Source: Trichosphaerium sp. ATCC 40318 | Taxonomy: Eukaryota > Protista > Tubulinea | Length of the DNA: 64,000 bases | Assembly: GCA_038496445.1 (NCBI GenBank) | Contig: JALMLS010000344.1 | Location: forward strand, 248,001 to 312,000 | Direction: 5' to 3' | Shown: piece after piece, positions 1 to 64,000 of the stretch | Layout: every line of letters begins with the position of its first letter | How positions within the stretch are numbered: position 1 is the stretch's first letter | The notes under the pieces: model-generated | Told to the model about the DNA's origin: nothing | Seen by the model: the letters and a program-made list of their open reading frames with translations, nothing else | The model's database searches: none | Position numbers and translations under genes: made by a program

Positions 1-2530
<2,530 letters not shown>

Positions 2531-2741
2531 AATATTGTTCTATTGATAAATGTAAAGTAAACTGTCAAAAAAATTCCACGCAAATATTCTTAAATTAAAG
2601 TCCGTCCCATGCCAAAACACGGAAAATTTAGCTCCTTGCGTTTTTTTAGATGAGAAATTCTGAGTCTTTTATGACAGTTTAAAAATCACGTGCAACACCA
2701 ACAAATTTGTAACCTTAATTAAAAAAACGCTGCGGAGACGA

Positions 2742-2763
2742 GAATTTGTCAGCTGACAAATTC
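2742..2763. repeat. 22-bp perfect palindrome GAATTTGTCAGCTGACAAATTC
   Basis: Read directly from the sequence; intergenic. Confidence 0.9.
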
Positions 2764-3377
2764 ACTTAGAACGTGAAACCCTAATGGAGTTTCCTGACTG
2801 GTGCAGAGAACTACTTGATCTGACTTATAAGTTTTATTTCCATAGACCTAGAACTGCTTTTAACAACCTAAGTTTTAAACCGAAAAAGTTGCTGCACGCG
2901 AAAACAGGTGCGTCACAGAAGCTTCCAAGTAACAAGGCGCAAACTACAATAATTTGATACCATCAGTTGCTTTTTCAATACCATCGGTCTAAAACTTGCA
3001 TCCCTTTACTCTACAACAAACTTTCGAAAACAATTCTGACTTTCGGCTAGTACTAGCGAAAGAGATAATTAAAAATAGCTAACGAAGTCGTAAGGAGTTT
3101 GCCTATTAACCCCTTTAACACCAACTACAACAGCAAGTCATAAGACGGAGTACCTGCCCGAAAAAAAGCCAACACCGAAAAACCCGCGGTGCGTACACAA
3201 AATTCAAATATTTGATTACTCGTTTTTTTTATTTATTGATAGACACCCATTACTCCATATGTACACCCAATATACATTCATTATTACAAAAATATTCTCC
3301 TTAAACCCACTTTCGTTTCGCGCCGTAAACGCGCACTCATAAAAACCAGGTATTTTAAATCATAACCTTCAACTTAC

Positions 3378-6300
3378 TTACTAATACAGTGTCAGGATGA
3401 GTAAACGTAGAAAAGGAGGTAAAAACAGCAACGTACGTAATCGCCTAAATCCGTCAAAGCCACCACGATTTCTGTTGCGGAGGGTCTCGACTTAGGGTCC
3501 ACTCGCGTACAGGCATCAATGAACTGCGGCAACAGTTAAATTTGCGTAAACGCAACTTGAAAGTAAAGGGCGTACGTTAATTATTGGTTGATATGGTCCA
3601 CGAAGCGCATCAGGTATCTAAATTGTATTTAGAAGCAATACTACCTAACATCTACTCACCTTTGGTAACGCCCCAGGGTAGTGTTCCTTTTTGCTGGAGT
3701 GATTGCCTTTGTGCTGCCTGAGAGTCGTTAGCGTATGATCTACAAAAAAGTTGGCGTGCCAATTCTGTATCTGCATCATTTGTCGTGGTAACTCCAGAGT
3801 TAGAACATTATTTAACAATACACCATAACTCCAAACTACAAAAAAAATTTGTTAAACATGCATGTCTACGCAAAAAACAACACTTACTATCTGCTTTTTC
3901 TGTGTATGCCGCATTAGACTGATTACCAATTACCTCTGGAGCCTTTTGAAATTATTAATGTTCTTACTGAGTTGGTAATGTCGTACAATAAAGCCTGGTG
4001 TCCCAACTACCGTTCTACATGCAGTGCCTGCTACAACTTTTGAAACACCCTATTATCTCGTTAGCTTGAGTGTTTGTTTAGCTTTCGTACAAAATCACAT
4101 AAAGCAACTCTGGGGAATCGCTTGGGCCCTTCCGATAGTGACACGAGAACATCTTGAAACAAACAAAGTGAGTAAAAATTCATTGGTTGAGAAAAATGGT
4201 GTCGCGTACTGTTACACTTAATATCACGGTGTACAATAGGAGGCTTCATGCTATGCAAGTATTTGAGTCCACGTGCAACCTGTGGAACGCTTAGCGACCG
4301 AAACCGAGTACAAGTAAATGACGTACGCCGAGTGCAATTTCTGCAATATGGGTCATAGCGAAGGGACGATTTGTCATTTGTTGTTGAACTACGCAACTGT
4401 GAAGGCTGTGCGGAATATATTCCATGAACAAGCGCAAGGTTTTTTCCCTTTGGTGGAGTGTCAACGAAATCTAAAAACTTAGTAGTCTCTTATAGTACCT
4501 TATTTCGTGTCCTAAATACGTAACAATGTTCTTGTGGCTCATTGATTCAAGAATTGTCACTTCCCTATCGAGAATATCATTCTCATGTTTGCTCAGCGTG
4601 ATAGGCTGTTGAAATGTTAGAAGCATGTCAAGAATAAAAGAAAAGACTAGTTGCGTACACGCTCAATAGACTTCACTGCACATGTAAATCCAGCGATAGT
4701 ACACCTATGATTGTTTAGCAAATGACATGCTTTATACATCTAACATACCTGTGCACTTGACCATATGTGCCTGAGCCAAGTTGCTCGTGGAATACAATAG
4801 TCGCCGTTTTGAAATCTGGCAATGGAACATATCTTTCTCGTGCTGGTGGAGGCGCAGGACCACACAACATACCGCCTGCGTGCGGTAGTGATGAACCACC
4901 AATGCCAAGTTCTATAGTTTGTTGAGTCAATATATCTTTGGAGTAAAGGATTTGTGCTTACTTGGACTGTTACCACGTTCTAAGCTTAGCATTGGTCGTT
5001 GTAGCTCCTGTGAACAAGTGCCATTCACAACAGGCTCTGTCACATTCACCCTTGTGTAACTTCGAGCCTACAAAATAGTTTATAGAAGCACAAAACAAAC
5101 AAAAGACATACCTTTTCAGAGGTCTCAGGGTACAGTGTTGTAGGATCATGCATCACGTCAACGACATAAAATTGGGAATTTAGATAAACAACATTCCACG
5201 CATGGCCAGCTGAACAAGTGTTAATACTAAGAATGACAACATACAAAACCAGAACGTACTTGCTGGCTCTCCATAGGAACCTTTCACGAGACGACATGGA
5301 ATACCGTTTCGATCCGCCAAGTACTTGAACAAAATCGCTCGATGACGGCACACGCCGTGCGTCACGCTTAAAGACAAGTTACGAAAATAATCTACAAATA
5401 CTCGCTTCTTACCATCCAATTGGCACAATATTTCTTCCAACAACTGTACGCACGTGTTGACATACAGCTTTGCTAAGCCTAGGCGCTAAGTTAGTCCGGT
5501 TTTTACGATTTTCGCAAAAACTGCTCGGCATTGACTTTTTTTTTTTACGATTAAAAGTCATTATCACGAAATTACAACCATGGCAGACTTAGCAAAAGGA
5601 CAAAAGTTATTTAAAAGCAAGTGCGCGCAATGCCACACTGTCCAAGAGGTACAGAATGGTCAAACAACTCACAAAGTCTCAAAAACGCTCTAAACGCTAC
5701 CACAATATGAAAATGAGTTTCTTCGTCACTTTGAGACAACAAAAAACAGATTTTGATGCAATTTTTGAGATCCAACAAAGATTTTAGGGTGCTCCAAGTG
5801 GTCAAGGACCAAACTTGTACGGTCTCTTCGGACGTACTTCCGGTACCGTAAAAAACTACAACTACAGTGTCGCCAACAAGAAAGCTGGTACTTGAACGCG
5901 TAATTTTTTCAAATGAACTCACCAATTGTCAAGGTGTCGTCTGGGAAGAAGACACACTCTTTGATTACTTGCTCAAGCCAAAGAAGTACATCCCAAAGAC
6001 AAAGATGAACTTTGGTGGTATCAAGAGCGCAAGCGTACGTTTTATAAAGGTTTTACAGCAAAGCGTCAAAAAAAAGAAAAAGGCGCTGAAAAAACAAAAA
6101 AAATGCTAAATGTTATCTTTTTTAGGACCGTAAAGACCTCATCGCTTGGTTGAAAGAGAACACTGGCCCACACGTTTAAGAATTTTCATCATTCTCCAAA
6201 TTTTTGTTGTTGCTGAAATAAATGGCGCACCCTTTAAGATTACATTCTGGTTTTATATCTTCAACTTGTGATCCACCCATCACGTTAGACACGTACATGG

Positions 6301-7766
6301 CGAGAGCCTTTATACGCGCCTCCAGGTCTTTGAATGCCTGCAAAAATCTCTCGGCGTTCTAATGGAAAAGTGAGTACGCATCACGCTAGTACGCGCTACT
6401 ATGCTTACCATAACGTGGTCTTTCAACCTGTTACAGAAAAGTTAGCGAAATTTACGTGTTACGTGCATACCTGCAGTCCTTTATCTCGTCGCAAAGGATA
6501 ATTTCGCGTTCTGGCCCCAAGTTCTCAGCTAGTACAGCCAGTTTTCTAAACTACAAACATCTTTTTTAACGAACAAATAATTACCTGAAAAAAATTATGC
6601 TCGGCAGTACCTCTTTGATGCTACGGCCTAGAAGTGTCACAGTAAGTAAAAAAAATTATCATTGTATCATTTTTATCAACGCACCTGGGTCATAGAAGCC
6701 ACAAAGCATGATTTCTTTTAGGTCAAGAACACCCTTACGGAAGAACTTTTTACTTTGCTCTAAACAGGGTTTTCTATTAGTGCACAAAAAGACATGTTTG
6801 CTTCTTACTTTCTGCAGGAGAAAAGGTTGTTTTGTCAATACGCCTAAATATCTCGTGCGCTGCATGTGAAATACTTTGTAACGTGTTGTCAGATGCATCC
6901 TCGACTAATTCCGGTGGTTAGTGACTTGAAGACAAAAAGCGGTTATTTACCGAACGCTTGTAAAGACCGTGAAGATTGCGGGCACAGTTGCTTGGGAGTA
7001 GCTCCAAAGTTGTTACGTGAGTGCCTGTCTGCTCCGAAGCTCAGTAGATCTCTAACAGCCTAACAGAAATTCAATACTGAGCGTTGAATTAACGTGTATA
7101 TTTCTACTTACTTGTACATTATCATTTTCTGCTGCCTAAATGCATAAGAGAGTCAGAATAACAACCATTTTTAGAAAAGCAATAAGTTTACCTTATGTAA
7201 CGCTGTATTACCACTCCAGGAGTTGCCTTGAGTGACTAGTTAGACTTGACATTTTCGTTTTACGTACGATGATTGATAATAATATCGGCACCATGCTTTG
7301 CGTAGTACAATATGAGCTTCAAAATTTCATTGTGATGTTTCTGAGCGCAAATAATGAGGCAGCTGTTACCTGAAATAAAAGTTGGTTAAATATTCACAAG
7401 TAGCCGTTACTATCGCTTAGCCGCACCTTCAGCAGATAGAGCGTTTAATTTTGCTAATGTAAGTAAGCTGACGAAAGCTGGAATTCTTTGTGGAAGGGAA
7501 TCTAAAAAAACAGTGTAACTTACCTCCTTTCGATATCAAGTATATAAAAATATCTATTTGGTTCTCTTCGCACGCTACGGCAAAATTTAGCGTATAACCT
7601 ATTACAGCGTTCATTCCTCACCTTGTAGCAAGAGAGTTGTTCTTTCTTGTTGAAAATAGTGGTTTACGCCAAGAGGGAAGCCAGCAAGCGTGTTTCGTAG
7701 AGTCGTTTTGTCTCCTTTCGAAATTGCGTTAAACAACACAGGTGTGGTTCTTTCAATCTGTATCAT
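3378..7766 (-). CDS. Ankyrin-repeat + EDR1-domain + Ser/Thr (TKL/Raf-like) protein kinase, multi-exon; hosts a nested gene in intron 5479-6230
   Basis: ATG at 7766 ([19 protein letters not shown]) precedes ankyrin exons. EDR1 motifs are [37 protein letters not shown] and HAWNVV. Kinase motifs LGSGTYG, CAVK, HRDIK, DFG, GTPGFIAPE are intact. Confidence 0.88.
5580..6179 (+). CDS. cycs: Mitochondrial cytochrome c (4 exons), nested antisense in a kinase intron
   Basis: Exons assemble as [23 protein letters not shown] / [19 protein letters not shown]...ANKKA / [34 protein letters not shown] / [17 protein letters not shown]. CxxCH heme motif and axial Met are present, with three GT-AG introns. Confidence 0.96.
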
Positions 7767-8041
7767 GCTTGGACGTTATAGAAGGGATTTTAGTGTAGAC
7801 TCTAAATGACTTTCTTATTAGAATTGGATTTAAAGCGACAGTTTGTAAAGGAAGGTTTCTTGCATACTAATTTGCCTAAAGTGTTTTCAATTCAGTGTAG
7901 AAAGTTTTTCCCGCGAAAAAAAGGTTGTTTGTGGTGTTTTTTTTCATGAAGTGAGACTTGTGCTGAACCACCTTCAGTATGCGCTGAAAAAGTTCGCCCG
8001 TGTAATTTTGGCGTTATTACTGTTTAACTTACATTGTACAA

Positions 8042-9332
8042 ATGGCTTCCAGCGGAATAGTTTTAGGGCTTGATGGTGGCGGTACTAAAACGAACGCGTG
8101 TTGTATCTCTGTGGACACAAAGCAAGTTCTAGCTACCGCAACAACTGGTGGTTCAAATCCAAATTCTGTTGGTGATGATAAAGCCAAAGACGCTGTTATG
8201 TCGTCCTTACACGAAGCGCTTCGCAAGGCCGGCATGGAGAAGGCTTCAGGTTCGCAAACGAGTTAAATATTTTGAAGTTTTCCTTCGTCTGACTTGTAAA
8301 TTGAACAATTTTGCTGTTTTTTAACACACTCGTTTAGTGAAGGCATTGTGCTTATGCATGGCTGGAGTTGACAGGCCAGACGATATAGCAAAAGTCAAAA
8401 AATGGGTTGCGACTGACTTTGCTGAGATACCGTGCGTACAACGTCATCATTGCAAAGTTGGTTGAACATTTTTTTAATTTTTATTTGTCACAAATGATTG
8501 TTTTGAATCTTATCATCGCTTGTAGTTGCTTTGTTTACAACGATGCAATCGCAGCGTTGACGACTGGCACAAAAGGAAAGTTAGAGGGCATCGTTACCAT
8601 TTCTGGCACTGGCATGATCACTGTAGGTTTTAGTCCTGGTTCTATGGAGCAATTACGAGCATCAGGGATGGGGTACGTCTTTTTATTATTTCAAAAGGTG
8701 TCATTTGGTATTCATGATTAATGGCAGACCTCTTCTTGGCGACCGTGGCAGCGGGTATGATATTGGAGTAGACCTCTTGCGCAAAGTCTGCGAGGCTGAC
8801 GTACGCTATCAGAGTGAGTGGCTTCATTTAAATATTAAACAAGCTCTAGGATGGTCGTGGTCCTAAAACTATTATGACATCAATGCTTTTAGAACACTTA
8901 AAGTTGTCATCGGTAATGGATTTAATTGGTTGGGCGTATGGAGATAAAGAGTGGTCAAGATTTGCTGCCCTCTCTAGAATTGTGTACAAGGCATACTCCA
9001 AAGGTGACGAGATGGCTGTTGAAGTTATAAAAGGAGCTGCCTCGGATTTGGCATGTAGTGTTATGGTAAGTTTTTTTTTGGACTTTTTTGACATTTTAAG
9101 TATTTATTCGTTGAGATAGGCAGTAGTAAAGAGATCTACCTACAAATTATCAGATGAGATTCCAGTCGTGTTTGCAGGTGGCAACTTAGAGCATGAGGGT
9201 AGTCCTTTGGCTGAATTAACAGAAAAGGCGCTCCGCGAAAAAGTGCCAAATGTTAAAATTTTAAAATGCACCACAGACTACTGCGTTGGTGCTGGTTTGG
9301 TTGCTATAACCAAATTGGACAGTACCAAATAA
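8042..9332 (+). CDS. N-acetylglucosamine kinase (BadF/BadG/BcrA/BcrD ATPase family)
   Basis: Motifs GLDGGGTKT, GSNPNSVG, MAGVDR, NDAIAAL, ISGTG, LLGDRGSGY and VFAGG; all introns are GT-AG and keep frame. Confidence 0.9.
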
Positions 9333-9459
9333 AAATACCACAAAAGTTTTTTGCTAAAGGTCAACGCAAAACCATTGAATCAAACGCGAATACGCTGGGA
9401 ATCATCTCACTTGCGCACGAATAGTTATTTGCGTGCTCTGTACGAACGTTTAGCGTGAA

Positions 9460-11990
9460 ATGTTGGGTTACCGGCTTTCTCGTGGCAGCCGAAGGCTAAC
9501 TACGCGAAAACAGTGCTCACAAGCTTTTGTAAAGGCTGTACTTCACGTACGCCACAAGTCTACACGATCAAGACAAGAAACACGAAAGGATAAAGCCACG
9601 GATGCAGAGATTGACGAACGCATTGTAAAAGAGACAGATGAGAGTATGAAATCACCTTGGCCAAAACCCAAAATACCAGAAGCGGTAGACGAGGAGGAGC
9701 CTAAGGAGTCACCATTGGCTGACATGTATGAAACAATGGGTTTGGGTGCGTTTTCTCACTGATTTGCTTCAAGTACGTAATTAACGCGTAGAAACGAACC
9801 TGAAGCCCAAAGGGAAGAACCAGCACCCTAGAAGCATGCTTGGAAAGGAGGTTACAGGATCTTTGACAGACAAACTGTCAACCCTGTCACATAGCGAAGC
9901 CGTATATATGAGCTTGAATCCCCAACCGCATAAGCTATCAGAAGACATTGCAAATGGTACCAAATTGTTTTTATTTGTCTTGTGACACTAACCGCTATCT
10001 CAGCGCCTATTCTCGCCTCAACGTTTATGGAAGAAATGCCAGTTGATAAATATGTCGTTGAAACAGTTGAACGTAAATTTGATATTGAAGAAGAAAGCTT
10101 ACAAGATTTTTTCCAATACAGAGGACGGTATGCTTTTTTTTTTAATTTTTTTTACAGCGTAGGTATGCCACTGAAAGTACTCACAACCTCTCTAGTGATG
10201 CCAAAAACTACACACGTTTTATTAGAGGCCAATCAGAACGAGGAAAGTACGCGTTTGATGCCATTGAAGACATGAAGGTAAACAAGAAAACTTTGCTTGT
10301 CATATTTTTTTCGAAAGTGCTTTTTTATTTTTGGTAAATCAGTTGCTAATATTCCTTCTTAGTTGCGCGGTATTAAGCGTAGAGTGCAACATTATACATC
10401 TTTAATGTATGCCTCAACAAAAAACGGAGAACCAAACCAAGCATTCGATATAATGGATAAGATGAAGCGTGATGGATTAGCACCTAACGTCTATTGTTAT
10501 GACATTGCTATCAATGCTTGTATAGCTGGTACGTTTTCAAAAACTTTTTTTTTACATTTCTGAGAAATGATCTAATACATCACAGCAAATCAACTCGATC
10601 GTGCTTTCTTTGTTGTAAATGCTATGATAAAAGAAGGTGTAGCATTGACACCTGTACCCTTTGCTTCACTTATCCGTGGATGTGTTGCTGAGGAAGATTA
10701 TCAACGTGCTTGGGAGACATATGAGCACATGTCAGTTTGGCATTGTAGTCCTGATCAAGTAGTTTATGCACTTATGATTCGTATTTGTGGTAAGCAAAAG
10801 AGACAAGAGAAAGCATTACAATTGTTCGATGTTATGCGCGAAATGAAAGTGTGGCCTGATGCTCACTGCTTTGATGCACTTCTTAATACATTGGATACTT
10901 GGGAACACTGCAAAGAAGCTTGGAATATTATGGAGACAATGAAGGAAGAGGGTTTCACACCTTCGTACTGGTCCATGATTGCTTTCATGAAAGCAGTAGC
11001 TAAAAGTGGTGATGTAAAGACTGCTGAACTTATGTACGATGAAATCATGCAAATGCCAGAAGCACAAAAACATGATCATGTACCTACTACATTGATGATA
11101 GCGTATTCAAATGCATTCAAGTACGGTTTACTTGTTACTCTTGTTGCTCAATCCACTAACATTTGTGTTTCAATAGGATAGAACCAAAGAAGCAAGAAGA
11201 TTACATTGCTAGAACTGAGACAGTCTTTGAACGATTACGAGACTCAGGACAGAAGATTACGATTCATGCTATGAACGCACGCCTGCGTGTATACACAGAA
11301 GCATATTGGCTTGATGACATGCTGGATGTTTTTAATGAATATGAGAAATATGGTATGTCACGTGACAAATCATGTGTTTTTATTTTTCTTTCGGTTGTAC
11401 TAATAGTTTTGTGATAGGTTTGAAGCATAATGTATCAACTTACAATGAACTTATTAAAGCATTTATGTGGTGTAAAGTTTGGGACAGAGGATTCGATATG
11501 TTTAATTATTTGAAAGCTGCAGGTGAGTTACTTTCTTAAAGACTGTTTACGTACTAATCACTGTACTATAGGCTTGGAACCTAATGAGCGTACGTACTGG
11601 TTCATGGTAGAGGGATGTACACGTACAAGACACTTGCAGAGTGCCATAAAGATTCTAGAAGAAATGCGTGCTAAAAAATTATATCCAAACTTTAGTAATA
11701 GATATGTAAAGAACCTAAGAGGTGTAGTCAAGAAATGGCCTGATTTACGTCTCAAGGTACTGACCTCTAGAATATATTTCTTGGTTTTTTTTTCTTTCTG
11801 TTCTACTCGGAGAACTAACGTTGTTATAAAGGTGGATGAGTTGACGTACAGGGTACACTTGGGTATACCTAGTTGGACCAAGCCTGGTCGTGGACGACAA
11901 ACAAGAAGTGAGTATCGTGAAGTTACCAAAGAAGAGTATATCAAACATCCTGAACCTCATTGGGATCAAGTTGCGAATACCATGCCCTGA
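9460..11990 (+). CDS. Pentatricopeptide-repeat (PPR) protein, probably mitochondrial
   Basis: Arg/Ser-rich N-terminal presequence (MLGYRLSRGSRRLTTRKQ) and repeated 35-aa motifs such as PNVYCYDIAINAC, PDQVVYALMIRICG, PNERTYWFMVEGC. Confidence 0.9.
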
Positions 11991-12165
11991 GCCAATTTTG
12001 TGTAAAATGTAAATATACTCAGCGCTTGTGCAAGCTTGTAGATTGTTTAGTTTGTTTCCACGTATTAGTGGCTTGTATGTCTTCGTTGTAGGTTAGGCAC
12101 AAGCGGAGAAAAGGGTGGATCAATTAAGTACTTGTAGATGGCTTAGCTGCCGTTATTTTTTGTTT

Positions 12166-13500
12166 ATGCTACTATCTGCCGCTCGTAGGTCTTCAAGGTA
12201 CATCTGACACGCTTTTTTTGCTTATTTAGATGACACTACAGGTTTTTGCATACTACAACAGCTCAAACGCCAACTATTACCATAAGGTGTACACATACCA
12301 AGTCACAGTCGAAATTATACCCTGGTTCGTTACATAACGATGTTATCTTTTCTAACGTTCATAAGGAGTCATGAAAGTCGTTCAAGTACCAGTCTTATCA
12401 GATAATTACGCTTATTTGTTAATTGATGAAGCTTCAAAAACATGTGCTGCTGTCGACCCTGCAGAACCTGACACAGTCATCAAAGTACCCTTGAAACGCG
12501 TATGACATCCATGTGTAACATTCTTTAGGCAGCAAAAGATAATGGCGTAACAATAAAAGCCGTTTTAACTACACATCACCACTACGACCATTCTGGAGGT
12601 AAGTTTTAAGATAAGGGACAAACAGAAGGGGTAGGGGAGTAACAAGGGAGAGCGAATAAAGTAACATTTGCTGACCAGAAACAATTAGGAAATGTAGACT
12701 TGATCTCAAAGATACCTTCAATACCTGTCTACGGCGGTGATGACAGAATCCCAAAGATGACAAACAAACTATCTGGAGGAGACACTTTTAAATTCGGTGC
12801 CTTGGACATTGAAGCTTTATTTACGGTATTTATTAATAAGAAGTTAATTCAATTTTTTGTTTCTCACTAAGAGCGTAGCCTTGTCACACTAGTGGTCATA
12901 TATGCTACAACGTACGCGGTAGAGATGGCCAGCCGCCTGCACTATTTTGTGGCGATACTCTATTCGTTGGTGGTTGTGGACGTTTCTTTGAAGGAACAGG
13001 AGAACAAATGAACCATGCATTGAATGAAGGTAAAGCATTTTTTTGAACAAATGTCTTTTTATCACGTGTAACAAACTACGGATGAAATTTCTTTATGACT
13101 ATTTTAGTTCTATTATCATTAATCATCCTCGCTAGTTCTTGGTAAATTAGATCCAAAAACAGAAGTATATTGTGGTCACGAATATACTGTTTCTAATTTG
13201 ACATTTGCTTTAAAAGTTGATGGAGACAATGCTGCATTGCAAGAAAAGTTTGCTTGGGCTAAAGCTCAACGTTCTAAAAAACTATCAACAGTACCTTCTA
13301 CTATTGCAGAAGAACTGTCTTTCAACCCATTTATGCGTGTACATACAAGTGCAATCAAAAAGTCATTGGTATGTTTTCACCTTTTTTGTAAAAAACACGT
13401 GTTTTTTTCCATAATTTATTCATTTTTACAGGGACTCACCGATGATACACCAGTCGCTAAGGTAATGAGCGAATTGCGTACAGCAAAGAACAACTCTTAG
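12166..13500 (+). CDS. Hydroxyacylglutathione hydrolase (glyoxalase II); core starts at ATG 12371, with a probable upstream mitochondrial presequence from 12166
   Basis: Motifs [29 protein letters not shown] (metallo-beta-lactamase), [26 protein letters not shown] and [14 protein letters not shown]. Confidence 0.93.
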
Positions 13501-13751
13501 TTGGCGACTTGTAACTCAATACTAATAAACCACATTGTTGAGTATTGTTGTACTGCCCTTTACAAAAAACAACATGTCGCCTTGCGTTTTGATAGATTTA
13601 GTGTCAATTTATAATACATATTTTTACAATATTGCTTATGGTTTTGGCGTCATACATAGTGTTACATCAATTACTCTCAGTGACTATAATATCCTTGGCA
13701 ATCTCATCTTTACGGTCTTCTTGCGCAACAAGTGTATATTGTTTTGGAGCT

Positions 13752-14780
13752 TTAGGCTCTCGAGTGGTGACCTAAGTTGATGTCATCGAGTAAGATATCT
13801 TTATAAATGCGTACATAAAGCGTAAGAATCAAACCAAAATAAGTCATCAATGCGGCAGTCACTTCTAAAACAAAAAAGTCACATTTTTTTTGGTTTTGTA
13901 TCAACAGTACCAAGTTTAAACCCAACTCCAGGTCCCCATGTATTGTAATACTCATAACTACGCGATCTCGACCAGAAACTATTACATGGCGTCCAAGACT
14001 CAGTCTGAAACAGAAGTAAGCAAAAAACACATCTTGACATTTGTGTTTTGAACACGTGTTCAAACGTGTTCGAGTGGTCAATAGCAAGGTTAAATAAGGA
14101 TAACGCATTCACTTACGATTGGACATGGTACCAAACTTCTACCAGTATCATAATCAGCCCTGGGTCACGTGTCAGTTTTAAAAACAATAAAACAAAAAAG
14201 GTCTTACTTTAATTTGCTAGGCAAAGCAAAAAATGCAAGAGGAGCCATTGTAACAAAAAGAGCTATCAAAGAACTATGAATAAGAAGAACTATTCTACCC
14301 CATCTTCCAAATCTAATACAGCGTCTGCCAGTGAAGTAAACTGCAGATACAAGCAAAAATAGCGTCTGTAGACCCAAACCAATCAAACAGAATATTTGAC
14401 ACACGAAAAACAACGATTTGACGTGCAGTTGATCGTGCCAATCAACCTTTTGAGGTATTAGTGAGAATAACGGACAAGAAATGCGTAAAATATGCGTTTC
14501 CACGCATAGGAGTAACCAAAAGCGTACCCAAACGTCTTGGTACACGTAACCGGATTGACTTGAATGTAAATGAACTCCTTTCCAGTTCCATAGCTTGTGC
14601 GATACTCTGCTGATGTTGTGCTCTTCGGAGAGAGTGTCATACCTACAGAATTAAATTTCATATGCTTTTTCCTTTTAAAAGTGCTCACCAATCAAGACAA
14701 TACGCTATTATAAGCACAAGCTCTGTAGTGGTATAAAAAAACAAAGCGAACGACGTAGCGTTACATATTTGCGCTGACAT
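13752..14780 (-). CDS. Multipass (probably 4-TM, claudin-like topology) membrane protein of unknown function
   Basis: ATG at 14780; hydrophobic segments such as LFFVCQIFCLIGLGLQTLFLLVSAVYF, IVLLIHSSLIALFVTMAPLAFFAL and a final TM after WGPGVGF; canonical introns. Confidence 0.6.
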
Positions 14781-14912
14781 GGTTGGTTCAACGCTCTTTG
14801 CAGTGTTAGAGCCTTACACCAAAAGGCCTACGTTATCTAAAACAAACAAAAAAAACTGACAAAAAAAAAAATAGGAATTCTGAAGACTGCTTTAAGTCAT
14901 TGTGGGGCTGCC

Positions 14913-16994
14913 TTATGTATTTGTTGGCGAAGCACAAATTCCGTCATGATTTATATTATCAAACACCATAGCATAAGCGCGTTTGAATTCATACTGAACA
15001 ACGACCAAACTATGTTCATCTACATTCTTTGCCAAATTATGTGTCACCTTTTCGAAAAAAAAACATTTAGTTGCACTCACTACAAATAGGGAAACGTGTA
15101 AAATAGTGAACCAATTACGTACCTCAAAGGGATCTTCAACTGTTAAAACATAATGTAATTTCTCTTCACCTCTATCAACAGTCCAACCTTTCTCCATTTT
15201 ACTCAATAAACCACCTGTCCTTACAGATACAACACTTTGTGTATAATCAAATTCGTATCCATAATACTTAAAGAAACCAACCAATAATTTACCAAGAGAC
15301 TCAGTGTTTGTACCCAATAGACGCTTCATTGATTTTAAATCATTGTAATATGAGCAATCATATCCATTAATTCTTAATGGTGTCTGATCTTTCTTATTAA
15401 AAGCTTGTAGGCAAGGTAAAACTGGAGAGTTTCTTTGTTGTAAGTAATTAATAAGCATCATTATAAGGCAATAAGAAGACAATGTCCCTTCAAAAGTACT
15501 ATTAATGCTACGTGCTTTTGCCCAGTATTTTACAAAGTAAGCTAAAGATAATCAGTTACTGTAAAACACAAAGTCGAAGAAAACTCGTTTGGATTTCTAG
15601 AAAAAAGCTCGAACAACCAAATTAGGCTAATACACGTGTACTGCGTATACCGAAGATGGATTGTAACAAAAAAATGTACAATGAGCAACAGGTGAGTGTA
15701 AATTCTTGTTTTCGTTACGTACCAAGTTGCTGGGCACGTTCATCAAGTTGCATATAATCTCTTACTAGTTGTGTATTGTAAACTGCAAGCTCATTGTTTA
15801 AGCTCACGTCGCATTTTAAATTAGTGTCTCTATCTGTAAATTTAACTATAGGTATTCTTGCTCTATACAAATCCATCAAACTCATTACCGACTCCTCTAC
15901 ACCACGTTAGAATCACAACAGGAGAAAAAAAAAACAAAAATAGTACGTACCCTCCTGCATGCGTTCAGCAACATCATGTATTATTGTAGGGTATTCATCA
16001 GGTGTTGCACTGCGCATTATAACGGTAACATCTAGTAAAATGTCAAACTTGAAAAAAAAAGCAACCAAGCGTCTTCGTTGCCAAGAACACTGAGTTGTCA
16101 CCAAAAAAATGACTTGCCTAAATCTGAATTATGCATTCCTAAGTTTGACGCAGTTGACCCAAATTGCTTGACTTGTGGCTCCCTATTACCATACCATAAT
16201 GTCATCCATTCTTGAAGCTTCGAAAGTAATTGATAGCGACAAGCATCGTCATGCGCACTTGATTTTCTAGTATTGAAAACACGCTCAATCTGGCATGTCA
16301 AGTGAATTAATGTTACTGGATCAACGGCAATAGCAGTGCTAGGACGATCCCAACGCCTTGGGATCCATCCTCCAGCACGTACGCGGTCTTGAACAGTTTG
16401 TAGAGCACCTCTTCCTCTACCTTTTGTGGGTCGGTAGAAATCATTTACGAGTCCCCGATTAGGATCCCATTTCAACGGTAGCTTAGACTGACTTCGCTGA
16501 CGCGAATGCTTTGATTTAGCTGGAGGTGGTGTTGCTGCGTTGCATGACACTGATCGTTGGCGCCTATTTTGCTGCTCAGGCTTCTCTGGAGGTAGGTCGA
16601 ATTGTGGGAGTGGCTTTGGTGCCTTTGTACAGGTTTTGCTTAAAGTAGTAGCATTGTTTGTTGCGCTAGTGTTACTTATCGCTGTTTTCGCGCCAAGTTG
16701 CTTATTTACAGGGCTAGAAGATGATTTGGCTACATAATTGTTTTTAGGCTGCTGTAATTCGTTATTTGATGCCGGCAGTGCGTCAAACAGTGTGAAAACG
16801 CTGTCGCAATGCTCCAAAGCTTCGCGTGGTTGGAGTGAATGTAAATTACTTTTAACAGATCCACTAGAGCACGAGCGAGGCCACAGTACGAATTCATGGC
16901 GTTGCCGCCTGTCAATTGGATTGCATGGAGGTAAGATAGCTTGAGATCCCCAGAGTTTAAACGTAGCCTCTGGTCCATTAGATATATCTGACAT
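14913..16994 (-). CDS. Cid1/TUT-family non-canonical nucleotidyltransferase (likely terminal uridylyltransferase)
   Basis: FGSTASNLGMHNSDLD (GS..DxD), ARIPIVKF, CDVSLNN, YFVKYWAK, LSSYCLIMM, and the nucleotide-recognition motif VEDPFEVTHNLA with the UTP-selecting His. Confidence 0.9.
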
Positions 16995-17177
16995 GTAGTG
17001 TGAACTAGTTCTCTTAGAGGTAAAATGACCAAAACAGAAAAAACGTTCAGAATTCTTCGTTGGCGGTTTTTTTTTTACCACTAACTGCTGTGATAATAGC
17101 ACATCATTTTTAGGTTAATTTTATTTACATCTTTAGAATACAGACTAATTCTGGGCTGTTGGCTTCTTACTAAACTT

Positions 17178-20120
17178 TTACCTTCTGGTAAGGCCTTTGG
17201 TGGTGTCTGGCTCGTACTTGGTCTCTAAAACAAGGGGTTAATTTACAAAGAGGCACAAACGCATAAAATAGCTAACCTTGCGCGTCTGCGTCTTGCATGC
17301 TTCTTTTTGCGACCAATAGTGCATCTGTACAAACAAAAAAACAATACAGTAATAAATATAACATAACCAATAATCGTCATAGAAATAACCCACCATGCTA
17401 AATCCTATTGTACAGAAAAGAGAAAAGTTAGCAACTCTTCAGCAATTTTGACAAAAAAAGAAAAAAAAAGCCAAAAGAGGAAGAAACCTCCGTACCAAAA
17501 ATCCGATTTGTACTTGGAATGCATCGACAATATGTGCTGTACGACCTTTAAAGAATAAGTGGTACACTAAAAAAATCACATGACGTACCAGTTCCATCCC
17601 TTACAGCAACATAATCAAGTACTTTTGTGAAAGTTCTAGTGATCCTTGTAAATTTTTCTTTGCCTGGAATCTCAGCCTCCATATACGTTGAATTGAATAC
17701 TTGAACGCGAAGTAATCGCTGTTGACTAATCTCGGCTTCCATATAATCCAACTTAAAGTTTTTACCAGTAATAACAACCTTGGTACGTGGGCGACCGCTT
17801 CGAGGAGTAATTGAATATACTTCTGGCCACTGTTCATCGTTGTCAGCACCAGCGCATAGACGCACTGCGCCACCAAATGGACACTTAATTTGGCCGCCAC
17901 GTGTAACAGGCTAGATTAGCAGTTAGGGCATAGTTCCGAGATATAAGAAGTACCTCTAGTGTAGCACCGTCTGTACATTTGTACCAAATTCTATCAACTT
18001 GTACACGCAACACATCTTCGTTCTCACAAGTTGTGTTGTAACACCGTGCTTTCTCAAATTGTTGAAGATTAAAACCGAACACTTGAGGTGCTAGAGTACT
18101 TCTAAAGCATCTTTGAAGGAATAAGTACAAAAGAAGTGACTGTTAAGAGAAAAACCTGAGATGTACATACCTACTATACTCCTCATTAGATTCTCCAGCG
18201 TCAAGCTCAAACTTGAATTGTGCAGTATCATTGGGCCTACAGTATCTATTGCCGAATATTTGAATAAAGGTGCAGTGATCTTGTAGATTATTTCCAGGAG
18301 CAGGAGATCCACCAGTGTTTGGTGACGAAAAGTGCCTTTTTCACCATGTTATTTATACAGTTCTTTGTTAAGATTGTCACGTACTGATACTCTACAGGTA
18401 ACGCACTTGTAAAATCAACAATATTACAAACACCAGCACCAAGTAAATCGTGTGAACACTGAGCGTCATTATCTGTGTCACCCTATTGACAGTAAGCGAA
18501 GAGTAGGTAATCATTCGCATTACTTTTTTAAAACTACATCCAATTCCTTGTCCGAGATCATCATCATTCACATTTGGCCACTTGGAACAGTCATCAGTAG
18601 CAAAGCTACAACCCTAGTGATTGTTTTGAGAAATTTACAATGGAGCAGGTCCATAAATGTAGCAACAATCATACCATGCCTCTACCCCACGACAATGGTT
18701 CTGTGATCTCAAAGACAGGGTCATACCAACCTGTATCCTTGGGAAGGTTTTAGCAACACTTTAATTTACTTACTTTTCACATACCTTGAAGAAAGCAAGA
18801 GTCAAATTACTAAGCACAGGGAAACGGAAAGCTTGACCAGACATCATTTCTGTCAAGAACAATCTACGTTCCCAATGGGATCCACTAGTTCCTCCAGCAC
18901 CTTGATCTTCGATTTCAGCCTTTGTGTATCATCAATAATGATTATTTTGTATTATATATTACTTACACCATCCAAGGTATCGCAATCAAATTGAACACGG
19001 ACTTGCTTAACTATTTCTGTAGATGCTAATTTAAAGACTGTTTTAGTCCCTTTTCCAGAAGCAATAGTTTGATTTCTTAAAGGTCTAACTGAACTTGGGT
19101 AGCGCTCTGTAACGTCAAATATAAATAAACACATTACAACATCTGTTAAAATATACCTAATAAGCCACTAGTCTCATTATAGATTCTCCAAAATGCTACA
19201 CTGCCAAAGAAACTACCACTAAACCCTGAGAAACACTTAGTTGCTTTTTGTTTCTTTGAATTAAGTTACCACGAACCTAAAGAATGAAGAATCTCATGTG
19301 CTATGACACCTATCTGTCCAGCACGTTGTCCTAACGCTAGATCGAGAGGTGGTGCTCCTATGTTAATATAGCCAGAAATAGGTCTTCCTTGAGTTTGATC
19401 AACCTTGAAACGTTATGTCAGACGTCAAGAAGTATTATGATCACCAAACTGCACTGCGTACGGTACAAAAGGAAGCAAATGCCAAAACATTACCACCACC
19501 GATTGGGCGTGCAGTTACAAATATCACAAAGTCATAGTCCGTCGTGTTAGGTGGCTACAGAGTTTGTCAGGTGAGTTTCGGTATTTGGTAGTTTACATTA
19601 GTGTACTCAGCAGGAATGTTGGGGACGCCAACACAACTATCTCCGATAACTAAGCGCGTAACTGGGTGCACCTGTGAGCAGATTAGAACAATTTGTTGGA
19701 TCAGTTAAACTTTGCATTGTGCTTACCTTGAAGGAGCTTTGTAAGAGGTTCACCGCTTCGGGTACTAGGGTATTTTCGAGATAAAGGCGCTTGTCTTCGG
19801 TAAGTAAGATGTCAACTAACGCAATGTTATCTAAAGTATATTCTACGCGTGTTCATGCCTTGTGGGTCTTCAGAGGCCAATAAAAAGCGTGTATCAACTT
19901 TGATGCGAAGTTGTTGGCTGTAATAGGCGCTACGAGGAGCGCCCTGTTGGATTGCACGCTTGGAGTGAATTTCGGCTTCCTGTTGGATAATTTGCATTGG
20001 TTTCTCCAAAGTATCGTGTATACATGTATGAATACTATGTGGGTCATGCGCTGTAGCGATTGGTATGCTTATAAACGTAATCAAAGCTAACACGAGTGTC
20101 AACTGCAGTTGATAGCCCAT
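17178..20120 (-). CDS. Leishmanolysin/GP63-like M8 metalloprotease with IPT/TIG domain and C-terminal TM
   Basis: Signal peptide, pro-region HTCIHD, AHEILHSLG (HExxH), EIEDQGAGGTSGSHWERRLFLTEMMSG, DTGWY, IPT motif PEVYSITPRSGRPRTKVVITGKNF, TM WWVISMTIIGYVIFITVLFFV. Confidence 0.92.
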
Positions 20121-20398
20121 GGAGCTGTAAGATGATGTTATTTCGCCAAAGGAGGTACAAATGAGGCGCTTAAAGTGAGATTGGAATTGTCCGGCTTTTT
20201 CTTGCGCTCAAAATAGGTTCTTTTCAAAACCTCGTGTTGTTGTCGCTATACAAGAACTTTGCGCATTGTACGAAAATAATTCAAGTATTGAAACCTGCGT
20301 TCAACCTTTAACCATTTCTATTTGTGGTTTTCTGATAAATCCGCACGACCCTAATAACAACACCTTTGTGCTTAATACCCCAGAGTTGCAATTATTGC

Positions 20399-20469
20399 GC
20401 CGAAACAGTAAATGTTTTATTATTTTAAATACAGTGAACGTATTTGCTTGTCATGCTTACTGTTTCGGC
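20399..20469. repeat. Intergenic inverted repeat (13-bp perfect stem, 45-nt spacer)
   Basis: GCCGAAACAGTAA (20399-20411) pairs with TTACTGTTTCGGC (20457-20469). Confidence 0.85.
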
Positions 20470-20625
20470 AGCTCATCAAGTATAAACATAAACCTTGACA
20501 CTCGTAGCTTGTAGTATAAAAAAAACCAAATGAAAAAAAGTAGAGCAAACGTAAAGCATGTGTTTCTAAAAGTAACTATTTCTTGTCTAAATAACTTTGG
20601 TAAACCATTCTATATTACAGTTTGT

Positions 20626-23600
20626 TTACAGTGATTGCGTCATAGATGCATCACCTGAAAGGACGAGTAACGCAACAAGCATTGTAGAAAACATAAGTAA
20701 AGCAACTAAAGATGCGCCAAGGCAATAAAATCGTTCCTAAGAGAAGAAACTTAATTTCATTCCGTACACGAAAAAAACAAGAAAAAAAAAGACTATTACC
20801 TCACTGTCCCAAGAAACTCGAACGTCATCTCTTGTTTTATGCTTTAAAGCATCAAGAACCAATTGTAGTTCTTCCTAAACATAAAGAGGTTAGAGATATC
20901 ATCTAAGCATAGTAGGTTATAATAAAAGCAAGACAAACCTTTTGTGTGAGTAACTCTTGGCGTTTTGCTTTAATCTCCTCAAGACTTCTTTCGAGGTGAT
21001 TTGCTTCTCTCTGTTGTTTTTCAATATTCGTTCGTGCTTCAACGGACAGTACTAGAATAAGAACGTTAATACCCTCATTTAAAAACAATCTACTAAAAGC
21101 AAACATACGTATAACTTGAGTTAGACTAGCATAGTTCTCTGCTGTAGGTTGTGCATTGGCTATTGCCTCTACCTTGAACAGATTCTTTTCAAGGTCAGCA
21201 TTAGCTTCAGAAAGCTCTCCAGCAAAATCTGACACGCGTTGACCCAAGTTCTTAACGTGTTGACTACCATCACAGTTAGCATTTTAAAAGAAATCAATTC
21301 CAATATCGTACCCTTTATCAACAATCACAGGTTCTTCTGGTTTTGCTTCTAATGATTTAACAGGACTTAGTTCTGGATGTTGTTGGACAAAGTCTGATAG
21401 TATCGTGTCCAAGGAGAAAACGCTATCTTCAAGTGCTTCTATTTCTGCTTCATCTATCCAGTCGTCTGTTTCTGCTGTTGTTGTTGCTTTTGGTGTTGCT
21501 TTCGGTGGTGTTTTTGCTGTTGCTGTTGGTTCCGTTGGCATAGCCATTGGTTCTTCGTCCTTCTTTAAAGAGGCATAAGTACTCTATTAAGAAAAGTAAA
21601 AACCAAACAAATCCATTCTTTTTTTTTTTGAATCAATGTGCTTACTTGTATAACATCATTGGTAGTCTCTGAACTCATACGCTCTAACTCTTCTATCTCT
21701 CGCATGAGGTCGTCATCACTATCGTCTTTTCGCTTCACTAGCATTTGCTTACCTACAAGACAATGATGAGTAACTTTCTTTTTTTTTTACAGCGTAAAAT
21801 GAATTTAACAAAGTGATGTTGTTCCGCCAAGTCAAAAAAAAAAAACAAAAAAAAAAGCGGAAGAGGTAAAACAAAGCAATGCAAAAATCACAAGTGCTCC
21901 TAGCTACGAAGTACTGTGAAATGGTTCGCGCACGAGGAGAGATTTCATCGTCGGATTCTTCAGCAACGTGGAATTGTGTAAAATCAGGCTCAAACTCGTC
22001 GCCAGAATCATCAGAATCCTCTGCCACAAGGTGCGCAAAATCATCATCGCTCTCCTAAAAAAGAATCCATTAATTTAAGTGACTCACACATTATTTCCCA
22101 CAACTCCGTACGTCTATTCTATTGAGGGAGTGAGTAAGCTGACTAGCTTCATCATTACTGAGTCCAAAATGAAGACCGTTATCGTGAATAATAAGATCGT
22201 CTTCATCGTCTAGGTCATCGTAATCATCATTGTAAACTCCAGAAGAGTCATCGTCATTACTACCAGTCTCGTCACGGAATCTAATTAGCTTGGCGTGACA
22301 ACCATAATTCCGTGTCGCCATAGCAATGTCGAATGGGGATCGCCCTTTCTTATCGAGCATTTCACATTCTGCACCGTTGGCGAGGAGTATAGCTACGCTA
22401 GCAACTTTATTCTAGAACAAAGAAGGTCAACAATAAATATAAAATAAAACAACGAACCAGTCTTGCTGCCCAATGTAAAGGCGTATTTCCTTTGTCATCA
22501 ACAACATTAGCATCGCTACCACAATCAATCAAAACCTAAAAAAAAAGAGTAAGAATGTTATCACGTGTTAAGGACCAAAAATTTTACCTCAGCAACAACA
22601 GCGTTACCACCAATAACAGCCAAGTGAAGGGCAGTTAAACTTTGATTATCTCTAGCCTCTGTATCAGCACCAAGCTGTATATAGAGCTTCACAAGTGCCT
22701 CTAAACCTCTAAAAATAATTGTGAATACTTGAGGGAAAGGAAAGCTAGATTAACATACCTGTACGCTGCTGCAAGCAGTGGTGTTCTTCCCAAATTATCC
22801 CTCACTTCCATAAATTTTGAAACATTCCTATCGAGAAGGTGTATCACAGCGCCTTTTCTGTTATGATATGTTGCAACATGAATTGGATGTCTTCCTTTAT
22901 AACTATTTGTAAAATCCATTTGATCTTTGTGCATGTGGCTCAATGCTATAACATTTCCTGTCCATGCAGCATAATAAACAGGAGACCGACCAACATTATC
23001 CAATAGATCTGTATTAAGTTTGTATCTATCAACTAATAGATTCCATAACTAGCAGCTCTTGTAAGACAATGTACAAAATTGACCAAAAGACAAAAACAAA
23101 AAAAAGTAGAAACGAATTTGTAAGTTTTTATCGTACTTGTGTTTGTTCATGACGCTTTTCGTCTGATGGAAAAGCAATCTTGTATGTGTCTTTTAAAATA
23201 GTCTTTAAATTTTTGCAAACAAATGCCGGCTACATAAAGAGTCAGTCCCAAAATATTGTACTTTTTAATATAGTTTTTTTTGTACCAATCCACGACGTTG
23301 ATCTTGTGTATCTACAGCGGCTTCACTAGCAAAAGGATCCTTAAAATATTCTGACACAAAATAGTATAAATACTCAGAAACATTTTCAACATCAACTTCG
23401 CTTTCAACATCATCGTGTATGTGCTTGTCACCCAAAAGCTATTAGGTGAATTAGTAATGTTACCTTCTTTTGTTTTCAATATCAGTCTACATACTTTGCC
23501 TATACATCGCATAGACCTTGTCCTTTCACCAAAAGATGGAGGTCCAAAAACTGGTGTGCCTCGCGGAAGTCCCATAGAGATTGAGAAGGTACCCCAATGA

Positions 23601-26600
23601 AGCAAACCACGTCCCTCGTTATCTATAGCTTCAGCTGGTTCTGCACCTGCGCTTATTATGGACTTATAAAGCTATTAGTCAAGCAGTTTGCTAAAGCTGA
23701 ATGTACCTTTACGGCCTTCACATTTCCAGAACCAACCGCCAGATGTAGTGGTGTAATACCATTTTTGTCTGCCACTTCAGGGTCAGCTCCGCTACCGAGC
23801 AAGTATGATACAGCAAGGCTAGATCCTGCTTCAGCGGCTCTAGTGCACATTGAGCAAATTATTTGGGTTTAGCAAAAATAGCACGTACAAGTGAAGAGCA
23901 GTTCTGCCATCTTTGTCCTCATCATCAAGCACTTCTTGAGTAGCGTCTTCATCAAGTAAGTTTGCCAATGGTGCTAACTTCCTGGTATGTAAATGCTGAG
24001 AAGCAGCATGCACAGGCAAGCGGCCATGATTATTAGCAATGCGAGGGTCGGCGCCTAAACTTTGTTACACGTGGCATTAGAAAAGAAGAAAACATACCCT
24101 TTTGTAACAAAAATCGTGTAGCATCTAATGCGTGTACTACACTCAAATACAAAGCTGTGCGTCCTTTTACATCCTAAAGTCGTTTGATTAGCTATGAACT
24201 GCAATAATAAGGTAATGGCGTACTTGTAGATTCACATGGGTTGTAGCATTGGTACCAAGCACAAATTGAATCAATTCAATACTGTTTGACCGGCCTGAAC
24301 ACACGTGGTGAAGTATAGACCGTTTATAATTATCTACCACAGTAGTATCTGCCCCAGCGCCAACTAACGCCTTAACGCAGTCCACATGACCATAATAACA
24401 TGCCAAATGTAGCGCTGTACAGCCTCTGCTATCTCGCACATTGATATCTTTAACATTTTTTATAATAATGCGCAAAAAATCGAGCCTGTTATCTACAGTG
24501 GCTGTGTGGATAGGACAGCGCCCTTTGTTATCGCCTACGGTTAATGCAGGGGCTATTGTGGTGTGAGACAGGTATTAAATAAAATAAGGAGCGTACCTCC
24601 TTTGGCGAGAAGCTTTTTAAATACCGGCGCGTTGTTGGCACGTGAAATGACTTGAATCGGTGTTTCACCAAACACATCCCTAGTGAACTTTAGCCAATAG
24701 TCTACATATTATAACGTGAGCGTACCTTCGTGTAACATCAGCACCAAGGTTTATGAGTTGTTCTACAAATTCCGCTGATGATACAAGATGCAATGGTGCG
24801 CGACCTATTAAAAGTTTAGCAGATACTTTAAAGTTTCTAGAGTACCTTTATCGTCTTGCTTGTTTATTCTAGAACCCGCTTCCACAAGTACCTTTACAAC
24901 TTCGCTTCTGGCGTTATTCCAAGGCTTTAGAGGGCGTTAAATAATGACAAAGTAAAAAGTGAACGTACCAGGCCCACGACAACATGTAGTGCTGTTCTAC
25001 CTTTTACGTCTGGTTGATCTACAATACCACCGACAGAAATAAGGTACTTTAACAATTTCACATGTTTGTTCTGTTTACACCCGTAAATAAGCGCGTGTAA
25101 TGCCGTTTGGCCTTCAGTATCCTAAGAAAAAAAAATTAATAAACGAACAACAATGAGATGAACAATGTACGAAAATTTCTTTATCAAAAAAAGCACGTAC
25201 ACGGACGCCAATGTCAAATTTTCGCTTATTGTACTTTGTAGTAAGGAGATATCGAGCACATCTGTAATTACCACCCCAACAAGCCCAATGAAGGGCTGTT
25301 TTACCATCATTTGATCGCGCACTAGGCGAACCCTGCGAATTCACAATTTAATAAACAACAGCGGAAGTATCTTAAAACACACCTTAGCAACAAGAAGTGC
25401 CTTTAAAATTTGTAGATTGCCTCGCAATGCAGCAACTACAACCGGCGTTCTTCCAAAAGCATCCATGGCATTAGGATCGGCGCCTAAAGACTACACTTAG
25501 ACTTTTTGAAATGGGAGCGGAGGATAGCAAACTAACTTACCATGCTTTAGAAGTAGTTGTACACTCATTAAAGAACATATAGCTGCAGCGAAATGTAGAG
25601 GTCTGTTCCCTATAACACAAAGTTACGCCTTTTTTTGAAAATTGTGATCTTTTTTGCACTTACCACTCCTATCCTCAAAATTTGGCCCATGGGCCGTTAA
25701 TAACTGAATAACCTTATCATGGCCATTGATACATGCTAAGTGAAGCGGTGTGTATCCTTTCTAAGCATGTTTTTTAGTACGTCAAGCCATGACACGTCAT
25801 GTAAAAGAAAAATCCCTGTACGTCATTTGGTATATTTATAATGTGCTGTGGCAATACATCCATTAAATTTTGGGCTACTGCTGTGTGCCCACGCTAAATA
25901 CATGTAAATAAACGCTAGCTCGTGAGGTTTTAACATTCTCAGCGACTTACCATAGCGGCAATATGAAGGGGAGTATTTTGAAACTCGTCACCATCATCTA
26001 AAGGTGCACCAGCTTGAATAAGCACCTACAGGAAGGAAAGAAGATTTAGGTGTCACCTGAGAAACGAGAAAAAAAATACAAATACAAACAGAGAGCCTCT
26101 CAGATTGTATTAATTACCTGTATTATTTCAGCAGAAGCGCCTTTTTCACACGCAATGTGTAATGCTGTGCGATGGCGATGATCTTTTCTGGACACGTCCA
26201 CTCCTTCGTCAGTGAGTAATTCAACAATTGCGACACTATCAAGAGACAAGTGTAATGGGGTGTTCCCTTGGTTATCACATTCGTTTAAAATGTCAGTATC
26301 GTCAACCTCCTCTAAGGCATCTTTTAAATGGGTTAGATGAAAAAAGGACGTTTTATATTACAAAAAACGAATTACCGAATATATGTGACAATGATTGCTC
26401 CGAACCGCTGCAAACAGCGGCATGGATGCAAGTTCGCCCAGTAGCGGTTTCTGTGAGTTCTAGATCAACTTCTACAACGTCAGCCCGCACAATCTCTTCG
26501 CTAATCGTTTCTTCATCACTTTCTTCTTCTTGCAACCCTGTACGCAAGAGTGTAAGTGCTATTAATTGCGACAGGCCAAATTCATTTACCTAAAATAACA

Positions 26601-27012
26601 CCAACTGCGTCTGGCATATCATTTGCTGATGCAACGAATACAGGACTTCTCCCTGTGTATTGTGTTATAAACAGACGTAATAATTGAAGGTACTTACCAT
26701 TACTATCGGTTATATTTGGATCTGCTTTGGCCTCAACAAGCAGTTTTACGACCTGCGCATGCCCCATACAGGCGGCAGCCCATAGGGCAGTCACGTGGGA
26801 GCCAGGGAGAGCGTAATTTAGATCTAGAAAATAATTCAATTGATTTACAGAGAAATTTTGAACAAACCGCAGGAATTGTCTAGGAGTAGTTTCTGCACGC
26901 GCTCTGCGTCACCTGTGCTGGCTGCCTTTATTAATTGTTCGTCTGCGCTACCCGTAAAGGATATGTACTCCTCAAAGAGCACGCGGCCGCTTGATTGGAG
27001 CTCTTCTGCCAT
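20626..27012 (-). CDS. Large ankyrin-repeat protein (>20 repeats) with acidic region and C-terminal coiled coil
   Basis: Many GxTPLHxA-type repeats (GCTALHLAC, GITPLHLAV, GKTALHWAC, GNTPLHWAA), Asp-rich segments and a heptad region ending GDASMTQSL*. Confidence 0.88.
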
Positions 27013-27441
27013 AATAATTTAAATACAGGCACCTTTAGTTTTACTGCTCAAATATTTGCCAGAGGTATTGTACAGTTAGTCTAGTGCGCGAAAATAACAC
27101 ATTCTCGCAGTGGGATAATTGCTTGGTTTTTTCGCTGACTTAAGTGCATAAAAACGCGCCAATGCTTTTTTCACGACCAACAAACGTGCTGACACTAGCG
27201 GAGTTGATCCTTTAAGTTGTAAAACAAAGGCAGAAATGCAGGTAGTGAAAAGTGAGGAATCTTTATTGCCAATTGGATGTATTCTCTTCCTTTTATTCAA
27301 CACTGTTACATCGCGGGCGTAGATATCCGATTATTGAGCGCTTGTTACAAATACAGGAGTGTCACTTTGCTTATTTTTTTTTGTAGCTGGTGTCAGCACA
27401 AACTTATTGCTTGGGCGTCATCGCGTGCTACATGCCATCTT

Positions 27442-27847
27442 CTAGGATCCGTCAACTTGCAAAAAGTAAATTGTCATGTCGGTGTTTAGTGAGTGCGTAC
27501 CATCCATGGAGCATAGCAAAAACAAAAGTAATGACGCGGTCCATGGCGCTAAGAGGTCAGCAGGGCTATGTTTTGTTAATGTTTCAATAATTTCATAGTT
27601 GACGATACCTGTATGAGGGTGTTGTACCAATGGAGTATAAGCTTTGTACGGACTCGAAAGACGCCCACTGGTGTTTTGTCGAGAAACCTTCTGCTTTCAT
27701 TGTATTTTGCTTCTGTTGTACCAGTGGCGCTTGTTTACGTACACTAATTGAGTTCATATTTCCTTTAAGGGTTTTCATTGTGTTTACGGCTGTCTTGGAT
27801 TTGTTCATTACCACCTTAGCGGACGAGAGAAGCCTCCTACCCCACAT
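27442..27847 (-). CDS. Small, probably mitochondrion-targeted protein of unknown function
   Basis: MWGRRLLSSAKVVMNKSK presequence-like start; two plausible introns give a C-terminus such as ...WTASLLLFLLCSMDVDGS*. The splice pattern is ambiguous. Confidence 0.5.
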
Positions 27848-27927
27848 GTTTGTAGCCTGATCGCTTAAAAAACCCTGCGTTTCGACTTAAACAAACGCAT
27901 TAGACAAGTCAAGTGGCCTTTGAGAAC

Positions 27928-29636
27928 ATGGCGTTGAGGTACGATCTATTTTAATACGCTATTAACGCCTACTAGCCAAAGCCAACAAACAAAATGGCCC
28001 ATTGAGGTTTCTGCATTCTATGCTACGTTGTCTGACTATTTGTAGTTGTTTGGAGCTAAGAAGAAATGGTACAAACGGTGTTTAACACTTATAGACAGTG
28101 TGTTTATAATTAGCGATGCTGAGGTATGTTCATTATCAGAACCAACCATTTTGACGGTGCAAAATGAATTTTCTAACCAGCCAAAGGATAATAATGAGGT
28201 GTGCAAAATTAACTTGCAGTTTGTAGATGTACGTACTGTTGCGCCAATAATATCTAAACCGCTTGACAGAAACACGTTTTTAACAAACAACTCAGACACA
28301 TAAGTATAAAATACTTTGAAGAAGGTACGCTAACATGCCTTGTAACAATCTCATGTAGCGCTTAGATGGAACTACTTCAAAGTGCTTTATTCGCGTAGCG
28401 ACTAAAGAGCAAGGAGACGAGATAATTAGTGTTATTGTTGCAAACAGTTCTGACATGAACAAAAAAAATTTGAAGTATCAAGTAAAATCGCTTCAAGAGC
28501 AAGTGAAAAGCACTGAAAACTTAGTAGCAGAAATAGCGAGATTAAAGGCAGCGAACAAGGAGTTGGCTGAATCCGTACGTAGCCAACCATTGCCTACACC
28601 CCCGCCCAAAGCTACTTCTGGTGGTATGACACGATCACAATCTGCCAACTTTAAACCTACCGTACCCAAGAAAAGCCTTAAGATGTCTAGAAGAGCCCTT
28701 CCTAAGAAAGCGATTGTACCTCCAAAACGAAGTGCCTCTACTATTCCTAAACGAAATGTAAGAAAGTCAAACAAAGGCTTACCTACACCACCGCTAAAGA
28801 AGAGACATGTGAAACGAGAACGTAAACCTGTACCACTACCAACAGCCCCGAAAGCAAGAAAGAACCAGCCACCAGTGCCAATTGCCAAGAAACCAAAACG
28901 TACCAACGTTCCACCTAAAAAGCCTCACACAGTAGATTTCAACGAAGAAAACATTATCCTCGCTAGTTCTGTATCTGAGTTACGCCAACAACTTGCCAGA
29001 AAGGAAGCAGAAATTATAGCTCTTAATGCATTGCAAGCAGAAGGTTTACTCTATCGCAAACAAGCACAACAACTCAAAGCTGAAAATGAAAAGCTACGCG
29101 CTTCTCAGATTAATGCAGCAGAATTAGAACATCGTGTTAAACAATTAACTGCTGATAATGCAGCAGCAAATTCTCAAAGGGCTGAACTGACAGAACTTGA
29201 AAATGAAGTATTGAAACTAAGAGCATCTAATAGCAAGCTCCAAGCGGATCTTACAGCTGCGACAAAGTTAAAGAATCAGCTCACTGAGTTGAATGAAAAT
29301 AAGCATGCAACTCTTACATCGATGCAATCTGAGACATTTATACTTAAAACTCAAGTTAGGAGATTAACGAAAGAAAATGAACAACTAAAGGCTGCTAACG
29401 CACCTCCACCTAATACCGGACCACCAAAAATACCAGAGCGTAATTATAATTACAATAACGCAAAGCTCACAGCTTTTACCGCCACGCCATCACCTAATGA
29501 CGAAAAAATTTCTGCCCTTCAAGAAGAAAATAAGAAATTGAAAGAACAATTAGCTGGAGTGCCAGGATTAAAAGCAACCATTTCTCAGTTGACAGAAAAG
29601 AATGACAATCTTAACTTCTTGTTAGGATTGCAATAA
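27928..29636 (+). CDS. PH-like domain + proline/lysine-rich + coiled-coil protein (cytoskeletal/signalling adaptor)
   Basis: Short 5' exons give LFGAKKKWYKRCLTLIDSVFII...CFIRVATKEQGDEIISVI (PH-like); a 1.2-kb terminal exon has PxxP motifs and long heptad repeats. Confidence 0.72.
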
Positions 29637-29871
29637 ACGAAAGAAATAATTGTACAATATATTGTACACAGTCGTAGCATCTGATTGATTGCAAGAAGAA
29701 AGTGACTATGCTGACCCCTCAGTGCAATTTGGCTAAAATTGAGAGCAAGACGGTCTCGTTTGGTCTTTAACTGCTTTATTTTTATCTGTTTGATCAAAAC
29801 ACAGCCCAGCCGGAACGTACGTAGCCCCTATCATTGCATTTTTATCGTAAAGGACTCCAGAAGCTTTGGGC

Positions 29872-31062
29872 ATGTCTAGAGAAGGTGCTTGATCAAATAA
29901 ACAAATAAATAGTGTAGCGTAGTGTAGTTAGCACACCCAACAACAATTTAAGAGACTATCGACGTAGGTTCTCCCAGACGTAGGAGGACAAAAAGACCAA
30001 TGTCTAAAACCAAAACGCTATGGAAGCGTTCTAAAAAAACACTTTATGGCTGCCAAAACCTAAAGTACGCTTCCGATTTTATCCGGCGCAGCTGTAGCTT
30101 TTTTTAATGATACATACATAACCATTCGCATAGAGAAGCTATAAAACTCCCAGAGAGGGAAGATCTAAACGAATGGCTCGCTGTACGTATTGCAACTTGC
30201 GTATTAAAACGCCAAGCGACTATTGCATTGCTCTGAGCATTTCTAATATTAAGTAGGTGAATACCACCGATTGCTTTAGGCAGTTAAATTTGTTATACGG
30301 TAGCATTACTGAGTTTTGCACGCCTGCTCTGTTTCCAGTAATGGTACGTACCTGAAAGGCTTTGTAATAAAGCTCGTCTGTATCGATTTTTATTTTGAGT
30401 AGTTTTCCTTCCTTTCAAAGCCAAATAAGCCATAAGAATCCGTCAAAGTTAATTTGTGTGCGACTGACACTTGCAGGCCGATTTCTTTTTATCTAAATTT
30501 TTTTTTGAAACTATTTATTACTGACGCTACTCCGCAGAATGCAGGCCGCTTTGAATTTAGATGGGTGCCTTTTTCTGAGGATCCAGATAAGAAACAAAAA
30601 GCTGTTAAATTGTCAGCACCTCAGTACATCGATAATTTTATCACGTGGGTACGTAATAGGTTTTATTTCGGAAACAAAAAAAAACAACTTGACACGTTTT
30701 CTTGACACTTATCCTTTACTCAATAGTTACAAGACACACAACAAAATGAGAATGTTTTCCCTGTTAATAAGAATCAGAACTTCCCAGCGACGTTCCTCCT
30801 TTACATCAAGTTTGCATTTAAGCAAATGCTACGCATTTATGCACATATTTATTACGAGCACTTCGAAAAGATATTGAAACTTGGTGAAGAGCCACATTTG
30901 AACACTTGCTTTCTCCACTTTTACTATCTATGCACTGAATTCTCGCTTGTTAAAGAAGAATACTTCAAGCCACTAGAAGGACTTGTTGAAAACCTAGAAG
31001 AAGGATTCAAACTTCATGCTAGACGTGACCGTCACAAGAAAGAAAAGAGCAGAGGCCATTAA
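29872..31062 (+). CDS. mob1: MOB1-family kinase activator
   Basis: EAIKLPEGEDLNEWLAVNT, LLYGSITEFCT, LSAPQYI, FPVN, RIYAHIYYEHF, EEPHLNTCFLHF. Start codon uncertain. Confidence 0.9.
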
Positions 31063-31399
31063 GAAAACTTGGTATTAAACGTATTCTTTAAAGAAAAGCA
31101 AACAAGACAAGAAACGAAACAAACACTATTGCTCTGTGTGACAAAAAAAAGACAAAAACGCGCAATGAAGAAAGACTAGTTTCTTTTTTTTTTTTGTCAT
31201 ACGTTGAATGTGCAATTTGACTGGCAGCTGTTATAATAAATGAATACAATTTGCGCGTTTATATTAGATGTATTAGGGTTTTTTTTTCTTGTGAGTTTAG
31301 TTCGTACAAGATCTTCACCTACAGCTGTTTTTTTTTTACATGTACATAGTTTTCTTTGTTTTTTTTTTTTTGACATTTGCTGCTTGTATATGCGTTAGG

Positions 31400-31903
31400 C
31401 TATGTCTTGCGTGTTGTCCACAAGAAATGGAATGGAATTTTATATCCTTCAAAAATGCCATAGTTGTAAAAGTAGTCATCTTGGTGTGGTGGCTCATATT
31501 GCTTCATTTCGTCAATAGTACAGTAATTTTTAGGTTCTGGTGAGCTGATTGGCGGTTGTGGCTTTTTTTGCTCAATGTGATTAACAGGCGGCACCTCAAC
31601 AGCCACTGGTACGTCTAACGGCGTCTCTACGCTCTGTGGCAGTGCTGGAACGGGTCTGGGTCTCTTTTACAATGTCAGCGTATTTGAGCTCATTTGTTCA
31701 TATAGAAACGAGGGCTACGTTCACGTACCTTATATAAACGCGTATACAGTGCATAAACACCAATACTACCAACACTCACCCCTAAAATGAGTCGTAACAC
31801 CCCTGCCCTTGGCATTGATGCGTCGTAAAGCTGTTATTTCGCAATTTAACAGAACTGAATTAGCTAGACTCACATTGTCACATTTATTCACACTCCAGTT
31901 CAT
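31400..31903 (-). CDS. Small single-TM protein with proline-rich tail, unknown function
   Basis: Three in-frame exons: MNWSVNKCDN / LYDASMPRAGVLRLILGVSVGSIGVYALYTRLYK / RPRPVPALP...LWTTRKT*. Confidence 0.6.
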
Positions 31904-31957
31904 TATGCTCGTTTAAAGGTTACACCACTGTCAACGTGGCTTGGCTAAGGGTAAACG

Positions 31958-34900
31958 ATGACTGAGTCTTCTAAAGCGCCCTTTGCGGTACAATGACGCC
32001 TTTCATTCGTAGAAATGTTAATTGATCAACTAGTTACGCATTGTTACCATAGATAGTTACATGGCGAGGCCTGCAAAGGAGTTTGACAATTGTTGGTCAA
32101 ATTACAACGGTCAAGCAGTTGAAAAGGTACGATAATGGCCTCATACGCATTTAAATATTGTCAGGTGCCTGTAATACGCGTATTTGGGGTAACTCCAATG
32201 GGTCAAAAATGTTGTCTTCATGTTCACAATGGTACCTTGTTGTTCGTATAGTTCAACGTCCAGTAACAGTGGTTGTAGCGTTTCCTTACTTCTTTGTTTC
32301 TGTCGATATGTCACAGCGAGATGCTCAGAATTATGGAAGGAGGTTGGCAACAAGCATTGACAGGTTGCTTACATTAACAAATGCTTTGTTCTATTGGTTC
32401 TAATGTAGTTGCGTAGGGCTCTAGATATTTCTTTTGGTAATAGAGAATCACGTGGGCAGTATGTTTATCGTGTAGATGTCGTTTTGGGCACGTGGTCTTT
32501 CGAATTGTTTGATTGCAAGATTGACAAAAAAATAGGGAAATCATTCTATGGTTTTGCTCAACAACCCAATTACTTCTTGCGTATAAACTTGTATAATCCA
32601 AGATTAATGTCAAAGATTGTTACACTATTACAAAAGGGAGCTATAATGGATAAACAATTCTCAACTTATGAGGTACTAACAGTCACACCTCATAAAGAAG
32701 CTCTTCATAATCATCATTAAATTATTAGTCTCACATTCCTTTCAACTTGCAATTTCTTGTTGACAATAACCTTTTTGGTATGGGTATACTCTCTGTGAGT
32801 GCTGTCAAATTCAGGTATTCTAGGAATAACTTAAAAAGTACTAAACGTTAAGTGTAGACTTCCAATCAAACGTAAACACCAAAATGTTGCATACGACTCA
32901 ATGGCATCTGAAAATACAGGGTTCGTTGTTCATTTCCTTTATTCTAGTACTCAATCCCACAGTGATAAGGCTATTCCGGAATGTCAGCGTGCAGTGTGGT
33001 CACAATCAAACCTCACAAATGATGAAACATCAAGGCTGATGCGCCAGTCTATATGTGAATTAGAGGCAGATGTACTGTTGAAGGACATACAAAATACAGA
33101 AACAAAAGTTCAAATTCTCTCAGACAACACTGATACGCAAGAAAAACTAGTACAATCTTTAGTGTATTGCTGGGAGGTACGTTTATGCTCTAGGTTGTCT
33201 AAGTGTATTTTGATAATCTGAGAGGCAACTAGGACGAGAGAAAAAGACGAATTGAAGCTGGAGAGGATATCAAAAAATTTGATGAAACCATATGGGTTGA
33301 TGGCAATGTTGAGCGCCTGTCGTCTGTACTGACACTACTTTATTTTCTTGCGCATGTGCAGCTAAGTGTTGACAGGTATCTTTTAATTCTGTTGAAGCAC
33401 AAATGTGGAAAAAGCTTGAAGCCTTGATTGCGGAAGAAAAAGAAGCAGCGCCCGAAATGCCATCAATGAGTATGAGAATATCGCTTTGTATTATTAGTTT
33501 CCTTACAAAGTTCTTCTAGCGTCTCAGTTTGAAGTTTCTACTCCACGGACTAATACAGCGTTACGTGATTTAGAACAATACTACAGTCAACCTCATGTAA
33601 TCAACTTTGTTTTCCATTCCAAAGCTGATTTCTTTAGGATAAGGAACCCATTGATGTGGATATACAAATTAATGAGGAAATGGTACTATCTCAAGAATCT
33701 GATATGGAGGTATATGAACTACTCAATTGGATGCAAGAACAAGAACTTGAAGACTTGGACGAGTATCAAGATGAGGAATCAAGCCAACAAGAAGTAGCTG
33801 ATATCATGTACATCACACTATGTTCCGCAAAATCACTGATGGTATGGTTAGGGCATCCCAAAGACCTATCGGTGATGACGATGATGTCGAGTCAGACAGC
33901 GATAGTGAAAGTAGTCAAGATCTATCGGACATAGACATATTAAAGGAAGACGATGATGTTGTAATGGAAGATGTCAAGGTATTAATACAAACCAAAATGA
34001 TTGTTAACAGTTCGTCCAGGTAAAAGAAACTTGCTGTGAGGACAGGAGTGAAACCACCAGTTTTCCTCCAACAGTGCTACCAGACGATATCGAACCACCT
34101 ATAGTATCACCTGATGTACGAGGATTTTAGGTCTTTTTTAATTTAACTTGCACAAAGGTGTTCAATGATAAATCAGATAGTTCAAGTCCTACAACATTGC
34201 CTAATCTTGATGCTATCGAATATGGGTCTATGAAAAAACCACAAACACATGATACAGGTGCCAGGGCAATTAATTTGAAGCCGGATACAGACGCACAGAG
34301 CCCTTTAATAGACGATTCAGGTACACTTGATTTCAATGATAATTAACATGTTAATAATTCCCTAGCCTTTACTTTAAATACCGAGTTTAAAGGCAAACCA
34401 AAGTCCTCTATCAACCCTAAAAAGAGGGATACCACATCCTCTATTCGTGCTACTCGTTCTGAACCGGCAAAAAGAAGGAAACGTGTAAGTTTCTCAGACC
34501 AGTCGACAGTAAGTACTAACTGTTAAACAAACCAACAGTTTACAATATCTAGGTTTATGTTATTCCTTACCGTGACTTACCTCCAAATGAAAGAGTAAAC
34601 CCTAAAACAAAATACCTCCAACCAGGAGAACTTCCAGATGATGCAATAGTACTGGAGACTCCACCTGACGGAGGATCATCTTCAACAAGGTTTTTGGTTT
34701 TGATGGCTTGCGTTTATGCTTACCACACGTAGTTCCATTGTGGATGTACAAATGAGTGATTCAAAATCCCCAGTAGCTATAGAAAGGAGTCAAGAATCTT
34801 TAGATGATGCTATAGCTAACAGTGATAAATGTCTTTCCATGCAAGAATTACTAATGTGGTCACCAGCAATCAAACAAACAGATGATGTATCAAAAGGTAC

Positions 34901-37900
34901 TTGCAATTACATGAAACAGTACATCATGCATTAGCCATTCTCATTCTTTTACAGACGATAGTGATGTGAGCCCCTCTGTTGAAGGATCTCCTGTTATTTG
35001 TCCGACTGGATTGGAATCTACAACAAGGTCTAATCAAAAAACAAGTTCTGTGTCTTCACCGATCGACATTCAACCAATGCAACAAGAACCAACATCACTT
35101 TCACCTATCCATTTGGAACTAGAATTTCCGGACACCAATACTTCATCTCAATTCTTAAAGCCTAAACCAGTCACAGTTACTTCCACACCGCCGAGTGAGC
35201 ATTCACCAGACATGTTCAGAGTGCCAGAGCCTATTACAAGTCAATCGCCAACTTCTGTATCACCGCCAAAACTATCACCTGATCTTTTAGCTCGACCTTC
35301 ACCATCAAGTTACAAGAATTCAGAAGATTCCGCCTCTGATAATTCAGGGACAACAAGGTAACGTCTTTTTGTAGCTTATTGTTAATAACCTTTAGCCAAC
35401 CAAGTGGTGTGACTTTGTATACAGAGCCTTACTTTTCGAAACAATCAGATAAACCTAAAAAGGTATTGTAGTTTTATTTCATACACTCTATCTGATTCAT
35501 TACAGAACACTACATTTGCTGGTCAAGTATTTGATATACCCGTAAAGAAAGAATCCAGTTTGACTATGTACGCCCAAAAGTACAATGTACAAATTGAACC
35601 TACCACACGATCTTCAAGAAGTCCAAGAAATGAGGTAAGTTTCAATTTGTTTGAGCTTTCTAAGGTTTAATGTTCTTTCAAGGAAAATCTTATACACGTG
35701 ATGACACCTAAAGTGCTCCCACCAACTGTATCTGAAGTATTAAAGGTTAAGAAAAGAAGTAGTGGGAAGAATTTTGCATCAACTCAAGGTCAAACTCCAA
35801 GACCCTTTTCAGATGTATTTGAAGCAAGTGACTCTTCCCAAAAGTTAACACCACCGTATAAACAACCAGAAGCTAAATATGGTTTTCATGAACCTCCAGT
35901 ATCCCAGGTATTAGTTACTTTTTAAATGCGTTTTGAATTCACTGAACAAATTCATTAGTTGTCTCAAGCAGCTCCTGGAAATACTCATAATTATAACTTG
36001 AGTCAAGATTTTCTTATACATGCTTCAGCACTTAACCAGCACCTAACAATGATGAGTGTTGAGATTCATGGTACTATATTCTATCAATGTCAATCCAATC
36101 ATTAAATTGTACCATTTAACACTTGTCAAGCAAACACACGAACGAAACTTAATCCTAATCCCAAATTGGATGCCGTCAATGCAATTTTCTATTCAATACG
36201 AGATGATACGTTACTCGCACAGAATCCAGTCAACTACAGAGATAAGGTTTGCTACAAAACTAGTGGAAAAAGAACATTAATATTTTGTTTGTAGCTCGGT
36301 ATCCTTTTGTGGCAAGACCCAGCAAATACGGCTACAGTTCCAAAACACCATGGTACTTTCTAGGAGAATATAGCAATAATTAAATAGTAAATGTGATTAG
36401 GTTGTGAGGTTCAAGTATTTGATAGTGAACCTGCTTTATTTCAAGGATTTATAGATTTGGTTACACTTGTAGATCCAGACATAATGATTGGTACCAATCA
36501 GTTATTACATTATTTTTCTTATGTACCCAAGGTTACGAGGTTCAATCTCATTCTCTTGGTTTGTTAATTGAAAGAGCAGCCACGTTGAGTATCCTACTTA
36601 GAATGCTTTTTTCGTCTTATTCTCGCTTCTTCTCAGGAACATCACCCCTTTGTACCTTGACTGACAAGAAATACCTATGTGTGATAAATTGGCTAGATGT
36701 GTTAGCTTTGGTGGTAGTTTTGAGAGAGGAAGAGTAAGTCACACGTTCCTTAAAATGATTAAAATAAATAACACTCTTATTGCAGCGCGAATACTCCTAC
36801 ACTCATACTTCGGGTATCAGGATTGTTGGTCGTGTTCTTCTCAATATATGGCGTATAATGCACTCAGAAGTGACACTGAGATCATACAGTTTTCATAATG
36901 TGACATATCACGTGCTACACAAAAGGTAGAACTACCACATTTTTGAAGTGATAACTTTACTAGAATGCCAAAGTATTCTCACAAGGCTCTTACAAAATGG
37001 TTTCAATCCGATCGCTTCAGGTGGAGGACATTCAACTATTATTTGGAACGTGTACAAGCAAACATATTTTTACTTGACTCTCTGGATGTTGTTGGACGTA
37101 CTTCTGAACTTGCAAGGCTGTTTGGCATTGGTACGATAAAGTGATTATGTTTTCACAATGTCTAACCTAGTTAGAGTTTTTCTCTGTTTTATCACGTGGT
37201 TCGCAATACCGTGTAGAATCTATGATGCTTAGGATGACAAAAGCTAGCAATTATGTTCTTTTATCACCCTCCAGAGAACAGGTTGCGAAGCAAAACGCTC
37301 CTGAGTGTATTCCACTCGTAAGACAATTTTCGTGCTTATTTCTTATTAAGTTCTTGTTTTCTAGGTTATGGAACCCATTTCGCGCTTCTACACTGATCCA
37401 GTGCTGGTGCTTGACTTTCAGTCTCTTTACCCATCTATTATCATTGCATATAACTATTGCTACTCGACATGTCTTGGAAAGATAGAGCGTGGTGAAGGGC
37501 CTGAAAATTCAAAGCGGTTTGGTACTTCGAAAGTATCATTGCCGCCACGGTTTGTGGAGACGTTTAGGGTAATATCTGAAATTGCTATTTTATTTATTAA
37601 TTATATTAGGACCACATCACATTATCTCCGAATAATACAATGTTCTTACAGCCCTCTATCCGAAAAGTACATAGGAGCTCAATTACAACTATTTTTTTGT
37701 TTTCTACTTTGAAAGCTTAAACCTTACATTTTCCTTAAGGGCATTCTCCCTCGTCTTTTAACGGAAATATTGGAAACGCGTGTCATGGTTAAGAAATCAA
37801 TGAAGCGTGTAACAAGTAATAAGGGTCTAACAAGGTGAGTTATTATTCACTATCAGTTCAATCCAATAACAAGTGCATGCAGGATGTTGCATGCTAGGCA

Positions 37901-39718
37901 GCTCGGACTCAAGTTACTAGCCAATGTTATCTATGGATACACAAGCGCCAACTTCTCTGGTAGAATGCCTTGTGTAGATATAGCTGACGCTATTGTACAA
38001 ACAGCGAGAGAAACACTCGAGGAAGCGATTAGGTTTATTGAAAATAACTTGCTTATTCTTATTTTGTAATGTAGGTTGGTTAACACTAATAGTAAATGGA
38101 ATGCAAAGGTAGTTTATGGTGATACAGATAGTATGTTTGTTCTATTGAAAGGGGCAAGTGTCGAAAGGGCATTTGAGTACGGTTTCAAGTCATAGATCAA
38201 CCAAAAAAGCCTGTCATATCTTTCTCGCTTTTTTCTATGCTTTGGTATTAACCAAGAATAAGGGTTGGAGAAGAAATTGCATCTACTGTGACTAAAATGA
38301 ACCCGTGGCCGATAAAACTTCAACTAGAAAAAGTATACAGACCTTGCGTTCTAGTGAGCAAAAAGAGATACTGTGGAAACAAGTGGGATAGCATGGACCA
38401 AGAAGAAGCGTCAGTTTCACATCCCCTGAAGGTTTTTGGTTGACATTGGTTTTAGGTATTACGAAGCTAAAGGACTTGAAACAGTTCGAAGAGATAGCTG
38501 CCCTGCAGTACAAAAGATAATGAGGCACTCAATAGAGATGTTATTTAAAAACCCAGACATGTCTGCTATTAAGTCTTACTTGCAACGTCAGTTAAAGAAG
38601 ATACTTCAAGGAAGAGTTCCATTGGAGGTACTTGGTAGTAATTGTTGTCAAAACACTTTTCGAATTGCTTTGTTCTTAAAACGTGGTTACTGCCCAGTAG
38701 CTCAAATAGCAGGGCAATGTATTCTCTTTAAACTGTCTATTGTGAAACACTAACAATGCTTTGTTTTACAGGAGTTCATATTCTCCAAAGAAGTGAGGTT
38801 GGGTAGTTATAGCAATAAAGGAGTCAACCCACCAGCTGCTGTTGTTGCGCAGAAAATGATGTTAAGGTAGTAATGGCGTTTGCTGGCTTGTTTGATAACA
38901 ACTACACTTTTAGAGATCCCAGAGCTGAGCCTCAATATGGAGAGCGCGTACCTTATATTGTCGTTGCTGCAGGTAAGTTCAAAGATCGTGACTTCAAGAA
39001 TCTCGTCACTAATTGTAACTTCAAGATGCAAAATCTCGACTTGTGGATATTGTTCATCATCCTTTGGATGTTCTAAATGCGATGGATAAGTATCGCATAC
39101 ATTACTTGTACATGACTATTAATAATATTTACACCAATACAAGTAAGAGCACTTCTAACTTTGCATTGTAGGTATTATATTATGAAGCAAATATTGCCTT
39201 CTATTGCACGCGTTTTTAATCTAGTAGGCGTTGACGTTAAGCGATGGTATCGTGAAATGCCAAAGTCATTCAGGCACGAAAAACAATTTTTTTGTGCAAC
39301 ATCGTAGCAAAGAGTTTTATTTTCTATTTCACGTTTTCTTATATTTTTCCAAAAAAGACAATCAAGGCATCGTCGATATGAACCACGAAAACAAAAGACA
39401 AGAATTGATCAATATTATTTATCTCTTCATTGTCCTATTTGTGACACGCTTACACAAAGTGGACTTTGTGAAGCATGTACAAAGGATAGACAAACATCTA
39501 CTCTACTATTAATGCATCAAACACGTGAAGTTGAGAAGAATTCTTACCATCTTCATCAAGTATGCATGCAATGTTGTTCTTGTAGAGAATCTACTATTGA
39601 TTGTAATTCTATTGAATGTTCTGTACTCTTTGAAAGAGAAAGATTAGTTTATCACTTAAACTTTCTTTCTTCTCATAAGAAAATACTTGAGGATTGGGAT
39701 AACGACATGGATTGGTAA
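31958..39718 (+). CDS. rev3: DNA polymerase zeta catalytic subunit
   Basis: N-terminal IDSYM and [20 protein letters not shown], a long S/P-rich insert, then [62 protein letters not shown] and C-terminal CysA/CysB clusters. Confidence 0.96.
36589..36668 (+). other. Probable U12 (minor spliceosome) GT-AG intron in rev3
   Basis: Donor GTATCCTA, branch-like ACCTTGAC just upstream of the AAG acceptor; this junction is the one that preserves the REV3 reading frame. Confidence 0.5.
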
Positions 39719-40143
39719 AATTCTTTGTAATTAAAAATCCGAAAAAAGCCAAAAATCCAAGAAAACATAAGTTGTATTCATTAGCGTACTTTTTTGAATC
39801 TTCATCCAATCTTGTCCGGATCGTCATTATTCACAAGTGGCCACTGAGGTATACCTTGGTGCCACGGGTAGACGAATGCATTCCTTGTGATGGTGATTTG
39901 GTGGCTTCATAATAGTGTACCAATTGACCAATAAATAAAAATACCAGCAAAAAAGCGCAAAAAAATAGTTTGACACTTCATCAAAATGTAACTACGTGCC
40001 TAGTACTAAATCACTGATACGTATGTATTAATTCTCCGACAATTCATTTATAAATCGGAGCACTTAAACCGAACAAGCGCTAAAAAAAAAACCACAACAC
40101 AAACAATACGAGCTCTTGGTACTTGTTGGGTAACGTAGAAACG

Positions 40144-43100
40144 ATGAAACGCACACCGATTAGCTTTTTCCCGAAGCATTTGGCTGGTTCGTTAAATTTG
40201 CTATTAAACCAATGTTTACGTCATTAGGTGGCCGTATGTATGCGCAAAAAGGGCTACAGTTAATAATTGGTCCTAATGGACCAGCAATTATTGCTACGTA
40301 TCGTAAACATGGTGAGAGCGTTTTATTACGCGTGTGTAAGCCAATTAATATCATTGTAGGCACTTTTATGGTTTATGACACCACAACGCATGAAGTCGAT
40401 GAAATTGCTGCGCTTAGTGTTCCACTGAACGAGCTTGTTGTAACTCCGACCTTTAATATAATTACCTTACACCAAATCACAGAAGGTAAAAAAAAGCAAC
40501 AAGTAAGTGGCTCAAAGCCTTCCTCTCAGCTAAACTATAACCTATAGATAATGCTTAAATACGATTTGAAGACAAAAGAAGAATCTCATTTCACCCTGCC
40601 TCCTGAAGTCCCTACTATTACATCTATTAGGGCCAATGATACTGATGTAGTATTGTTGACATCCACAGACACTTATAAAATTGATGTCAATGTTGATTTC
40701 ACGGTAAACATTTTTGAATGAATTTTCGAATTTTAAACTGCTTTTATCATCTTCACAGAATAAGATCAAGGTCTCAAAAGTAGTTGTTTATAGGTTGTAA
40801 GAAAAATACAATTCTCATCATCGAAGACCACATATATGATAAGTGCGCTAACGGTATTGAAAGGTAAGAAATCGAGAACCTCTTTTACCTATTCACACTT
40901 TTTTTTACATAGGAGACAAACTTTTGATTGGCACATTGCAGACATTTGCGTTATGGAATGTTGTAACTTGTAAACTTATTAGGGAAGGAACATGTTCAGA
41001 TCGCACCAAAAAGGATAATATGAGTTCGTTTGTATTGCTAGACTTTAAAGAACAAGACAACTGTGTACGTAATTTTTTTCATTGCTAATTTTTCACTTTT
41101 TATCTCTAGGTTGTTGGTGCTACTGCTGATGAAATAATTATATTCGGCTCCAATGGAACAGCGATGCGTGTGAGAACATCATCTAGTATTACTTCGTTAC
41201 TACTCGAGGATCAAATAGTGTACGCTGGAGATGTTTCTGGAAACATTACGAAATACAGTCTTAAGCTAGGTAAGTATTGAAAAGTTCCTCTCCTCCGCTT
41301 TTGGTCTGTTTAATTGATGTTAATGATAGGGAGAAAGGTGAATGCTTTGTCAAACAGACACTCAAAGGATTCAGGGAAACAATCGATTGTCTTTCAATTA
41401 AAAACACGTGTTAAACGCATGCTAAGATTGGAAGCTTTTCTTATCACGCTCTATGAGAAGGAGATATGTGTTTGGTCTACTAACTTAAAGAACATGAAGT
41501 ATCCTATAAAGAGTATTGCATTACATGGATTTGGTTCAGCTATTTCGATTCTGGACGGCATGATTCACTTGTTTGTTTCTACTCAAGAAGATGATGAAGA
41601 AAATCTTGTACGTGGTTTAGGCAGTCAATATCCGATACAAGAAATTTCCACATTCATTGAAAACTGGTGTGCCGTGCTACTTGGCAGTGTAATTGCTAAG
41701 GACAGTCGACTCCCATATGGCAATGACAGCTCTTTTTTTTTTTGAAGCATTTTACTAATACCTATTCTAGTTTGTTACCTGGGCTCCTGAGGTTAAAAGA
41801 TTACAGTAAGTAGAGTTTACAAGTAATGTAGGTCCTTGGTTTTGATTATCAATTTAGGGATGAACAAAGCAATATTATAAGTGTAAATGATTCGTTTGAT
41901 AACACTGTTAGAAAAACAGGGTAATTTTTTCCTACGTCAACACAACAACACGTTATTTCAGTACTGTGGTAGGCTGTATTAATTTTTTTTTCTAGAGAGT
42001 TGCGTATAATACAGGATTCTCTTAAGAATCAGTCAAAAGGCAAATTGCGTTATTTTCAACTGCGTGAGAACATTTTGTATGAGTTTAAGTCTAGCAAGGT
42101 ACTTACATTGAACCTTTTTTGGATTCCTATCTTTGACTATGTATTTCTTCCTAGAATAAGAGATCTATCGATTGTTACGTTTTGACTGGGTCAACTACTG
42201 TAACAAGAAAAGAAACTGGGAAAAAGAGGAAACCTGCTTTAGTAGTTATATTGCAATCAAAGAAATTCTACTTGTTCGCACGTAACACTGTTGAACTTGA
42301 AGGTTGGCATAACGCACTATCAAATGCTGTTCAAGTACGACTATTATTACTTTATCATCTACTTACAATCTCTTCAGGATGCTCAACTTCAAACTGTGTG
42401 GAAAATAGACAATGCAAATGTAAAACTTTTGGATGAATTGCATAGGGATGAAACAAGAGTTGTTAGGTTTGCATAAGATTTACACCTGAGTTCTCTCATT
42501 ATTATTAGCCGTGCGGAGTATCATGGGAATATGGTTTGTATTGTGAAGTACACTGAAGATATATCAGCAAAGTTATTTAATCGTGAAGTCAATATACTCG
42601 GGTACAACAAGATTTTGTTTTTGCATTGTTAACGTTCTAACGTTTAACCAAAGTGCTATTTCCGATCCAAACATTGTTTCAGTACTTGGTGCAAGTACAG
42701 CCAAGGGACAACTGGCCGTAATGTATCCATATCTCATGGTATGTAGTTATTAACATTGTTTTTTTTATAACTTATGTTAGCACGGAAGCGTCGAAGATTT
42801 AATTGCGGGAAAGAAGTGCAAAGGATTCGATAAATCTCAATGGACATGGAAATTAGCATTAACATTTATCTGGAACGTTGTATCGGGTATGGTCTCAAAT
42901 AGAGAGTTCTTTCTTTGTGTTGAGCTAAATTTTTTGCTTTAAGGTATGCAGTATCTTCACAACTTTAGTGTGAACAACATCAAGCGTCCTATTATTCATG
43001 GTCGTTTGAATCCTCGAACAGTTCTTGTAAAGGATATTCAGAAGGAAATGGGAATTTGTGTGCAAATCACAGGCATGTGGTCATTTATACTTTAGTGCTA

Positions 43101-46100
43101 AGTTAAAGCAGGGTTTCTGGATAGAAAGTTTTCAAAATGTAACCTACCTGCTGTGTATAAAGCTCCAGAGCGTAGTCATACAAAGCCATCAACAAAAATG
43201 GACGTCTTCAGGTACGTTGAATAGACCCTTAGCTTCCTCTTCTACAATATTATTAATCTTGCGTGCAGTTTTGGTATTCTGTTGATAGAACTATTAACAT
43301 GGAAAAAACCATGGGAGGGCGTTAGTGATGAAGAGATATTACGGCGTCAAAAAAACAATGAAATACCAGAACTACCTTCTTATATTGATGAAGATCTCAA
43401 AACACTCATAGAGAGTATGTGTCAGTAGCAACTTCACCAGTTTTCTTTAATCTTTCAAATAGGATGTCTAGATGTAAAACCAAAACAAAGACCTTCATTT
43501 GATGGGATACTTGCAGCTTTAATGGATGTATCATGTAAACTAGTTGCTAAGAATTATGTAAACCAAATTGTTTTTCATTCCAAAGCTACTATAAGCACAA
43601 CGTATGTAATAGTTATTCCCTGGATACACGGCACAATCTCGATCAATTTTTGTGTACTTGTAACTCTAACGTATTTAATTGTTTGCAGGATGATGAGTTT
43701 GAGTTCAATGAAGTTACCACAAAAACTATATGGACGTCATAAGATCTTGCATCATATATTTAGTCTATTTGATCATGCAGTTGCTGGAGATGTTGGTATT
43801 TGTATTATAGATGCTTTTCCAGGAATGGGTAAATCTCTTTTGTTACAAACCATAAACGACGTACGGCATCCAAAACGAAAGAATTTTGATAATCATGTTT
43901 GACTTTGTATTTGTAGCTCTTTACGCCTATGGCCGGTGTGTCATGTGTAGGGCATTATGGTAAAGAGATATCAGGCCTAGAAAATAATAGTACTGGCGTT
44001 ATATATGCTTTAAGGTAAGTTCTAGATTACGATAATAGAAATGTCACAATGTTGATGCTTTTATAGACAAACTATCAAAGCAAGATTGGCGACTCAAACT
44101 CCCGAAGAAAAAAATGGTTGGCGGAACGCTTTGTTGTACTTGTTTGAAGAACAAGAACTTATTGTATTGCGTCATATGATACCAGAGTTGGAAACTGGTA
44201 TTTTCACTGGTGTACGTCCATCAACGTCTAGTGGGTTTGTTTTTAAAACTAAGTTGATTTTTTAGCCTGAAGTTGTTGATGTTGATGACATGTCTCTCAC
44301 CGTGAGAACAAACTCTAGTAGTACAGAAACTTGGGAAGACAGACCAGGGACATCATTTGACCTCATGCGAAGTCTTTTGATACGGCTTATAGCTAAACTC
44401 ATAGCTACAGGTCAGCCGGATCAAAAAATATATTCAGTAACATACTCACGTTGTTTGATAGAGCATCGACCACTTACTTTGCTTCTTGATTCTGTTGAAC
44501 AGATTGATGACGGTTCTTTACAACTTTTAACAGAGCTTGTTACTGATGAAGATGTGGGTAATCTATTTGTTGTACTTGCTTGTAGAGAGAGCGGTAAAAG
44601 CCAAGAAGAATTAGCTGTATATGTGCGTTCTACAATCTGCTTTTGTGCTTTTTTGTAGTGACTGTTGTAGGCTGCTTTGAAAGCTCTTGAAAAGAAATTT
44701 GCATCAAAGAGACACCGCGCGATTTCGCGTTATTCTCTACAACCATTACAAGTTGATGATGTAGCTTGTTTACTATCAGACTACTCCAGTCGTCCGAAAG
44801 AGGATGTAATGGAGCTAGCCAAGATAGTAACAGGTTAGTTATACCACGCTTGATGTTAAGCTAACGACTGCTTTTAGATAGAGCCCTAGGAAATCCTGAG
44901 CTGACTCACGAGTTCATACAACACTTGTGTTTCCAGCGTACTATTAATCAGTCTTCTGATGGAAAATGGGAATGGGATACGTCTAAAATACAGAACGTTG
45001 TAGTGAACGCAGATAAAATTATCTCTATGAAACTATCAGTAAGGAAACACGTTTTCTCGTTTTTTTCCTAACTTGCTAAATTTTATAGAAACTCCCTGAA
45101 GATGTAGTTAGTAACTTGTTACTAATGAGTTTCTTTGACGATGTTTGTCAAGTATCACATCTTGTTGGTTTAAGCCACATTAGTATATCCTTGACATCGG
45201 TATGTACTTTTCTTCGCTCCAAGGTGCACTTCAAATAACTTGTTTTTAAGGATCGTAAGATAACTTATGATATAACCAAACCTCCATGTTTGAGTAGTAT
45301 ACAATCAGCAATAACGGATCTAAAAGAAGATCTGGAACATGCAAGCTTGATAGGATTTATTGATATAAAAGAGAATACTGTTGAATTTTCTAAACAAAAA
45401 ATTCAAGAAACTTTGTATGGACTGTTCACAAAGAAGCATCGAGCAAAAATACATCTTGAAATAGGAGAAGTACTTGAGAAGCTTAGAGGTAGTTGTGGTA
45501 AACAACGCCGAAAGTATGAACGTATGCTCCAGTTCAGAGCACTATTGCGCAGTTTTTTTTAATCAAGTATTTAGCACTCCCCTATCACCTCTCCGTTAGT
45601 CACCTCAACAAAGGAAGTTCCTTGTTCTCACCAGAAAAGAAACTAGAGCTTGCTGAGATAAACTACAAGTGTGCCTTGAGAGCCGCTAAGACCAGTGCAC
45701 ATACAACTGCTAATCATCATTTTTTGTTTGCTCTCGAGTTGATTAATCTTGCGGAAAGTAGTACGAACCGTTGATGCTATTCTATCTCATTTCTTTTAGC
45801 ATCTGCTTGGAAAAAGAATTTCACCTTACTTTGGAACATCCATAACGCTCTATTTGATTGCCAAATGAAGCTTGGTCAAGTGATACAGGTAGAACAAAGA
45901 AACCAACTTTTACGGCTAAACATTTTCTAGGCAAAAGAAACAGCAAGGATATTAGTTAAGCGAGCTTCAACTAAGTCTCAAATAGCACGAGGATATTTAA
46001 ACAAAGCACGATTGTTTCAATACAAACCAGATCCCGAAGTACGCTCATGGTTAATTCATACAACATTGTTAAATGGCATTAGACTTTCGACATTGGATGT

Positions 46101-49100
46101 GAGTGTATGCGCGTGCTTGGCCTATTTGACGGTCCTGCACTGTCATATGATGGCGATATTAAAGATGTTCATATAAAGTACTTGGCACATCTCGAGGCTG
46201 AGATTGAAGTTATGAGTGGCTGCAGTAAGATATCGTTTATCAACACAGTACTAACGTTTTATCAAAAGGTGAACTCAAAGTGAAGACATTTAAGAAGCTC
46301 ATCGGACGAAAAGGGAAGCCTAGCAAGAATGCAACAATGGCTAATGAGATGCTTATATACATGTTTGCTCCTATTATGTACTCTCATCATGAATACTATA
46401 CTCCATTGTTTGTTTTGCTTTGGATAAGGCTTTACTACACAGGTTAGTAAAGTATAGCTCAGTTAATGGTGTTAACACCTTTTAGAGCCCGTACTATTGA
46501 CCAGTGCTCTATTGGGTGTTTGTGGTTGTTATTTGGCTACCTATAAGCGCAATCATAGTAACAGTATTCGATTCCTTCAAGAATCAATTGATCACTTTAA
46601 GTCAAGTGATGTTGAAGCAACAAAGATTTATGCAGTACTTGCAGAACATCTACTGCATAAAGTAGCGTACGAAATGAATTCTAATGATTGTATCTGTATC
46701 TAATATTTTCACTAGACCTTGGAAGGTATTTAAAAGTGCTATAGCAGACGGTAAACAAAGGGCAAAATTTGTACGTTCCTGTGCTAAATCAACAATGTTA
46801 ACTGTGTTTTTTCAAGAATGGTGAGACATTGTCATATGTTGTTTGTGCAGCTTCAGAACTGGAGTCAATGGTATAGTTTGACTATATATATTCGTAATAT
46901 TGATTCTCTTTTTAGATGCTAGCCGGCTGGCCGCTTGCTGACACTAGGAAGGAAGCTTTAAATTGGCAACAAGAAATAAACATGACTGTTGAGGCAGACA
47001 CGTTTATAGCTGGTTGTGTGAACTTTTTGGTTTCTTCAACGATAGATACTATAGAAGCGTTAGAGATTGGTAACATTCGAAAAAATGCTGCTCTTAAGGT
47101 GTTAAGAAGAGAATCTAAGCAGAATGCTTTGGTAGTCGATGCACGTGAACTGTTTTTTTTAAGTCTATTGCTTTAGTTTACTGACTTATTCTTATTACAT
47201 AGTCACACCCTTTTATGGCATTTAGAAGAACCCTAGATAAAATGATGGTAGCTTATACATTTAATAATTATGACGAAATCATTGAGGTTGCTGAAGAACA
47301 GTTAAAACAAGCAACATGGGACATATCGAAACTAGTTGAGGTAAGTGATAATATTATTATGGAATGGTTCATTGTTACTCAGATGTCTTATCGTTTTCTA
47401 GACTATCTTCGGAGGCATGGTATTTTGTGCATTCACTTGCTTGGCAGGATTGAATATGAAATACACCGCGCGTTCATCAGAGAAGAGGTACATACATGGA
47501 AAAAAACCAAATTATGTTTGGTACTAATGTAAACAATAGGCGCAAGGGTTCAGATTATATGCATAAATATTTTAAGAAACTAAGGTTACATGAACAAGGT
47601 GGAGGTAATGCTTTGCCATGGATTACTTTGATTAAAGCCGAACGAGCAAAGTACAAGTACGTAAACTGTGCCATGAACCAACATCTTACAAAACACATAA
47701 TAGATTGTCTATTAATGATGATGAAAGTGCTCTCGGTGACTATGCTAATGTACTACAGTTGTATATAAAGGTACCTATTGATTTAATGAATGCAATAACG
47801 TGATATGTTTGATAGGCCGCAAAGCAAGCCATAAAGGTTAATAGCTTACACATAGCAGCATATGCAAATGAAGCATGTGCTACTTTTTGTGCGTCTGTTA
47901 GCGCTTTCAGGAATATATCTGGTGTATACGTTCAAGAAGCAGTTAAGTACTATAACGAATGGGGAGCAAACTACAAAGCCGAAATGGTATTGGTGGCGTT
48001 TAAAGGGAACAATGAAGTGCCAACAACTTCAGGCAAGTAATTTGTTTAAAAAACAAGATTTTTCCCAGTCTAATATTTCTTACAGGCATAGACACTGCAA
48101 CAATGGATATCCTTAAATTATATAGTCAGAGTATTGAGAATCAATTCAATGCATTAACTCCAAAAGAAAATGTATCAGTGGAACAGAGACGTATGAAACA
48201 TGCTCATGCTTTTTTTTTCTTTTCTTGTTCTTGTTTAATGCTTATCAAGGGATTAACTGCACTTTCCACCTTTTCAATAACGCCTTGGATATGCTCAATG
48301 ACGGTGATGATAACTTTACAGATGACAGTTTATCGTTCAGAGAGTACAAGCTTTTTGTTTTACCACTATCTCATTTTTTTCTTTTTTTAGCAGCAACCCT
48401 CTTACTCGATCTGCTTCTCTTATCAGAACGCGGTCAACTACTTTTGATGATATAATATCAAATGAACCACTTAAGCTTACAAATTTACGTTTCTTGCTTG
48501 AAGAGACCATTGCAATAGTGAAGCACAGTGACAAGGTAAATATAAACTGACCAGCAATGTTTCTCTTTTTTTGGCATGTTGTTCCATTATAACTTTATAA
48601 TCGTAGAAAAGCAAAGTGCAATTGTATTATCCTGAATCAATTAATTACACTGTGACTGGGGAGTACGTCACTTGTTGGTTTTTTTCTATCTCTTATGTCA
48701 CATTGCTAATGTAATAAATAGTACTACATTACTCCAACAGCTTTTATTATATACTATGCTGTCTTATTTAAATGACATTGAAAATAACACATTACTTGTT
48801 ATACCATTTGTGTAAGTATTTATTAACTCGTATTTTGTTGTATTAACCTTGGTTTGTAGCGGTGGCAATGATGATGAAGTTTGTATTCAAATGACAAACT
48901 TCAGACCTATTTCTGTGGATTCACCTGTTAAGGGAGATGTAACCGCCGTACCAGAACGCATACAAAATGCAATGCGTGCAGGTAAGACTATTGCTTTGGT
49001 TTTTTTTTGTTGGTAACTTTGCTTTAGTCAGTGATATTATTGGTTATGTATCTGGTCGTGTAACGTATAAAAAGCATACGGATGATATCAATAGAACTTT

Positions 49101-49635
49101 ATGTCTATCAGTTGTAATAGAACAGAATGAAGACGTAGATGTTGAATCAGAAGAGGAACCAAAAGGTTACGCTTTAAATACTTGTTTTGGTATTTTTCTA
49201 ACTATTCAAAAAAAAGGTATTTTAGTTGCTTCTAAAGATATGCTCATGTGTACTGTATTGTGTGGATATTTATCATCTTGGGGTATACGAAATGAGGTAA
49301 TAACACAATAGGAAACATTAAACTCACATGTGACAATCTAGGTGGTTCTAAATTTGGTTACTCTTCCAGTTGATAAGAAGTTTTATTTATATGTTTTAAT
49401 TGATGAAGATCTGCTTAATGATAAGCAACAAATGCTATTCTTGGATCAGTATAAGCTTAGATACCCTTCAAGTAGACGTGTTCTAATTGAGCGTTCGACA
49501 GATAGTGAACATAAATCATTATGCGATAGTAGTATTAGCGCAAATGTACAAAGAAATCAACTTGAGTCTGTTTTTGGGTTTTTAAAAAAAGAGCCAAAAC
49601 GAACTAAAAACAAAGAATCACGTGTAGAAAAATAA
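40144..49635 (+). CDS. Giant signalling protein: beta-propeller-like N-terminus, PH, TKL pseudokinase, STAND/AAA ATPase, TPR-like region, degenerate histidine-kinase and receiver domains
   Basis: PH (RYFQLRENILYEFKS, ELEGWHNAL); kinase fold (GMQYLH, KAPE, DVFSFGILL, RPSF); Walker A AFPGMGKS; Walker B LLLDSVE; LGNPE; YNEWGANYKAE; HATPase-like LRFLLEE and GDTTLLQQLL; REC-like ILVASKD...YLSSWG...VLIDE. Confidence 0.8.
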
Positions 49636-49768
49636 AAGTGTACAATAGGGCTTTAATGTATAAGGTATTTTTTTCCATTACCAATACCTGTTACAGTGAA
49701 GTACGGACAAAGGGGAAAACATCAATCAACTTTTATTTTTTTTCCGTTTTTTTTCTGATTCTACTTGC

Positions 49769-52700
49769 TCAATCGTAGTCTGGTTTTACTGCTACCCATC
49801 CTCCATTTGATTGTGGTGGCGATTTTGGTTTGTCTAACGGTTTTTGTGAGTCTCCTGAATCATTTATTGCCGTGCCTAGCAATGGTTGCTTCAATGAGGG
49901 CTCGTTTATGTCTTTCAAAGACATTGAATTTGTGTTAATTAGTGCTGCTCCATTTCCATTTGATGTATTCTTCCATAGAGCCCTCTCTGCAGGTACTTCA
50001 TCTTTTAATTCGTCTTTTTCTTCATCATCTAGTTTAACTCCATTGTCTTTATCATACTTCATAAACACTACATATGTCGGTAGAACTTGAGCTTCTAAAA
50101 AGAAAGAAAATTATCACAAGTGAATGGAAAACAACTATTTACTAGAAATAATGGTTGGTGACAAGTTGCATAAACGAAGAAAATATAACTTGCCTTGGAA
50201 GATAACAAATTCAGTTGTAAAGTAAGCTGGTCTACTCTTTCTTCGTTTCCTCTTTGGTTCTTTGTACGGAAGCCCTTTCTTATCAACTAACACATTACAG
50301 TTAATATCTACTAAATCATTAAAGGTAAGCTAGTACCAAGTACGAAGTGACTCTGGTAACCAGGTTTTCCAGGCTAATAAAAAAAATCAGTTTTTAGAAA
50401 GTTACAAAAATTAAGAATGGTTTACTTGTCCTTTCAGGCTATTTTCTGATGAATGCGGATGCTCAATAGTTGGGTATACATTACCTTAGGAATAGAATAA
50501 GTACTATACAGAGTTGTAGAGGCTTACCAGGAGCAGCAAATGCTATAATTATAGGTACTTCTCCATCATTATTTCTTCTCGCATATTTTGTAGCATACTT
50601 CATATCTGACGTGAAGTACATACCTTCACAGTTTTAACATTTTGTTCGTTTTTGATTACCAGCCATGCACTTACCTTGCCCATAGAATCCATCATCTAAA
50701 CGTTATGAGTACGTTGTAGTAAGGAAATACGAATTAGAACTTACCTACTTGAGCCACAGTACCAAAACCGGAACCACAGATCTGTTGAACAAAACGATAA
50801 GTTTTGGAGTCTAGAGAAAAATATGGCTTCTATTTTTACCTTCCAACACGTGTTTTCATCTGTACCATGTAGTACTGGCATTACAGGCATACTCTTAGGT
50901 TCTTTCCTCTCTTCATTCCACACAAACTCATTTGTGTACTTTTGGTATTGCTCATACACAAAATCACGTGCTTTCCTGTCTTCATCGTCCTAAAACATTT
51001 GTTTATTACATACCAAGAATAAAACTAGTCATAGGTCATAAAGCTGTTATGTATTACCCGTTGCCATTCTTTTGTATTGAAGATAGAGCTACTAAATAGG
51101 GAGAAAAGTTAATGTGAATACAAAAGAAAAGCTGCTTTTGTTTTATCGTGCCTTGATTGCCATTTGTTTAGAATTGTTTGAATAGCACTTCCAAACTGTA
51201 AAGATAGACTCTTATTATGTATTTGATACGCTCGTGATATATACATGCCATCACTTAACGATAGTTAAACAGAAAACCGTTCAAAATGAAAAAGAAGCTT
51301 AACAAAAAACGACTTAACAACTCAACACGTACGGCTTCATGTGATTCACAATATTCTTACACCTTTCATATTCTTTCCCAGTTTTCGATTTGGCTTTAAA
51401 AAATATGTATTAGATAAACCATGTGGCTGTAAACGAGTACAGAAATAAACATCTAAAAATAAACTTACGTTTCAACGCAATCATCTTGTAGTCTGGTCTT
51501 TCATCCCAATCCATTTCTCTGTCAGGCATCCATGGTTCTGAACCGTATTCACCTGTTTACATGGCATTAATACTACGACAAAAGGCAGTACTTAAAACAT
51601 GTTGTAACAAAACGAACGCCTGTAAAAAAAAAGTGATAGAAAAGTGTATACCTGCAAGTTTCTTTTGTTGGTCAGCGATTCTTTGTGCAAATCTTTTCCT
51701 TGATCTTATTCTATAAAATATAAAGATACCAATAAAAAGGATAGATAATATCAAAGTAGCAGTCAGAGGTAACCCGATGTACAACACCCATTCTACAAAG
51801 AAAAAAAGAGTTAAATAAAGAAAAACAGTTGACAACAAATATGTCTTACTTATCCAGTCAGTACAAAACAGGCAGTTGGGTTTCTTGTATTTAAAAGTTA
51901 AGCAGTCGGGATCCTATACTACTATTAAATTAAAGCCAAAAAAATAACAAGCTACTGGTGTTTTTAATTCCTTCGTTCTTCATTGAATACTTACTTCACA
52001 CCATGAACGATAATCTTCAATAGGTTCAGCGATATAAGTGCCTTTACCTCCTGGGTTACAGCAATGATTAGGTCCTCCATCAGATCCAAACCAGTTTTCG
52101 GCTTTATAAGTCAGCGGTGTGTCACGTGATGTTTGTCGAAAAATAACCAAATGATTTTACCTGCGTTTATACCAATACAAGAATCTTCAAGTTTACCAAC
52201 ACTCCATTGATCAGCGTCCTTTTTTCTTGCGTTAACATATTGTACACCAATGACACCAGGAAATTCATACCATAAAAGCGTTCATGTGAATATTAATATT
52301 GTCGCACGTGTACTTTCCATTACCAGGTCTTTTTAAAGATAAGAAAAAGGAAGTCGTAGATTATAAAAAACGCTCCGCTGTTCCCAGCGTGATAAAAACA
52401 AGTTTATTCCCTCATTTTCAAATCGTATGCACTTCCATGAGGGATTATGCACAGTACCGACAGTTGGAAAAAAAAAAGAAAAGAAAAAAAAAAGAGAACA
52501 TACCTTGAAAACATAATCATTGCGTATGTATCCTCTGCAGTGTTCGTATACTTTGAGAATGTATTATGAGTTATAGTAATATTCGCCAAAATAGACACCT
52601 TTGTACCAGGTGTAAGCACAAAAAAGAAGCTATTAGTATAATTTTAAGAACGTACAGGATCAATAGCACTCGTTGGAGAAAAAAATATAGATGCAGGTTG

Positions 52701-54084
52701 TTGAACACCGACAAAATTGAGGGACCCAAAGTTTGTGAATGTATTATTCATCACTTTAATATTTTTCACATCTCCTTGTAAATACATACCCTAGTGACAA
52801 AGCATAAGCCATTAAAATAGACAATAAATTACATACACTTTGTTCGAACTCGTTGTTGATAAACTCGGAGTCACTAAAGTAATCAAGACGTAACGCGCCA
52901 CCGTTTAAGAACTTTGAGTTTTTGACAATTATACCACCAAATGATGTACCACGCTCTGCGTGTACTTCCAACACAGGTGTAGGAAACCGAGCTTAAAGTT
53001 GTCAACAAAACAAACGAAAAAAATTGTCACGTGATAAAGTGATTTTCCATATTCTGTTATTGATTGATTTAAAACACAGTACCATTGCCTTGGGCCGTGA
53101 TATTATCGAATATGAGTTTTCCACCTTCTGTTTTACCATCAAGAGAAAACCACATCGCTCCACCACTTATGATAAAAGCGTTTGACCTGAAAAAACAATC
53201 CCTTCAAAAAAGTCGTTAGTTTTATTTCAAAAAAAGATAAACTATGTCTTACCGAAAGACTACGCCTGGAGAGTAAATTGTGACATCTTTTATCTTTATA
53301 CAATCCGATGAGCTGTCTTTGGTTTGATCAAAATCACAATTCTCGAAAATAACGCTTTGTAGTTTCCCATAGAGGTTAACAAGCTACAAGATAAATTATA
53401 AATATTCCTGTGTTTATTCCAACAACATACCTTTTGACCTATTAAAGAAGTGGTTAGCTATGTTGCTTAAAACAACACAAGAGTTTTCGTACTTTTAAAA
53501 TTAACTTCTGAAACAAGAAGTGTAAACACGTGAATATCATTAACATCTCCAGCTTTGTTCCGAATATTAGCACTACTTTCTAAAAAAAAATTGACTCGTC
53601 TTACCTCTTAGCGTTGCTTGGAGTGTTGGCCTTGCATGCCCAGGGACATTTGTAATGGATATGTTGTTCGTAGCGCCTCGCAAATCGAACTCACCTGAAA
53701 GCAGAGTGAGTCAAACACGAAGCTTGAGAAAAATAAAAAAAAGATATTCGTTTTTACCTGTTTGGGCAATATATGTTCCAGGGAATAACAGCACGTGATT
53801 TATTGTATTATTTACATCTAAGAAATAACGTTATAAAGTGATTAAGATCAAATAAAACCCAAAAGCTTGCGAACCAGCCTCAATAGCGTCCTTTGCTTCA
53901 TCAAGTGTTCCAAATGGATTTGCTTCGCTTCCATCACCCTTTGAGCCTTCTTTAATGTATATAGATTTCATGTAGCATACGCTAGTGGTAATGTTAAACA
54001 TATAACCGTCATCTCGCATAATTACGCGCACTTCAAAAGAAGAACACAGCAAACCAAAATGATGCGCATTCTACGTGTGTTCAT
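49769..54084 (-). CDS. Type I transmembrane protein: signal peptide, pectin-lyase-like beta-helix ectodomain, TM, cytosolic PARP-like ADP-ribosyltransferase domain
   Basis: Signal peptide MNTRRMRIILVCCVLLL; GDGSEANPFGTLDEA; ENWFGSADGGP; TM WVLYIGLPLTATLILSILFIGIFIFY-RIRSRKR; ART motifs LHGT, GFYGQGMYFTSDMKYATKY, GYQSHFV, TEFVIFQEAQVLPTYVV. Confidence 0.85.
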
Positions 54085-54416
54085 GTAAATCTAGCACGCG
54101 TATTTAAATGCGGTTGTTCGTTGTAAATACGTGGTTTTTTAACAACTTTAGTATACGTCCACGTGCTTATACTACAGATAGCGAAAAATGTAACGAGCCT
54201 GTTTTACTGCTATTGTGTCACACAAAGAATTCTTCGCGCTTAACATGATTCTAAATAAGCCCAATTTCCTGTTTTATTGTAAACTCGAGTATGGACGCTT
54301 TAGAATTTAAAAGCCTGGTTTTCCAGTACGAAGCAGATGGAACATATCAGCACGACATGGTTGCTTTATGAATAACGTTATAGAGCATGTGACAAGTTGA
54401 CACTACCAAGGCATTT

Positions 54417-57400
54417 TTATTTGTTTCGACTAGTACATTTCATTTGTTCCAAGACTCCTACCTTGGTTCTCTGTAGCTCTCTACATTATTCAGTATTTTG
54501 ATATCCTTCATGTTCCATGTTTTCTCATCTACAACTAGTTTAAACGCTTTAGCTTGCCAGTGTCCTCTGTGATTCCATGCTAAACGAAAAAGAATAAACA
54601 AAAGCGATGTAAAGTTTGCTTCTTTTCGTAAAAGATTCTTACATTGGAAGCGGACAGCAGTTCCTGAAACTCTAAATTCTCCATCAATCTCGAACTTGTT
54701 CTTTTTCTTCAAAACTGAGCCTATTACAAGACCAGCAAATGAAGCCGAACCACAGAATCCGCACTGAGAAATCCTGGAAAAAAAAACACAAAGTAAGACA
54801 GCTGGTCCAAACGAAAACGGTCTCAGATGCAATCAGCATGCTCTGAACAAAAACAAGGTTGGTGACTCAAACACTAACCTATCCCTGGCTTCGCGCGGAG
54901 CAGACCACAAGCTAGATCCTTCAATTCTACCTCTAGAGAAGGTCTAAAAAAGGTTAACTCAGGTATCAAACTAGCCTTGAAAGGTACATATTTGCTCCAA
55001 AAATGGCGATAGAGAGCTTCAGCAGCTATCATAAACCACTTTGAATTTTTACCAAGCTCATTAGATTTTTTTGTATCCTAATAGGCTGTAAACAATGCTA
55101 TACTCTCGAAATCATTCACTATGGAATGAAAACTTACACCATCCTCTACTACGCCAACGTGGTTTCTTCTACCTTGGTTAAACAGAAACCAAGGCCCTTC
55201 TCGAGCATCTGGAGGGACTTTGTAGTCCTATGGAAACATGAGTGGTTGACTTGGACTCAAAAGGAATGCGTACTTTACTGAGTTGAAGTAAATTTGGAAG
55301 ACAATACTTAACAAAGTTGTCATCCTTTATGTACTTTTCATTCTCGGTTGAAATTTCATCCCCAGAGAGATAAACTTTTAGTTGATCCATTCCGTGAGGT
55401 GTAAGCATGTTGCATAATGCCCCAGGTATCAATAAAGGCATATCTAATATCAAGTTTAGATTCTGGCCCAAAAAAAAAAAAACCTTACTCATCAGAGGAT
55501 TGAAATGAAGTGATATCTTCTTTAAATTAGCCGCCTTTAAGCTCTTTGGTACTTCCTTAAGTCTGTTGTAACTGATATCGAGTTCAGTAAGATTTTCTAG
55601 TGAGCCTATAGATGAAGGAAGACTAGAAAGGTTGCACCCCTAATAAAAACAAAAGTTACAACTTGAAAGCTACATTGTACCTTACCATCAATTTTACTGT
55701 ACTCAGAAGATTTGCAGTCTTGAATAGACTATCGGGTATAGAGGTAACATCATTTTCTGATATGTCAAAGGTTTCCAACGATAATAGAGACGTGACAGCT
55801 TCTGGGAACCTTGTTAACTTGTTCTCTGCTAGATTCAAATATGTCATCTTATTCAGCGTTCCCAAACTGCCTGGTATTTTACACAATCGGTTTAATTGAA
55901 GATTCAGATGTTCAAGATTATCCAATTGGCCGATTTCATCAGGAAGAGATTCAAGCAGGTTATGAGATAAATCTACAATTTAATGGGTTAGTTCGATGCA
56001 ATTTTTTTATATCATTCTATGTGACTTACCAAGGAAGGTTAAGTTTGGTGTATGTTTTATAAAATCACAAGCAACGAAATAGTTACGAGATAAGTCAAGG
56101 TGAGTTATATTACCACCAACAGATTTAAACCATGCGTCATCAAGAGAGCAGCTGGCAATACCTGATAATCATTAGTTAACGAGAAACCTTTAAAAAAAAT
56201 TGCACGTGCCAAAGTTGACAACACTCACATGTGTTGCATCTATTGTCTTCCAACCTTCTGGCATACTTTCAATAGTTGCTGTAAGATCCGCGTTATGGTT
56301 TCTAATCTCCTTGTTCCTAACGTGAAATCAATAAAAAACCTGTTATTCGAACGGACTAGTTCTTACCTTCCACAACCAGTAAGCTCTACACGCTTCACAC
56401 CTGCATACTCACCATTAAGAAGTACTTTTTGCGTTGACGATGTTGACAGAATAGAAAGCTCTTTGACTTTGTTTAGTTTGAAATCAGCCAACTTGGTATC
56501 AGCATTGTAGATAAAAAGTGAAACCTAACAAATCCTTTTAGAACGCGATGAAATAATGGAAAACTATTGAATTTGTTCGATCGGTACTATTAAAGCAGTG
56601 CTTCGCACATTGGTAGTAACCAATGACATTTAAATGACACCACTCGGCGACAAAGTGAAGTTTCAAAAAAGAGTTCGAAAATAAACAGTAACATTACCTT
56701 TTCAAGTTCAGGTAGCTGTGATAAATCTATGGACTTATAAACGGCTTGATTGAAATTTATAACACGAAGTTTCTTTAACGTTACAAGCTAACAAACATAA
56801 GTAAAATAAATAGAAGAAAAAAAGGAGAGAAAAAATAAATTTGATAAAAACTAAAAACTATCAGTTACCTCGTTGAACATTCCATAACCTGGTTTTCGGT
56901 TACTATAGTAATGACCACAATCATAGTGATAATGAAACTCTCTCAGGTTTGGAAATTTAAGCAAGAGTGGCATTGTTTGCTTTTTACACTCAGCGTAAGC
57001 TGAGCCTGAACAAACGAGTTAAGTAAACCAATACTTCGGCGTATTTTGAGAAAATGAAACATACCTAAAGTGAGGGATACCATACCCTCTGCTACAGCAG
57101 TAGGCAAATCCTCCAGAATTCTTGTGCGAAGGTCGTTCTTAAGACCAAGTATGTTGAGAGTACGCAAACTCTTCATCTCCACAAACATTGCTTTAAAAAA
57201 GTCAGAAGAAAAAAACTACATTGAGTTTTAACTTTGAATACTTGCCTACAACAATATTTTGAATCACTTTAGTACGCTCAGTCTCTTTTCTAGACCTTTC
57301 GGAGTACTTGTCCGCTTCAACTGGTTTTATATCTTCAGGAGGGTCCGATAAAAAAGCTACACACGTGAGTGAGTACTGTTTCCGAACAACTTAAATAGTT

Positions 57401-57925
57401 TCTTGTATCGTACTCGTATTATTTATTGGATATTGACTGTTGTTATACGCAAGACGTGTTACTACAGTATCAAGTTAGGTATAGTGAATGTTTCACAATC
57501 GCGTACACTCCCATTTCTGAAACACTGACAATTTGGTCACTTTTTGAGCATATTTAGTAAGCCACTTTACATGATGTTCAGTTATGCTTGAGATTGGCTA
57601 ATAACAAAGGTCAATTAAGCGTACATGTGGCTTAAAAAAGCATTGCTTTGTCAACGGTTTGTTTAGGCTAATTGGTGTTGTCTTTTTGGCCTTAGTGGCG
57701 TAGTATACCTCTATGTCCTTAGATATAACCAGTGATGATTTTGGAGTTGATACAGCAATGTTTTGCCATGATTTATTTACGGAAGCCACTGCTGGTATGT
57801 CCTACGCAAAATAAGATACAGAGCGTATTCTTGAGGTATTTTGAACTCTTGTACGAAAGGCAACGTACAGACCACTCCAAATTGGAGAAAATACTGCAAA
57901 TTATTTCAGGAGGACAAGTTTCCAT
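54417..57925 (-). CDS. F-box/leucine-rich-repeat protein with an uncharacterised C-terminal domain
   Basis: F-box start METCPPEIICSIFSNL...VNKSWQ; LRRs LEHLNLQLNRLCKIP, YLNLAENKLTRFP, LDISYNRLKEVP; C-terminal region containing CGFC. Confidence 0.82.
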
Positions 57926-58337
57926 CGTGGAATGTCAACTATTCTGACAATAAAAGCAATTAACTGAACTAAACACTTTAAGTTAATATACTTATCGCTA
58001 TCTCAAGTTCGGCACTTAAGCTGAATACTCTCACATGCTATGTACAAAACAGCCTATATGGTTTGGTTAAATCTTTCCAATTGCTCGCTGAACTTAAGCA
58101 AACTGACGATCACTTTGGGTCAAGCAAAACTCGTTTCTCGTTTCTCATGAACGTCAATTTATGACTTACCACGAAATGTAAAGAGTTTTGTCATCCTTCT
58201 TACCAGTTGTGAAAAGCAAACCTTCCTAGTGATGGATTCTCTTCTAGATCATTGCATTGTTATCAATGAGCAGTTAATAATTTTCTACAAGTTTAACTCA
58301 TTTTTTATTCGATTTTGGAATAAATTAAAATCAAGGT

Positions 58338-61300
58338 CTATGACGACACTCCAAGCTTTTTAGCAGATATAGGGCTTGATAAACTTTCTCTATTGCTCTC
58401 ATTAATAGTAAACTGCTCAAGCACAGACTAACATTGTAGGTAAGCACATACGTCAACAAACAAAGAAGAAGGTAACAATATCAAAACAAAAAATTATCGT
58501 TACAATTTTTTTTTCCAATCGTACCGATGCGTCTAATCCTGTAAGGTGACAAACCTTAGATTTAAGCCTGAAGTAGGATGACTCAAGTTCGTTTTGTAGT
58601 ATGAGTTGTTCTGGTCCGATCAAGTCTGCATTAAGAGATACAGCGAGACTTAATAGTTTCAAAAACGCAATGAACTCCTTTTTGAGCTGTTCTCTATGGT
58701 TTTCATCGTACTTGGAGCGATTATCGCCCAAGAACGATTCTAGTATCTCCTCAGGTCCCTTATTAACCTCTATACCATATATGAGAACACTGCATTTAGA
58801 AATAAAATAGTAGAGCCGTACGCAAGAGTAGAGCGCCTTGGAGTTGTCTTTGAAGTGTTTTGGAGTTTGCTCCAATAGAATTCACTAAAACGATTGTTAT
58901 GATCTATTGATACCGTTCTAGACAATAGCGTACACTCTGTTTGTAATCCTTGGCGTTGTCCTTGAATAATCTCAGTAGCATTTTCGATAGGCGTTAGTTC
59001 GATCTTTAAACATAGAGGTTAGGTGAAGAAGTACAATATGTAAAAAAAGCTAAAGTGCCACACGCACCTGTTCTTTAGAGACAACCTTTAGCCTTTTCTT
59101 CAAATAAGGGAATGCATACACAGTTGTGAGTATAGTCTTTCTCTGCCATAAAGCAGTGATATCCTCAGAATCGAACTTTTTACCAGATTTGGTGAAAGGA
59201 GTTGCATAAATAAATTTGACTACAAGCAAAAAAAAATTAGCAAAAAAGTTTACGTTGTGCACAAGAGCTTTCACGTTCGACTAAGGCACTTGTTCCAAAT
59301 AAAATATTCAAAGATTGTCGTACCAATATTATTGTTAAGTTCAAATAATGAAATTCTTTTCTCTCCAGGCTCTTCTTCATGGAATACTTCAACTGAGATA
59401 ATTTGAATGTACAAATGATTTTCATCCTTGATTTGATCTTTGACAGGTTTAAGATTAGATAGCTTGTGTATCTAAACAACAATGTAAGAATGTACAGGCT
59501 TTATATAACCAAGACGCAAAAGCGTTTTGTCATGACATACCTTATCAGCGCCGAATTCATCCTTGAACTGAGAGAGGAGGCGATTGGTAAACTCTGCAAC
59601 CATGGTGATTCCTTTTTCTTTGTAAATGTACTCGTTGCCAGAAAGCTCCTAAAAGAAAGCCATTAGAACTGTCAATAATATAAGCTTTTAGCTGTTGATA
59701 GACGTACAGAAATGAGATTTCCAAAGAAAGCTACACGATAGTAACGACCGAAAATCCTAAAATCACAAAATTACAACCAAAAAACTTTAAGTTTTGTTTT
59801 TAAGTTACCTTTGGCTTGCAGCTTGATCCTCTACGATCTGTTGACACAAAACGTGACATTGAGAGTGACACTAAATATTGATTTAGAGTAAAGCAAGATA
59901 AAGCTATTGAAATGAGTGTTCAGTACCTCTCCCATGCGCCTGTAATCTCTGGAGTGCTGGTACACTGGAAGCAACAATCTGTATACTTCAACACACGCTT
60001 CGTACATGTGTCCCATTTTTAGTTGTTGGATACTGTTCTTCATCATTAACGCAAAACCTTCTTCCGTAAATACAGAACCCTACAAAGAATAAGTTATAAA
60101 GTACAAAATCTTCAGCAGATTTTCGCCATGGCGAAGCGTTTTTCTTCAATCAATATAAACAAACGCACCTGACAGATATCGTTTTCAATCGCTTTGAGCG
60201 ATTCAAGAGAAGGAAGCGTGCATGCTTTATCAATGTTAGGGAATACGAAGTTATATCTGATTCCTTTAAGTTCGTCTGGAAGCCTTCCAAGAAGTTCCAA
60301 ATATCCAGAAACCAAGGCAGCAATAAGGACATTTGTTTGAGCTGCTTCCTCAAAGTTCTTTTTCTAAAACAATAAAGGTCATTTCAAAGCCTTCACGTTT
60401 ATCAAGCTAAGTGGGTTTGTACCGTAAAATGGAACCTAGCTAGTGTCTGCAACCACGTAATACGTAGGTCCGGACTGCCAACGAAACCCTTGGAGATCTG
60501 GAAGTAGAGATCTGCTTTTGTTTCAGGATCGAAACTGTACTTGTGCATTTTTTGAGCGTCACGAATAACCTACGACGGTAGTTAGATCGTTTATGCAGTA
60601 TTTGTAAAAAGCGTGCCCCAAATAGTAGGTTGATGAGTTCTTGGACTTGTTTACCAAGAGCAGTTCCTGAAGCTGTTCGTTGAATAAAGTTTGCCATACA
60701 ATGATGAGAAACAGATTCCAAAGTAGTCTGTAGTGAAGCAAAGACGTTCTTTACGCTTCCTCTCTTCGTGCCAGGTGTGCTTGGCGTGCCCTCTGTTTGT
60801 TCATCAAGTTCACCACACATTTTTGAAATGGCTATAGTGCTCTGCAATCGAGTACGAGAGAAGTTACCAGACTCTTCAAAGTTATTCTAAAAGTGATTAG
60901 TTTTATACCAAAAATTAAATAATCAAATTCTTACCTTTATGAGGAAGATTAATACCGCTGCAGCCTGGCTTCTAGTTTGGAAGCATTTGGCATTACAATG
61001 ACGAACAATTTCGTAAGTTAAATCACCACAGATTGTGTTTTTATAGGTGAAGAGAGGCTTCTTAAATTCAGGAATCAAATATTTCAGCGCATGAAACACT
61101 TTCGTCAAAACATCAGTACATGGATCACTCTTTAGTATACTGATAATGGTCTAACAAGCATAAAAATAAGTAAAAATAATACAGTGAGAACCATTCAAAA
61201 ACGAAACAACCAGAACTAATAGAAGCAAAAGCAACGTACATGCCAAACTTTCTCAAAAAAGCGTGATGTTTCTTTAGTCAAATCAGAGGTATAATGATCT

Positions 61301-64000
61301 CTAATAAAGTCGGAGACTACACTCAAAGCAGTTAAGGCAACCTCACGGGCCAAATTTTGCTCCTAAAAATCAACAATAAGTACAGTGGCAGTCAATTTCG
61401 TTTACCTTTAGAACCAACTCTTTTGGTGACATTTTTTCTTTTTTAGCACCGCCTGTAGGTATAGCCATAGAACCTCTCATTCTTGGCTTATAAAATGCCT
61501 ATTGAAAATAATTAATTTCGAGAGAGAACGTCAAAATACAACTAAGTGAACAGCGGGAACAAATAAAAACAAGAAAACTTGGCTAGCTGAAATTTCTTTC
61601 TCAATGAAATTAAATGTTAATCTATCTGTACTAACTTCTAATCTCGCCTTTGTTGAACTACTGCGGTTATGTAAAGACTGTTGGTTACCAGAAGGAGAAT
61701 TCTTGAAATGAGACAACTTAGAGATACGATATTTCCTCTTTTTGGAGCTAGGAAAGCCGATTAGCCATTTGTGCATCCAATGGCTTTATTTCATAAACGA
61801 AAAAACACGTACTCTTCTTTACCAGTCTTGAAACTTCCTGAATCTTCAGCAGAGTCGTCCAAGATAGGGGACACTGGTAAAACTCTAGTTTGAATCAAGT
61901 TAGATATTGACTTTTTGAGTTTGAAGCATACCTCATGGATACTGTAGGTTGGGCTTCTACGACCTTAGATCCTCGGTACTATGATACACACAATGAGTGT
62001 TTTTCGAAATACAATAGAGAGAAACATTTATACATACCTTAAAAGTGTCGACACTCTCGGATAGTAATTTCAAAAATGACACTTTTCGCTTTGCTGTGTC
62101 CTTTAACCACCAATCACGTAATAGCCGTCTGCTAACGTTTTTGACGATTGACAAGAAACAAATAAGCCAGTTACGCTTCTCAACTTGATCACGGTTGTTG
62201 AATATGAGACTGGTGCTGTTGTCGAGTACAATCAAAATAAATGGGAAATAAATTTGAGCAATGCGTTCAACCATCTTTATCTCTATGTAACGTGGATCAT
62301 GCGCATGTTTCCAAAACAATTTTCTGATGAGAACAATGAGACAACCAATAAAGTAATAATTGAGTCAGTACCTTAGCAAATCAAGACCATAAGAGCGTCC
62401 GGCAGTCGAATGAATAGAATTCTTAATTTCAGCCAGGATTACACCTGCCAAAAAGTGGAATTTGTGAAACGACGCAGCAAGGTTCACAATCTCACTAATC
62501 ATTCCATTTACTGGGTAATTTAATGGAATATAGTGCTCATAACTGGCCAGAATATCAAGGAATCTAACTCAAGTCAACTCACTAGCAAGAAATAATCTGA
62601 ATATTCACGTACACAAACTTCATATGTATACAGTTTATCTCCTTCTTAGATGAATCCAAGCTCGTTAGGTATACGTGTATCATATGAAATACTAATGAAT
62701 ATGTAAGAATTTCAATACTCGTAACACCTTCGCTAATACTAACCTTCACCACGATCAAGAATTGAAAGTGCATCACGTAAGAAAAACGCCATATTAATAT
62801 TCATGTGCTTAGCCAGCGTCAAGTGATCACGTGCCATTTTGCTTGACTAAAGATTTTGTTGTGAGTATCATTGATTTTTAGTCAAAGGTATTTTGTGTAC
62901 CTGACGCGCAATACCTTCAATCAATTTCAAGATAGAGTCATACATTCCTTTCTCGAAACGTTTGGTTCTATCAAAATCTTGTAATAAATTTTTCTGAAAA
63001 AAACTAGTTAGTTTTCATCTCTACAACTGCAGCCGTACATCATCAAGGTGTAACACCATAGATTTATAAATAACGCCAAATAAGAACCATGAGTATTTAA
63101 ATAGCTCCAAGCGCTTCTTATTAGTACCCTATTAAGAAACAACAAAGTTAGTAAAGCAAAGACAAGAGATATATTTCAATAGGATTCTGAATTAACGTAC
63201 AACGCAGTTTAGCCAGTGTTGAATGAGGGCATGACATGTGACGCGCTTATCTCCAGTGTAATTTTTAAAAGCATACATAATATAAGACTCTAACAGGGAG
63301 TACTCAATCGTAAGCTCGGAAACAACCTCAAGAACATCTACATAATTAATGAGCGAAAGAATTTTGTAAATGTCGTTAGAACGGACCAAATAGAACATAA
63401 AATGCCTCTTTAGCAACTTCAGTTGACTCATCAGATATTATACGAAGCAATATGTTTAATAAGATAGGAAAGTTGGCAACAATAACTGTGGAATCTTCAA
63501 CATTAGCCAAATTTTTAATAGCCTATAAAAAAAATTTAATCTACAAACATTTTTAATAGGATTGTACCTCAACACTCGTATCACCCTCAGCTGCCCAAGA
63601 CGTATAAAACGTCTGTAGAACCGAATCTTGTGTATAAACAGTTGATAGTGTCCTTACTCCGTATGTGAAGACAGCTTTTTGATTATCCACCCAACGAATA
63701 GTCTCTTGCATATCAGGACTAAAAATAAATTAAAAACGTAAAGCTATGTGGTATTGACGTACTTAGAATAATTACTTGGTAACTCCATAGCCACAGGAAC
63801 ACTATATGTACCATCTTTTACAACATGGTTGCTCTCAAAAAGAGGTATTGTACAACGTGCCAACATAACCTTATTGGAAAAAAAAGTAAGTCAAAATAAA
63901 AGCTTAAAGTAATCCCCTTTTGGTTGTATCTTACCTCTGGTTTATTATCTTTGATCTTTTTAGCTTGGCATGTAACTTGATAGAATGTAACCAATAGATG
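58338..64000 (-). CDS. DOCK-family (Dock-C/D, zizimin-like) Rho GEF, 5' end outside window
   Basis: DHR-1 C2 segment (HLLVTFYQVTCQ) and DHR-2 motifs SPDLRITWL, IFGRYYRVAFFG, FIYATPFTKSGK, FPYLKKRL, LTPIENA, VNKGP. Confidence 0.93.

Follow-up and report, generated by a model that had tools for sequence, protein, structure and literature searches.

The host gene and its intron 13

Within the window, a 64,000-nt stretch of DNA from Trichosphaerium sp. ATCC 40318, we analyzed two genes on opposite strands, one of which lies inside an intron of the other. The outer gene, hereafter the host, occupies 3378..7766 on the minus strand; from its exon chain and an exon-level Pfam scan, we read ankyrin repeats, an EDR1/CTR1/ARMC3 peptidase-like domain and a predicted protein kinase. 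The inner gene, at 5580-6179 on the plus strand, encodes a cytochrome c. The base composition of the window is AT-rich (37.6% GC), and its introns are very short.

Using hand-curated splice sites that were checked by script, we read the host from an ATG at 7766 to a stop at 3380-3378 as 29 exons and 766 codons, with GT-AG borders at 28/28 introns and no in-frame stop in the exon chain. Twenty-seven of the 28 introns measure 39-70 nt, with a median of 50 nt, and the one remaining, intron 13, measures 752 nt. The initial annotation had this length right but underestimated the excess as roughly ten times the local norm, the intron being ~15 times as long as the median. Host donors are mostly GTACG, GTAAG or GTATG, and GTGCG occurs three times (introns at 7426, 6684 and 6230). 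The last of these is the GTGCGC donor of intron 13, not the commonest type in the gene, GTACG and GTAAG being more frequent. A CTAAC-, CTCAC-, CTGAC- or GTAAC-like motif lies ~8-17 nt before the AG in most host introns, intron 13 included. An early candidate for an ankyrin exon near the start of the host was dropped upon recognizing it as the 47-nt intron 1.

The domain content of the host emerged exon by exon. An Ank match was obtained in the frame at 7385-7263 (20.9 bits), and exon 15 (5260..5366, minus strand), which holds the EDR1 core with the Cys of the triad (...PCRLVKG), alone matched positions 140-172 of PF14381 (EDR1_CTR1_ARMC3_pept) with E = 1.1e-12 and 48.6 bits against a cut-off of 27. 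Two single exons gave Pkinase scores of 21.1 and 13.3 bits, below the cut-off of 31.7, and the kinase motifs GSGTYG, AVK, HRDIKCNN, DF|G and APE all follow in order along the exon chain. Exons 9-14, which are short, gave no Pfam match when scanned one at a time. The peptidase-like domain carries a Cys (GVCRHRA), a His (GHAWN) and an Asp (VVDVM), the residues expected of a transglutaminase-like fold. The catalytic motifs of both the peptidase-like domain and the kinase are intact.

Intron 13 (5479..6230, minus strand) is a phase-2 intron between exon 13 (6231..6358), in which, by homologue alignment, the N-terminal half of the EDR1 domain ends and which closes with ...ECNLK and the bases GG, and exon 14 (5413..5478), whose first base completes the Gly codon. 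The donor GTGCGC reads from 6230, the acceptor CCTAG reads to 5479, and exon 14 resumes at 5478 in the matching phase, in agreement with the borders and phase given in the initial annotation. A branch-point-like ACTAAC lies at 5495-5490, 11 nt short of the last base of the acceptor AG. Together with the colinearity with P0007 and L003 and the intron position in L001 described below, these features indirectly suggest that exon 13 is joined to exon 14 by splicing out the 752 nt. A host path through shorter introns, leading from 6230 to an acceptor at 6163, 6106 or 6086, was rejected because the homologues leave no room for the extra residues. Reading through the exon 13 donor brings a stop after 17 codons. 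Upstream of exon 14, by contrast with the earlier claim that the downstream half lacks an in-frame start of its own, the exon 14 frame stays open into the intron as far as 5591 and holds two in-frame ATGs, at 5561 and 5531 (5529..5561, minus strand). Upon searching metagenome and metatranscriptome contigs for the exact exon 13/14 junction pattern, we obtained 0 matches in a collection from which the species may be absent, and the matches of the protein searches run here included no transcript-derived protein of this species.

On the minus strand, the first AATAAA downstream of the host ATG is that of AATAAATAAA at 3228..3237, some 140 nt beyond the stop codon of the host. From 7800 to 3238 the minus strand lacks the motif; by an estimate from base composition, chance should give about four copies in 4.4 kb. 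The 752-nt intron contains neither AATAAA nor ATTAAA on that strand. If AATAAA is the signal used in this organism, the absence of minus-strand copies fits a single host transcription unit.

A complete cytochrome c gene on the opposite strand

The gene inside intron 13 has four exons on the plus strand, encoding 107 codons and a stop without internal stops, separated by GT-AG introns of 139, 46 and 91 nt. Exon 1 (5580-5648) carries the CxxCH haem-binding motif as CAQCH and matches PF00034 with 24.4 bits (cut-off 21.3). Exons 2 and 3 match yeast iso-1 and other solved mitochondrial cytochromes c with E values of 1e-5 to 1e-10. Exon 2 (5788..5887) aligned to residues 34-67 of 2yk3 (E = 1.7e-7) and to residues 28-59 of yeast iso-1, and exon 3 (5934..6034), which contains Trp59, Tyr67, KKYIP and the Met ligand in KTKMNF, aligned to residues 60-96 in yeast numbering, with E values down to 1e-10. 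Exon 4 (6126..6179), which ends at the stop, is colinear with the C-termini of six environmental proteins (P0001-P0006). The presence of CxxCH and the Met ligand, together with consecutive matches to cytochromes c in the PDB, bears out the earlier reading of a complete cytochrome c gene. The predicted protein resembles mitochondrial cytochrome c (2yk3, 1ccr, yeast iso-1 1ycc) in its ~107 residues, CxxCH, GPNL, Trp59, Tyr67, KKYIP and Met80 ligand. It differs from the usual PGTKM in that Lys replaces Gly (IPKTKMNF), a variant common to six environmental proteins.

In an exon-by-exon six-frame search of the whole 70.3-Mb assembly, this locus gave the sole PF00034 match and the sole match to the exon 3 frame. 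Within the limits of that kind of search, 5580-6179 appears to be the organism's sole gene for cytochrome c. In the relatives L007 and L017, the match to exon 2 spans its full length and stands apart from those to exons 1 and 3, between which it lies, so introns 1 and 2 appear to be old and common to distant relatives. As at least two of its intron positions are common to distant relatives, the gene is read as the inherited copy and not as a retrocopy. Among two-fold pyrimidine-ending codons, 23/29 (79%) end in C in the cytochrome c gene versus 96/191 (50%) in the host (Fisher p = 0.0045). The codon bias claimed in the initial annotation is thus real, but "strongly" overstates a difference that is modest and drawn from a small sample. 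Within that small sample, the bias fits high expression.

The coding sequence of the cytochrome c gene lies wholly within intron 13 and fills 80% of its 752 nt, leaving 101 nt before the ATG and 51 nt after the stop, in line with the spacers given earlier. Upstream of the ATG, an 11-nt direct repeat is the only notable repeat, and it is not enriched in the window. The only plus-strand AATAAA in intron 13 lies at 6217..6222, at distances of 37 nt from the stop codon before it and 8 nt from the donor of the host, and would serve as the polyadenylation signal of the cytochrome c gene. Given this proximity to the donor, cleavage would probably occur in host exon 13, and the two genes may therefore be nested in their coding sequences but overlapping in their transcripts.

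One EDR1 domain on both sides of a probably old intron

Since exons 13 and 14 are too short for hmmscan on their own, we placed them through homologues, namely paralogues in the same genome and an environmental protein, P0007. PF14381 matched four other loci in the 70.3-Mb assembly. In the paralogue L003 (contig C46), an exon ending in ...TLALFVSSTMGGANGL covers PF14381 positions 64-110 and the following exon covers positions 111-170. Host exon 13 aligned to the former with a score of 54 and host exon 14 to the latter, at L003 residues 18-39, with a score of 34, which is weak alone. Host exon 15 aligned strongly to L003, L001 and L004.

P0007, a 156-residue environmental protein, was the sole fragment retrieved by a word search with the EDR1 core exon. 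It is a single uninterrupted open reading frame that matches PF14381 positions 94-202 with E = 6e-23, on a contig of 975 nt that contains neither a cytochrome c nor a kinase. We aligned the host exons to it one by one, with 300 shuffles per exon as a control. Exon 13 aligned to residues 2-28 (z = 11.2), exon 15 to residues 67-95 (z = 22.6) and exon 16 to residues 100-131 (z = 19.3), with 0/300 shuffles reaching the score in each case, and exon 17 aligned to residues 132-147 weakly but colinearly (z = 1.9; 13/300 shuffles). Exon 14 alone gave no significant alignment to P0007. Because the host exons are colinear with the homologues, the two sides of intron 13 are read as consecutive parts of one domain, and no further coding sequence from within the intron would fit into the spacing seen in the homologues. 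By these alignments, intron 13 cuts the predicted EDR1 domain at around position 117 of the 203 in the Pfam profile. The proposal that both halves belong to one EDR1 domain is thereby upheld, through the PF14381 match of exon 15 and the alignments of exon 13 to L003 and P0007.

The position of intron 13 recurs within the family. Paralogue L001 (contig C67), which has the same order of ankyrin repeats, EDR1 domain and kinase as the host, carries a 51-nt phase-2 intron exactly 21 residues before a conserved '(L/P)IG', at the same codon and in the same phase as intron 13. In L004/L005, as read from the DNA, an 80-nt phase-2 intron precedes the conserved 'IG' by 22 residues, and in L003 the intron is in phase 1 and lies some ten residues farther upstream. 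As position and phase are common to two or three paralogues, the intron is likely older than the duplications of the family, and it probably predates the guest gene. The cytochrome c gene would then have entered, or expanded, a short intron that already existed. We looked for target-site duplications or terminal repeats flanking the guest gene and found none.

We further used every host exon to search the contigs on which the closest relatives of the cytochrome c gene lie (L007-L014, L016-L022). None of them showed an EDR1, kinase or ankyrin match to the host beside its cytochrome c gene. These relatives are distant, with exon 3 identities of 62-81% and GC contents of 30-57%, and the synteny comparison proposed in the initial annotation therefore yields an absence of nesting among distant environmental loci only. 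As no host-like exon lies near cytochrome c in the relatives that were fetched, the nesting does not seem to be ancient.

Interpretation of the nested pair

We consider it very likely that the locus is an ordinary nested arrangement, in which a single cytochrome c gene sits antisense inside an intron, at an ancestral position, of one host transcription unit. The host would be transcribed from the minus strand as one unit, from ~7766 to ~3230. Its intron 13, once ~50 nt long, would owe its present 752 nt to the cytochrome c gene inside it on the opposite strand, which would have moved into the existing intron by a rearrangement at the DNA level. The host pre-mRNA would run antisense through the cytochrome c gene, and the 752 nt would be removed between the GTGCGC donor and the CCTAG acceptor, with ACTAAC as the branch motif, joining exons 13 and 14 in phase 2. 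The cytochrome c gene would be transcribed independently, starting within the ~100 nt upstream of its ATG or possibly from host exon 14 beyond, and its transcript would probably end just past the AATAAA at 6217, with the 3' end a few bases into host exon 13. What the sequence shows is the anatomy of the locus, the colinearity of the domain, the intron position in the paralogue and the single copy of cytochrome c; from it we infer the splicing itself, where the transcripts end and which way the event ran. Reading frame, splice signals, colinearity and paralogue intron positions thus support the structural part of the initial annotation.

Two rival readings would deny the existence of an intact, continuous host. 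According to one, two independent minus-strand genes flank the cytochrome c gene: an upstream gene with the ankyrin repeats and the N-terminal half of EDR1, ending at a TAA at 6178-6176, and a downstream gene with the C-terminal half and the kinase, starting at the ATG at 5561 or 5531. As the exon 14 frame is open and contains these ATGs, with no stop before exon 14, and as read-through of exon 13 stops after 17 codons, two shorter products are formally possible; the putative catalytic triad, moreover, lies wholly in the downstream half, and the search for the exon 13/14 junction, in contigs that possibly do not include the species, returned nothing. Against this, the break would fall inside a Pfam domain near position 117 of 203, both sides of which are carried in continuous reading frames by P0007 and L003, and in L001, which has the same three domains in the same order, an intron of 51 nt splits the corresponding codon in the same phase. 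The 752 nt, furthermore, offer no minus-strand AATAAA or ATTAAA that could end an upstream gene, and the promoter of a downstream gene would need to sit within the body of the cytochrome c gene. We therefore regard two separate genes as improbable. Still harder to credit is a host that is a decaying pseudogene, disrupted by the arrival of the cytochrome c segment. In favor of this, no other paralogue carries the insertion, and no other fetched cytochrome c locus is nested, but 29/29 exons are open, every intron has GT-AG borders and most have a branch-like motif, the catalytic residues of the kinase and the peptidase-like domain are intact, and the insertion lies exactly within a probably pre-existing intron of which both splice sites survive.

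Other readings accept the nesting and assign it a regulatory role. Strong transcription of the cytochrome c gene could block or truncate the host by polymerase collision, antisense RNA or intron retention, resulting in mutually exclusive or anticorrelated expression, as the initial annotation had concluded. The two genes do occupy opposite strands and are spaced by as little as 101 nt and 51 nt, their transcripts probably overlap within exon 13 given an AATAAA 8 nt from the host donor, the cytochrome c gene, being codon-biased and single-copy, is probably expressed highly and constitutively, and some human nested genes have been shown to interfere (PMC3192792). Yet in large surveys the expression of nested genes did not generally correlate with that of their hosts (PMC3192792), an intact host argues for continued expression and selection, and strict mutual exclusion would silence the kinase permanently, respiration being needed continuously. 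Interference or mutual exclusion does not follow from nesting, and we consider it unlikely here; since the host is fully intact, it does not seem to have been silenced over evolutionary time. A stronger version holds that the genes form an obligatory sense-antisense pair, whose overlap in host exons 13 and 14 couples the output of the respiratory chain to a stress- or MAPKKK-like kinase via truncation, intron retention or double-stranded RNA, the nesting being a selected device. We give this proposal little credence.

Nested genes are well documented, and the locus is a new instance of this known arrangement that would not surprise a specialist. About 63% of the nested genes in humans lie antisense to the gene around them, and a survey that took in 109 nested pairs from human and 752 from fly reported no expression correlation (PMC3192792). 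An opposite-strand example is 2mit, in intron 11 of Drosophila timeless2 (PMC3786989). Like such animal genes, the guest described here is complete with exons of its own and lies in one host intron that is much longer than its neighbors. Unlike them, it sits in a compact genome with introns of ~50 nt, is separated from the host exons by 101 and 51 nt and probably has transcript ends that overlap those exons; it is, moreover, apparently the only cytochrome c gene and not a lineage- or tissue-specific one. In its predicted domain order, the host resembles the plant EDR1/CTR1 Raf-like MAPKKKs, a predicted Ser/Thr-type kinase whose motifs are intact lying C-terminal to the PF14381 domain, but the protist protein has only 766 residues and carries N-terminal ankyrin repeats.

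The nested pair opens no new biological question, and its practical value is for annotation, since a long intron in this genome may well signal an antisense gene concealed within it. Gene-finding programs that expect introns of ~50 nt could break the host in two, as the initial annotation had anticipated, or overlook the guest gene. The locus also offers a clean natural case of a compact genome that tolerates an essential, probably highly expressed gene inside another gene with almost no spacer.

Exon structure of the host gene and related EDR1-domain proteins

The host gene for the ankyrin/EDR1/kinase protein, on the minus strand, contains micro-exons of 19 nt (window 6409-6427), 24 nt (7112-7135) and 27 nt (7427-7453), flanked by introns of about 50 nt, and GTACG is its most frequent donor type. 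Exons of such a size, 19-27 nt, are readily overlooked by gene finders.

In L003, a paralogous EDR1-domain kinase gene of the same assembly (contig G000:C46, about 1590-1570, minus strand), a Glu occupies the position of the putative catalytic Cys, reading GVERHRA versus GVCRHRA in the host, and the peptidase-like domain of this paralogue is therefore probably inactive. A further EDR1-domain kinase gene exists in two nearly identical copies on separate contigs, L004 (contig G000:C280) and L005 (contig G000:C44). Their upstream flanks are unlike, with Kelch-like ORFs preceding L005, and the pair either arose by a recent segmental duplication or reflects haplotypes left unmerged. P0007, an environmental homologue, stops about 30 residues past its EDR1 domain, and no kinase follows that domain on its 975-nt contig (L023, JGI 3300042991), indicating that kinase-less EDR1-domain proteins may exist in related protists or that the contig may be chimeric.

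Upstream region of the nested cytochrome c gene

Two identical copies of the 11-nt sequence TTTTTACGATT form a direct repeat on the plus strand at window 5500-5510 and 5542-5552, spaced by 42 nt and lying at about -80 and -38 relative to the cytochrome c ATG. The repeat could be a promoter element; elsewhere in the window it showed no enrichment (5 matches with at most one mismatch, versus 3.7 expected). The distance between the host ATG (7766, minus strand) and that of a divergent plus-strand gene (8042) is only 275 nt (window 7767-8041). The product of this neighbour begins with MASSGIVLGLDGGGTKT and, by the look of this N-terminus, presumably resembles a sugar kinase or BadF-type ATPase. 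Judged from this gap, promoter regions in the Trichosphaerium sp. genome are very short, which makes 101 nt ahead of the cytochrome c gene a less exceptional length.

A variant motif beside the haem ligand

Mitochondrial cytochrome c carries the near-universal motif PGTKM, in place of which exon 3 of the nested gene encodes PKTKM (window 5985-6005, plus strand). The same Lys occurs in all six environmental proteins that a word search recovered (P0001-P0006), which suggests that this residue, adjoining the Met haem ligand, is a lineage-wide variant of cytochrome c.

Follow-up and report, generated by a model that had tools for sequence, protein, structure and literature searches.

A transcript-verified protist gene for a receptor-shaped protein with a predicted cytosolic PARP-type ADP-ribosyltransferase domain

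Members of the PARP family are known to carry out ADP-ribosylation in the nucleus, in the cytosol or from an anchor in the ER. Activity of the PARP-type ADP-ribosyltransferase (ART) domain requires the H-Y-E triad, but the triad does not guarantee it, as seen with PARP3 and PARP4. A separate group of ADP-ribosyltransferases, the ecto-ARTs (ARTC), are GPI-anchored or secreted and have an extracellular catalytic domain with the cholera-toxin-like R-S-E motif. Within the PARP family, the membrane-bound enzyme PARP16 is a tail-anchored ER mono-ART, which has a C-terminal transmembrane helix (TM) and neither an ectodomain nor a signal peptide (PMC4245714). Two further membrane-associated cases have been mentioned in passing: Rhizarian clade-3 PARPs with transmembrane and lectin domains, noted in one line, and a PARP12-like protein of the sponge Amphimedon that has an N-terminal TM (Perina et al. 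2014, PMC4245714). Each is given a single sentence, in which the architecture is not analysed, no family is defined and neither topology nor function is described.

The locus described here was initially annotated as a receptor-like ART, with the remark that no characterised type I receptor carrying a cytosolic PARP domain was known. Our literature searches for such a receptor found none and so agree with that remark, which has to be qualified to the extent that transmembrane clade-3 PARPs were already mentioned in 2014 (PMC4245714).

Gene structure and transcript evidence

The locus is one real, expressed protist gene with one transcript. It lies on the minus strand of the window, that is, the whole 64-kb stretch of Trichosphaerium sp. 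ATCC 40318 DNA that was analysed (Table 1). Two open reading frames (ORFs) from transcriptomes of the marine-protist project MMETSP thread exactly across the entire frame, with 100% residue identity and introns of 42-175 nt. P0001 is 832 aa long, is labelled "type:complete", and is encoded by 29 exons separated by 28 short introns. The second isoform, P0020, has 846 aa, 28 exons and 27 introns.

This threading bears out the single transcript proposed in the initial annotation, and all of the features named there are present in the window at the positions given. Its gene model was correct at the start, the stop and the triad codons, but missed the 8-nt micro-exon and exons 18-20.

The introns of P0001 comprise 25 of the GT-AG type and three of the GC-AG type, and a search for canonical GT-AG alternatives through shifted boundaries at the three GC donors returned none. 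One GC-AG intron directly follows the segment TEFVIFQ, which contains the catalytic Glu. Because the threading is exact and there is no canonical GT-AG alternative, this intron is used in the transcripts, as had been anticipated from the genomic sequence. On the contigs of relatives, the Glu motif is uninterrupted by an intron.

The gene is present as a single copy in the 64-kb window, with no paralogue there. Searches of the window for tRNAs and Rfam families were also negative, and the ORFs flanking the gene provided no informative context.

Table 1. Positions of the gene and its features in the window
Feature	Position	Strand	Basis or remark
Whole coding region	49769..54084	minus	both MMETSP transcript ORFs thread exactly, residue for residue
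Start codon ATG	54084-54082	minus	in-frame TAG two codons upstream
Signal-peptide-like N-terminus, aa 1-20	53975..54084	minus	hydropathy, upstream in-frame stop, AF2 helix 2-27
Predicted ectodomain, aa 21-434 (414 aa)	51791..53974	minus	sequence features and AF2 models
Micro-exon, 8 nt (exon 6), within ectodomain coding	53431..53438	minus	needed for threading of both ORFs
Single transmembrane helix, W435-Y460	51713..51790	minus	hydropathy 2.5 over 19 aa; AF2 helix 432-482
Stop-transfer RIRSRKR, aa 461-467	51692..51712	minus	positively charged
Predicted cytosolic ART module, aa ~495-755, exons 17-28	50045..51511	minus	AF2, Foldseek, BLASTP
Pfam PF00644 (PARP catalytic domain), aa 595-751	50057..50929	minus	E 2.3e-14, 53.8 bits, cut-off 26.7
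His615 codon CAT, LHGT motif	50867..50869	minus	aligned to PARP triad position
Tyr646 codon TAC, GQGMYF motif	50616..50618	minus	aligned to PARP triad position
Glu733 codon GAA, TEFVIF motif	50210..50212	minus	opposite Ile of PARP10 IFVIF
GC-AG intron 27, 99 nt, donor GCAAGT	50095..50193	minus	splits Glu motif (TEFVIFQ) from last ART beta strands
C-terminal tail, aa 756-832	49772..50044	minus	predicted disordered (AF2)
In-frame GC-AG intron, 42 nt, in C-terminal tail	49875-49834	minus	kept in isoform P0020
Stop codon TGA	49771-49769	minus

Membrane topology and domains

The encoded protein was proposed to run from a signal-peptide-like start through an ectodomain and a single TM to a cytosolic domain, and hydropathy, charge bias and the AF2 helix agree on this order. 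The signal-peptide-like region is encoded by exon 1 and the beginning of exon 2, with the 50-nt intron 1 between them. It consists of three Arg followed by a 10-residue core judged hydrophobic by hydropathy. A signal anchor in place of a cleaved signal peptide would give both domains the same final topology. The TM lies upstream of the ART module and is modelled with a pLDDT of 76-80 across its membrane-spanning part (aa 441-460). The net charge is +5 in the 15 residues that follow it and +3 before it, and the C-terminal tail is hydrophilic.

Pfam, profile searches against solved structures and the predicted fold all identify the cytosolic domain as an ART of the PARP family, and the PARP-type assignment made at the outset is upheld. 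A Pfam search of the whole protein (E<=10) returned the PARP domain alone, with no macro, WWE, CCCH or RRM domain. The same search on 20 stop-free exon pieces gave one weak PARP/ART-PolyVal match (E 0.03-0.04; PARP at E 0.038 for the exon encoding the Tyr), while a PDB search with one exon produced noise. Four candidates from the exon search (P0002-P0004 and P0006) were dropped as repeat proteins (WW, SdrD_B).

In the AF2 model, the module is predicted as a PARP-type fold that begins with an additional beta-alpha element and contains a helical insertion, at a pLDDT of 80-90 for aa ~500-755. Foldseek matched the model to PARP13, 10, 12, 4 and 1 (E ~1e-8), with TM-scores to the target of 0.82-0.83 for PARP13 and 0.71-0.74 for PARP10 and PARP12. 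A profile of the family likewise found PARP13 among solved structures (E 3.6e-7), as well as PARP12 and PARP10. Viral PARP-like proteins also occur among the fold matches. The triad was predicted to be intact, and H615, Y646 and E733 do align to the PARP positions and are conserved across relatives. The position equivalent to the nicotinamide-binding Ser of PARP1 (Ser904) varies, and the family alignment shows no clear conservation there.

The pectin-lyase-like fold ascribed to the ectodomain is not established. The expected motifs were located (GDGSEANPFGT, encoded by exon 2, and NWFGSDGGP, encoded by exon 14) and the models are all-beta at medium to low confidence, but no match in sequence or fold reaches significance. 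The region contains five N-glycosylation sequons and 11 Cys, eight of which lie within the ~65 residues preceding the TM. A rung-like motif, h-x-h-x-N/D/H-N/C/S-x-F, was defined post hoc and has six regex matches (eight by eye), compared with 0.42 in shuffled sequences. Two AF2 models show short strands in repeated groups, with a pLDDT of 50-75 (aa 170-300). In a Foldseek search with a model whose ART part is unfolded, beta-helix proteins made up nearly all of the top PDB matches, namely polysaccharide lyases, depolymerases, tailspikes and one adhesin, at non-significant scores (E 0.26-2.8, TM<=0.28). At the N-terminal cap, there is a weak match to a PHROG 'hydrolase' (E 0.081). Taken at this strength, a right-handed parallel beta-helix of the pectin-lyase-like type is only suggested.

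Several other searches of this region were negative. Autocorrelation of its sequence gave no clean repeat period, and Pfam, NCBIfam and PHROG returned no family at a meaningful E-value. A homologue search with aa 20-435 (candidates of 458-1456 aa) recovered nothing but the query protein, and neither a metagenome scan with the whole protein nor BLASTP of the ectodomain against 80 environmental ORFs yielded a match. No catalytic residues could be assigned. With neither a relative nor a fold match of significance for the ectodomain, that it binds a ligand has to be assumed, and the glycan ligand suggested in the initial annotation is not established.

Relatives and possible roles

Judged from sequence, P0001 is one member of a large, uncharacterised, modular family of receptor-shaped proteins. 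The cytosolic ART module, which is conserved as a unit in receptor-like relatives and follows a TM helix at about 115 residues in the family, recurs in 78 environmental loci at 30-37% BLASTP identity to P0001, and alignments in the environmental ORFs begin about 35-60 aa past their TM. A TM lies 93-143 aa upstream of the ART core in 43 of the 78 loci (119 aa in P0001), and at the same distance in 38 of the 39 with at least 220 aa upstream, although such proportions are no census because the set was gathered with two peptide patterns of one subfamily. Positive charge is greater after the TM than before it in 29 of 42 relatives, a moderate positive-inside bias. Fourteen complete environmental ORFs have a signal-peptide-like start, an ectodomain of about 460-1,760 aa and a TM at residue 476-1779.

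An expansion of relatives with variable ectodomains, which the initial annotation had suggested looking for, was found. Pfam scans of the ectodomains of 15 long environmental ORFs identified LRR, EGF_CA/cEGF, CUB, fn2 and DUF4215 modules, set on a shared ART module; other ectodomains of the family are orphan. The LRR, EGF and CUB ectodomains of relatives lend indirect support to a ligand-binding role. The ART module retains the triad wherever the positions are aligned in the environmental loci (H 75/75, Y 76/76, E 78/78) and nearly always among short kin (H 11/13, Y 13/13, E 12/13). The HG[ST] and G-x-G-x-YF motifs are kept across receptor-type relatives, and a conserved N-terminal element, the helical insertion and a GYQSH motif are specific to the family. 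As environmental relatives carry receptor ectodomains on a triad-intact ART, the locus is not a one-off fusion. There are also soluble relatives, in which the ART is fused as Roc-COR(+PH)-ART; some of these have Gln or Asn at the His position. Relatives are further found on two giant-virus-like contigs, beside ankyrin-repeat genes.

Gene structure, expression as one transcript, the topology elements, the ART fold, triad conservation and the family architectures are established. The best explanation, which we hold with slightly more than even confidence, is that the protein is a type I single-pass membrane protein with its ART in the cytosol, the signal peptide being called from hydropathy only, and that it acts as a receptor in which an external ligand controls ART output. 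The glycosylatable, cysteine-stabilised, all-beta ectodomain, possibly a parallel beta-helix, would bind the ligand, and clustering of the receptor or a conformational change would control the ART. The latter would catalyse NAD+-dependent ADP-ribosylation, probably mono-, with the receptor itself or substrates close to the membrane as targets, thereby providing the signalling output for which receptor kinases and Roco kinases have a kinase. Here, we infer catalysis, its mono- or poly- character, the ligand, regulation and location (plasma membrane versus endosomal or phagosomal).

The same architecture might serve other ends. An immune or conflict receptor would fall within the best explanation and differ from it in biological role: the ectodomain would sense a microbial, prey or viral pattern, and the ART would modify invader or host factors or consume NAD+ locally. 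The nearest solved relatives are the clade-3 proteins PARP13/ZAP, PARP12 and PARP10, of which PARP13/ZAP and PARP12 are antiviral, and highly variable ectodomains on a constant output are typical of diversifying recognition families. The relatives on giant-virus-like contigs with their ankyrin-repeat neighbours, which suggest host-virus exchange of such receptors, and the viral PARP-like fold matches point in the same direction. Set against this are the single copy in the window and the lack of a close ectodomain paralogue, and we regard an immune role as unlikely. Still less probable is a membrane-anchored, constitutively active ART whose TM is an anchor and whose beta-helix-like ectodomain is enzymatic or adhesive, working at the cell surface or in the phagosome as a polysaccharide lyase, a hydrolase or an adhesin. 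The lyases, depolymerases, tailspikes and adhesin that dominate the fold matches would fit, but these matches are non-significant and come with no assignable catalytic residues. The weak 'hydrolase' match at the cap also speaks for this reading, and PARP16 offers a precedent for a membrane-anchored mono-ART (PMC4245714); most relatives, however, carry LRR/EGF-type binding modules, not enzymes.

It could also be argued that the module is a pseudo-enzyme, which binds NAD+, ADP-ribose or a partner without transfer and leaves the protein as a scaffold. The best structural match is indeed the inactive domain of PARP13, the Ser904 equivalent varies and the His is replaced in some soluble relatives. 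Yet H, Y and E, together with HG[ST] and G-x-G-x-YF, are kept in essentially all receptor-type relatives, which is the pattern predicted by purifying selection on catalysis, and this makes a pseudo-enzyme improbable. Lastly, two adjacent genes might have been fused by transcript assembly or by the splicing in the initial annotation, given that short-read assemblies may yield chimeras and that the transcripts are known here as protein only. However, both isoforms cross exons 15-17 in frame via canonical splice sites, and the same TM-to-ART linkage and spacing occur, intronless, in 38 of 39 independent environmental ORFs. This independent recurrence led us to reject the artefact, the probability of which we consider close to nil.

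Comparison with known systems

The closest solved relatives of the ART module, by profile and predicted fold, are the human clade-3 mono-ARTs PARP10, PARP12, PARP13/ZAP, PARP14 and PARP15, with which it shares a compact core that lacks the PARP1-type helical regulatory domain. The human clade-3 proteins are soluble, and their accessory macro, WWE, CCCH or RRM domains were not detected in P0001. At the third triad position they have Ile, Leu, Tyr or Val, in contrast to the Glu of the receptor-ART family. Ecto-ARTs resemble P0001 in being membrane-associated ADP-ribosyltransferases, but an ecto-ART identity was rejected, as their motif is of the wrong class and their ART is on the wrong side of the membrane relative to the cytosolic H-Y-E domain predicted here. 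PARP16 is similar in combining a PARP-family ART with one TM helix and a cytosolic catalytic domain. This identity was also rejected because the TM of P0001 (aa 435-460) is at the other end of the ART, preceding it and following a 414-aa ectodomain.

The Rhizarian and Amphimedon transmembrane PARPs probably represent the same phenomenon as the family of P0001, a likeness drawn from their description. New here is the recurrence of the ART module behind a TM in environmental loci, and signalling across a membrane by a receptor's own ART is so far uncharacterised. The present locus is a transcript-verified example of a receptor-shaped protein with its own predicted cytosolic ART.

Functional analogues are found among receptor kinases, receptor guanylyl cyclases and Roco kinases, which likewise combine a variable LRR/EGF ectodomain, a single TM and a constant enzymatic output; as in Roco kinases, the output domain of the family also occurs behind Roc-COR. 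Unlike that of receptor kinases and cyclases, the output of P0001 would be an NAD+-dependent ART fold, and there is no homology between them. We tentatively suggest, without holding it to be the likelier case, that receptor ADP-ribosyltransferases could be a widespread, uncharacterised receptor class of microbial eukaryotes, also present on giant-virus-like contigs, in which the cytosolic output is an H-Y-E PARP-type domain in place of a kinase. Roc-COR-ART proteins would then correspond, as soluble members, to the Roco kinases. If this is true, transmembrane signalling by ADP-ribosylation would be an invention parallel to receptor phosphorylation. The family may signal by ADP-ribosylation instead of phosphorylation, and it becomes a testable question whether some protists rely on this modification in roles that receptor kinases fill in animals and plants.

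Gene structure and transcripts

The ectodomain and the ADP-ribosyltransferase (ART) domain of this gene are encoded on one mRNA. When 20 stop-free pieces of the minus strand were compared with Pfam one at a time, the only family hint came from the piece with the GMYF motif (PARP, E 0.038; ART-PolyVal, E 0.028), and the ectodomain pieces gave no family match. The 50-residue exon bearing the catalytic His (50989-50840), searched against a representative library of 1.84 billion proteins, retrieved P0005 and P0007, both short but genuine relatives, and, with 50 of 50 residues identical, P0001, an 832-aa MMETSP transcriptome ORF labelled "Transcript_12998 ... type:complete". A second ORF in its cluster, P0020 (846 aa, Transcript_12997), is an isoform. 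Both were threaded codon-wise onto the genomic minus strand by a script that limited introns to GT/GC...AG, and the fit of both is exact (100% identity) between the start codon (ATG at 54084) and the stop codon (TGA, 49771-49769), which bears out the single transcript proposed in the initial annotation. An in-frame TAG lies two codons 5' of the ATG.

P0001 comprises 29 exons of 8-219 nt and 28 introns of 42-175 nt (median 57), with a G+C content of 0.384 in exons and 0.305 in introns. There are 25 GT-AG and three GC-AG introns, and none of the boundary shifts tried at the GC donors converts GC to GT. GC-AG introns usually make up roughly 1% in eukaryotes; the share here (3/28, ~11%) is far higher and may be a property of the host genome. 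The GC-AG intron at 50193-50095, on which the Glu motif had been predicted to depend, is indeed spliced in both transcript ORFs, and the motif runs continuous at this position in relatives. P0020 differs from P0001 solely by retention of the in-frame, 42-nt last intron, lengthening the disordered C-terminal tail by 14 residues. Both ORFs also need an 8-nt micro-exon, flanked by introns of 54 and 47 nt, to fit the genome.

The DNA of the window is nuclear and eukaryotic, has a G+C content of ~37%, and contains no tRNA genes or Rfam matches. There is no sign of human DNA, and the exact match to MMETSP transcript ORFs indicates a cultured marine protist as the source. Its longest unbroken ORF has no meaningful Pfam match, and an identical product is absent from the records; it sits where AT skew is unusually high (0.21 for 28001-30000).

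Features of the window, the ART gene and its 832-aa product
Feature	Position	Strand	Remarks
RecQ RQC domain	window 1816-2250	+	exon-sized ORF, family match
PPR repeats	window 10624-11990	+	exon-sized ORF, family match
Cid1-type poly(A) polymerase / TUTase	window 14913-17102	-	exon-sized ORF, family match
Longest unbroken ORF	window 28455-29636	+	393 aa
AAA_16 ATPase piece	window 44290-44655	+	exon-sized ORF; strand converges on 3' end of ART gene
GC-AG intron (last)	window 49834-49875	-	donor GCACGG
GC-AG intron	window 50095-50193	-	donor GCAAGT
GC-AG intron	window 51092-51151	-	donor GCACGA
Micro-exon (exon 6)	window 53431-53438	-	8 nt
DOCK DHR-2 lobe C	window 58453-58875	-	exon-sized ORF, family match
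Signal-peptide-like start	aa 1-20		three Arg, then 10-residue hydrophobic core
Ectodomain	aa 21-434		5 N-x-S/T sequons; 11 Cys, 8 within last ~65 residues before membrane
Single hydrophobic helix	aa 435-460		followed by RIRSRKR, net charge +5
ART module	aa ~495-755
Disordered tail	aa 756-832

Domains of the predicted protein

The gene product is very probably a type I membrane protein with a cytosolic ART. AlphaFold2 (AF2) also places a helix at aa 435-460, with pLDDT 76-80 across aa 441-460. Were the N-terminal segment an anchor that stays uncleaved, the ART would still be cytosolic and the ectodomain luminal or external.

The full-length protein matches Pfam PF00644 with E 2.3e-14 (53.8 bits; cut-off 26.7). 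Single-sequence searches against solved structures were weak (PARP10, 13, 15 and 12 at E ≥ 0.017), while a profile built from ten domain-only relatives reached PARP13/ZAP at E 3.6e-7, followed by PARP12 and PARP10. In an AF2 model from a 14-row alignment, aa ~500-755 have pLDDT 80-90, and Foldseek matched this model at E ~1e-8 to PARP13 (TM to target 0.82-0.83), PARP12 (0.74), PARP10 (0.71), PARP4 and PARP1. An invertebrate iridovirus PARP-like protein was also among the fold matches. The cytosolic domain thus models as the ART fold that the initial annotation had assigned to it. The LHGT, GQGMYF and EFVIF motifs, which carry the proposed H-Y-E triad, fall on the corresponding PARP10 motifs. 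The nearest PARPs are the mono-ART enzymes of clade 3, but the P0001 domain keeps the catalytic Glu (Glu733) where PARP10 has Ile. H-Y-E is needed for poly-ADP-ribosylation and is not proof of it; mono-ADP-ribosylation is the safer guess because the core is compact and has no PARP1-type helical domain.

A parallel beta-helix, as first proposed for the ectodomain, is a plausible fold. A rung-like motif recurs at residues 137, 167, 199, 230, 272 and 313, with two looser copies; six regex matches compare with 0.42 expected in shuffles, for a motif picked after inspection. In two AF2 models all strands are short and fall into repeated groups; pLDDT is 50-75 at aa ~170-300 and lower elsewhere. The top PDB matches to the single-sequence model, in which the ART part is unfolded, are nearly all right-handed beta-helix proteins (tailspikes, PL6 lyases, RbmB, PfbA, chondroitinase B and pectin methylesterase among those listed), although none is significant (E 0.26-2.8, TM ≤ 0.28). 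A PHROG "hydrolase" profile matches the N-terminal cap weakly (E 0.081). No ectodomain family or homologue was found in Pfam, NCBIfam, homologue (candidates of 458-1456 aa), metagenome or environmental-ORF BLASTP searches, and a glycan ligand is unsupported.

A family with variable ectodomains

Scanning metagenome contigs with profile A3, built from short domain-only relatives, gave 80 loci with unbroken matches from 26 sample prefixes; the scan relied on two peptide patterns from one subfamily, and its counts describe that sample rather than a census. The ART domain is present in 78 of the 80. In 43 of these 78, a strongly hydrophobic segment precedes the ART core by 93-143 residues (median 114), compared with 119 in P0001; among the 39 ORFs whose upstream sequence reaches 220 residues or more, 38 have it. 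Mean net charge is -1.0 before this segment and +1.2 after it. The triad is invariant wherever the alignment covers its positions (H 75/75, Y 76/76, E 78/78). Fourteen complete ORFs also have a signal-peptide-like start, with the transmembrane segment (TM) beginning at residue 476-1779 and ectodomains of roughly 460 to 1,760 residues. Pfam searches of 15 long ORFs identified LRR (including ComC-type LRR), Ca-binding EGF/cEGF, DUF4215, CUB, fibronectin type II and FXa-type EGF modules; no ectodomain module was recognised in two of the 15.

From ~aa 495, P0001 is 30-37% identical to the environmental proteins, while its ectodomain is unrelated to theirs by BLASTP. P0001 therefore belongs to a modular family in which the cytosolic ART is constant and the ectodomain varies, the kind of expansion that the initial annotation had proposed searching for. 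At four loci (L049, L051, L029 and L031), a second long same-strand ORF reaches up to, or runs into, the beginning of the TM-ART ORF, and the true proteins are probably longer, broken by a frame change or short intron.

Signal peptide, LRR, EGF, TM and ART are combined in the relatives L035:2143-5121 (Ga0315291_10011065) and L043:4069-6549 (SDBT01012009.1), which lie on AT-rich contigs (G+C 34%) with dense intronless genes on both strands. Among the genes nearby are small ORFs with ankyrin repeats, a 2OG-Fe(II) oxygenase and a poxvirus-type poly(A) polymerase regulatory subunit / methyltransferase (PF01358). Both contigs resemble giant viruses of protists, a hint that receptor-like ART genes have passed between hosts and viruses.

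A first search with the ART region found soluble relatives, none with a TM adjoining the ART domain: Roc-COR(+PH)-ART, zf-UBR-ART and tandem ART proteins, and an Arcella intermedia protein. The module is C-terminal to Roc-COR, in some cases with PH, in P0009, P0013, P0015, P0016, P0018 and P0019, and is joined to zf-UBR in P0012. In P0008 and P0009 the module occurs twice in tandem, and the first copy lacks the His.

The literature search found no paper describing or characterising a receptor-like PARP, nor any on Roco-PARP fusions, in agreement with the novelty originally claimed. The nearest account, Perina et al. 2014 (PMC4245714), gives PARP16 a TM at the C-terminus and a sponge PARP12-like protein a TM at the N-terminus, ahead of PARP, and mentions in one line that rhizarian clade-3 PARPs carry transmembrane and lectin domains. 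Clade-3 PARPs with a TM are thus on record as brief remarks, but the literature searched does not work out the family, the topology or the receptor-type ectodomains. The gene described here places an ART of the PARP family within a receptor-type architecture and belongs to a sizeable undescribed family.

Proposed receptor signalling and its alternatives

Of the surface sensor originally envisaged, the single mRNA, topology, H-Y-E ART and family stand; the beta-helix is a plausible reading and the glycan ligand an unsupported one. By analogy, the whole chain, a regulated ligand-binding receptor with an ADP-ribosylating cytosolic ART, is somewhat favoured. An immune or conflict receptor would be a sub-case of this reading; kinship to PARP13/ZAP and PARP12, which are antiviral PARPs, and the copies on giant-virus-like contigs point towards it, though it is best regarded as tentative and rather doubtful. 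It is quite improbable that the protein is a membrane-anchored ART whose beta-helix ectodomain is itself enzymatic or adhesive. A pseudo-enzyme scaffold is unlikely because the triad is conserved in relatives, and an assembly artefact is practically excluded.

In the receptor reading, the ectodomain would bind something external, and the ART would then modify itself or nearby substrates by ADP-ribosylation, regulated as in receptor kinases. ART as a signalling output is supported by the same module lying behind Roc-COR, where Roco proteins usually have a kinase.
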